A program made the position numbers and the translations under genes. The notes below the pieces were generated by a model that was given only the letters and a program-made list of their open reading frames with translations, did no database searches and was not told the DNA's origin. A DNA stretch of 62,186 nt, the filler included, from Sphacelaria rigidula (lineage: Eukaryota): assembly GCA_964200075.2 (NCBI GenBank). It is 8 parts of 8 records of this genome, joined end to end, with 100 filler letters (N's around TTAATTAATTAA, not from the genome) between each part and the next. Parts side by side here need not be neighbours in the genome. Positions count along the whole stretch, not along the records: positions 1 to 7,687 come from CAXNAA020013791.1; 7 more parts are not named here. One strand, 5' to 3'. Positions 1 to 62,186 of the stretch are shown one piece after another (the stretch's first letter is position 1; every line of letters begins with the position of its first letter).

Positions 1-70
1 GGCTTGGTAGGGATGCGGGGTCGATGGTCTGATGACTATGGCATGCATGATCATGAGTACACCCCCCCCA
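1..70 (+). mobile_element. Retroelement 3' end (family A) followed by oligo(C)
   Basis: TAGGGATGCGGGGTCGATGGTCTGATGACTATGGCATGCATGATCATGAGTAC then a C-run. Near-identical copies lie at 7594-7670(-), 38932-38991(+), 49843-49908(-) and 52205-52260(-). It aligns with the LINE 3' terminus at 6355-6410. Confidence 0.65.
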
Positions 71-814
71 CACTCCTGACCTCCTGCCCCCCCCCCTCAC
101 CCCCCCGGGAGGCTCGAAATATTTTATCCTGTTTGTATTTTATTTCTCCATTGCTGCTCCCCTCTCAACTCGTGTCCTATATTGTTCAAACAAATATTTT
201 ATTTTCATTCTGCACAACTACTTGCGAGATACAACTGCGCTGTTCGTGGTTTTTGCGTCATGAGCTGGTTCTCTGATGACTACAACTCATCACCAGGATT
301 GGTTCTTGCTTACACACTGGCCAGTACGTAACAGGTGAAAAGGATGATCATCGAGATGTATGATGCAACGCATTGATGCAGAAGACACTTCGCATCGCCG
401 ACATTCCTTTAGTTTACGTCAACGCAGACTTGTGGACAAGCAGAGTCTCCGGATTCAGGTGCCTCGGTGAGTTTTGATGGGTGCTTGGATCATCACAGGG
501 TAAGCCGTTGCCGTCACATACACATAAATCCTCCCCGACTGAAAACCGTTTTGAAACCGGTCCTGCTTTCAGCACCCAGTCGTGACGAGACTCCTGTGTG
601 CTACATTTCTGTATCGCCAACTATGTAGACATAACCTCTTGTGTCGTCCCCCCCAGCCAACCCATCGTAAGAAAACACATGTTACCATGTGACTGTGTCG
701 GTAGCCCAATAAAGTACATTAATTCCGATGCTGTCCCAACTCCCTTTTCATGGAAAGAGAGAGGGGGGGTGGGGGGGGGTGGGGGGTTGTAAATATGATC
801 CTGCATGCCACCGT

Positions 815-3429
815 CGTATGACCATTGACCTCGCTCCCCTACAAAGCCGTGACGAAGCACGCCGGGCTTTCGCCGGCCCGCGCTCAAGAGGGGGGAAAAG
901 AAACTCCTCAAAAGTGTGTGCCACTTTGAGAGTCGCAACCTGCGAGTCGATTTCCAAGAATATTTTGCATTATGATAAAATACCATTGATCCGCATCACC
1001 GTTCCGCACTCCTACTTTGCCTCGAATATCTCCAGGTGTCCGCGTTTTTTCCTCGACCAAAAAATGGACGTGAAGACGAATCTCCTCGCGCTGAAGCTGT
1101 TTCGGCCTCATCGATGTTTTGACAAGCACGGCAGTGACGTGGTCTTCAACTGGATCATATAAGTGCTGGCGCAGCATGGCATACGCCATGTGAACATCGC
1201 CGGCGCGGTGACGGATGCGGGGTCTGACGTCCCGAGTGGGGTGGTGTCGGCGTGGTCTTGGGAGTGGTGTTTTACCCACCTGCTGAACCGCGATCATTGA
1301 CGCCACAGGAATGTCGCCCGCGAAGGATCGCTCCAAGAATGTTCAGTGTCGCGAACTACTCGACCTCATCGAAGGGATGGTGGAGCACTTCAACAAGTCC
1401 GCCGTTGACAAGGTTACGTATCATGGAATTTGTACGACAACCTGCGTGCCTCAGGTACCAGTGCCATCTTCCTGTGTGTATGATCGACACCCTTGTGTAC
1501 CGTAACCTGTTTGAAATTAGCTCTCTCCCACCCCCATCTTCGCTTGAGCGCTTCTCTCGAAAACAGCCCTGCACGTTGGGGAACGTTTTATTCAGCCGCT
1601 GGGAAGTCGCGTTTTCTTATACGTGACTAGTTCTTGCATTCGTAGTTGAAACCTTCGACTGCTCCTTCAGTCTTTTTTCGTGTGCGAATGACGGATACAG
1701 TAACATCCGCGAATCATAAATCGTTCTCAGTCTGCGATGCGTACGCAAAACCTCATCACCGAAGTTGCCTCGACGCTGACTCGTCTCATTTTTTCTTGGA
1801 ATTCAGCTGCGTGTAACAAATGTTACGAGCAGATCGCCCTGAAGAATATCATCGACGAAATGTCGGGAGGGAAGGGCTTCAAGGCAAAGCTGTCGCAAGC
1901 CGTTGCCCAGCGCTGGATCAGCGTCTGCCAGATGCTGCTGCGTGTCCTGAAGAGATGGGACACCCTAGAGACATTCTACTTGGCCAAGGGAAAAGGTTCC
2001 CACTTGGCCAAGTAGAATGTCTTTAGGGCGTACCATCTCTCCAGGTCCTAATTGGCACCACCGCCTTGGATCCGAAACGCCCACTCCAGGTGAGGCATGT
2101 GCAGGCAGTCGGGCAAGATGAAGAGGACGTGGAGCCGGAGGAGGTACAACCCTCCGTCGAGTTGACAAGGGTCGCGACAGTCACCCGCGAGGCATTTGCA
2201 CAGGGTGTGGCCAGACGGTTTGTATCACCGCGTTACGGGAAAGGCCCCTCGTCTCACAGCTACAGGTATGATATGGCCATATTCCTAACTCCGGGCGGGC
2301 GTGGTCTTAATTATCTGAAGAGGCTAAAGAACTCGACCGTCGGAACGCTGGAAGGTTTTACAAAGTCAGTAGAGGACGTGCAGGCAGTAATTATTGGCCA
2401 AGTCAGGGATCTCCTCACGAGAGCGATCAGTAAAAGCAAGGCAAGGCCGAAGACGACTCCCGTCGTGGTGGAGGTCGAGTCGCGAGCGGTGAAGCGGTTA
2501 AAAATCGCCACCGGCGCCGCTGTCGATCCGTGGCGAGAGGAGTTCGCCGCGGAGGGCATCATGGGACTCCGATGAAGGGGGGGAAGCTACGAGCACCCCC
2601 GAGACCACTCCTGAGGAAGAAGCCGGCGACCTCATCAAGGTATGGAAAAACGCCGAGATGTGTTGTACGTTGCGATGTATCGATATTTCTGCATTGCACG
2701 TTCCCGTTCTTTGACTCATCCCCATCAAGAAAAAACGTGACTCCAAGCATTGGGATTGTTCATGTCTGTTCGTACTCCCCCGGCATTTCAATGTAGCAAG
2801 ACGCGAGCATCACCATTGCTCCGCCGCATACACTCCATTGGGGGTCTTTTTGACAGGCGCATGTATCAAGCAGTTCAATTACGTACCAAAAAGCATCCTG
2901 TGATCCATGTTCATAATGCAGTAGAAACGTAGGACGCTAGAGTGGGGGTCGCTGGCGAACCGCGCCCCACTACTATGTGTTCAACATGATTTTTTTTCGT
3001 CACTCCGGGTTACAGATCGGGAGAGAGGAGAAGAAGCTGGACGGTGTCGAGTATTGGCGGGCCCACGGCAAAGAACACTCGTCTCACCTTCGGTCCCTGG
3101 CGCAAGCGGTGTTTGGTGCACCTTCCTACGCGGGAGTAATGGAGCGTGAATTCTGTGTCACGGATATGTTCCAGCCCCGCAAACGTGGTGGCATCGACCC
3201 CGCCAATCTGGAAATGGCCTTGTATCTGCGGGGCCAGTTCGACAACATCCCTGCAGACATCCCACTGCTCACGGAGAAGCAGGCATCGAAAGCCGTGCCA
3301 CGTCGGTTTACCGGCCGAAAAATGCTCGAAGAAGTTAAGGTGCTGGACTTCTCTCTCGAGCCCGAGAGTGATACGGGGGACGAGGAATATTTCTCGTGGA
3401 AGAGCGAGTACAAGGCGGTTCCGAATTAG
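815..3429 (+). pseudogene. Intron-containing hAT transposase pseudogene
   Basis: hAT motifs appear in order: VTDAGSDV (1208), WCFTHLLN (CxxH-LN), QRWISVCQMLLRV (RWxSxxxML), and a C-terminal dimerisation domain YWRAHG...LRSLAQAVFGAPSYAGVMEREF...RKRGGIDPANLEMALYLR. Plausible GT/AG junctions occur at ~1412/1806 and ~2640/3015. There are several in-frame stops and frameshifts. No TIRs were identified. Confidence 0.85.
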
Positions 3430-4129
3430 CTTGTTGAAATTTATTTGACCCTAACGTGCAGTGTGTGGGTCCCCATTATCATTTCGAATGGGAAACCAGG
3501 GGTGCCGCGCCCTGGCGGTGCAGTGGTCTTGTCACCATGAGGGTGGAGATAACGACGGTTCGACTCCCGATGCGTTGAGCTTCAAAATATTTGATTCGCA
3601 CTGTCGACAGCGTTGGTACGAGAGTGAACAAGAGGTGATTGACTGAGTTTGTTTGACGAGAGTTGACGCGGTGCGAGAGTGCTGACCCAATACGCAGGAT
3701 CAACATGCAAGGAGTGTCACGGGGAGAGGTGGGTTGATCCCTCGAGACCGCGGACTGGTCACGCGAAAGGGGAGGGGTTCAAACTGTGATGAAATAGAGT
3801 AAACTTGGGGTACAACACAAGGTGACATACACTGTAGTAAAGTGATGGTGCGCTGATAACGTGGTAGTTCTTTGTAAACGGGTTGTAATAAGTGATGCTC
3901 CCGCGACAAATGTGTCTTCGATGGTGTAACACACTGGATATCGACGAAGTCCCGTAGCACTAGACGGCTTGTTGTCCCTGGGAAGGGCGATCGACAGCAA
4001 ATTTATCATGTTGGTGCTTTGCCAATGCCACCAGTCGCCACAAGTTGACATCAGTCCCGGTCCGCATTGGTCATCATAGAAATAGACTATCGTGTCCGAT
4101 TTTCTCGCATGTGGCCGTCTACCGCAGTG

Positions 4130-4460
4130 TACATTGACGCAACCCCTTGAAATCTTTTGACATAGACCGTGCATATTGATGAAGTAGTCCAAAATCTATC
4201 GCTACCGGCCATGTATATCGATGGACAACACCAAAATCTATTGCCATTGGCCATGTATATCGGTGGAATATATCGAAAATCCGTGTCACTGACCATTTAT
4301 ATTGATGGGATTTTGCGGACTCTATAACGAAGGATCTATATATTCGAAGGATCTATATATTGATATGAAATTTTCGTTGTCCATCTGCATGAACGGTGTG
4401 CATCGATAGCATGAACCGAAATTTATCGCTACCGATAAGTGCATATCGGTGTAATATTTC
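4130..4460. repeat. Degenerate ~42-bp minisatellite
   Basis: Recurrent unit resembling ATGTATATCGATGGACAACACCAAAATCTATTGCCATTGGCC. Confidence 0.6.
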
Positions 4461-4473
4461 ACACCCTATTGCC

Positions 4474-4750
4474 AGTGTGTGTGTTGCCTTCCCATCTATT
4501 CTGGACGCCGGGCTACACCTCTCGGTATATGTGGGTGCACCAGCCGGGGTCACTCAGGAGGAAGGTCGAACACTGGAGCATTTTTATTTAATATTTGTTT
4601 TCAGTACCCCACCTTCCTTCTGCGGTGCTTGCCTTTATTCTTCATCGCGAGGGGGGTTCAGCAGTCCCTTTCCCTCGTCGACCGTTAAGTCGAATTTAGT
4701 GTACCCACGGCATAGTCGCTCTCCACTGTTGGGCATGGTGTGAGAAAAAA
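4474..4750 (-). mobile_element. tRNA-derived SINE, 5'-truncated copy
   Basis: Aligns over ~270 bp with 54888-55160 and 40563-40830, and has a short (CA)n tail. Confidence 0.8.
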
Positions 4751-6139
4751 TGCCAGTAAAGATGCATATCGATGAGAACATAGCCAAGTACATGGTTACC
4801 AGCAATGGATATCGGTAGGGGTATTTTGAAGTAATTCTTCACCACGATGGATATTGATTCAATCACCACCGGGGCCATTGTTGCAGCAATAGACCATTGC
4901 CACGTCTGTTGTACAGGGCGTGATAGAAAAACAAAAAAAATCACAATAGAACGTTCTTGCTGCAAGGGGTGCAAAAAAATAATAAATGGAAAACAACATT
5001 GGAAGGTTGTTTGTGGTGAGCATAGCGTGAGCACAGCGGGCTGGGGACAGGATGCCGGCTTTTTGATCTTTGATGCTTCAACCTTCGACTCCCAATTTGC
5101 ACTCCCTGGCCGTTGTGGAGGGCACAAAAGTAAAAGCAAATGTGACTTTCAACTTCTGTCATTCGCACAAAATTGGGCATGTGCCCGAGATTTGTTTTTC
5201 GCGCAAGGTGTGAACGAAAACGTGCCTACTAGCGATGTTTCCAAAGAGGCATCGGGACTGCACCAATATTGTCCATCTCGCCATTGAAACAGTCTACAGT
5301 GCGTGCGAGCAGAATACATGTTGCTAATATCAAAACCTCATCCAAAACTGAAGAAATGTGCGGTCGCCAGAAACATCAACCATTTATCCAAAATCCTGCT
5401 GATCACTACAGTCCAACTTGCGTATCCTCTCCGAAACGTAGTATAATAGTGCTCATGCTTCCCTCCTGCATAGTTGGCAGCGGAGAGTTCCTGGTTCTAC
5501 AGTGAGGTCCCCAGGTGGGCTGAGATGCGATCATCTTCCACGGTTTCGCTTTCCACATGCGGTTTTACTACCTCAGACCCTGGCGGGGGTCTGGCTGTCA
5601 GGATTTTCCTAGGGACCAGTTCTAATTCCGAGCCTGTAGTTTTTTCTTCCCTTTCAAGCGGTGTACTTTGTTTGCTCCCCCATTTTGTTGTTTCTCGTCC
5701 CCGCCCCTTTCCTCCAGTTTCCATCACAGCGCATGTTTTGGTCCGTTTAGCTTGGCTACACCCATCTCGCCATCTTGTGGCTAGCCACGGAAGGATTCGT
5801 GGCGGAGAAGCTCATGTGCGACAATCCATCAATCTGTCGACGTCGATCGATCACTATCGGGGGGGAAGGGGAGGGGCGGGTACGCGAGACTGCTGTTTTC
5901 GGCTGAGATGCCTGAAAAAGGCGTTTCCCGTTTGCACCTGTCCGCAACGAAGGTCAGTTCTGGTGTACTGCAGCCCCCGCGTTCTCGTTTGTGGAGGTAT
6001 TTTGCACTGCGTGTGTTCATCATTGCTTAAATGCTATGTCAGCACGCGTCGTACAGACATCTCGAGCCGAAGCACATCAATATACGCACGCTTGTGGTGT
6101 TTCTCCCTCTCATCATACATGCATATACATGGCTCACAC

Positions 6140-6316
6140 CTGCGGTCCAGACACTCCTCGATTCTCTTGGGTGAGAAAATAGGTCGCGAAGTCCTTCAGG
6201 CCCTGAGCGTTCATGCCCCGTCCGTTGTCCCTGACGATGAGGAAGCTGTTTTTTTTGCCCGTTCCCAAAACCACTTCGATCTCTATCGTACGGCTTCCTG
6301 TGTTGGAGCTAGTCGC
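6140..6316 (-). CDS. SMCHD1: Internal exon of an SMCHD1-like GHKL (HATPase_c) ATPase
   Basis: 177-nt phase 0-0 exon, tttttcgcag|...|gtgtga, with an open frame ATSSNTGSRTIEIEVVLGTGKKNSFLIVRDNGRGMNAQGLKDFATYFLTQENRG. It matches the SMCHD1 segment as I recall it (ATSRNIGVRRIQI...[20 protein letters not shown]), including GHKL motif DxGxGM. Confidence 0.75.
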
Positions 6317-6354
6317 CTGCGAAAAATCATGAATGGATATGTGAAGGCGTGCAA

Positions 6355-7585
6355 GGGGGGGTACTCATTTGCTGCTTGCCTCGTCATTCGACCACTGACC
6401 GCGCATCCCGTCCGACACGGAGCACCGTCCCTACTCCCAAAGGAAAAACCTCCAACATGTCGGCGCTCATTACGTTTCTTCAATAATTCATACAAGAACC
6501 TCTCACGTATCATATCCCCTCCCTGTTTCGCCATCTGTCGCCACCATCTCCTGGCATAGCGATCGTTTTCTCGCCACCATCGAGTGTACCAAACGATTCC
6601 ATGCCATTTCCGTATACGTCCCACATTTCTCCCTCTTACAAGTCCCGTCCCTCCCTGCATAGTTCACATTTCTCCACTATTTGAGTTCTACTCTTTACTG
6701 CTTTGCAACAGGGGCCGCTCCGTGCATCTGCTTCGTCTTCCACACGACTACTGGTAATACCCCTTTCTTCTTTCTGGCAGGTCTAGGTCCCCCACCGAAA
6801 ATCGCAGTTTCAAAGTTTTTTCACGTAATCCATTGCACCGTGCAGATATGCTTTCATCCCCATCTCCTGTGTCAACCCCTCGTTTATCTTCAGGTGCTCC
6901 TCCCCGTCTGATTTCCGCATTAGCACTGGTTCCCCCCTCAATTTCTCATGTCACTGACTTTGTCTTCTACTCCCCACATTCACCTATGAACAAAATCTCG
7001 TCTTGGTTTCCTCCTATATCCTTCAAGTACTTAAACTACTCCGCTATCCCACCTTATTTCAGTCTTCCCTTTCGTTACTTAATTCTATACAGCCCTCGTC
7101 AACTATGGCCGGCAATCTCGTCCTTGGCATGTTCCTTACGCTATATTGCCCTTTCGATTTTCTCATGTCTCTAGCATTTTTCAGGAAGGTATATTCCTAT
7201 TTCTGCTTTCAACCTCTCTAAGTCGTCGGTTTTGAGCATCCAATTACCTTCTTAGCCGCTTTCATCTGCACTGTTTCCAGCCATCTCACGAACTTCGCGT
7301 TCCCTTCCCATCCTTCTGCATACTCTAGCTTCGGTACAATAACTCTCAAAATATATCCCTCGATCTTCGTATGGACGTGCCATTTTCTCAGCATCACGTC
7401 CATCTTGCCTATTTGTGCGCTTCCCTCTCCTATTACTCCATCTGCATGTGCATCCCAACTACACTTTATTGGACTCTGTACGCCAAGGTATGTATACCGG
7501 TCTGCGATCGGCAATTCCTCCTTCTCCCCACGTGTACTTGAACCCTACTGGGTCCTCCTCATTTTCATCACGTCCTACTAGAAGG
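6355..7585 (-). mobile_element. Non-LTR retrotransposon (LINE) 3' portion, decayed, ending in oligo(C)
   Basis: RT C-terminal YTYLGV...IVPKLEYAEGWEG...LETVQMKAAKKVIGCSK, then GMKAYLHG and a Cys-rich region. It ends ...GGCAAGCAGCAAATGAGTACCCCCCC. Confidence 0.85.
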
Positions 7586-7593
7586 CATGCGGA

Positions 7594-7670
7594 GGGGGGG
7601 GGGGGGGGGGGGACTCATGATCATGAATGCCCTAGTCCTAAGCCCGTTTACCCCGCATCCGTCCAAAGCC
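7594..7670 (-). mobile_element. Retroelement 3' end (family A) with long oligo(C)
   Basis: The reverse complement of 7611-7670 matches bases 1-60 at 48/60. A G-run precedes it on the + strand, and it sits at a contig end. Confidence 0.6.
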
Positions 7671-7687
7671 GGGAGGGGGCCCCCCGG

Positions 7688-7787
7688 NNNNNNNNNNNNN
7701 NNNNNNNNNNNNNNNNNNNNNNNNNNNNNNNTTAATTAATTAANNNNNNNNNNNNNNNNNNNNNNNNNNNNNNNNNNNNNNNNNNNN
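7688..7787. other. Artificial contig spacer (N44-TTAATTAATTAA-N44); also at 15474, 23260, 31046, 38832, 46617 and 54402
   Basis: An identical 100-bp spacer with stops in all six frames recurs every 7785-7786 bp. Confidence 0.97.
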
Positions 7788-8039
7788 GTTTCTTGCGGCC
7801 AGTATGTCGATTTAAAAAAAATACCGCGGTATCACGGGAATATTCCCGAGAGGAGCCTTGAAATTTTCTCCGTTCTCTACCGGCTTCCGGGAGTCCCAGT
7901 ATTAAGACCTCCGCAAGGCGGCACAAAATGCCTCGAAAGAAAAAAATATGATATGATGCGCCCCGGGATAGTACAAGAAACACATGCGCAAAGCTTGGTC
8001 GAGAAACTCGAAACTTCATATGGTTTTCTTGCCTCGACG

Positions 8040-10560
8040 TAAATTCACCAAAAAAGACGTTTTCATACTTAAACCAATCAGGTAGGATTGCACGTTTCAA
8101 GCTTACGTCCTCGCACAAACGCCCAAACCTTGACGCAGTTATAAGGAGTTAGACCCTGAAACTTTGCACAAATGTGCTATGGATTATTACGCCATTTGCG
8201 ATGGACGAGGTTTTTTACTCTTCGACTTTTTTTTATCGTTTTTCGGGGGTCCGCCGGGATCCAAGTCGTTTTTCGAAGAGGTCTCCATTTTGGAACCACG
8301 GAAAACCGGCGCTGTGATTCTGTTCTTCATTTTTTCGCGAACGAGTTGACGCCGCATAACTAAAGGAAGGGCCCTACAAAATTTCTTGCAAAAATCGATT
8401 AACTGATGCTTGGATTTTCATGTTTACGTTAAACAAGGCCCAAATACGCCATTTTCGTACTAAAATCAAGTAATTTGCGGTTTCACCGTGGCACGGCAAA
8501 GTTCATCGCACAAACGCAAAAATCCTCACGCCGTTTAAACCCTTTTGGAACCTTCCCGTCCCGTCCCCGGGTCAGATACCTCATCATTTCAAGTTCTGAC
8601 AAAGACGAAACGATAGAAACAGGAAATACCGACGGCAACCATTTTTACTGTGGAGACCTAAAGAAGACACCAGAAGCAAACATCATGGATGCACCGAAAA
8701 TGGAGCCCCGGAGCGGTCGGGTTGGGTTTGTCCAATAATAGCACGCAACGGGCGAAGTGTGTCCAATTGTATGCATCGACAGAACTCTCGCGAAACAGTA
8801 CAAACTCCCATATGTGGTTCTCATCGGCGGGGAAAACGTCAATTTGAGTCCGGTGCCCGAATATGCCACATCAGTACACTGAACTTAGAGTGGCGCACTA
8901 GTATACTTGACATTAGACTGGTGCACCGTGGTGGTGGGCTGCATCAAGACTTGACGAGCGTAGAAAGCCACACTATACGACGACAACGATATGGTCAAGC
9001 ACGTGGAAATCTCGTCACTACATGTGAAATCGCTGAAGAGCGACCCATATGCAAAGATCAAGATGGAAGAGGTGGCTGAGAATCACGGTCAGGACGCTGC
9101 TAGACGTTTCGCAGAAGCCGCTGCAAGAGCAGTTGGGGCAACTCATTGCCCCTCGGCGCGCACCGCCTCCGCCACTCGCCTACCGAAGGTCGACACAGTA
9201 ACCGCGGCAGGAGAAAACGCGGTCAGACACGCAGGATCACGTAGGAGACACCAGACGGACGTGATTGCAAGCGTCCAGACAGGCGATATACTAGCAAACA
9301 GTCGCCAACCGACCGGGACAGCCTTTCGCAGTCAGCTTAACCACACTGCAATTACAGTCAGTAAACACACCTCACTACTGTCCAGTATAACTGAAATACG
9401 ATGTCACGGTCTTCCATGAAAGAAGACAGAAGGTGTGCAATATCATTGCATGAAACTCCAGCGCCGCTCACGACGACAGACGGTCTGAACGCGATAGCCC
9501 CAGCCGGGGTCATGAACCTCACGAAGCACAAAGTACGGCTGTGTAACGTTCAGGCATGATCAACCCGCAGTATAGAGGTGGCGTCGTGGAAACGTACAGC
9601 ACAAAGCGCAGGATGAGATATGCCGTAAGATCGCAGCCTACGAAGTGACAGCCTGTATTGAATACGCTAAAGTGGCGGCCCCCGCCTACGGTGCACCAGT
9701 GGTGTGTATAACGGCGGGATACATGGCGTCCGCGTCGCCGTTATGGAATGATCAAACCGCAGTATGGTGTCGTATAAACGCGCACGACGGGGTACAGTAG
9801 CGTGCATGACGTGAGTTTATACTTGAAGAAGCTGAGAACATTGTAATCACCACACGCTGTACAGAGGAGTGGGTGAAATCATTCCCACAGTGCCTGACAG
9901 TGCCTGTTTCCGAATACAGACAGTAGACGGGGGCATAACTGAGGTAAATGTGCCGTCGCCGTCGCCCTTGTCATTACAACTTAGGCGCAGGCTTGACATG
10001 ATGCGGCACAAAGCATCAACTGCAAGGGAAGAGGCGTGCAGGTGCGGCGTGAAAATTGCTTCACGGAGACCTGCCGTGCACCCTGTCCGGGGTTCGAAAA
10101 AACCGACGGGTCAAACAATTCGTCATAACCGTAAATAGCGAACCTTCTTTCCTTCCACATCACATTCGCACGGGTCTGAAAAACACGCTCTGGTTGAATC
10201 ATTTGCTCAAAGGGTGTAGAAAAATCGGAAAATCACCACTTCTTGCCCGAAAAAATGACAATGGTAAATCATCATTTCCCATCAACGCTTCCAAAAGGGT
10301 TAAGGAGTGTGATACCCTGAAATTCTGCACAACTGTGCTATGGGTAATTACGCAACTTCAGATGAACGAGGTTTTTTATTTCATTTACTTCACCATTTCA
10401 AGGGGGTCCGACTGGATCGAAGTGTGCCCGAAAAAACTGGGACCTTCGAAAAACGGTGAAACAAGTACAAAACTTGAGAAGAAAAACAGTCGATCTTCTA
10501 GACTTGCGTAATGACCCATAAAACATATCTGCAAAAATTCAGGGTCCAACACCTTAGAAC
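8040..10560 (+). repeat. Two diverged ~400-bp tandem units, the second split by the piggyBac-like element
   Basis: 8111-8160 TCGCACAAACGCCCAAACCTTGACGCAGTTATAAGGAGTTAGACCCTGAA corresponds to 8506-8539 joined to 10300-10321. Homology continues through TGTGCTATGG...ACGAGGTTTTTTA. Confidence 0.65.
8540..10299. mobile_element. Non-autonomous piggyBac-like element, 1760 bp
   Basis: TIR CCCTTTTGGAA...TTCCAAAAGGG with flanks TAAA/TTAA. Removing it restores the tandem unit. An independent copy of the right end with TTAA is at 49452-49560. Confidence 0.7.
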
Positions 10561-13121
10561 GGCGTGAGGTTTGGCCGATGAGTGTTTTTGGGTGGTAAAC
10601 ATGAACCAGCTCGTGGAGTGCAAGAAAACACCAACTTGGCTGCTCAAGTATTTTCGGTTGTGCTTCGATCTTTTTGGTCAAAAATAAAATAGCGAACTCG
10701 TTTAGCGCCCGAGCGACCTGCTACGGCCCCATTGCCTGCAGTATCATGATGCCCGGGGCCCGGTAGGTCGTGGGCGCCGAAAATGTCAACTACAGTATTC
10801 ACTAAAAATACCGCAGGAACGCCTCAATGGGGAAACCCATCGTACAAATCGCAAGCTGTACAGTACATAAACCGACGCTTGCACAACCTTTAAATCCGCC
10901 AAAGGTGGACCGTCGCTGCAGACAATTGCGGAAACAATCAGCAGCCGAAATTTAAAATCTCACACAAACCTCAGATCGCGAGAACAAAGATGCAAATGGC
11001 TGGCTTTAACGACACTCTGCGTCGCAAAAGCTGCTACGGCGGATACCAGCCCCTGAAAAAAATTGGCCCTTTAGCAAAGACTGGCCCTTACACGATGATT
11101 TGTGTTGTTTTCACCAAAATAGTATCATTGACCACGAGAATGCGTTGGACGTGCTCGCCCAGAACATTTTCACCCTGGCATGTACTTTGAAGTTATGGAG
11201 TAGAGTATTTGCCAGGGGTGGGTGTGGGGTGACTATGCATGGGACGAGGTTGGGTTGGGGGGTCCGCCTCAGCAATTCTGCGTCCTTGTGAAGGAAGGTG
11301 ATTGGAGATTTAGCGAAGAAGGCGGATTCAAACTTTAAAGTTCGGGAAAATAGAGGCTCGCTGATCTTCTATAATACACATGTCAGCCGATATCAGCCAT
11401 CTAGCGGACTTGTTTAGGGTCACAAGGTAAGAGGATAAACTTACAATACCGGTGGCAGTCAGTAGAAAACAACCGTCTCTACAGCTGTCCAGCAGCTAGG
11501 GTACAGCAGCTGGAGCGGTCGGTAACAAAGTCGGTAGCCGAAGGTCAGTACGTTCCTCTACAGGGCCACCGTAAACATGTGTGATATTGCACCTGATCAA
11601 GAGCCAGTCTGCGCAAGCTAATAAGTGCACCGATATCCCCGGGATCGCTCTCCATCAATGTCATACTGGCGCAAGGAAGAGAAGGGGCTTGTGTTACCAT
11701 GTTACCATCTCATGTCGAGTTGCGATATTGTGCCATTAATATATATGTTTTTCGTTTTGATATTGACAAGACAGCAGTCTTCTCTGACCTGTGGATTTAC
11801 GAAGGAGGATATTCTTCAATTTTTTACTCCTTGTTTAACAGGACTCATTCCAGATGGCAGATGTATCATGAACCTAGAATGAGCATATAATCTTCATACA
11901 CCTTCCTTGACGGCAATGAAAAATTCCTCATCCTAACATAGCGCAAGGAAAACAGCGGGCACCCCCCCTCCTTCAGCTGTGGAGTTCGACCAATGGGACA
12001 CATGTCCAAGATAGTCTATTGTGAGGATGGTGAGTGGTGCTGGCTGTGCCAGGGTGCAAGGTGTCATCCACTGCGTACTTCACTGGCTTACTTCCGCGGA
12101 GGGAACAGGGTGAGCAGAAGCAAACGTGAAGAAGTAAAGTCAGGTGATCGGAGAGTGAGCTTTCTTGGTCGGATGCTCATCACTCATACCTCTTCCCTAT
12201 GGGTATTAGAGTACTACCACCTCGTTACACTTTGTTGTGGTACGCATTATTTGTCGTGATGAAAGAAGTGGCCATTGTCAACGAGGCGGCGAGTGGGCAT
12301 TGCTGGAAAGCAAAGCGTACAGCAAGGGCGCCACAATAATATGCATCATTTATTTCTAAGGCGAGGGCCCTCATTCATGTTTGTACTGGACGGTTGGGCA
12401 GGGACGGAGGGCAACGTCAAGTCTTCGTTTGCCACGCGCAAGCCCTGCTGCAGTATCATGCCGTTTGTATGTGCCAGAGCGCGAAAAAGGGCGCGTACAT
12501 GTGTACCTTCACTTGCCATTGTCGAACTCGAACCGTGTTCTCGAAAATGGGTCTATGTCGTTCGTGCCGGCCTCTGGATTCATTTTCTGTGTGGTTATAA
12601 CAATAATCCATTTCCTCGGACCCTGCGAACAGTTTGCGACAAACCATGATGGCGTTCCACACATATGGCAAGTTGTTGGTGTCCACACCACTGCAAAGGA
12701 CAACGAAATAACTCAAATTGGATGGTTGAAATATGGATGAATGGAACCGCAACCCGTGCTTCTCCTGCGCACCCCCGCTTTCCATCGTGATGTCTGGCTG
12801 TAGCCATATCGCTAGCAGGGCACCAGATAAGCTTGACTTCAGACCTCCACGAGAACAGCGACTCAGAAAAGACTGGGGGATACGGCGTGACGGGGGGAGC
12901 AAGAAAGACCCACCGGTAGTGGCAGCGAAAGGGGGACGAAAAAGAGGGCAGTAGAGAGAACGAGAGACAAGTGCGAAGTGATACGGAGACTGGCAGAGAA
13001 GACACAGCGACGGCCAAGCTCTGTTTAAGTGAGGCAGACGGACGAGAGAGGTGGGAGAGAGAGAGATAGGACGAAACAAACAGAGACGGGTGACTCCTCA
13101 ATAACAGCCTGCCTAAATTAG

Positions 13122-14313
13122 GCGATTTCGACCGCAATTTTCCGTTGTCACCACATTTACACCGACAATATGCCTGCTGTACTGCACAGCTCCGACAAAA
13201 GGAACGCTATTGATGTACAAAACAATGATGGCGACAACGGTCACTGCCAGATGGAAAATGACAGTCGGCTCGGATCGCCGAGCCGCAGTCCACGGCATGG
13301 CTTGGCCAGGAGATCAGCATCTTGTGCCAGCGAAAACGATGGTTACGGCAGCAGCAGCAGCAGCATGAGAATGAGGGGTTACGGAAGTTACTCGAAGCGC
13401 GGAGGCGGTCTAAGTGGAGACGATGACGCGTCCTCGACCAGAGGAGGAGGGGTTGGAGGCGAAGGACTCCTTGATAGGGATCCTCATCCTAACGTAAACG
13501 ATAGGCAGAAGAAGAGAGAGGAGGATCGTGACGGTGATGGTGGTGATTGGAGGGATGATCATCTTCCCGGCGGATCTCTTGATGCCGATGGGGGAAGTGA
13601 ATTTGCCGGTGTCGATGGTGATGAGGAAGATGGGGATGATGCAGCACGGCAGAGGCAGCAGCAGCACCATCATCAAAATATGATTATGATGATGATGATG
13701 GGCAATGGCGGTGGGAGAACGGGAGAAGACGACGAAAGGGGAAACCCAGGGTGTCGGGTGTTAGAGGACGATCATGAGGGGGGTGGTCTTCACCACTATC
13801 ACCGGCAGATGTACGGCGAGCATTTTGTTGAGCAGGGAAAAGGTGGGCACAGGGAGGAGGATCTGCACCCCACGCCTACTGGGCTGGCACAGAATTCAGG
13901 AGAAGACAATCAGCGACGCTATTGTGAAGAAGACCACTCCCATCACTATGAAAATGTCAATCAAGATGAAGGAGACCGTGGGAAGCAACAGGAAAAGAGA
14001 AAGGAGGAACAGTGCCAAGAACAGAGCATGAGGCATATACCGATCAGCCAAGGCTGGGCCGATCGTCGTGATGATAATGGTGATGATGGTGATGATGGCG
14101 GTGGTGGCGGTGGCGGTGGCGCTACGGTTGTTAATGATGTTGGTCATGTAGGTGGTGATGTTGATGAAGAGGACAACTATGAACCGGGTGGAGTTTGTGA
14201 CACGGACGCTACTGGTAAGGACATGAAATCCAAATTGCCTATGCACGACGAGGATGGTGGTGCCCGCGGTAGGCCGCTCACTGGATCCTTCTCTGAGAGC
14301 GATGTCGACAAAG
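13122..14313 (+). CDS. Putative long low-complexity exon (D/E/G/H/Q-rich), unknown protein
   Basis: Uninterrupted ~1.2-kb frame with possible acceptor aattag|GCG and donor AAG|gtaaat. No recognisable domain. Confidence 0.45.
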
Positions 14314-15573
14314 GTAAATGCTGTGTATAGCTCTATGCGGTTATTCCTGGATCGTTTCGCGAGCCCATATGCGGTAGTGATCATGGCATAACCTTGAGTT
14401 CTGAGACAACGCTTTTGCAACTTTTCGTGGGCAGTGTTCAGCATAAGGCTGAAATAACTGGAATCCAAGTTTCGCACCAAGATAAGATCCACTCAGCTCC
14501 AACATATACGCTTAACAGCGACCGACCCATATGTGAAAGATCTAACATTGCATCCTTTAGCTGTTCATTGCAAGAGCACATATCTACAGCCCCGTCAACT
14601 TTTGCCTTCGTTGCTGACCGTAGCGAATTTTTTAATATAAACATATCTCGCCATCAGGCAGCAAGTGCACAATAAAGATAGACGAACACATCAAGATATA
14701 TCCATGCACTCGAAGTTAGGGTAACCAATATTCCGCCTTAAGACAGCGGGCATCACCTCGAAACAGTTTCAAAGGCTGACAGTCCGCAGACATTCATGGG
14801 TTTCCAGGGGACGGAGGGAGATTGGGGGGGGGGGGAGGGGGGCTGAGCTGGGAGGAATCTGTCCGCAGAGCAACCGGAAAGCTCACGACGTCAACTATGT
14901 GTACTTGGGAGTTTCCCGGGGAAGATTCTAAGCCTGGAACCATGTCCGACAGGCGCAGAATGACCATTCCGACCAATCACGGCCGTCAAAATGGCCACAG
15001 AGACATCAGCGGCATGCAGTAGACTGTGTTTAGTGGACAGCGATGATACGCTTGATTTCTTGCCGTTGTATACAGCGAAGACATACAACACACATACCGT
15101 ACACAATAGGCTGCAGGGTCAAAACTGGTCAGGGTTCTGCGGGACTGTTTCCTGTATAGAGTAGATGCCACACACCCGCATGCTCATGAAAAGGGCGTTT
15201 TGTGCAGCGCAATAAGAGCTGTTCTGAACCGAAAGTGTGCCATAGTCCAACTCAGTCTACCTGCGGAGGGATCGATGTCCGAGGATTAAGGCGACATGTC
15301 CAAACCGCAACTTATCAGAAGTCGTCCGCCAAGTGCTTGCAGTAGGTTGCGTGTGACTACAAGGAAAGACACTTTCTACGATAGCCCCCCCCCAAAACGT
15401 GCACTTTGGGAGGCAAAATCTTCACGTAAATCGAAATGGGAAAAGTCGAGCACAACGAGAAGCTGGGAAGTCCNNNNNNNNNNNNNNNNNNNNNNNNNNN
15501 NNNNNNNNNNNNNNNNNTTAATTAATTAANNNNNNNNNNNNNNNNNNNNNNNNNNNNNNNNNNNNNNNNNNNN

Positions 15574-15943
15574 CCACCCCCACAACGTAGAACTCATATA
15601 ATGGCAGAATGTGAACTATACAGGGAGGAACAGAACGTGTTAGAGGGGGAAATGTGGGGAGTAGAACAAAGGTGGCATGAAATCGTTTTATTTACTAGAT
15701 TGCAGCGAGAAAACTATCACTATACCATTGTAGGAGATAGATGGTGGCCACAGACGTCGAAACAGGACGGGGATGGCTAATCCAAAAGGCTTCCGTGTGA
15801 ATGTATGGAAAAAACGTAATGGGCGCCCAAATGTTGGAGATGTCTTTATTAGGAGTAGGAACGGTGCTCCGTCTCGAAGGAGATGCGTGGTCAATGCTCA
15901 AACGACCAAGGCAAGCAACAAACGCGTAGGCCCCCTCCCCCCC
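15574..15943 (+). mobile_element. LINE 3' end (family B) with oligo(C)
   Basis: Homologous to the reverse complement of 6355-6690. Encodes NVWKKRN...SRNGAPSRRRCVVNAQTTKASNK and ends in a C-run. Confidence 0.8.
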
Positions 15944-15944
15944 A

Positions 15945-16011
15945 AAGCCTACTGATTATCTTGCATTTGGATGACAGCCTACAATGAGTTGCTTTATTTT
16001 CTGGTATCGCC
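15945..16011 (+). repeat. 67-bp dispersed repeat
   Basis: 63/67 identical to 50043-50109 in another contig. Confidence 0.75.
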
Positions 16012-16499
16012 ACAGCCCCCCCCTCCCCCCCCACTGCTGGACGTGAGGGGTATCATGGGTAGGCATAAGAGCAATGTAAATAACCAGGGTCCATATCACC
16101 ATATTGTGGGAGCGGGGTCCCCCCCCGCCCCTCCCGCCATTTTCGCTTAGATCCCTTGTCATGTCTACCTCACGGAGCCCTGTGGTGTTTTCCTTCAGCC
16201 GAGAGATGCGTGTGTCCAGGAACACGCGAGTGTCTTACCCACCCGTCCGTATTGAGGGATATTTTGATGAGGGACGGCCGACAAACAGGAACGCGACAGC
16301 AAACACAGTCAATCAACTTACGTAGACACTATATATCCCTTTTATCCCTCTTTTTGCCATGAAAATAAAACACAACAACGCAGCTGAACCAAAAGAATTG
16401 TACAAACAAGAACATGATATTGTTTATTGTATTTTTGCTTATTTGTAATTATTTCGAACCATGAAGAAAAATAACAGCAAAAGCCATAACAAGAGCGAA

Positions 16500-16580
16500 A
16501 ACGACAACCACAACAACACCCCCGCCACTAACAACAACAACAACAACAACAACATCAACAACATCAACAACAACAACAAC
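16500..16580 (+). repeat. (AAC)n microsatellite upstream of an acceptor site
   Basis: Direct reading. Confidence 0.9.
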
Positions 16581-16616
16581 GATACCGTGTACAAAAACAA
16601 AACAAACACAAAACAG

Positions 16617-16765
16617 GGCTGTCGAGAAAGACCAAAGAGGCGCTTGTCGAGGCCTTCGGTTCTCTAGAGCTAGCAAGAACAGCGGGCGAGGCGGAATTGC
16701 AGCGTATCCCGGGGGTTGGACCCACCATCGCCAAGAGAATAATGGCTAGTGGTCGGTCGGGTTAA
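16617..16765 (+). CDS. Terminal exon encoding a tandem helix-hairpin-helix (HhH)2 domain, UvrC/ERCC1-type
   Basis: Acceptor aaaacag|GG, then (G)LSRKTKEALVEAFGSLELARTAGEAELQRIPGVGPTIAKRIMASGRSG*. It has the FGS...EL..IPGVG...A.RI signature and stops shortly after it. Confidence 0.75.
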
Positions 16766-17689
16766 CGCGGGTTCGTCTTTCAAGAACGATCCGTGGTTGC
16801 TTTCACTTACAGTTCAGGGCGGACGCTGGTATCCGGATCTTCGGGGGGACTGTCAGCAGCCCGAAGCACTCCGCCAGCGTCGTAGCTGTGGTGCTGCTCC
16901 GCACTTTCGCACACTCGCGTTTCTTTTTATTCGTGCTCGGATCGGCGCTGCACAACCGTGACGTATAAACGACTCGGGGTCACTCTCAGATACTTGCTTA
17001 GCACGAGGGTTGTGTCTGTTTGCCTGGGGATAGAATTGGGGCTAGTGCGGTTTCTTGGGGACTGCAGAATTTGTCAACCGTTCGTCGTTTGATACTGGTG
17101 ACGAGTTCGCGCACGTAGACCCTTCGAGAGCCCCCGTTGGTTTAGTGGAGATATTTATTCACGGTCTCTACACTCGTTCATCATCGATGGAGGAGCCCTA
17201 CGCACTGTATTGGGGTGATTTGCGTTCCGTATTGTGTAACAGCGGGTAGCCTCGTTAATATGCTACCTGACTGTATATACATACTGTGTTATTGTGAGTA
17301 CATGTGGGGAGTTTCAAACGCTTGGTGGAGTTTATGACTTGGAATTCATCGTGCACGGAGCAAACGGCTTGTACAACCATTGTGACGTTTATTCAGTTGT
17401 GAACTGTTACTCCAGAAGCGCTCCACCATCATTAATTTTTTCGTCTGTTGATGTGTATGGTCATCATTCTCGTGGTGTCGAATACAACATCATGTCGAGT
17501 GTAGGGTGTAACAGTGGGGATGTGGTGTGGATGCGTGCTGGGTATTATTCGCTTCTTTCCTGCCTCCTTGAGTTGCCGTTGATCGCACGGTACCGGCCAC
17601 AGTACAGTAACTACAACGCCCGCCTACGGATCAACTGTGTGATTATCTTGATTTCAGTATAATTCCGAATATTCCCCCCCTCCTCAACC

Positions 17690-17785
17690 GAGTAGGAACG
17701 GTGCTCCGTCTCGAAAGGGATGCGTGGTCAATGGTCAAATGACTAAGGCAAACAAAAAAAAAATCACCCCCCCCCCCCCCCTCCT
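17690..17785 (+). mobile_element. Short LINE 3' end (family B) with oligo(C)
   Basis: AGTAGGAACGGTGCTCCGTCTCGAAAGGGATGCGTGGTCAATGGTCAAATGACTAAGGCAA, then a short A-run and about 15 C. Confidence 0.75.
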
Positions 17786-19164
17786 CAACCCCGGGAAGAG
17801 AGATAATGTACACATCTACACATGTAGCACTGACATCCCATCCCCGCCAAGTCCCCGCCGATTCGCCAGGTTTATTACGCCCACATATGGTCTTGCCTCT
17901 GAGGGGGCTACAATAATCAATATCGTGAAAAACAAAAACAATCTGAGCGACTGAGGACGTCATGACGACTTGTTTACTTTGGGTTTCGTGGGGAAGCTGA
18001 GTTTCGGATTCTTCCAGGGGAGGGGGGTGGGGTAGGGCGGTGGATAATCCCAAGTGACTGCTGGTGTGCGCAGCGCGCGTGTTTAAGCCAGAGATTGACG
18101 CTGTACGGCGCCGGTTTGTACTCTTCAGCCCACTCTTTATACCTAGGGTATTCTCTGGATCCCTGATCATTCGGGGGTCCTCGGTCTTCCCGGGTTACGG
18201 TTCGGGTTCGAGTTCGGGCTCGGGTTCTATCAGTTCTAGAGTGTTTGGACCGCGGACTAGTTGTTTGACGACGAACTCTACCGTAGGACTCCCCTGCGAT
18301 TTACCCGTACCTTTCACACGCTCTCGCTGACGACGTAACGATCTTGCCTTTCGTTTAGCTTGTTCTTTTCGGGTTGATATTTGGTGAGCTGTTGTCTTGG
18401 GGGGCCTTGAGGTGCTTCATTTAGGCTTCGTTAGGATTGTGGAAGGAAGCAACGTAGAGTATAGGGGGGCAAAGTTGGCTGTTGTATGCGGCACTGCTAA
18501 CTGTGTATCACCTTTGTTTTTCTCATGTTGGGTGGTCGCGAATCAGAGGTCACGACAAGTACCTTCCTTCGCCCAACAAGTATTCACTGTTAGGTTCGGC
18601 TCGCCACGTGGTATTTGCAGCTCCAAAGCGATTGTGTTGTGGCTGGGGCGTTGTGATTTTGCGGGGAGTTCAGGGTTGCATCCCTATGTCTATTGAGTAG
18701 CTGTTGTCCCCTGCTGCACGCAAGAATCGATGCCGCGTTTTCAGCGGGAACCTATCGTAGATGCCATGTAAAATACGAACCTCTTGGGGATGGGATGTTC
18801 TACCTTGCGATTCGCAGCTCTTTCCTTCACCGTCAAGTCTACCTGCCGTGGATTCTAACTTGAATACGGCGTCATCACGGATCGCCTGGCCAGCACCTAC
18901 GGCTCTTGAGGCCCTTCAGGACGTTGAGTAACGCCAGATACTCACTACATGCCTGGCAGCCCTTCAGGTCGCTGAATAATTTGTTACGGCACAGAGTCGG
19001 AAATGAGGGGTTTTGTGCCTGGACAACAGCACCCAACGAACATGCAACGGCTGGACAGCCATCAAGTGACCTCTGTAACTTTGTGTAGATGAACAGCGCT
19101 GCGCCCCCCCACAATCCTTGCCAGACGGTAACACAGCTGCAACAGTCAGCAGATCAGACAATGC

Positions 19165-19525
19165 CCAACGTAGATCAAGCCATCATCGCAGGGTTCGAAC
19201 GCATCACAGTACAGCTACAAGTATAGCATAAAAACAGATGGGTATGGGCACGAAGCGTCTTGCTCGTTTTACAGGAAACTCAACAATCAACAATAACGCT
19301 TCCAATAGTGCGTAGAAACGACTGCGTGCTGACTCCAATCTCGTAGCTGACTGGGACACAACATTACGGCAGTTGGGGCAATCGCCAGCGCAGATCAAAC
19401 CGTCTTCGCAGGGTTCGAACACACCACAGTAGTACAGTGTCAGCCATAGCGCAGGAATGATGGGTCTGGGGACGAGGTGCCTTGCTCGTCGCGAAGGCAC
19501 AGCGTTCAACAAACACAACGGCATT
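19165..19525 (+). repeat. Diverged direct repeat, ~220-bp period, with a third partial copy at ~20160-20205
   Basis: Shared core AGATCAA...TCGCAGGGTTCGAAC..A.CACAGTA...GATGGGT.TGGG.ACGA...TTGCTCGT. Confidence 0.6.
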
Positions 19526-21020
19526 TTCACCGGATTGAGGGTCTAGCATTCGGTCGAGAGTGAGAGCACTTATCAGGAACGCGTTGTTTTATGTGTTCCA
19601 GTGATGAATGAAACACTGACGAGTAACACGTATAGAGGACGATCTGATTTGTTGAACTTATACTAAAGAGAAGGGAAACGAGTTCATTAAACGTCGAGCC
19701 ATTCCTCTCATGAATGCGCTGGTGTGCGTTGAGCAGGTTACGACTATCGGTCGCACGTACTGCCATGCATTCCAAAATTGTTCTTCCAATTTATACGTTG
19801 AATGCGGGTGTACGATATTGACCCGTCGCGATTCGAAAGAATCTTGCTTCGGCGTTTGATTTCCTTCGAATTATACGTCCAACGACTACTCCTTCGTAAT
19901 GGTGACCCCTTGATCGTCATGGTTCGCAACCTCGGTCATGCGATCACTTTTCAAGTGAAAATTATTCCAATTCCACAAACGGTTATTATTACACGTTGAT
20001 TTGCAATAAGAAGCTATACTCTCAATCTGGTGAAGTTGCTGTTACACATCATGGCAGTCTCAACTTTCACGACACAGCGAAGAGTACCGACTACAATCAC
20101 TATGTTTAGAGCGGAACACAACACCGAAAGTACAGCAACTCAGGCAAATCCCAGCAGGAACCAAACCACTTTCGCAGGGTCTAAGCACACCACAGTACAG
20201 TTTCAGCTGCTACATCACATGAGAGGGGGCGTGGGTGTGTTTGCGGTACAGTGCAGTGAACATGTCCCATAGCTGCGACTTCTCAACCCGGTTTTGAACA
20301 GCTCGTCAAGTCAGGTCGGGCGTTTAAAGAGGGATATCAATTTTGATCAGAAACCCGCCGGCTGACCATAATTCAAAATCGTGGGGCTTACTCTTGTTCA
20401 AAATTGTCACTGATTTTTCCCGTTAGGTTTTTCGCAGTTGGTTTAACGTTGGGTGCGATTTCGCTTTTGAACGGGTCTCATAAGAGCTGTCGGTCTCATT
20501 TTCTCCTACAACGGTGTAACAAAACAATCTTTGGCGTTTTCTGTAAGTTCCTTCGAGTTTTGTGGGAGACGCGAAGGAGTTCCAGGATTTTGTATAATAT
20601 GGTGAGTAATTAACCGTCCGGTCGAAAAGTCAAACGGGACTTATCAATGACTGGAAATGTGCTCTAGAATGTTCTTGAAGAGTGCCTGCAGCAGGCTTCC
20701 CCGGGATAGCACAATGTGTCAGGCTCGTTTGTCGGGCAAAAATCGGCGCCTAATCGTCATATTGCCTAATCGTCATATTGTGTAAGAAAAACGATGGATG
20801 TGTTCGTTTCGACATGAAGAGGGTTGACCTGGAAGTTTTCTTCACTCTATTTTTCCCACTGGGAATGACCGCGACTGAAACCTAGTTTTTTGGGGGGGGA
20901 TTTAACATCTGCCTTCCTGTGAAATATAGCGGACTGACTCATCAAGACAAGAAGGGTAGTCAGATCATGGGAATATTGGTCTTGAGGATAATGACAAAGT
21001 GAAGGCTCATCTAACCAAGA

Positions 21021-21175
21021 AGCAAGGCAAAGCAAAGCAAAGCAAAACAAAGCAAAAACAAAGCAAAAACAAAGCAAAGCAAAGCAAAGCAAAAACAAAG
21101 CAAAGCAAAGCAAAAACAAAGCAAAAACAAAGCAAAGCAAAGCAAAGCAAAGCAAAGCAAAGCAAAACGAAACAA
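21021..21175 (+). repeat. (AAAGC)n/(AAAAAC) microsatellite
   Basis: Direct reading. Confidence 0.9.
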
Positions 21176-21329
21176 GCAGCCCAAAACACATAATATATGT
21201 TTGGTTTTGTTGTCGCTATGTACCTCCGTGACCACAGCAAATAGGCAGCTATCGATCGACCAATCATCATACACACGCATATATATATATATTATATAGT
21301 GAACTTATGTGTGTGTTGGTCGAACAACG

Positions 21330-21773
21330 TCACAGCAATCGATGGCTGCGACGGGTCCCGTATATATTGTAGTTTTTAGCCACGTCAACGAGCACTCTCG
21401 CGTCCTCCTGGAATCGCTGCAACCGGCGGTCGAGGTCCTCCAGGTCGAGGTCACCGTCATCGCCGTCAACCGTTCGCGTGGGTCCCCCCGCGGTTCTTGT
21501 TGATGCTGTTGCCCTTGTTGTTCGTGTCGTTCTTGCTGCCGCCGCGGTGCTCAGTGTCTTCGGCCCCGGAGCAAGTCGTAGTTTTCCTTTTTTTTCCTTG
21601 CCCCCACGAAAAATAGGACTGATATTACGGGTACTGCTGTCGAAAGCCGTTGGCGATTTTGGTGTCAACCGTGGTGATGGTGGTGGTGGTTGTGACGATG
21701 ATCGCGATGGAGAGTGGTCTTGTTGAGCGGACCGGCTTGCCGGGAGCTCGTACAACCTTGTTGCCTCGAGTTC
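21330..21773 (-). CDS. Putative terminal exon of an S/P/T-rich unknown protein
   Basis: Open frame after possible acceptor cagcag|GAA, ending in a helical-looking DLDLEDLDRRLQRFQEDARVLVDVAK segment. Confidence 0.35.
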   Translation of the reverse strand, partial: ELEATRLYELPASRSAQQDHSPSRSSSQPPPPSPRLTPKSPTAFDSSTRNISPIFRGGKEKKGKLRLAPGPKTLSTAAAARTTRTTRATASTRTAGGPTRTVDGDDGDLDLEDLDRRLQRFQEDARVLVDVAKNYNIYGTRRSHRLL

Positions 21774-21840
21774 CTGCTGTTGATGATGGCAACGATGTTA
21801 ATGCTGCAGTTGGTAGTGACGTGATCGTGTTTGTGGTTCA

Positions 21841-22152
21841 CAACGTTTTCGTGAGATTGAGAGTGGAGCGCTGATTGAGAGTGGCTTTGATCATTCGCTT
21901 TAACGTAGCCGGTTTTTCAATCCATGCGTGCTTTTCTTTGCCTCCATCGCTGGCGTGTGCCTACTAACAGCTACACGTCGCTATCCTACTTGGGGATATC
22001 AAGGGCCTCAGTGGCAAGCTACTACAAAAAGCATATATAGTCTATCGGGCCTCGTTGAGGGGCATTTCAGAACTAAAAATATTCAGTCACTAATAATTGA
22101 GCGCTTTTCACTCTCAATCGTATCCTCTACTCTCAATCTCACGAAAACATTG
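21841..22152. mobile_element. MITE-like element, 312 bp
   Basis: TIR CAACGTTTTCGTGAGATTGAGAGT / ACTCTCAATCTCACGAAAACATTG with repeated GATTGAGAGT subterminal motif. No clean TSD. Confidence 0.65.
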
Positions 22153-22155
22153 ATG

Positions 22156-22156
22156 G

Positions 22157-22223
<67 letters not shown>

Positions 22224-22243
22224 CATTGTAATTGTTGTTGTTG
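22156..22243 (+). repeat. (GTT)n microsatellite
   Basis: Direct reading. Confidence 0.95.
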
Positions 22244-23119
22244 TTCTTTGACGAAATGACAGAGAAGGATGCGACAGAAGACTACAAACGATGCAGTCAT
22301 TCGATGAAGAGCAAGTAAGTCGGCTGGCTGCGCGAGAACGTGGTGACTGAAACCCCATGCTCGACGGTAGAAACACACTATTGTAACGAGGCGAGTACCG
22401 TGCCGGAGAAGAGACGGGTTGATTGATCTCTTGAGACTGCGGACTCGTCCCGAGATCGAAGGGGAGGAAGGGCAACGGTGGAGGGAGGGCAGATGTAAGA
22501 AGGTACAACACTCTACCCCCGAAATACAAGCATCGTGTCGTTCACACAACATAACGTGAAAGAGATGCACTATTCATCCCCCATGTGGAGGGTACCCAAT
22601 AAAGTTGAGAAAAATTCCAACAAGGAGAGTCGATAGAGAAGTTGTAAACCTTTACTTCGCTCCAGGAGCTAACCGTGAGCAATCAACATAACCTCCCGTT
22701 TTGTTTGCTCACCGCATCGTGATAGGGTTTGCCGAAGTCATCGTAAATCCGATGGGCAACAATCTTACATTTTTATGAAGGAACCCCGCGAATTCCGTAC
22801 GTGCAGTGTACCATGCTCTTAGTAGTGGTATATATACTTGTTTGTCCCTGCATTGAATTGAAATCGATATTCCTACGTTGTCATTACGCGATCGAGCAAA
22901 ATATGAAATTGAATATGTTTCGTGATTTCAACCTCAAATATATTTTCAATGTTTTTCTATGTGCAAAGGGTCGTTTAGTATACTCGTCTACAAGTACATT
23001 GACATGGCCATTCTCACGTACTTGGTCAATAGCACATCAAGGCGGTGGGTGCATTACGTCCTCCATCGAAGAGAGTTCCCTCCCGCCCCCATCCCAACAG
23101 TGCCCAACATGCTGAGTCT

Positions 23120-23259
23120 CGACAGAGATGCGTGGTCAATGGTCAAACGACTGAGGCAAGGAACGGATGAGTACGCCCCCCCCCCAAACAAGAAGTAATG
23201 AGCGCCAGAATGTTGGAGGTGTCTCTATTAGGAGTAGGAACGGTGCTCATTACTTCTTG
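23120..23259 (+). mobile_element. LINE 3' end (family B) with oligo(C), followed by a second LINE 3' fragment
   Basis: GATGCGTGGTCAATGGTCAAACGACTGAGGCAAGGAACGGATGAGTACG, then C10, then ATGTTGGAGGTGTCTCTATTAGGAGTAGGAACGGTGCTC. Confidence 0.75.
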
Positions 23260-24749
23260 NNNNNNNNNNNNNNNNNNNNNNNNNNNNNNNNNNNNNNNNN
23301 NNNTTAATTAATTAANNNNNNNNNNNNNNNNNNNNNNNNNNNNNNNNNNNNNNNNNNNNAATATTGGCATCTACTGTAGCAGATTCTATTGCGATAGCAA
23401 TAGATGTCGTCTATTGTCCAGGGTGTGGAGGGTAATGAGTGACCGGGGTGTTGCATTAGAAATGGAAGAGGAAAATAATCTATTGTAGGAGGCTGTGGGT
23501 GTGGTGGGGGTCGGCCAGGCCCCCGTGAAAGACAAGGAGGGGCGATCTAAGAAGGTACGAGAGAGAGTGTGTGGACGAGTTGTCCATACCGGAGTCCACA
23601 AAATGTATTGGATGAACACAGGACCTTGGGAAGAGGGTGGTACTGGAGTGTCATCACGGATGTTTGGTTCACATACATAGTACAGGGTGGGGTCGGATGA
23701 TGTACAGTCAACACCCAGGCTGGGCACAAAAACAATGTGCTGCATGGTGAGCATATTGTGAGACAGCAAGAGACGGTCAACATTAGCTACTGAAGAATAC
23801 AAGGCCGGCGGTACATGCAGCGGGGGGGGTGTAGCGAAAGGATGCACGCTGGTACAGTGCCAGTGGTGGTAGAAAAGAGTTGGTTTCTGATAATGTACGG
23901 GCAGCTCATGTGGGAAAAAATGTAATGGGGCAGGAGAGTCACGGTATAAATTGGACTCTACATGGTGACTCGCATCCGCTACAGAGTAGATGGGTATCAT
24001 TACTGGGGCGGTTGCCACAGATAGGCAGCTGAGACGAGCAGGTAAGGATGGCGGGGGGGCAAGTGCTATTGCTCGCGTACGTTCGCGTCGGAGTCGGCGC
24101 AGGGTGCGAGCGTCTAGTGTATCAGAGGCCCTTGAACTCATCTTGCCAGGGATAGAGGACGGAGTAACAACTACAGACGGCTAGACGATGAACAAAAAAG
24201 AGAGACGCGCATGCAAGGCACACAGTGGTAGTGTAGTGTACAGGGCAGCTCGGCAGTCTGAACACAACGTAACTAAAAACAAAAGTACAGCAGAGGCAAT
24301 GCGGGAGCTCCAACTGTGATGTGATAGAGGGTGAAAGCACCTTGAGAAGGGTGTAATAGTGTTCACCAAGATTGTTCCAGGTTCAGACCTTTGCGTACGC
24401 TGTTTGTTTACTCAGCTCAGCAGCGCGGGCTGACCACAGCCGCTCTCGTGTTGCTTTCACACAAGGAGACAACAAGCAAATAATACAGACCAGAATAGCA
24501 CTTTTATCACGCAACTGATTGTATCCAAATTCATCTACAGAACAGGGAGATACAACACAAATCAATATAAGCCAAAACCGAAATCAACAAAACACACCAG
24601 ACAAAACAGCAGCCCGACCACTGCTCTCATCTCTGGGACTCACTTTCTCGCGGTTTGTAGATACTCCAATGAGGAACTGTTGGGTCGCAGCCAAAACTGG
24701 AAATGAAAAGAGAGTGGGGTCGTAGAGGCTGCTATTTCAAACGTGTTTT

Positions 24750-26850
24750 GCCGCCCCCTAAGTCAACATAAGCTGAGGTGATACCATATATCCAAAAGCC
24801 GTGCTCCTCAATTCATGCCATGGTTGGGTCACCATCTTTTTTCGAATTCAAATACATGCTCTCCGTAGAACGTCAACCTCAAGGGGCAGCGAAGTCTCCG
24901 CTAATTCAACATGAAAATGTCCATCATTCAATGTCACCTTTGCCCAAGATCATGGCTACGTCCTGCAGTCACATCATATCACACCATACTCTATCGACAG
25001 TCATCCAATAGGTGAAATCGTGAAACCGCCATGTCATCACGAAGTTACTCCGATTATAATGTACAACAATGAGAGGGTACCCTACCGGTCGGGTACCTTT
25101 CCCAAGAATTGGATGCTCACCATCGTCACTTTTTCCTTCAATATAAAACATGCTTGAGCTCCGGACCCCAAAGATTGAATTTTCATCAGTTCCGAATATT
25201 TTCCGACCGATTGCTGGGCTACATATTATTAAATGGTTTCACATACAAGCAACATGCTGTTGCCAGGTGGCTGGTGCAGGTGTACGATGGCCGTTCATTA
25301 TTTCGAATCTCACACGAAGGGAGGTTCCGAGCCGGAACTTGACCCTTAGACGACGAGAGTAGGTCATCGGTTGAATCGGCATGAACTTCATTTGAAACCG
25401 GTATGCGTGATTCAGATGGACAACTCTCGCGGTCTAAGGGCTAACCCTTATGGTGAACCACGACTCCTTCCACCGTTAGTACTAGTGGCGGAGAGTGCAT
25501 GGTTCAAGGTTGTATTTTGCCTCTCTCTTGTCAATTGTGCTTCAGCATAAGCATTTTCAAGTTGGCGGTTGACCTCTTCCATGCCTATCTCACGTAGTGC
25601 CAATCAATTCCTACGTTTGTGCTCGTATTCTGACGAAAGACATCGAACAATATGCCTGTTCGCCTCAGAGTCCTCGAAAACTACATCGAATTCTGCGCGC
25701 TTCCTGCGAATGAACTGAACCCAGCGAGAGAAAATTCATCGGCAATTCACGGTCAGTCATCTGTAACGTTTGCCACTCTTACTCCAACTTGGCGTTTTCC
25801 GTGGCTGCTGGGATCCTGTAGAACTTGACGATGCAATCCCATACTTGGCTTGGGTTCGCAAGCATATCGATGTGCCTTACTAAGGGGGGATAGGTGACAT
25901 TATCGAGAACCATCTTCATGGCCCTTTTGGCTTTGTCGACAGCTGCAGTAGTTGGCGGTCTAGCTATTCATTTTGAGGCATTTTATGATTTCTTCGCAAT
26001 TGGCGATTTTCTTGAGGTCTTTTCGCTATCAACCGCTTATCACATTGGGGATCTGAAGACTTTTGTATCCCCTCCGCATTCCAAGGGAAAAATATCATCT
26101 GTACTCAATACTGAGTGACTTACGGGCTGAGCGGTCATCGGGGGTCCTGCGACGTCTCAGCCCAGATTCTCACTCCTCGGTATTTTCGGTCGATCCAGCC
26201 TGTCCCCATCATTTTTCTCAAAAGATGTACAATTTTTTTTTTTTTAAATTCGGCCTACTTCTTGCACCAGAGCGGCAAAGCTTTATTTCACGGTCAATAA
26301 CACTCTCCTGATAAACGGGGCATATACTCGTTTCGCCCGATAACACCAAGTAGCACTGACTTGGGCGCTGTGTTCTGGCGATGATCTGTTTATTATATCG
26401 AAATCTACCAACGCTAGCAATTTTGAGTTCTATCAAGTAATAGGACGCGAGGAAAACCCCCAAACCCCGCTGAATAGTTACACCGCCCACTACTGTACGT
26501 TTCCGAAATATGCTCGCAAATCTTCATCGTTTTTACGATGTATTCTGATGGGGTTGTCAACTGACAACGCGTCATAGCAATCTTCATCCTTGAAGTACGC
26601 ACACATCTGGGTGTAAAACACATCAAACCTGTCTCTGGCATAAGTGCATGTTGCAGCTTTTTCATCCCAAGGTGGTATGCCGTTTTTTGCTGCGAACACG
26701 GTGGGAATTGGGGTTTTGGAACGGTGCTCGCGGTGCTGTAGTAGCAGGCATCACTGGTGTACTGTTCATTATCTGCTGCGTTCTATTCATCTGTTCAGTT
26801 AGATGTCTCACTTGTTCTGCCACGGTCATTCGGTCCTGGTACTCTTCCAT
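24750..26850 (-). mobile_element. Ty1/copia gag(-protease) remnant, split by a MITE
   Basis: With the MITE removed the frame reads ...LRAYFGNV|AVDKAKRAMKMVLDNVTYPPLVRHIDMLANPSQVWDCIVKFY...KLE*EWQTLQMTDRE...RHIVRCLSSEYE, a UBN2/gag-like pattern. A degenerate GSGA protease-like motif lies near 25165. Confidence 0.65.
25946..26495 (+). mobile_element. Tc1/mariner-type MITE, 550 bp, copy 1
   Basis: 25-bp TIR CAGTAGTTGGCGGTCTAGCTATTCA / TGAATAGTTACACCGCCCACTACTG, with flanks TG/TA. Confidence 0.85.
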
Positions 26851-27027
26851 ATTAAAACTTAGTTAAATTGTCAACCTTGCTCAACCTTTACTCGAACTTG
26901 AAAACCTTCACACCTCTCATCCCAAAATTCTTCAAATCAAACTCTCCTCTTGCTCAAACTCTCTCCAATCTCAAACTCTACTACAAAGGCGGTAAATCCC
27001 TTCCGCTAGCGTGAGAAACCGCTCTGA

Positions 27028-27960
27028 TGCGGGGGTAATCGCCCACACGACTCAAGTGCGTGAACAGTAGTCAGCACCCTGGTTCAGGTGAATAACAGTA
27101 CAGTAGTCGGCAGTCTAACTATTCGTTTCAAGGCATTTTGTGGTTTCTTCGTGATTGGCGATTTTCTTGGGCTCTTTTCGCTTGGCACCGCTTATCACAT
27201 TGGGTATCTGAAGATATTTGTATCCGCTCCACATTCCGAGAAGAAAAACAAATGTACATAATATTGAGTGACTTACGGGCTGACCGGTTATCGGGGGTTC
27301 TGCGACGTCTCAGCCCAGATTCTCACTCTTCGGAATTTTCGGTCGATCGAGCCTGTCCCGATCATAATTCCAAAAAAACGGACAGTTTTATTTTTTTGAA
27401 ATTCGGCCTACTCATTGCACTAGAGCCGAAAAACTGTGTTTCACGGTCAATAACACCTTCCTGATGAACGGGATATTTACTCGTTTTGCCCGATAACACC
27501 AACCAGCACTGAGTTGGGCACTGTGTTCTGAGGATCATCTGTTCATTGTACCAAAATCTACCGACACTAGCAATTTCGAGTTCTTTCGAAGAGTAGAACG
27601 TGAGGAAAACCCCAAAACCCCGCTGGATAGTTAGACCGCCCACTACTGTAGTATAAAACGCGTTTTGATTACCTTTCTTCACCCTGCTTACTCGCTCAAA
27701 TTCCAATTAACCTCACTCAGTCACACAACAACACACACTCAATCTCTTTCACTCAATGTCACACTAACTCACTCACCGCACACACTTATGCAAACCCCCA
27801 GAGCAAGGCAGACAGTAGGCACCCAGAACCAGACCTGACTAACTGGCGGGGGCGACGCCTAGTTCGTTTGTCTGCGCGTGAAGTATATTGTACTCGCATA
27901 ACCTACGCCATGAGACACTGTTCCTCTGATTGGCCATGATAATGCTCCGCAACCTCAACA
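27028..27960 (-). mobile_element. Putative 5' LTR of the copia element (contains MITE copy 2)
   Basis: Minus strand TGTTGAG...CCCGCA is immediately followed by TCAGAGC, part of the tRNA-iMet PBS TGGTATCAGAGC. It lies upstream of gag. There is no second LTR to confirm it. Confidence 0.35.
27101..27648 (+). mobile_element. Tc1/mariner-type MITE, 548 bp, copy 2
   Basis: TA|CAGTAGTCGGCAGTCTAACTATTC ... GGATAGTTAGACCGCCCACTACTG|TA. Colinear with copy 1. Confidence 0.9.
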
Positions 27961-28391
27961 TGATTGATGTCTACTTATACCCCACGGTATCTTGTATCAC
28001 TCTTGTACATGACTGAGCGTGAGCATATTCAATCACAACTTGGGGGACGTTATTCATCGTTGATTTTACCCGACCTGTGACCCTGTGCATTCTCGACAAG
28101 GGCGGGCCACACGCCAGTTGGGGGGGTGTATAAGAGATCAAACACTTTTGGAGACCTTCTTGTCATGCGGAGTGAAAAATATACCTATAATGGTGACCTA
28201 ACTGTTGCTAGTGTGGCGCATGGGGTTGCCTCTATGTTGCAATCTTGAGCACACACGCACCCGCTGCGGGTGTCGCGGTGGCTTTCGATAATTCCCAAGT
28301 GAGGTCATTCATGACAAGCTGGGGTAAGATGTGTCTCACGAGGAACGAGAGCTGCGGGGAGGGTGGCTTCCCTTCCCCCGCGCCAGGTATT

Positions 28392-28613
28392 AAAGCTGTT
28401 CGAGATAAATTCCTTTTTGGCCGATTTGATTTGAATCGGGCAAAAGAGAATTCATCTCGGACATCAGGAGAAGCTATTCAAAATGAATCCTTTTCTCGCC
28501 CAATTCAAATGGGCAAAAAAAGATATTTCGAACAGCAGAAGAATCTATTCAAAATAGATAATTTTGTCGCCCATTTAAATTGGGCAAAAGAAGGATTTAT
28601 TTCGAACAGCTTT
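28392..28613. mobile_element. Small palindromic MITE-like element
   Basis: ~40-bp imperfect TIR AAAGCTGTTCGAGATAAATTCCTTTTTGGCC with internal GCCCA...TGGGC hairpin units. Confidence 0.6.
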
Positions 28614-30429
28614 TTCCGCCGCACAAATCCCATGCACACTGGCAGATTTAGAATTTGAACAGCAGAAGAAACTTGAAATGAATATTCACTTTGCCTTCCA
28701 ATTCATCCGGAAATTGGGCAAACAGAGATTTATTGCGAACAGGATCAGCTGGGCATATTCCGCATACTGCACCGTTATCAGCGTATGGGGTCCGACACGA
28801 AGAAGAAACTGTTGAAAGCAATTCATCCTCTTGCCCCCCAGTTCATGTACCAATAGGGCTACAGGATGAATTCTCAACAGCTTCGGCTGAATAGAAATCC
28901 CACACACTGCTGACGAGTGTATGTCCACGCGCCTGTGCATCGAAGCGACGCTTCCGCTGCAGGCGTGGTAAAGATGCCATTTTCATGGTATATACCTCGC
29001 ATATGAATCCACATAGTTCATTAAAACCCCGTGGTCCAGTGTCTACCAACATGACCCATGTTTAGAAAAAGTCACTTAATCAATCATGCTTTTGTTTATG
29101 GAGGTTTTTTCTTGATATTGATCGAAGGCACAAAAAATTTATTGGGTGCCAACAAAGAACAGGATAGTTCAATGGATCCTTCGTTGCTCTTCCGAGCACG
29201 AAAGCGGGAGTTCAATACCAACCGCTGCCATTTTCTGACCGTATTTTTTGCCAGTACCATACGCATGCTGTATGGTGGAGTATATTGTATGTGCGCTGTG
29301 AACACTGTACAGCATACAAACAACAATGAACAGTATTCGGGGTGACGAGACCCTGTGACCCTTACTGTGCGGCGCGAAAAAAACTACATTCCAATCCCCG
29401 CGAGAAACACTGCGAAGTTTCCCTATACTCTGTAGGAGTGCCCCACAGGGTGCTATCGGTCCACGTGTGTCATGAGCTACGTAAAATAACGAATTGAGGA
29501 CATTCAGATGCGTTGTCCGAACAACACAAAAAAATACGTGACAGTGCGATCCGAGAAGGCAAAGCACTTTCTTTGAGCAACGTCGCGGGCTCAGCATCCA
29601 GGGCTGTAGGGAGCAAGTACGGGAAACAAAAAGGCGGGGCACTTGAGCTAGCTCATGATGCGGATCGGTACACTATTACGAAGTGGTATGTGGGTAGCTC
29701 ATGACCTGTCCGACGTGTAAATGCCTTCCATACGCATTACAGTGAGTGCATTCAGAGTACTATATGTACATGTATCATTTGACATTTTTCACCACTTTTG
29801 CCGAGGTTTCTCTGGCGGCAAGGCATTTTTTCCCGCGCTTTCTTTTGCAGCGCACTAGGAAGGTTCAGCGGTACATCACCGCTTAGGTGTGAGTGTCATC
29901 TGATACCTGTGACGCGTGTTCTGGCCACCAAAAGTCGCTCAAACTGGCCCTTTCTCGCGGGGTGTCGATTACGAACCACAAAAGCCTTTTCACGATCATG
30001 GAAGACTTGAGACAAGAACCCGAACCACAAAAAAAGACTGTTGAATATGATGGAAATCTCAAAACAGGATTACGTTTGGCGGGGTATTTTCCCCCGCGTT
30101 TCTGTTTATCGCGTTGTCGTTCATTCGGGAAGCACGAACACACCGGTTATACCGCCCACGTCACGAGAACATGAGAGCAAAGCAGTTGAAACAGTTGAAC
30201 AATGCTCTGGCCTTAGTCAGCAGCAGACACAAGACCGTGCAACGGGCCGTTGGCGAGTTGAACAAGGCACAGCCGCACGGCAGCACAGGAATGTTTCACC
30301 GCAAAAAACAATCACCATGTTTTCAAAAAAGGCCGGGTGATGTGGAAGCCACGGTGATGTACGAAGAACATGCGAAGACTGTTCCACGCATTCCAATATT
30401 TCGGGAGTGCCTCCTGCTGTCATGTCTTT

Positions 30430-30750
30430 GTGGTACGAGAGCTACTTCGCACTCTGGCACCTCGGGAACAACATAAGGACTGGACGCTCGTCGGTTCTCA
30501 CGCCAACAAAAGTTGGGGCGCTGCAGAACGTTGACAAGCAGAATCGGCCATTCACGCTCCGGCACGTTCGTGATTAGTAAAAGACATCGGGCTGAATTAC
30601 GGTACGGAGACCGTGCGACGGTGGTTCAAGAAAGAAGGGGCGGCGAAGGTGGCTCGCCGCATCACACCCTCCCTTTCTCCTGCTCAAAAGCTTCGTCGAA
30701 TCGACTTCATCTGCGATCAGGTGGACTAGACGATCGGGAATTTCCTGGAC
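30430..30750 (+). pseudogene. Tc1/mariner-like transposase fragment (HTH and linker), catalytic domain absent
   Basis: RTGRSSVLT...NRPFTLRHVRD*..IGLNYGTETVRRWFKKEG...ITPSLSPAQKLRRIDFICDQVD fits the GRP...TVRR...PxLxxxxKxxRxxF pattern. Confidence 0.55.
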
Positions 30751-30934
30751 CGATCATTTTTTTCTTCTGCGTATTTCCACAATTTCGTCGGGTACTGGGG
30801 ACCAACACCGTAGCGTTCGCAAATTGGCCCCAGCGGGCCCATGAGCACCCTCACGTTGCCCGGTGGAATAGCGAGCGCGACCTCCACCGCAATCGCATAG
30901 CGGCGATCCAAATGTAGCTGGCCACCCGTACGGC

Positions 30935-30935
<1 letters not shown>

Positions 30936-30968
<33 letters not shown>

Positions 30969-31016
30969 CGGGGGGGCAAAAGGGTGGGTGGGGGGGGGGG
31001 GGGGGGGGGGGGGGGG
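30936..31016 (+). repeat. ~80-bp poly(G) tract near a contig end
   Basis: Direct reading. Confidence 0.85.
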
Positions 31017-31145
31017 TGTGAAACAAACAATTTCAAAAATAGTTTNNNNNNNNNNNNNNNNNNNNNNNNNNNNNNNNNNNNNNNNNNNNTTAATTAATTA
31101 ANNNNNNNNNNNNNNNNNNNNNNNNNNNNNNNNNNNNNNNNNNNN

Positions 31146-34100
31146 TCGATGTAGATTGTACCGTGTCTGATTCGAGTCCACGATTATGTACGATGCACGA
31201 TGCGGCAACTGACAGGGGATATGCCGAACGCCAAAAGATCATGGCAGTTCTCGTGGAGGGACAGTTCGTGGAGTTCTTCCTGGCACCTCAGACCGTCGGA
31301 GGCGGTGAGTTCGAGTACGGTGCTCGTGTTCTGCAGTTGCCGAATCATACCGTGAGGCGGTCGTCGGCATGGTTCGTTCGCATCTCGAACTTTTTATAGC
31401 GTAGTATCGCCGCCCACACAATTCGAAGTAAGTACCTGTTCGTATGCCGTAGTCTGTTCGTCCGATACTTCTACCGCCGAGGCGCGTGGTTCCGTACAGC
31501 ACACTGCCCCACAGTCCACAACAACATTTATTCCACAAACATAACGAACATCGCACGCTGTCCATCCCGCCATACCGCCATCACCTTGCCGTGACCTTGT
31601 TTCGCAGGCAGCAATCTTATATGCACCTCCATCCACCGGGCACTGACGCGACTGTTCGACACGCACTGCAGCGCCGGCACCCCAGCGTACATCGAAGAAC
31701 TATACGCCCAATTCGACAACTGCGTGGGGGGAAACAAGAATCACATCGTCTTAACGTACCTGGGTTCTCTGGTGACTCGAAGCATCATCGGACGGGTTGA
31801 GGTCAATTTCATGATGGTTGGACATACCCATATCATGATCGACCAGGTCTTCTCGAGGTGTGTACAAAGATGTGTGCGTCGAAATTGAAGATCGGTATCG
31901 AATTGAAGAACAAATCGTGATCAGGACAGTCGATCATGCGCACGGACGTGAAAGACGGAGAAGCCGACATTGGTCGATTCGGATCGAAATCTAGAACAGA
32001 TAATCGATTGTTTACATTCCCTGGCCTGCTCGTGGCGGGGCTACTGTCTTTTTATTTTCAGCTGTCTTAGAGTGCCCTCTTACGGTTCTGTTTGGTTTTT
32101 TTTTTACTATGTGGGTGCCTGTTTCTCGAGAGGCTCAAAGGAAGCAATGAGAACCCTTTTGCAAGGCACAGCAGGGATGGTATTGGCAAGACTAGCGCAC
32201 GTCTGTGGTGAGGGACCTCCGACAGCAACGCATGATTGCGAAATAAAAAATGCGACTGGATCATCCGGCTGTGATGTATGGCCTTGCTCATCCCACGGTT
32301 AGGCCCCGACCCTAACCGTAACTCTAACCCCAATGAGATGGAGGGTTCCTACAAATTCACCCCTGCCGTGGGATCACTCAGTAAACCTTTGTAATTTACC
32401 GCGCTAATGCATCTTGGCACTTGGGCTGGGAATCGGCTGTAACTTCCAACCTAGATAGAAATATTCAGGACCGAGACCGGGGTTGGGTTCGTATTCGCAA
32501 AACCTCCCTCTTCCTATCTTGAACGAGGTCTAAGGCATCAAGTCACAGAATATATGGACGAAACTCCCGGCAATTAAAAAATACGAAATAAAAACCCGGA
32601 GCACATCCTGCAAATAATGCCGTTACGCGGGTGGTCGTTTCCGATGTCAAATTATGTGCGGTATCAGTACGACTCTCGCAGGGGTAAGAAGATGAGGTGA
32701 CACTGTAATGCGTGAGAGGACCGCGTGCTTAGAGGACCGCATCGGAATTTGAACACCACTATGGTTGGGGTTAGGGTTAGGGTTAGTGTTGGGGTTAGGG
32801 TTAGGGTTAGTGTTGGGGTTAGGATCAGGGGCGTGGTACCTGCAGGGACTGACCCAATTGGTTTCGAAAAACGTCGATCCTGAGGTGTTTTGAACTACGG
32901 CGCGGTCCTCTAAGCACGCGGTCCTCTCACGCATTACAATACAGTACATGAGCGTCCACACATATCTCGATATCACGAGTTATTTTGGAAATTGAAGGGC
33001 CAGTGTGTAGGTGGAAGTATGTGATCGATGACCACATTTGGTACTTAATTACCACTGTTTAACAGGATTGCCGTACACAGCAAGGGCTCTTGCCTGTTCA
33101 CAAGACAACAGCAGGCAGAGGCCTTCAGTGCTGCGTACACGAGACTGCCCGTCTACACCACCACTCTCCGTTCCTTGGGCAACTTCAAAGGGGCCCTGAC
33201 AGACGGCGGTCGCGTGTTTCCCATCGTTGGCATAACGTCGCCGCGGTCGTTCGAGATCTGGCCTGCGGGGCCAGCTCAGGTCAGCGTTGGTATGAAACAG
33301 TACATGCACAAGCCCGACTTCACCGGGATGACGGCTCCCGGTGTCTTCGAAGGCCCCCCACACTTACTTTTCCGAGCGGGTGTCCCAGATATGGAGTTAG
33401 CACCTCCCTTCAACCTGAAAGTCGTCGATGCAGTCGCACGGGCATGCGTCCTGGCTCGCTACAATGCCGTGCACTGTCACCTGGCGTCCCTCTACCCCCT
33501 AGATGCGCGTACACCGGAGATTCCCCGTCTTTATATTGTGCAGCACCAACTATCCTCGTGTGATCGCACGTGCACGGTTTTTGCTGTCGTGCCCCACCTT
33601 CTTGTTATAATTGTTCCGCTTGACGCATCCGCGACTTTAGTAACCGGTGCTGATGTAGTCCTTGGTCGGTGGTCTCACGATGTGCTCGAACCCCAAGTCT
33701 GTACCCGCTGTACGGTACTATGTCAAAAGGGTGTAATATTTCGAAGGCTCGTTATCCTCTGTCCTCTCAGCACATGTTAATTGTTTTCGTGAAAAAAATG
33801 GCCCTTAGAGATGGACGACACCCCCAACGGAAGGTAGACAGCGAGGCTGAGGGCAACCAAAGTACCCAAGAGTACAAGGGGATAGGGAAAGTGGGCTTTG
33901 TCTTCACTCAAAATGGCGTCTGTGCGTTACCCCGGGGCACTCAAAGTTGCAGTTGAGGGCCTGTTTGCGGAGGGTTCAGTGCTGACAGTTTCATTTGCAA
34001 ATAGGGCGGTCGGGGTAGACCTGCCGTCTTCTGTTCAAACAGTTTTGTTTTTGTTTTCGTCGACTACGTACGAGTGTGTACTTTTGCGCGCATCGTGTTA

Positions 34101-35066
34101 CGGAAGAGGCAGGCCGCAAAAGTCAGCAACCTCTATTCCAGTTTGCGTATTTATATTTTTTCCTGCTTGGTCTAGTTATGAGTTTGTTACCAACCCTTTT
34201 TTTAACGGTTTGTATACGATTGTCCTTCACTTTCCTCCAACGAGTGTCCCCGTCCCGGTGGTCGATAATGTTACCACGGCTCGATTGCTGGGGGATCACT
34301 TGCTGCGCGGCGATCAATTAAACAATCATCTTGCCGAATCAAAACCACGAGGAGGTCGCACACGGGCCGCCCCTGATCCCATCAGACCGAACGCGTGCTC
34401 GCAGATTTGGAGAGGCAGTAGACAATCAAAAACGAAATGGCTACCTCTCACAGACTACTCGGCGCAAAGGGCTCCGTGCCTCGGAATCTTCCTTGCCACT
34501 GGCTGCGGCGCAACGACGTGCAGCCAGCCGAAGGGGCGGCGGAGGAGGACACGGGGACAGAAGAATGTAGTTTCGGCGATCGGTCGGATAGGGAGCTGGA
34601 TTCTTTTGTTAATGATACCTCGGGGGGTGTCGTTCAGCACTCCGAGGTGTGTGGGCAGGGTGGGGCGGGTACCAGCGGTGGCGCCGTCCCTGGTGAACAA
34701 ACCGACATTCCCTCATTCGTGAAGGGAGACTTCGCTTTCTTCCTCGCCGACGAAGCCCCGTTTTTGGTGGGCAAGGTGATCGACGTACGGGAGACTGTCG
34801 GCAGTGAGGCCGACGTTCAGGTTCGCTGATGGTCACCGGCGACCTCCAAAGCTCGCAGCGGCGCGGCTGATTACAGCATCAGAGAATACGGGAAGGGGAA
34901 GCTTACCGAAGACTACAGAACCACAGAAAGTTGTGACGGGGCTGGGGTCGACACTACCAGCAGAAAGCGCAAGTTGACCCCGGACGTGGAGTGGATGGCA
35001 TCAGGTTTGGTCACGGCTTCATGTCGACGACTCGATTCCGGGGCCAAGATTCCAAAGGGGTATTGA
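31146..35066 (+). pseudogene. Spliced Sola-like (DUF7869-type) DDD transposase pseudogene
   Basis: Phase-compatible exons <31146-31304, 31608-31857 and 33066-~33500 give QKIMAVLVEG...GG|GSNLICTSIHRAL...LYAQFDNCVGGNKNHIVLTYLGSLV...VNFMMVGHTHIMIDQVFSR|IAVH. A C-terminal GDFAFF...PFLVGKV...VQVR*W segment lies at ~34720-34830. One frameshift near 31697. Confidence 0.75.
32704..32938. mobile_element. MITE with perfect 37-bp TIRs carrying TTAGGG repeats
   Basis: TGTAATGCGTGAGAGGACCGCGTGCTTAGAGGACCGC at 32704-32740 is the exact reverse complement of 32902-32938. Internal 32763-32823 is a TTAGGG/TTGGGG/TTAGTG array. Confidence 0.9.
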
Positions 35067-35076
35067 ACGAAATCAT

Positions 35077-38000
35077 TGTCGCGAAGTCACAACAAGAGAA
35101 GAGTAAATACTTGTAAAGGACAGTGTTCTGGACGTCCAGTTTTGGTGAATGAAGTAGGGCAAGAGGTTCAGATGCCGCGCATAGTGGCTTCTGTGGATAG
35201 TAACACCGTACCTATGATCAACCGCAATGCAGCACCGGGAGGATTGACCGTGGCGTGCGTCGCGCGCTCGTGACCGATACAGATGGAGACGAGGTTTCTG
35301 TCGGCTTGTAAATTCGAACTCTTGTGAATATCACACCACCCCTTGCTCGACCGTCCAAGTGCTGGCGAGTGAGCGTATGTAGGTTTAGGCAGAGTTGAGT
35401 GCAGCGCCATGGAAGTAGAGGGGAGTCTTGGTGAAGGGTGCCGGGTAAGACGGTTGCAATAGTAAGCACCCTCTCATGATCTGTCGACAGGAATCGTGTC
35501 TTACAACCGACTGGGGAACGCCGAAAAGATATCACACCTGCGGATACGAGATTCCTGGGGTTGGGTTGGAGTAGGGAGTTTGGGAGTTTGTGGGGGGGAG
35601 GGGAGGGAAGGCTTCATCGTCCTGTTGCGTTGAGCATGATTTCACGGGGGTCCCGGTTGATGAGAACAGACGGCGTGGACGCTCGTCGTTCGCAACCGAT
35701 GGTATCACCGTGCGTGGAACACCTACCTGCTCGTGTTCTCGCATTCGATGGAAGACAATGCACCATTCTGTGCGCCAGAGGGGAGAGTTCGAAGGGGAGT
35801 ATCCCAGTCGTTTCCGTGCCGGAATCTTGTGGCGTATCCATGTTGCGTTGAAACCGACTTTTTGATTGAGGGGAGGGAACACAAACCCACAGCTGATCGA
35901 TTCCAAGACACGAACATTGCCCGTCTTAGTCGTGCCTGACGGACCCCCCCCCTCCCCTCCCGCCACCATGTCGTCCAGTCGCGCGTGTTACAACTGCGTG
36001 ACACCGGACATATGATCAAGGACTCCCCCAAGCCTCGCGCTTAAGGCGTAGCATAGGGCAATGCACGAGATTTATCAGGATCTCGGGGCGGTCGTCACGG
36101 TCGACGGGGCCGTGCCAATCAGGGACGCGGGCACGGCGGCCGCGGCAGCAAGCAATCGGCGGCGGATGGTGGTTCCTCCGCTGCTGTTTCTTCCACTACG
36201 TCATCAGGTGGTGACTCTGGATCTTATGGTTCGTCCGTAACGAGGCGGATAATGTACGTGGGAAATGCAAATACTTCGGTTGGGAGTGCTGGAGCGAATA
36301 GCTCGCAACCCCTCGGCCAGGCAGGATCCGTGTCTGGTGCATGTCCTACTGCTGCGACGGCTGCAACAGCGCCGTCTGCATATTCGGCGACTTGGTCTGA
36401 GTGGACCGCCGATTCGCAGGTATCGGTGCCAAATGCTGGAGGGCAGCCCTGGCGTCAGGTGACTCTCAGGACAAATCAGGGTTCTTCGGGTGAAGTGGTA
36501 CCTGTCGATCGCAAGGCTGAATGCTTACGAGCAGATTTAGCCTTACCTGGTTCTGTAGTTCGTTCATGGCCAGCGTTATTTTGGATTCTGGCTTCGCGCT
36601 CACGTCAATCGGTGTGGGGTTTCTAGAACAGATCTCTTTGCAGTTTGGCAGTACTCAGCTTCAAATTCACTTTGAAAACGGACCGCAAACGGCACAGACC
36701 GCCAAGGGTGCTTCCGTGACGGTTACACACAAAACGGTGTCGATTACTGTTGGCGTGCGTACGCCGTGTGGGGCTGTACAGTTGCAGCCCATTGCGTTCG
36801 CTGTCATGCCCGGTAGGGACAACGTGGTTATTTGGGATGGCGACAATGAAGGAGCTTGGGATTGATCAATATCCGCTGGCGTTCGAAACGTTACGTCCGC
36901 GTGCTGTGCCGGTGCAAACCGGCGTGACAAATCCCAGTTACCTTGCTGCAAGACGTGTGATCGTATCCATAAGGTCATTCCAGAGCGCCAATGAGGAGGA
37001 GGCTCCTGCTGATGAAGCGGTGGAGCGCTTGGTCGATCGGGGGCCGGAAATGTTTATGAACCCTGCAGAGGAGGGAGGTTCAAGGAAATGTGCGCTTGAG
37101 GATGGTGTGCGGCAGGCCGAGCAGAAGGGCCTGAGCGTCGATGGCTCCCATTGTCTGCGCGATATTTTGGCTCGTCGCGTGGATACATATCGTCGTGTGC
37201 TGCGTGGTGATCCACCAGCGCGCGTGGGGCCAATGTAGGAGGCTGTCAAGGCCAAGCCTTGCCGCTGCGATCCGGTGAAGACCGTGTGGCTTGCTTCATG
37301 CATCGCAGCTTTGGTGACATTCGGTTTGTTGGTTAGGAACATCCAGGCTGTGTGGGCGAGTGCGGCGATGGCGGTGCCGGAGGGGGAACACATTCGGTCT
37401 GGTCGGCGACTATCAGGCGGTGAACGCGCAAGTGGAACAGTCTCCGGGGGTGATGCCAAGCCAAGAAGACATGCGGGAGTGACTGGGAGCCCAATGCTTG
37501 GGCAAGTTGGACCTGCTACAGGGGTATTGGCAGAGGCCTCTGGCGCCGGGGGCTGAGGAGATGTTCACGATCGTCACGCCGGACGGTTTGTGTACGCCTA
37601 CTCGTGTCCCGCAGGGCGTGTTGAACGCCACGGCGTATTTCCAAGGTGTGCTGAGTGACACATTGCGAGGTCTACACTGTAAAGTGTGGGTGAACGACGT
37701 TTTCTACTTTGCTGGAACCGAAGAAGCACAGTCAGCTTTGCTTGACGAAATTCTCGGCCGCGTGGGGAGTGTTGGTCTGTTCGTCGCTGGGCATGAGTGT
37801 ACGTTTTGCGCACACGAACTGGTTTGGTGTACTAAGGTGCACTCCGAGGGTACCGTTTCGAATGATCTCGCCCGCACTCAAGGTTTAAGCAATATATGCG
37901 ATGCCCTCCAACCGCTAGTGAGCTGATGCAGTTTCTGCAGGCGGTAAATTGGTTGCGGACTTTGCTCCTACGCATGGCGGGAGTATTTGCTCCGCTTTGA

Positions 38001-38831
38001 GTATTTCTGGAACAGCTCATGGTCGGGGCTTCGCGTCGGACCAAGCGGGTGGCGCGTAATCGTACCATTCCGAAGGACGCTTGGACGGAGGATCGTGTGC
38101 GGGAATGGCGTGCTGCACAAGATTTGGTGGTGCAAGCGGTGCCGCTGTATCATCCTCGTCCAGGGTGCGTTGTTCTGGTGTTCCCAGATGCTTCGGAATT
38201 TCACTGGCGTAGTTTTTGAACGAGAGTGCCTGTCGCCGAGTTTAGTAGTGGCATTGCGCTCGAAAACATGTCACACGAACTGTTAGCTTTTCTGGGTGGT
38301 AGTTTTAAGGGTTCACAGTTGCGGTGGGCGACAGTGGACAGGGAAGGTTTCGCGATAGTCAAAACATTTCGAAGGCTAGAGTACTTGTGTTGGGGTGGTG
38401 TTCGCATTTACACCGATCATTGCAATCTTGAGTACATTTTTAACCCCGATGAGTGTGTTACATCGGTGACGAAGGCCATGGCGCAACGGCTTGAAAATTG
38501 GAAAGAAGTGCTCGGCCAATATTGGTATGCCACTGAACACATTCCTGGAGAGCGCACTTGTTGGGGAGGTTTGTTGTTTCGCTGGGTGAAGGTTCCTACC
38601 GTGCCTGCTCGTTCTGTTGCCGTGTACAGCCCGTGTGATGCCGAGGATTCGCTGCCCTCGTCCGATGTCATTCGTACCGCGCAGCGCAAAACAGTCGGCG
38701 ACGGTGTTCATTCTTTTCGTACGACTTCCGGTCAAGCTACTATGGCTGACGATGGTTTGTTTCGCGTGCGTGTTGGCAGTAGTGATGTTTTGTGGATTCC
38801 GTCGGATGATAAGGCTCCGCAAACTCGTTTG
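35077..38831 (+). mobile_element. Ty3/Gypsy LTR retrotransposon, decayed, truncated by contig end
   Basis: Zinc-knuckle remnant CYNC..GH (~35985), protease ILDSG (~36580), RT KLDLLQGYWQ...PTRVPQGVLNATAYFQ...VWVND, RNase H FPDASEFHW and QLRWATVDREGFAI...IYTDHCNL, in PR-RT-RH order. The 5' boundary at TG 35077 is tentative. Confidence 0.9.
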
Positions 38832-38931
38832 NNNNNNNNNNNNNNNNNNNNNNNNNNNNNNNNNNNNNNNNNNNNTTAATTAATTAANNNNNNNNNNNNN
38901 NNNNNNNNNNNNNNNNNNNNNNNNNNNNNNN

Positions 38932-38991
38932 TAGGGATGCGAGGTCAATGGTCTGATGACTATGGCATGCATGATCATGAGTACACCCCCC
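38932..38991 (+). mobile_element. Retroelement 3' end (family A) with oligo(C)
   Basis: Near-identical to 8-67 and located at a contig start. Confidence 0.65.
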
Positions 38992-39049
38992 TGTGCTGTG
39001 CTCGGTTTTGCAATTTTCGTCTTTTTTTTTTATCCAGTAGTATAATGTT

Positions 39050-39505
39050 CTTCCTTAGCACTCGAAACCCTAGCGTCGATAGGTATTGGGAAAATAAGTA
39101 GGTCGTGCTCAGGACAAAAATCCAAAATAGGTCTTGTCGGGGTGATACGGAGTAAGTACCTCGTCCATCTGGGGCTGTTATCGACCATCGCTGGTCCAAA
39201 AGACACAGTTTTTTTCGCTATGTATAGGTAAAAAAAAAAAAAAATCATTTGCTCACGAGAACGATCAGGATTGCTTCAATCGAACAATAAAACAGAAGGG
39301 TCCGAACCCCCGAAAACCGGTCAGCCCGTACGTTGTTCAATACTGAGTGCAGAGATGACATATGGAGCGGATGCCTAGTATCTCCCGATTCCAAACTTCG
39401 GGATCAAACGTTTACTAAGATAAGCGGTGGCACGCGAAAGCATTATTGAAAATCGCCGTCTACGAAAAAAGTATAAAAAAAACTTATTTCAGCTGAAAAC
39501 TACCG
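39050..39505 (-). mobile_element. Diverged member of the CAGTAG MITE family
   Basis: The reverse complement shares ACCGCTTATC, ATCCGCTCCA and TACGGGCTGACCGG with 27101-27648. Colinear with 47940-48356. Confidence 0.65.
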
Positions 39506-39740
39506 TACTGTCTACTGTAGCTACGAATTCACGCCACCTTCCTCTCTACATCTTCTCCAAACGTCCCGTTCCTCCTTGTATAGTTCAAATTCTGCCAGTA
39601 CACGAGTTCTATTCTCTACTGCGTTGCCACAGGACAATTCTGTGCATCTACTTCCTCCTCCACTCGACTACTGGTATATCTCTTCTCTCCAGCAAGTCCA
39701 GGTCCCCCACCTGAGATCGCACTGTCAATTTTTTCGGGTA

Positions 39741-40530
39741 CAGTGAGGGTCACGGTTCAAGAGAGGGGTGTGGCAGATGAAGAAAACCTCTCTTAAACTC
39801 GACCTTCTACTAAATCGGTTTAAGAGAGGTTTTCTCTTAAACCGAACAGCCGGTTTAAGATAAAAAGCCTCTTAAACCGAATATATGGGTTATTGTCAGT
39901 CTTTGAAGGGCCGCTTGTGCCGTGGTGCCGTATCAAAGTGTTGAGAGAGGATTTCATATCGTTTACACAATATTGTTGTGCGCTACGGGACCCACGTGCA
40001 ATACGATTCGCCCTTGTAGTGAAGAAATCAATATATTCCGCGTTATCGAAGTTATCCCCACATCACCTAAACAGAGCGGCCAACCCAACACATGGACGCC
40101 ACACACACGTCACATCTCGGGAGCAAAAAACAAAATAGGGCAAAAAGACAGGAAACCACGCAACATCCTGTACTGTACTCTGTAGTGCTGTACAAGTGAC
40201 TCTCTCACCACCAGTGAAACTCAAGTACCTGCACTCGTCCTACCAAGCAATAGACATATGACATGCGCTCATCGGCAGCTTCTGCAACGCTACATGAAGT
40301 CTGCCATGCAAGTTCGTTTCGTTTTCCTTGTCCCAAACTCGTTCATCCAGCCCAGCTTGGCCTTACGAAGATGGTACGACACCTCCGCCATGTTACACCT
40401 CTCTGCAGTAATCCTGCTGTACACTGTTGTAATACCCGCCGCGCAAGGCATCATGCTCGCAGCCAGTGGAGCTTGAAGCTGTTTGTGTGTTACAACTGCT
40501 GGACGTACTGAGATGTTGTTTTTCGGGCTA

Positions 40531-40576
<46 letters not shown>

Positions 40577-41093
40577 TCGTCCCCTCTGTTCTGGACGCTG
40601 GTCTACACCTTTCGGTATATGTGGGCGCATCAGCCGGGGTCACACATCGGGAAGGTCAACCCAGGAGTTTTTTCTTTTTATTTGTTTTTAGCACCCCACC
40701 TTTCTTCTTGCATGTTATTTTTTATCGCGAAAGAGGTTCAGCAGTCCCTCTCCCTCGTCGACAGTACAGTCGAATTCTGTGTACGTACGACATAGTCGCT
40801 CTCCACTGTTGAGCATGGTGGGAGAAAAAATCCCAGATCAGTCAGAGGTTTGCACCAACGACCCAACCTTCAGAAAGTTTCGAGGTTACCAAATACAGTA
40901 CTGTACAGTTGTACAAGAGCGGGGGGTTTGGGGGTAGATCCGGTTTAAGAGAAAAGAGGGTTCGGTTTAAGAGAATGGGTCCGGTTTAAGAGAAACCAGG
41001 ATTCGGTTCAAGAGAGTGGTGTGCCAAGCCATTTTTACCTCTTACACCGGCAATTCTCTTCAACTGAGCTCTCTTAAACCGTGAACCCCACTG
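39741..41093. mobile_element. Non-autonomous Tc1/mariner/pogo-type element with TA TSD
   Basis: TA|CAGTGAGGGTCACGGTTCAAGAGAG ... CTCTCTTAAACCGTGAACCCCACTG|TA, with many subterminal GGTTTAAGAGA repeats. Confidence 0.85.
40533..40892 (-). mobile_element. tRNA-derived SINE with long (CA)n tail, nested in the MITE
   Basis: Aligns with 54888-55225, with a ~40-bp (TG)n tract at 40533-40574. Confidence 0.85.
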
Positions 41094-41483
41094 TAGCCTA
41101 ATAAACCGTGCAGATATGTTTTCATCCCTATCCCCACTCTCAACCTCCCGTACATCTTCAAATATTCTTTCTCGTCTACTTTCCGTTTACATGTTTTTTT
41201 ACCCTTGTTTCTATTGTGTCTCTGACTTTTGTTTTGTACCCCCCACATTTGATTACGGACATCACCTCGTCTTGGTTGCTCCTATCCCCCTTCATCCTTT
41301 CTCGATTTCGCTATCCTACCTTATCCCAGCCTGCTCTTTCGTCATGTTCTTCCATGCAGCCCTATTGATCATCGCTGGCAATTTCTTCCTTGGCATGTCC
41401 ACTGCATTATATTGCCATTCAACTTTTATCCGTGTATCTATTTGTTTCAAGTGTGTACATCCCCCATTCTGCTCTCAATACTG

Positions 41484-42315
41484 CACGGTTCGGACAAATC
41501 AAATCGTGATTCAACTCGTTTCATCATTTGAACGAATAAATCACGCGATTCGTAGATCATTTGTGATTGGTACATGTGTTGGGTTCGTGATTCGTACGAC
41601 AAAAACTGAAATGTGCACATTCCGAGTTCGTGATTCGTGCGGTACACCGTGGAAGGTATATGTCTCCTACTTTTTTTCATACGGGGTAAATCACGCGCAC
41701 ACAAAAATCTCCTTTAGTTCATGTGAGACGAATCATGGTAACATGTCGCCTAACGCTTAGCTCATTCGGCATGAATCGCACGTGCATCTGCCCGCCCTTG
41801 AGCGCATGCGGGACGAATCATGTGTACATGTCACCCACCCTTGCGTTCATGCGGGATGGACCATTGATACATGTGTCACACCTTCAATTCATACGACATG
41901 AACCATTGATACATATCTCCTACCCGTTAGTTCATGCGGGATGAATCGTGGGTACATATCCCTCCCGTCAAGTTTATGCGGGATGAATAATGGGTACATA
42001 ATTTCCCCTCGTTTTCATGCAATATGACTCATGGGTACATGCGGCCCACCCTTTGGTTCATGAGGGATGAATCATGGATATGTGTTTTCCACCAATGATT
42101 AGTACATGGACGATGATTCGTACGTGTTTTTCGATACTGATTCGTGTTACACAAACTGAAGTGTACACATTTCAAGTCCATGATTCGTGCGGCATGACCT
42201 TGAATATACAACTTCACCATTCGTGATTCGTACAGGATGACTGATTAGTTCACGATTCGCACTCGAACATTCATTAGGAGTCAACCCGTATGAACTCTGA
42301 TTCGTTCGAACCGTA
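41484..42315. mobile_element. Non-autonomous hAT-type element with 8-bp TSD and internal ~41-bp minisatellite
   Basis: Perfect TSD CAATACTG at 41476-41483 and 42316-42323. TIR CACGGTTCGGACAAATCA / TGATTCGTTCGAACCGTA. About 8 units with core TTCATGCGGGATGAATC at 41760-42090. Confidence 0.85.
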
Positions 42316-42856
42316 CAATACTGTATTACTCCTGGTTTTTGAGCATCCTTGTGTGCACCCCAAGAACATTTATTTATATTTTCACGTCATGGTATGTATA
42401 GTGGTCTACGGTCGGCAATTCCTCTTCTCCTCACTTGCATTTGAACTTTACCGGGTTTTCCTACCTTCATCACATACCAGTCCCCACATATTTGTTCACG
42501 CTCGCTGTCACTCTCCATTTCCTAGTGTATTCTAACGCCTTCTCTATTTGTGTCTGCAATCCTTCTGGTGTTTCTCATATCCCCACGAAATCATTCGCGA
42601 AAATCAATCCCGATACCGTATTTCCCCCACCTTGACTCCTTGTGTTGCTGCTTATATTGCTCTTATCAGATCACTAATAAATACCCTGAATATAGAGCGT
42701 GATAACGTACACCAAAGGCGGGGAGGGGAAAACAACGTGTTGAAGTGAAATTTGCTGGATGTATGCTCAGCAGACCAAAATTCGAACTTTGAGTGACTGG
42801 CAATTAATCATGACCGAATCTACTTGGATGAAAAAAGGCGCCAGGCCATACCATAC

Positions 42857-43026
42857 CCCTGGTGCGATGCAGCGGACCCCGATGTCGTTCGCGGCCATGA
42901 AATGCCTCGTCGCTCGAAAGAACTTGTCCAACCCCGGAGGGCCGTGGAGGGTCATCTTGGTGTACTCCCTTTGATGCTCCAACTCCAAGCCGTGGTCGTT
43001 AATGTCTCTTACTGTCAAGATTACGC
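42857..43026 (-). CDS. ELAC2: Internal exon of long-form tRNase Z (ELAC2/Trz1-like), N-terminal half
   Basis: taacag|...|gtatgg, 170 nt, reading (G)VILTVRD...KMTLHGPPGLDKFFRATRHFM. This fits the GLPGxILTLxD...LxGPxGLxxxxxAxRxF pattern of RNase Z-L. Confidence 0.7.
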
Positions 43027-44719
43027 CTGTTATATGGTTCATTCCGGCAGCGAAAAAAAAAAAGCAGGAGAGAGAGGATTGAACGAACAATCGATCTGAG
43101 GAGAATCAACAGACAAACAAATGAAACAAAAGGTTTGGATTCAAGGAAATGAACGAAAAAGGTAACCGACGAGTTGGATGGCAAAAACAACACCAGAGCA
43201 AAGAAAAAAACAACAGCATAAGCAAACACACGAGGGGGCAATATTTTAGAGTGTTCCGCGCACCGAACATATTCTTGTTCGACTGTTCTCGATTGTTTTC
43301 GTATATGTCTATTAGCTAGCCCATCTTCCCCGGCCGCATTGTACACTAAACTGATGCCAAAATGACGCTCAAGACATGAATGTGCTCCGAAAATCTGAAA
43401 AATTGGAATCCGAAGGAGTCAAGACTTTGAAGAAATATATTCAACGTAAATGTGGAAGACACCTCTTTGCAGTGACATATCAGAGACTGATGCCACACAT
43501 GCATGAAGAACCAGCGCAAACAGGGACAAGGTAGGAACGGTACGAAAGGACCAGATTACCGAGGACCCTGTAATGCCAACGAAACTAGACAACTCGGGGT
43601 GATGCCATGAAGAGCCTAGTATTAGGACGGTCCAACATCCCCCGAGAAACTGGTCGCCCTTGGCGACCACTTCTCGTCTGACCCCCTTCTTGCCTACATA
43701 TACAAAAGGAAATCATCGCTAGCCTCCGAGCTCCTTCGGCATCAGGACGGCAGTCTCCCGCGTAGGTCTCTGTCTACTATAGCGGTACGCCTTCCTCACA
43801 TAAATATGTTTCTTCAGTACCAGTTGGAATTAGTCAATTGGGGTCCAGGACCATGGGTTCACTAATGATAGCTATAATATTGCAAGAACCAAGAACCTGC
43901 AAAGTGAAAATGTTTTTTCGCTTTTTGTATTGAGATGAAACCATGTGATAAAATAAAAAAAAAGACACACACGCATGAACAAGGCACCACATTCGATTCG
44001 AGAACGAAAGAAGATGAAATGAAACGAAATGAAAACAGCTAACGAGTATTGTGCGCACACGGTTGTACCAGCTGTACACAGTACTACACCCTTTCTCGAC
44101 AACGGAGACTGATAGCACAATAAGGTAGGTACAGCGCACGTTGCGGCGTTATGCAAGCCTCCCAAGATGAGTCATGACTCGTCTGAAAGATGCTTCTTTT
44201 TTTTGTGTATTTGATTTGTATCGTAAGAATCAGTCCTTGAAGTTCGGTTTCATCGTTGCGCCTCAGGTACGCGCACCCCAGGCACGTGGAATAGCGCAGA
44301 TCTCCCGTGAGAGACTTTTTCGACCCGCGCTCAACTGTTTCTTCTCTTTCGAGCATTCGGCCTCAGAAATCATAGATTTGGCTGTTCGAACTAGCGATGA
44401 TCCGTCCAACTCTTGGTAGCTTGGGGGGGGGGGGGGGTTACATAACCAGCGTTCACCGCGCAAATCGATCTACTCAGAAGCAACATTGAGAAATGGTAAC
44501 ATATGAGCGCGGAAATAATATTCCTGATGTTCCTGAGAGCTCGCAGTCTCGGTCCTGTAATCAAAGCCCATTTGGCAGGTACGGTTTGGAGATAGTATCG
44601 CGATGTACATGCGAAGCTCAAGCCGCGAGGACGCATTCTCGATTGTAAATCGGTCATTACCCTGTAGATAAATGATGTCTAGTGTACAGGCTGATACACG
44701 GAAAACACGACTTTACTAG

Positions 44720-45660
44720 GCAGGCAAACCTCACGTTTGAGAGTTAGAGCACGAAATTTCACACGCGTGTTCCTGAATGTGAGCGCGAGGTCACCAGTTT
44801 CGTGCTGGCCGGTGTTTCTTTCGATAGCACCGGTTTCGTGGAGTCTCCGAAAAAAATGTGAAATTGTTGCGAGAACCCAGGGTTGCCGGGCACTTCGTGC
44901 GGCGTATGACCCTGAAAAAAATCCAACAGACCGAAACGCCGACGAACTCCGCACTGGCGACCTGGGGCTTATCTTGAGCAACACATCCATTAAATTTGGT
45001 TTCCTTACTCTCAAACTCAGCGTGAGGTTTTCAGCAAACGTGACAGTGTTCCACACCCTGGACAATGTATGGTTAATAGTTGCAATAGACACATACTTTA
45101 CGCAGTACACTTTCTTGTCTATTGCAACTTTTGAACATAGATCGTCCAGGGTGTGAATGGTTCCAATAATCGCTTTGGTTGCCGGGTACATCGAGCAGTT
45201 CATGACCCGAAGGAACCGGTGACAACGACCAAAACGCCCACCAACTCTACATTGTCGGCCTCAGTCCTGTTCCGAGAAACTCATGCATGAATTTCAGTCA
45301 TTTCCTTTTACACCCGGCGTGAGGTTTTTCAGCAAATATGAAATTATTCCGAGTACCCCGGCTTCTTGCTGGTCAAGACCCCACGAAAATCGCAGAAACA
45401 TCGATCAATCAAACACTGGAGACCTCGATCTTGCCTCCAGGAAAGCGATTGTTAAATTCCGACTCCTAACTCTCAAACCCGGCGTGAAATTGCTGCGAGA
45501 TACTGGAATTCCCGCGGTTCACGATCCCGGGAAACCCGTGACACCGACCGGAACTCCAATCACCCAGACACTAGTGAGTTCGCCTCTGCCTCCAATAATA
45601 AGTGCGTGAAATCCCGTCTTTGAACTCTCAAAGCCAGTGTGATGCTTTGAGCGAACTTGG
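44720..45660. repeat. Array of diverged ~90-150-bp repeats, one inverted
   Basis: Core CTGGxGACCT...AAATT...ACTCTCAAA..xGCGTGA at ~44953, 45288, 45416 and 45606, and inverted at ~44725-44800. Confidence 0.55.
45052..45155. mobile_element. 104-bp hairpin MITE
   Basis: CACACCCTGGACAATGTATGGTTAATAGTTGCAATAGAC pairs with GTCTATTGCAACTTTTGAACATAGATCGTCCAGGGTGTG. The same terminus occurs at 23410-23427. Confidence 0.75.
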
Positions 45661-46019
45661 AATTGTTGCGAGAATTTGTACTTCCCGCAGCGCATGACTC
45701 CAAGGAACCGGTAAAATCAACGCGAAGAGAAGTCAGTCAGACATTCGTGTACGCCGCCGGAGTTTTCTCGAAAACTCCCACGAACATACGGGGACGACTC
45801 GTGCTGGTGATGTCTCCGCAGGTCTTCGTGGAGTCGTATAGTGCATTCAGGCCAACAGTATCTCGGAACACATGAAACCATCAAGGCTGTCAAAAGCATA
45901 GCTTGGGGGAATAAATAGCGAGAAGAACCGCTCTGGGCACGCAGACGCGTTTGTTGCGCATAATTTGATGTGTTGTGTTACGTGAGTCAAGCATTCAAAA
46001 TGGGGTTTAAATAGGATTT

Positions 46020-46200
46020 TGCTTTCTTCTTTTTCAACGTCTTCGTGTACTATATCGTTCTGCTCGACTTTTTCTGTTCCTTTTTTTTCTTCAGCGAGTG
46101 TTTCAATTTTGTTTTTTCTTGGGGACGTCTATCACGTGACCACGGCTGGATCATGACTCCTGGGGGGGATCAGTTAAAGTGCGACAATCAATCAATCAAT
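46020..46200 (+). mobile_element. Retroelement 3' end with (ATCA)n tail
   Basis: TCTTGGG..GTCTATCA.G.GAC.ACGGCTGGATC...TCAGTTAAAGTGC..AATCAATCAATCAA matches the reverse complement of 57446-57520. Confidence 0.7.
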
Positions 46201-47257
46201 CGATCACATAAATTGGTATATGGCGCTGAAGGCGTTCGCGATTTGCGCGCGCTTATCTGCCTACCCCACCTGCAGGAAGGCTGCGCCATCGAAGAGTCGC
46301 ACCCCATGAAATGACAGGTAGGAAACATATTTTCACCACCTATGTCACATCAAGGGAGGATGGGGAACATCTACACTCGATTTATGCTGCATGAATGGAA
46401 ATTGGGAAACAAGTACGCTTGAGTCACCTCATATATATGGATGGAAGGCGGAGAACATGTACGAGCTGGGCCGGGCAAGAAGCTAACATTTCTTCAGACA
46501 AGCATATCTCTGCTGCTCCTAACTCGTTTCCCAAACCGAAAAGACTGCTGAAATCCTTGAGTTCAGGGCTGCAACAGAGAGCCCTCCACAAGCCCTGTAG
46601 AGTTGGTTGTACAAACNNNNNNNNNNNNNNNNNNNNNNNNNNNNNNNNNNNNNNNNNNNNTTAATTAATTAANNNNNNNNNNNNNNNNNNNNNNNNNNNN
46701 NNNNNNNNNNNNNNNNTTTTTTTTTTCTTTTTTTTCGGTCGACCTCTTGATCCCCCCCCCCCCCCCCCTCTCCTCGGGACGAGTCCATAGTCAACCCATC
46801 CTTCCCGCAGTACCTACCTGCCTGGCATTTTGGTCTCGCGGGTTGAGCGAGGACTCCCGCAGCCCATCGACCCTTGTCAAATAAAACGTCTTTGCTACTC
46901 AAGTCTTTCACATGTTTCAACGACAGAAATCGGAAACTTCTCAGAGAGAAACTCGAATGTATCTGCCGGGAGGCGAAGCCGCATTTTGTCCGCCTTGACA
47001 CGTTTCAGTTGCACCATTTTTCATTCAGATCACCCGGGCGCGGCGGCGGGATATTATACGACACTAGTATTTCGGGTGATGCAAACAACAACAATCAGCG
47101 TTCATCATCGACTAGCGGGTCCGTTCTGTGCCGACTAACCCAGGGTTCGGGGAGTATCAGCTGATATGCATACATTGATACAGTATATAGAGAACGACAA
47201 GCCTTGCGTAATATGTTACATACAGAGGTGCTTTATCCCATACATACATACAAGGTG

Positions 47258-47288
<31 letters not shown>

Positions 47289-47470
47289 CAGTCGATAGGT
47301 GTATATGTTTCAGTCCATAGTCCAGAGTGAACGACAAACGCGGCCATCGACCTGGGCCAGCCCTACACCGACCACAAATATGTTCATGTTTCGTGGGAGC
47401 GGCGCTTTTCCCGCAAAATATCTCGGGCTGGGTATACTGAATGGCTCATACACGTGTTGATTCCTAAATA

Positions 47471-48356
47471 TAGTAGTTTTGACCTGAACCAGGGGATTTT
47501 TGTAACTTCTTCGTAGTAAGCGATGTTCAATAGCTTTTTCGCGTGCCACTGCTCCTCCCAGAGAACCTTTGATCTCCAAGTTGGGGATACGGAGATACTA
47601 CGCATCCGCTCCACATTCCGCAACGAAAGCATCTCTTCGCTCAATATTCAACGACTTACGGGCTGATTTATCAGAAGGAGTGACTGACCGCTTTTGGTCC
47701 AAAGCACGATTTTTTTCCCACTCCAGCGCAATAAATTGGTGAAAAAAAAAAAATAAGGGTCCGTAAAATTATTCACTAGAGCGATCGGGACTGGTTCACT
47801 CCCCGCCCTGTGCTATACGGAGCTCGATTGGGCAATTTTCGTAGTGGAGTACTTGTCGTGTGTTCTCAAACAGTATTCTCCCTTAGAATTCGAAAGTCCC
47901 AACGTCGATACGTGTTGAGAAAGAAAGTAGGTGGTGCTCTAGCACACAATCCTCAAGTTGATGTTGTCAAGGTGATACGGTGTAAGGACCTCGTTTTATC
48001 AGGGGGTGAAATCGACCGTCACTGGTCCAAAAACATAGTTTTTCGGCTCTAGCGCAGTGAATTGGTATATAATCCCCCCCCAAAAAAAAACGTTTTGCTC
48101 ACGAGAACGATCGGGATCGCTTTGATCAAGAAGAAATACCTAAGGGTCAAATCCCGGGGCTGGGTAGTCGCAGGACCCCTGAGGACCAGTCGATCCGTGA
48201 CTCGTTCAATATCAAGTGCAGAGATGATGCCTATTACCTCCCGATCCCCAAACTTTGGGGTGAAACGTTCACTAGAAAGAGCAGTGGCTGCACGATTTTT
48301 TTCTGCAAATCGGCAACTACAATGAAGAAAAATCCTGGCTCAGCTGGAAACTACTG
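47471..48356. mobile_element. Two opposed CAGTAG-family MITE pieces forming an imperfect inverted repeat
   Basis: TA|TAGTAGTTTTGACCTGAACCAGG at 47471(+) and CCTGGCTCAGCTGGAAACTACTG|TA at 48356(-). Both align to the 27101 and 39050 copies. Confidence 0.6.
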
Positions 48357-49318
48357 TAAGATCCTGTGAAGCAGCCTCTCGAATCTAGTGCGCTGACGGG
48401 CCCAAACAACAACACCAACATGGAATATGACAGGACAAGTCAGTTATCGTCGCGGAAGATGACATACTACGTCAGCCATTCGGATGCGTTGACGACGGAG
48501 GAGAACAACAGCGGAAAATGAGAGGAATAAAAAAAGCAATACCGGATAATGAGAGAGTATATAGTTGTTCCAATGCACCAACTAGCAAAGCCGAAAGGGG
48601 GAGTGCAAGATGATCACACGGTGACGGTGATTCTGTGATCACTGGATGCTGATGACCAAGCCAAGGCCGACATAAAGTGTCACAGGTCATCCTTGATATA
48701 ATATGCCTTTACATACGATGTAGGCGACCTGTATACGGTTGTAGATGTATGAATGTCATGTGAAGGCACTGGTTTTCTTAATGCACGGTCCAACGCAGGG
48801 GCAATATCAAAGCGAAGCATGCTGCTCCTTGCAGATAAGGCACGTCTTCAAATGTTCGGCTCTACCATACTGTATACATCAGGCGACGACCTACCGAATA
48901 ACGTGAGAATACGTGACCACACATACGTCTTTTGTAGGAGTCTACATACGGATACGGCGACGCGTGATGCCGAAGAAAGTGGGTCGCCGGTGAAAATGTA
49001 GGGCAAGCAAGGGCTAGGCGTGAGCCGGGTGGTAGATAGAGTCACAGACTACTGTCCCGTGGGCATGGTAGCTCTCATATATATAGCTACCAAAGCGTAC
49101 TCTACCGGTTACCTAGGGTGCCGGAAATGGGCCCATGACAGGTGCGAGTTCCCCGGCGACGCTAGGTCATGCTACTGGCGGAATAGTCTCCTGTAGCGTG
49201 TTCGTCTTTTCCTCCGAGGGCTCAAGAAAAAACAGCCGAAAGCTATGGTTGAAATCATGTACACTCTAGGCAATATATTGCAGTGACAAAAGGTGTACTG
49301 CGTGCAGTATCGGATATG

Positions 49319-49350
<32 letters not shown>

Positions 49351-49451
49351 CCTATTGCAAAAGGCAATATATTCGATGTCAAACGCAACACACTTTCGCG
49401 CCAGTGTGGTCTACTGTCCGCGGTGTGACATCATGACCGCGCCGCGGGTGT

Positions 49452-49560
49452 TTAACCCTTTTGGAACCGTTGATGGAAAAGTGACGGTTTACAATTGACA
49501 CTTTCTTGGGCAAGATATGCTTTTTTTTTCTGCAAGTGTTGATGCAGCTCACCAAAACGG
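49452..49560. mobile_element. Terminus of the piggyBac-like family
   Basis: TTAA|CCCTTTTGGAACCGTTGATGGAAAAGTGA... aligns with the reverse complement of 10190-10303. Confidence 0.7.
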
Positions 49561-49842
49561 TGCACCACTCTAAGTTCAAGTATACTAATGAGACAGCCTC
49601 GTGCAGCGACCTCGGAGTGACGTTTCCCCGGTGACGAAATCTCTCTCTATCTGGTAGTTTGTATTGTTTTTCACGAGTTCCGAAAGGGTCAAGACCACTG
49701 GGATAGATGCATGAATCTGTGTGATTGGGCCGCCCTGCTTTGTTCGCGGCTGAACTTCTGCTGGACAGCTCTCGATACCTGTAACGCTAACCTTGAGCCA
49801 ATCCAGTTTCTTCGATCAAGGCACACCGAGAATCATTGGGCA

Positions 49843-49908
49843 GGGGTAGGGGTGTACTCATGATCATGCATGCCATAGTCATAAGACCATCGACCTCGCA
49901 TCCCTACA
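49843..49908 (-). mobile_element. Retroelement 3' end (family A) with C-rich tail
   Basis: Near-identical to the reverse complement of 8-65, and abuts an internal N gap. Confidence 0.65.
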
Positions 49909-51138
49909 NNNNNNNNNNGACGGAGCACGCCGGGTTTTCGCCGGACCAGGCTTGTACTCAAACCACCAAGCGCGAACCGCCGTGGGGTGTTCGGCGGGTC
50001 GCATGAAGGGTGAGCCGCATCCTGCTAAGATTGTTCCGCCCGAAGCCTACTGATTATCCTGCATTTGGATGACAGCCGACAATGAGTTGCTTTATTCTGT
50101 GGTATCGCCGCTTCCAGAGACAGCCACGGCTTTTACACTGCCTCACGGGTGTCTAAGTGGCGGGGGTAAGGGGGTTGGTATAACGGGTGTTCTATTCCAG
50201 GCAATGTGTGTGTCGGCGGAGCTCAGATCGCCCGGTTTGGGTCAAGGCAAAGATTGAGTCAAAATGCGTGGTGCGCATGCTGTAAAGCTCCTCGGGGTAT
50301 TGATGATCCCACAAAATCGATGCCTGAACATAGTTTGACATTACTATCAAAAGTCTGCGTTAAAGACGTTTGCGTATTTTGCAGTCAATCATAGCGCTTT
50401 CGACTGTTTCTTCAAATCTGCGGGCGTTTCATCATGAGCATACAGTAAAACATTTGCATCGCGTATAATCCACAAATGCAACTACTGAGCCAGTTCTCTT
50501 CAAACGAAAAACGTTTAATCTTGAATCCCCATTGCCACCGTAACAAGTCAACACTGTGGTCATAATCCATAATTTTTCGGCGTTTCCTTTTGCATTTTCC
50601 GCTCGTCACACTCACTTTGTAGACGTGGGGATTCCCCCGACCCATCGCCCCAAATCCACACTTGACAAACAGCAAGCTTCACTATAGCAGTATTGACCAT
50701 CATATGATCATCTCTGGGAGGCCGACAGTCCCAGGAGCTCGCCTAGCATGCGCATCCTGACTCAGATCGGTGCCGCAGGTAACGACATGAGCTCTGTCAA
50801 CGAAAACGTTTGCCTAGGGTACCTACCCTGTGCACTCTCCTTGCTCGATAATCCTCGGTCATTCTCGGGTTGGGTAGCGTCAAGGGTCAGCCTTTTGGTT
50901 TGACGATAACACAAGGTATACCCAATCGTGGGATTTTGGTGCGGCGGGTTGGGGGTAAACCCCAACCCGTCTGTAAGGATTCGTACGAGGAGCGCAAAAA
51001 CACGACACAGGAATATAAATCGAATATGACCGACACAGACATGACAGCAACGATCTGATCGTGTTGACTGACGAGCGCAAAAAAACAAAATGGAGCATGA
51101 TCCATACATCGCGTTCGCCTTCACGTTCAAAATCTCAC

Positions 51139-51285
51139 CCGGTCGACGGGATTCCGAATCATGGACAGCAGCCAGAAGCGCTGCTTGGAGTTCACCGGGT
51201 AATCGGCCATGAGGTTGTAGGGGAATGTCTGCCAAACCCGCCGTATGGTGCACGGTATCATTTGTTTCTCTGCTTTTCGCCTCGC
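51139..51285 (-). CDS. Exon of a probable sulfotransferase (3'-phosphate-binding motif)
   Basis: cttgcag|...|gtgaga, 147 nt, phase 0-0, ending FWLLSMIRNPVDR (hhhhRxPxDR motif of Sulfotransfer_2-type enzymes). Confidence 0.55.
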
Positions 51286-52204
51286 CTGCAAGACGTCCAC
51301 ACAAAAATGACCAGGCATCAATAAAAAAAAAACATCACGGTGATTGGTTGATTCATTGATTCATTTAATCGGTTGTCGCATATTTAATGATTGTATATAA
51401 TAGTATTATATAGTGTAGTATGGTATAGTATTGTACGGAGGAACATGGTAGTATTATAGGGATCAATCCAGCCGTGCTTACAACAAACGTAAACACTCGA
51501 TAAGACGGACAAAATGCGAAGAATGGGATAAAATAAAGGAGAAAAAAGCAGAGGAGAAAACAACCACAGCGAGGTGAAAAAAAACAATAAAAAAATCAAA
51601 ATCAGAACCACGTTATGACATATACAGGGAGCAACGAGGTTCATACATTAATAACTTGAAAAGTTGAGAGAAAAAAACTTCGAAAAAAAAAAAAAATGCC
51701 TGCGACATTACGCTCACCATGATCCACTTCTTTCATTAACGCAGGCTAATGTTGGCAGTGTGGTTCTGCTGATGACGGCGGGTCATCATTCACGCAGCAT
51801 TCTATATTGCGTCATTACATTTCTCAAGCGCATCTGTACAAAAGAGCTCTGTACCCGATACTAAAGGATTAACCCATATCAAAAATTGAACTATTGCAGC
51901 TGATACACCAAACACTCATCCGAGGGACGCACAAACACACACAGCAAGCAGCAAGCGTATCACACGGGGGACGACAAGAGCTGAGATAGGCAAAACGCGG
52001 GGCGCGGGTATGCAACCAGCGAGCCACATGGAAGCAAGCGCTTGCTCTGGACATGCTGCTAAATGCAACCACCAAATGCCGAGAGAGATGCGTGCGTCAT
52101 GCTCCAAAGTGTACGGGTGTGTGTATATGAGTGTGCGCACGGCAACTTCGAGCAACTACACCGAACGGCATTGCAGCAGCACCACATAGTGGCGGGAAAA
52201 AAAC

Positions 52205-52260
52205 GGGGGGTGTACTCACGATCATGCATTCCATAGTCATGAGACCATTAACCTACAACG
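52205..52260 (-). mobile_element. Retroelement 3' end (family A), with small deletion
   Basis: Reverse complement reads GTAGGTTAATGGTCTCATGACTATGGAATGCATGATCGTGAGTACACCCCCC. Confidence 0.6.
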
Positions 52261-52740
52261 GGGGGGGGGGGGGCTAGTTCTCACGAGGGCAGGGGGACAA
52301 AAACAAAAAATTAGAAAAAAAAAAGAAGCCAAGGAAAAATGTAANNNNNNNNNNGGCGCGCTGACTTGTGTAATTTATTCTGCTTTCTGTCCTACCGTTT
52401 CGTCCTAGCTGGCACCCCGGGTGGACGGGGCTAGTTCTCACGAGGGCAGAGGGACAAAAACACAAAATTAGAAACACATCAGGAAGCAAAGTAATATGTT
52501 AACTCAACGAACGTAACTTAACGGAAGTCAATATCACCTCCCACTCCACACCGCCGAGCAGAAATGAAGAAAAGGCATTAGAATAGCCAAGCAAAACTAG
52601 GGAAGTAAAACAAGTAAAACATAGGGGGTGAATGAACAATGCAAACAACCACATAACATACAACACACACAGAAAAAAAAAAAAAGTAATTTAAACACAC
52701 ATCAAGAAGATGTAAATAAAAAATAAAATGATTTTCTCAC

Positions 52741-52809
52741 ATTGCCGACGTCGATCCCGCTGCAGTCTCCGTGATCGCAGAACCGCTGTAACAGCATGGG
52801 ACCCAGCAC
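52741..52809 (-). CDS. Probable upstream exon of the same sulfotransferase-like gene
   Basis: accag|...|gtgaga, 69 nt, phase 0-0, reading VLGPMLLQRFCDHGDCSGIDVGN. Frame-compatible with 51139-51285. Confidence 0.4.
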
Positions 52810-54887
52810 CTGGTGTTTCCCCCATCCCGTAACAACCAACGCAGACGAAGTAAGCAAGCACCGATGCGATGCGATCCGATCCAATCAGATCAGGTTCAAT
52901 CAACATCGAGGACAAAAGAGGCCCCACCGACAGCGAACGGCAGCGAACTGCGACCAAGGTTAACTCTTTTGACCACCCAAATGTGAGGGTTCCCTGTTCA
53001 TCGGTTGGAAAAGGCATTACGCTCGCTTGATAATAGAAAGATAAAAAAAAATGATAACTAAAATGAAGAGCATTTTTTCTTTCCTTTCAAATAGTCTACT
53101 CTCTTTAATAATTTCTTTTTTTCTTCACGTTTCTTCGGCACTTGTTTCCGTTTCGTCTACCTTGAGTACGTCTACAATCAGTCCATCGATCAAAATCAAG
53201 CAAGCGTCAGACACATTATCATACACGGCCATCGTCAAAGTCTGTTTGCGCTGACAAAATGATGAAAAACAATCCGACTTCGAGAGTTACAGACAAGTAC
53301 CTACCGCGCTACGCTAGTGTATCGTGCAGCAAGCAAGTCGTCGTCATGGCTATACATACAAGAATATATATCACGCGAAATGGCGAACAGATACGACTGC
53401 TTGTAAACATCTGTCAGCTAGTTGACTGCAGGGACGGTCTACATGGACCAGGTTATGACCCTTGGATCAAAAACCTTACGCTTGGGGGGGAGGGGGCAGA
53501 ATTATGTATTTATATTCATATGCTACTCATACACGGGTTGATACGGTAGCTTCTCCTCTCAGTTCTCTCACTTTTGGTCATTCTCCACACATGTCCCACC
53601 GCGCCCACGTCGGCTTCTTTCCTTCTCACCCCATACCGCCGATACCTCACGTCCTTAAAGTACCCAACCAGCACTATGACATATTCCAAGCGTTATCCGA
53701 AACGCGATGCTCGAGTAGGAGATCAATCCCTCGCTTGACTTCATCTCTCGTTTGTCGTGGTGTGTTCAGCCATAATAAAAGCGCACTGCAAGCATTCGTG
53801 CTTTACCTCTCTTTCTCTGCTGTTACATTTGCGATTTCTTGGGACCCCCTCCCCCCCCCCCCTCCCCCTCCCCCTCCCGTTAGAACGTTTCGAAAAGCAA
53901 CGAATACTGACTTCTTATGATTCCGCAATAGATCTCACCGAAAGTAAATTTATCAAACGTGCTTTAGCAATCTACCGTAAACACACATATCGCGCCCCCT
54001 GAACCCCTCGTCTTCTCATTACCGTGCGACGTCCCATAATAATGCGGTGGGGCGCCGCTCTGCATGGCCGCACTACAGTAGGACCCTGCACTATACTGGA
54101 ATAATAGTGAGATCACTAGATATCATGAAAAGTACAGCGGATTGGACTGTTGGTAAGTGATTTTGACCGCGCTATGGTGGTACCCCGCACTCTAGAGGAT
54201 GAACCGCACTCCGGCGGGACCCCACTGTACAGCATAAGGGGTATCAAAATAGATGCGAGAGGGGCCATACAAACCAGGATCATGATCCAAGTCACCGCCT
54301 AGCCCCGTACGAGAGGGGGTTGATGAAGCCACAGTATGGTAAAGCTCATGATTCATACGACTGCTGCATCCAGTCTCCCCCCCCCACCCCCCCTCCCATT
54401 CNNNNNNNNNNNNNNNNNNNNNNNNNNNNNNNNNNNNNNNNNNNNTTAATTAATTAANNNNNNNNNNNNNNNNNNNNNNNNNNNNNNNNNNNNNNNNNNN
54501 NCGTTCTCTTTACCCTGATGGCGACAGTCGGACCATTACACCACCGGGGCGCGGCGGCAACTATATCGACATTAATGATGCTGGCTAACTATTGCTGGCC
54601 GTCGTGCTTCTGTTCTGGATGGCTCATGTTGATCGGTGCCGTACAGACACTACTCGCGCGATGCCCACCGCCCGGCCAGGGTTGGCGCATCTTGCGGTAA
54701 AGATACAGTCGGTACCGCCACAGAAATTGTTTAGAGATTCAATGGCGAAGACGACCAAGCACTCTACACACGGGTCATCAGACAGCTAACGCCAACACGT
54801 ATCTCTCTTCCGTGTGCGACCCCGTGTGCTACAGCACTGTCACCTTTTGAAAGTATACCGTAAGCTTGCTTGAAGATAACATGGTCT

Positions 54888-55244
54888 GTGTTGTGTGTTG
54901 TCGTCCCATCTATTCTGGACGCCGGTCTACCCCTGTCGGTATATGTGGGCGCACCAGCCGGGGTCACACAGGAGGAATGCCAACACAGGAGCTCTTCTTT
55001 TTTATTTGTCTTGAGTACCCAGCTTCGTTCTGCGGTGCTTGCCTTTATATTTTATCGCGAGAGGGGTATAGTAATCCCTTTCCCTCGTCGACCGTCAAGT
55101 CGAATTTTGTGTACCGACGACATGGTCGCTCTCCACTGTGGGGCATGGGGTGAGAAAAAATTCCAGATCACTCCGAGATTCGAACCCACGATCCGAACGT
55201 CAGAGGGTTTCGATATTACCACCTGAGCCACCGGGGCGACCGGC
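54888..55244 (-). mobile_element. Full-length tRNA-derived SINE, ~357 bp
   Basis: Head GCCGGTCGCCCCGGTGGCTCAGGTGG (A box) ... GGTTCGAATC (B box). The body is shared with two other copies and the tail is CA-rich. Confidence 0.85.
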
Positions 55245-56839
55245 TGGTGCTCATGAAAATATCATCCATGTACAGCACTGTTCTGGGCTGTGGCCAGGTG
55301 GCGGAGGGAAATTAAGCCCAGACCGGACCTAGACAAAAAACAAACATTTCAATCTTGTTAACATCTCTGCGGTACATGTGGCTTGAGTAACGCACGTGAA
55401 ACCCGAATGGAATCCGTTGAAGAACAATGAAAAACAACGAAAAAATAACCAACTTACATTTAATTATCATCATACAACGACCCTTACCCATGAACTCGGT
55501 GCCAATCAAGTTCAGACAAAATGACACACTGTGCGGCATCAAAACATACCCGCGGCGCGACAGCACTGCCACGATAGCTAGCACCAATATTGCCAAAGCA
55601 AAGACTCAGACTACGCCGCTTGCGTATATCACAACAGTAGTGGCTACTAGCGTACACCACTTGCAGAGCATCAAAAACACCTACCCTATCAATATGGTTC
55701 GTCGAAAACGTCAAGGAATGATTTTGGCAAAGATACAGGTGATGCTCATGAAAATGTTCGATATCCCACTTGTTCATGTAAGGGCCCGCTTTCACGAGAC
55801 CAGAAACGTGCGAACACGACCTGAGAGAGACAGTGATTCTCGAGTTTTTTTTGCCTGGGTGTTTCCGATTGGTTGTGACTTGATACCAGATTCTCATCTC
55901 CCCCGAAATCTCTCACGAAAATCAATCATGTGGCAATCAATTTTCGTGAGAGCGGATGAACACTCGGGTGATGATACGAAGAGGAACGTCACATGGTTGC
56001 ACGGCGTGGGCTGAGGCACACAGCTGACTTTCCTGTCACCAGCCGTAGCCACGCCTGGGAGACAAACCCGACGTGCGCAGCTTCCACAGGGGGATGCGCA
56101 TAGCTATATCTCCCAGCACTTCGCCGAATGAGCAAGCAGCGACCCATCGGCGGTAGCATGAACCAGCGATATCCAGCACGGTGGCAATCAAGCGCACCGT
56201 GCGTGGGCCTTGTCGCACGGTCGAAACGCGGACTGTCTTTCGCACCAGGAAGAGCAGCAGCCGCAGTAGCAATATCGGCACTGGCTGATTCAGTCCCACC
56301 CCTAACCGTAAACATCTGCTCATAGCAAAGTTGCCGCTGCTGCTGCTACTGCTTCTTCTCCTTCTCGTGCGGGAGGCGGTCGGCGTTTCGACCTGCGACA
56401 ATGCTTATACACACTTGCGCGCGCGATTTCTGCCCTGCTTGAAATCACAGGTGTGTTCGCGCGTTGTTACCGTTACTGCATTTTCAACACGAATCATCTG
56501 TCTCCCCCCCCCCCCGAGATTTGAACGGCGCGTGATTTCTCGTATCGTGAAGTTGTGTACGGTCATTTCACCATCACGCTCACGAGATGACCCCCTCTCC
56601 TTGTTTCGCTGGACCACCGCCCAAGTAGGCATACTTCCACTTAAACAACAGTAATTCGGAAGTAAAAATTGACCATGAGCAATTTTGGGGGATCTGAGTG
56701 GGGGTCGCGATCACAGGGTGAGCATCCGCGGTCTTCTACTCCGAGAATCCGGACCCTGACAGTCCCGCCGGCCTTTGGAGGATGGTCACAGTGTAGGCGT
56801 ACAACACATGGGCGCCAGTAGGCCGTGTGGGCTGACGAT

Positions 56840-58600
56840 TTTTTATGGGGCCCAATCCGGAATCTGGTGGGACTCCAACTTGTGCCAAATCAGAGGACTC
56901 AGATTCGCGAAACTCAGATCCGTGTGTACCCCCATTATCATGTCATGGCTTCACAGATTTGATTAAATAGTTCTGTAGATGGGGGGTCATTTTCTGCAGG
57001 GGTGTGGGATCACAGTCAGGAACGGGCAGGTAGTGAATGATCCATCAAGGGCAGCGTCGTACCGTGGTACCCTAGGATAAAATGCAGTACAGTACACTCT
57101 GGTTCGGGCCAAATTGGGGTCCATGAGACCCTTTTGTATGGCAGTCACAAAAACGGATCTATACGCATATCGGGGGAACTTAAATCGGGAAACGCCTTTT
57201 ATGGATCGCCACTCTGGCCCAGATCGGGGAAGCTCAGATTCGTATGTTACGATTTGAAAACGGTTTCCCTCAAGTCTGTGAGCGCAGGTCGGGGGAAAAT
57301 CGAGGTCTCCCGAATCTGCCGGAAGTGAAGTACGGTGAAAAGACGACAGGCGTTTGATATTATTGCGATGACAGCAGCAGACAGTCTCGTGTCAGCACAC
57401 ACACCGTGCCTGCCAGCGCCAGCTGCCGGAGCAGCGCCGCACTATTTGATTGATTGATTATTGCACTTTAACTGACTCCACAGGGATCCAGCCGTCGTCT
57501 CATGATAGACTTACCCAAGATAAACGAAACTGAAACACGCTCTGAAGAAAAAAAGGAACAGGAAAGAAGAGAAAAAAAAAATCGAACAGAACGACATAGC
57601 AGACCAAGTCGGAACAAAAATAAGGAATAAGAAAGTCAACACAAGCAAAGCACAGATAGAAATGGCCGACCTGAAGAGAAATAAAAAAAAGAGGAAGGTA
57701 AAAAACAAATAAAATACAAATACAGAAACACGATGAAACAAAGGAAAAGGCTTGAGGGATTCAGAGCAGCAGAGTAGATACAGATACACACCAGTGGGCA
57801 CCGCAGAGCCACCGACTAAGGACATAATCAACAATCGATATGAGCAGACATAATTTTCCGATCGGCAGCCCTCGACGCAGCAGCCTCTCGCTTGTGACGG
57901 CGGTCTGATTCTCGCTTGTCCGCGCGTCGCCACGTGTCTGGCTTTGATAAGCGAATAAGAAGTGTTGACGCCGTACCCTACGGCGATGGTAATATTTTAT
58001 GCCGCACTGCGCTGTTGTATGTATCGTCATAACGAACAGCAGTGTACTATCCTACACTCTGCTGTCGCCGTACCTGCAGGGTGATTAATGGCACTGCATT
58101 CGTAAATTCACACTGGGCATTGTTCTCGCAAATACCGACTGTACCATCATGTATCACCGCACGGCATTATCGTGTACTGTGATTATGGAATGTACTGCAT
58201 TGCACTATACCATAGGCTACCACGGTATGACGCTGCTCTTGAAGAATGCTTCACCGCCTGCTCGTTCTTCGGCTTCACTGCGACACCATACCCGCCTAGA
58301 GAATGACCGTCCGTGTACAGTACAATTTCGAAATATCTGTGAAGCGACGATCTGGTACACACGGATCTGAGTTTCGCGAACCTGAGTCCCCCCGATTTGG
58401 TAGTACGGCGCACCCACCTCCCCCCAGGTGCTCCCTCCCGGGGTTTTTCCACCTCCGCACTGCGATCGACAAAAAATCGTTNNNNNNNNNNGTTTCGCGA
58501 ACCTGAGTCCCCCCGATTTGGTAGTACGCCCCCCCCCCCCCCTCCCCCGATTTGGTACAGATTGGGGTTTCCCAAATTCGGAATTAGTCCCCATAAAAAA
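56840..58600. repeat. Inverted pair of a DNA-transposon-like terminus
   Basis: 56885-56930 CCAAATCAGAGGACTCAGATTCGCGAAACTCAGATCCGTGTGTACC is nearly the reverse complement of 58354-58400. Similarity extends outward to 56840 and 58600. Confidence 0.6.
57446..57900 (-). mobile_element. Retroelement 3' end with T-rich UTR and (ATCA)n tail
   Basis: Shares its terminal ~75 bp with 46116-46200. The 5' boundary is approximate. Confidence 0.65.
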
Positions 58601-59194
58601 TGGTCTATAAGAACGAATCCTGAGTTTTGAGTCCGTTTCGACGGGATTGTAACAGTCTATGACGTTCAATGGTTGATCGGGTGGCACTGTCTGTGATTCA
58701 AGGTATTTTCCATGACCCTTCATGCGACGACGAGACGAGACAGGACGGGATGGCCCGTCATCCGGGGGGAACGGAATGCGATGCGTACTCTTCCCGTTGC
58801 CTGAAGAACGACGGAACAGGAGGGGAAATTATATTGCTGTCATGCATTCTTACCTGACAACGGATCACGCTATAACAGCACAGCAGTTGATGATGGTGCT
58901 TCGACAGCCTGTTGATGTTACAGTACGGAACAGTACTGGCTGCTGTACTGCACTGACTACTGTACTACACTCAAACGTCCCGCCGAAATTTTACGGGAAC
59001 CTCTGATGTTATTCACGGGATGAATGTCTCGTGAAATCGGGACGGGACGCATCCTTTTCCCGTAGCTTGAAAAAATGACGGCACGGGATGGAAAGTGGGG
59101 CCCTGAAAGACGGGATGGGACAGGACGGGACGAGGCATCTGGTCCGGTGAAACGCGCTCGTACTTTCCTGCTTCCATGTTCAAAACGCAAATAG

Positions 59195-59611
59195 TACGGG
59201 ATCTTATCAATTGGGGATGAGAAATCCGGAGAATTAAAATATTCATATCCACACTTCATCTTCGAAACAAGGTTCCATTCCTTCACCTACTGATAGCTAT
59301 TTACAACTGCTACACGCTACAGAAACTTGGATTTCGATCACCGAAATGTTGGGGTCCTAGTTGAGAAACAAATTTCGGAACCATTTTGGCGTCCGCTTGG
59401 ACACCCGGAATTCCCCCCAAAATGGTTCTTCACCTAGGACCCCAAAATTTCGGTTATCGGAATCCAAGTTGCAACGGCAAGTTTCAACGGCGTGTAGCAG
59501 TTGTCAATAGCTATCAGATGGTGAAGAGTGGAACCAATTTTCGAAGATTTGGTGCGGATACGAAGATTTTAACTCTCCGGGTTTCTCATCCCCAATTCGT
59601 AAGATCCCGTG
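59195..59611. mobile_element. Foldback MITE with ~190-bp imperfect TIRs
   Basis: ACGGGATCTTA..AATTGGGGATGAGAAA.CCGGAGA...TGATAGCTATT.ACAACTGCTACACGC...GGGGTCCTAG is mirrored about a ~30-bp centre. Flanks GCAAATAG/TTAAATAT could be a decayed TSD. Confidence 0.8.
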
Positions 59612-62186
59612 TTAAATATCGATTGACGGCGCCCTCTTCTCCAATCCTCGACGCAAAGAGCTGCCGCTTGAGCAGCAGGGGTAAACCGCGGTTCCATGTG
59701 TGGTCTTTTTTATTTCTGTGTAAAAGTGTGCTTGTCCTGCTCACTTCGCTGTGAGGGGTGGAGATGAAGCTTTCGCAAACTTTTGGAATAAAATCCCACC
59801 CCAACCACGCATGCCACGGCTTTTACAGGAAAAGCTGTGCGTGACGATCACGCATGTACTACATACTGCTGTACTGTATTGTTGTTCGAAGAGAGTATAT
59901 ACATGCATATATGTAGACATATATACCTTCATAGTCAAGCGCTCAGCGTGCTTCATTGAGCATCCGTGCGCTCTCAGCGCCCTGGAGCTGTTTCTCTGCG
60001 AGTTCTCCGCCTCTCGGCCTCGTTTCGCCGCGAGGCTTGCGCGCAGCGATAGCCCTCAGTCGCGAGGGCCTTGCCCGCGTGCGGATTGCCCTCGCCGCGG
60101 CCGTCACGCAGTGCTAGCGAGGTGGCAACGTCGCGTCTCCGCGATCTCCAACACGCGCCCGCATCGAAGCCCTGTTTCTTTACAACGACCAGTCAGTCTG
60201 TTGAGGTCCTCCTACAGTCCCGCGGCCACGCTCTTCCTCTTGTCTCTTTCTGGTTCTCGACCGTCATGACTACCGCGTGACAGCGTGCGTCCATCATCGC
60301 AACACCGGTCGCACGAGTCGTATTACTACGCTACTCTGCTGTCGGTCGTTGCTTGCTTCCAGGGTTTTATTTTGTTTCGTTTTTTTTGGCCGGGGGAGAT
60401 GCGGCGAAAATGAGGCATTTCTCTGTTTTTCGTCCCGCCGTCTCCGTATCTGACTACTTTGGTTCAGAGGACCCAACCTAAGAATAGTGTTAGGTTATAG
60501 AGGAGAATAGAGGAGTGGTGTGTATATTGGGTCAGGCCACTATGTAGTAGTAGCAAGTGGCCTACGTCAGTCTTCCGCCAAAAAAAAAAAGAAAGTCAAC
60601 TGCCAAGATTCCCGCATACAAAAATCATACGCGCCTCATGTATCTTTCGACGGTTCAACAGGGTTTAGAACTGTATTTTCAGTACAAATCAAGGGTTACT
60701 TTACTTGTGGATTTCTCCGCCGTGTCTGTTCTATCAAGCCTGAAACTTGGCGCAGAGGTAGACCACAACACAGGCAGCATATTCCCGGAGCGGCGACACG
60801 TTTTACGTGGTGCGCTAGACGCACGAAGCAAAATACGGATTTTGGGCAATGCCATCGATACGCCCTCGAAACGCAGTCCCCTCGCTCGGCCCAGACTGCG
60901 TGAGACGTTAGTGGATGCATATGTTGACACGCAGATACGCTCACTTCCTGCTGGGTAGCTCCTGTCCCGGCAAACGAACACATCGATCCGTATTGCGCAC
61001 ACTCTGGATGATGTCATTCTACGCGATACCTATCTTGGTATCGCCTGTAGAGGTGCTCATTTTGGGAGACACGGCCGTGCAAGCGCTGTTAGTGCTTTCA
61101 CGTGCTGAAACTTCGACCACATGTCACGTAGACTACAGACAACAACCCCGTCTTGCTGAATCTGGGGTTGCGCGGTGTGTGCGTGCGTATTGGGGTTAAA
61201 AGATGTCGGATTCTGTTCCAATTTTCATTCTTCTTTTTTTGCGTAAGACTGACGTTGTCATACAGTAGCAACGTTTACAACAATAAAATAATAAATCAAT
61301 GCCAGCTTCGACGAGCGGAACAAAGTCTCCATTTTGCATCAAGACCACCTACAACACGCTAAATTGCGAATACTACTACACCACTTGACATCGCATGCAG
61401 CCTACGAGCGAAGCGGCGGGCCGCCGCGAAGCGCCTTTCTACAGATGTATCCTGATAATGAGATGGCGAGGCCGTTAGCCGCGACTTATGCACGAATTTT
61501 GTATTGCGCAGAGTATACGCGTGTGGCAACGGCCTCTTCATGTGGGCGTTGTCTGCACAAAAAAAGCGGACCAATGGAAAATTGAGCGCTGGAGGAGTAG
61601 ATGTTTTTCTGCGTGGTGTTGAATTAGGTTCCCTTGTTCGTTGTCATAACTTTGAACTGACGCTTGGACTGCGACTTCTCCCCAAATCGCCCCAGGTCGC
61701 CCATGTATGGGACATGTGAGGCTCCGAACCATCCTTTCTTCAAAATGAAACGTTTAGTTGCATCAAGAGTTGGATATCGAGCATCCACGGGCGATATTCG
61801 TGCAGGGGAACTCCGACCGGTTTTGGAAGCCCAGTCCGGAGAATAATTACCGGTGGTTCACCGTATATGATTGGGCCTTCGCTGTAAGTGGTCCAATCCC
61901 GCTCCCCTTACTGCCGCGATATGAACATACTCTCTAGCTATGCTTTGTCGATGAGCTGCATATCACAACTGTTTCAACTTCACAACTTTGTCGTACCACA
62001 AGACCATTTTGTATGGCAACAAATCCGTATTTGTAAGAGTATGAGCATTTCAGCCGGTTCACAGACGATTTTCTCTCGCAGATTGATTTTTCGGACACTA
62101 GTCCGTCGGGGAATGTTTCATGCGTCGGACGAGCACGAGTGTCACTCGTGGCACTCGTGCTCGTTGGGCTGCTCGTTGACCGAACA

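Follow-up and report, generated by a model that had tools for sequence, protein, structure and literature searches.

LINE-type jumping genes usually carry a tail of A. The closest described systems to the family reported here are found in Ectocarpus, for which Dinatale et al. (2025; PMC12477816, Supplementary Material 3) tabulate RTEX-1_Ec32 as “single EN-RT ORF; (C)n 3'” with a “C-rich” target-site duplication (TSD), RTEX-2_Ec32 with “(C)n termini/TSD” (both elements 5.5–5.9 kb), and, alongside RTEX-N2_Ec32, the non-autonomous RTEX-N1, of about 605 bp, which can be tandem and is annotated “60 bp 3' end 83%”. The main text of that paper is silent on the C tail and contains neither “C-rich” nor “homopolymer”, though its figures and FASTA supplements may say more, and the accessible text of two other reports that mention RTEX (PMC4421812; bioRxiv 10.1101/2023.01.23.525193) holds nothing on tails. 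A literature search, limited largely to open-access papers, returned no study of C-tailed LINEs. This kind of LINE is thus already on record as a table note, with its mechanism unstudied in the literature so covered. In green algae, RTEX 3' ends are (CA)n, (CAA)n, (CCAT)n, (ACAATG)n and (CTTGTAA)n (Ohshima, 2013, PMC3747384, Table 3).

Compared by description, the Sphacelaria rigidula family resembles RTEX-1/-2/-N1_Ec32 in its (C)n 3' end, its C-rich TSD and a ~600-bp partner with an 83% 3' end, but belongs to another genome, and the main-text and supplementary-table parts of the Ectocarpus record contain no counts, fold, truncation pattern or mechanism. Nor is the trait undescribed, (C)n ends and C-rich TSDs being already tabulated for Ectocarpus RTE-X families (PMC12477816). 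As in green-algal RTEX, the end is a simple repeat and poly(A) is lacking; here the unit is a single C and the 3' UTR measures 5 nt. The eel LINE UnaL2 and its SINE, a stringent pair (PMC1636434), likewise have a structured 3' end in common, followed by a terminal repeat, although UnaL2 falls in the L2 clade and repeats UGUAA, whereas the putative recognised stretch overlaps the ORF here. Mammalian L1 is similar in its homopolymer tail, the matching homopolymer at the TSD start, 5' truncation and the combination of APE and RT; unlike L1, our family uses C/G rather than A/T, has one ORF and has a sequence-specific 3' end common to its partner. It shows neither an L1-type poly(A) tail nor an A-rich TSD, and the match to L1 RT is distant only (about 30-bit-scale, E about 1e-12). 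Such an element would be a naturally occurring C/G counterpart to the A/T priming of L1, one that can separate the endonuclease from tail-to-flap pairing as the source of LINE target choice and can show whether a LINE dispenses with poly(A) altogether.

The window, i.e., the whole stretch of 62,186 nt analysed, comprises eight parts of a draft short-contig assembly (244 Mb, 27,214 contigs) separated by seven spacers (N44, 12 nt, N44) at 7688, 15474, 23260, 31046, 38832, 46617 and 54402; several element ends in it sit at contig edges. The preliminary description had proposed that four LINE 3' ends share a terminal motif followed by a C-run, and they do so on two contigs (one at 6355, three within 15574–23259), the C-rich runs occupying 6355–6361, 15931–15943, 17767–17781 and 23176–23185. 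The motif it quoted is the consensus; aligned without gaps to the final 50 nt of the family, the three copies on the plus strand agree with it at 41–45 positions. On the minus strand, a decayed, 5'-truncated copy of 1.2 kb (6361–7587; tblastn match to P0001 aa 952–1358; 75% identity to the intact relative L161) includes the RT end, a C-terminal Cys/His motif and a TGA at 6367–6365, and terminates in a C7 tail (6355–6361). This copy starts just behind the C19 tail (7594–7612, minus; G19 on the plus strand) of a 3' end of the non-coding partner, hereafter F2 (7613–7687, minus). On the plus strand, a 5'-truncated copy of about 340 nt (15589–15930, 82% to L161) bears a C-rich, interrupted tail (15931–15943) abutted by an internal F2 fragment on the opposite strand (15941–16013). 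Further along the plus strand, a 3' fragment of 77–78 nt (17690–17766) is preceded by a left TSD of 16 bp, C7 plus 9 nt (17674–17689), and followed by a C15 tail (17767–17781) that merges into the right TSD (17775–17790) and is ~7 C longer than the left copy. The short A-run reported before this C-run (17754–17763) substitutes for part of the motif, and a poly(A) tail at 17754 was rejected, as the run lies inside the changed motif. The last plus-strand end closes a 66-nt fragment of the truncation hot-spot class (23110–23175) with a C-rich 5' flank and a C10 tail (23176–23185), right after which comes a second plus-strand LINE fragment without the terminal domain (23190–23248). Three internal LINE fragments lie on the minus strand (39561–39736, 41106–41483 and 42350–42711).

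Besides these four LINE sites, six more ends in the window belong to F2. These are the C19-tailed end described above, a plus-strand end cut by the contig start (1–69, C8 tail at 62–69), a minus-strand copy of ~98 nt with an interrupted C tail and a C-run at its 5' junction (763–885), a plus-strand end at a contig start with a C6 tail (38932–38991), a minus-strand copy of ~300 nt whose tail is short and C-rich (49849–50154), and a minus-strand fragment of 44 nt that lies between C14 at its 5' junction and a C6 tail, with a candidate TSD of 9 bp (52205–52273). F2 is non-coding, at least 520–567 nt long, and 83% identical to the LINE (F1) over its last 52 nt; it has a C tail too. Elsewhere in the window, positions 20983–21207 and 41711–42091 hold an AAAGC-type simple repeat and a 42–43-nt tandem array, and we take the plus-strand ORFs at 2027–3429 and 36720–38879 to resemble pieces of a hAT-type transposase and of an LTR-retrotransposon pol, respectively.

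A working consensus built from 30 RT-bearing copies has the RT ORF ending in ...GCVVNGQTTKASNK-TGA, followed by 5 nt and then by C's, past which identity among copies falls from about 0.9 to 0.5. The stop that had been noticed ~5 nt before the C-run is in the true RT frame, and the end is identical in intact relatives; an ORF without a stop that runs into the C's belongs to another reading frame and was discarded. The TGA is retained in 67 of 94 copies and reads CGA in 11, for copies about 9–10% diverged from the consensus. To gauge how widespread such ends are, 60 stretches picked by contig number (542,477 bases) were searched, yielding 52 ends, 29 from F1 and 23 from F2 (a profile search of the same sample gave 54, and none in reversed sequence). 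Leaving three ends at the end of a stretch out of the tail counts, at least 7 C were found in the next 10 nt at 26/27 F1 and 11/22 F2 ends. Since the background for this is 0.8%, the C-runs at the four window sites are not due to chance. CCCC occurred within 8 nt at 15/22 sampled F2 ends, and over all loci the counts for at least 7 C in 10 nt were 78/93 (F1) and 29/47 (F2). Poly(A), taken as at least 7 A in 10 nt, was seen at 0/49 sampled ends and at 1/140 over all loci. The proposal of a LINE family with an oligo(C) end and no poly(A) thus extends from the window to the sampled copies, which are mostly C-tailed. The median C-rich tract is 12 nt for F1 and 7 nt for F2, and in 93 LINE tails T is the main interrupting base (82 T vs. 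28 G and 27 A). F1 makes up 1.8% and F2 0.9% of the sampled DNA (together about 2.7%), which extrapolates to roughly 20,000 ends genome-wide. In four public runs from four studies, read depth, which is not informative on expression or RNA ends, stops at the C-run, and C-rich loose ends appear both behind the 3' end and before the 5' junction.

The RT is of non-LTR type, with RVT_1 in copies from the same genome and R2 and L1 proteins as best solved-structure matches. An N-terminal APE endonuclease (PF03372) lies in the same ORF in L161, and three own-genome copies (L154, L158, L152) match that region with frameshifts; a fixed 3' end, variable 5' truncation and TSDs of variable length complete the LINE hallmarks. 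Intact relatives have one ORF of 1328–1426 aa, while no full-length copy with both ends was recovered from the genome itself. Full-length relatives of 1328–1360 aa combine APE, RT and nearly the same terminal peptide, and the cluster of one of them includes Ectocarpus sp. members; the nearest named RT relatives are Ectocarpus proteins (41–60% over the RT region). The placement in an RT phylogeny proposed in the preliminary description now has a result: a quick tree of 110 RT segments, built without named RTEX references and with automatic tail labels that are unreliable for decayed copies, recovered a 20-row clade (SH-aLRT 100) that includes Ectocarpus proteins and is separate from a second own-genome LINE clade. 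Judged by sequence, the family is probably a single-ORF APE/RT LINE of a brown-algal RTE-X-like lineage, the RTE-X label deriving from the blastp notes in the supplementary tables of PMC12477816. Two other kinds of LINE ORF were met with: a ~42% identical group, mostly on megabase-size contigs, in which a longer insert precedes a conserved GCVVNG-like peptide close to the C-terminus (P0010, P0014, P0015, P0018, P0103 and P0104), and P0027, with a match to PF00443 (ubiquitin peptidase) N-terminal to its APE and RT.

Among 79 metagenome loci examined, all close relatives that reach the 3' end (L160, L161, L164 and L165) show the stop, 5 nt and C8–11. L161 is intact and shares 89% identity with F1 along 2.65 kb. 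With L164, which has 52% identity to the query protein and an F2-like copy behind its tail, the C-ending close relatives span two lineages. Neighbouring lineages end in microsatellites, namely (ATTT)n in L166, (TAA)n in L168 and (TTCA)n in L170, and lineages farther out in (CACCAT)n (L169) and (CT)n (L171). The C tail is most readily viewed as a single-base form of the simple-repeat tails carried by the sister lineages.

To characterize the target sites, we used 144 distinct ends, 121 of them with both flanks and 108 5'-truncated within the consensus. Of these truncated copies, 21 sit directly behind another tail, and in 66 of the 87 truncated non-tandem copies the 25 nt preceding the 5' junction contain CCCC, compared with a random background of 6.3%. 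Strict TSDs, which had to show a C-run and 6 or more unique nt on each side, were found for 13/108 copies vs. 19/3170 shuffled pairs, and a looser score gave 16/121 vs. a 1.2% background; the lack of a callable TSD in most copies is probably due to their divergence of about 10%. The TSDs measure about 9–18 bp and begin with the C-run, which, together with the CCCC upstream of 5' junctions, indicates insertion of the element into C/G tracts. Subtracting the 5' from the 3' tract length gives −6 to +16 nt over the 13 strict cases, so that the nick can fall within the C-run and the element can add a variable number of C's. Four of the nine strict LINE cases have 7–16 extra C-rich bases at the 3' end relative to the 5' duplicate, and a comparable excess on the 5' side occurs in none of the nine, whereas the four strict F2 cases gain at most 1 nt. 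A search for TSDs bracketing the C-run, as suggested earlier, was hence rewarded (e.g., the 16-bp TSD of the copy at 17690), and of the two options then offered, templating of oligo(C) or targeting of C/G runs, both seem true.

Over their final 68 nt, F1, L160 and L161 are predicted to form a three-way junction (z −2.0 to −2.7) with a 6-bp closing stem that stops one base before the C tract. Fold z-scores were −2.1 for the family, −2.7 for L161, −1.1 for L164, −1.0 for F2 and −0.4 for L166; of 15 windows taken upstream, one scored −2.5. Compared by eye, F1, L164, F2 and the F2-like copy have the stem of the first hairpin in common but differ in its loops. L166, 40% identical and ending in (ATTT)n (L166:2055–2145), keeps the terminal motif and, with altered base pairs, a similar predicted closing stem and the second hairpin; the best fold of F2 differs and the predicted fold of L165 has no closing stem. 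RNAalifold, run on MAFFT alignments in which the partner's 5' hairpin is misaligned, returned only 8 pairs in another register (covariation 0.06). At the level of sequence, L161 and L160 show no third-position differences in their last 22 codons (4–13 in each of nine earlier blocks), which, with the same letters being kept in the non-coding partner, supports a constraint on nucleotides. The last ~66 nt, within the ORF, therefore look like a constrained RNA fold, with modest support. This stretch coincides with a 5'-truncation hot spot, as 9/22 sampled F1 copies are truncated at 61–72 nt and none at 49–60 or 73–114, and the same junction is present in all four public runs. We rejected the reading of these short copies as a third family, as their flanks differ. 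F2 has a hot spot of its own at 95–106 nt (12/41 copies, none at 83–94), which coincides with the 5' base of an extra hairpin. For this kind of element, the truncation hot spot and the overlap of a putative recognition signal with the ORF may be details not described before.

Taken together, we put at about 70% the probability that the family moves by target-primed reverse transcription in which a G-rich flap pairs with a read-through C tract of the RNA and slippage adds C's, i.e., with the A/T logic of L1 swapped for C/G. The protein would bind the folded terminal ~66 nt of the RNA, inside coding sequence and common to the partner, and would nick the bottom strand within a G-run or next to one. 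The G-rich 3' end so released could then pair with the C tract of the RNA and prime the cDNA; slippage or pairing out of register would add between 0 and about 16 C. That tract may come from read-through of the donor's own tail and TSD, in which case the tail would be renewed at each insertion and neither poly(A) nor a 3' UTR would be needed. Frequent release of the RT after copying the bound fold might give rise to the 61–72-nt copies; elements are, moreover, often stacked in each other's tails. Parts of this scheme are known elsewhere: in L1 the flap left by the cut anneals to the RNA tail (PMC12809410), UnaL2 combines a stem-loop with slippage on its terminal repeat (PMC1636434), and R1Bm and SART1 use target pairing, although an engineered poly(C) tail on SART1 failed to prime (PMC7265360), which counts against the proposed mechanism.

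An alternative, pure targeting, would leave the element without a tail of its own, ending 5 nt past its stop, all the C's being duplicated target DNA later lengthened by slippage and the specificity coming from the endonuclease. Long C/G runs are indeed plentiful in this genome independently of the element, and in 9 of the 13 strict TSD cases, including all four from the partner, the 3' tract differs in length from its 5' counterpart by −6 to +2 nt. What makes this reading rather unlikely is the one-sidedness of the remaining LINE cases, with their 7–16 extra C-rich bases at the 3' end only, as well as the C frequency, which is 0.74–1.0 in the first 10 nt after LINE ends vs. ~0.5–0.6 upstream of 5' junctions. 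The L1 endonuclease, for its part, is only modestly specific on its own (PMC12809410). Part of the 3' excess could nonetheless arise from replication slippage that lengthens C-runs after insertion.

The closing stem, predicted to be followed by one unpaired base and then by C's as in a tRNA acceptor end, could also be taken to mean that the RNA is cut or ends at the stem base and receives untemplated C's from a nucleotidyltransferase of the CCA-adding type, or that the RT adds untemplated G to the primer. CCA-adding enzymes can produce poly(C) in vitro, and net gains reach 16 C. The tail interruptions, however, are mostly T and not CCA-like, a sister lineage with a similar predicted closing stem continues in (ATTT)n, which points to templated simple repeats, and read-through accounts for the tract without a new enzyme; we accordingly regard untemplated addition as improbable. 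The fuller version, in which the last ~66 nt would fold as a three-way junction resembling a tRNA acceptor and an oligo(C) RNA tail, added to its end by an enzyme, would prime on G-runs, the protected junction by itself serving as a 65-nt self-contained template, is to our mind just as doubtful, yet if true would amount to a retrotransposon with a genuine enzyme-made oligo(C) RNA tail. Hardly credible at all is an artefact, such as poly-G from sequencing or assembly, or the misreading of an opposite-strand element's polypurine tract or 5' end. The assembly is a draft of short contigs, several ends lie near contig ends and some very long G-runs abut them, but the runs are short, interrupted and followed by unique flank and TSDs, and the same end recurs in four independent metagenome contigs and four public runs. 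An LTR polypurine tract was rejected, as the ORF upstream of the runs encodes APE and a non-LTR RT, and so was the 5' G-run of an opposite-strand element, as the C-runs are always on the ORF sense strand.

The further suggestion, that the family could explain many of the G/C runs, is not supported, since it covers only about a sixth of the long ones: recognisable 3' ends account for 25/151 clusters of at least 8 C, 10/74 of at least 10 and 3/44 of at least 12 in the sample, and 7 further C clusters lie at 5' junctions. The element thus uses C/G runs more than it explains them, with the proviso that decayed or tail-only insertions would escape these counts. For comparison, the sample (L091–L150) contains 77 C/G homopolymers of at least 10 nt and 47 of at least 12 nt, vs. 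46 and 12 for A/T. A second source of C-runs is another repeat family, in which a C-run stands beside a short inverted-repeat-like motif (window 15368–15393; also L115, L140, L111, L105 and L129), and into which some LINE copies are inserted.
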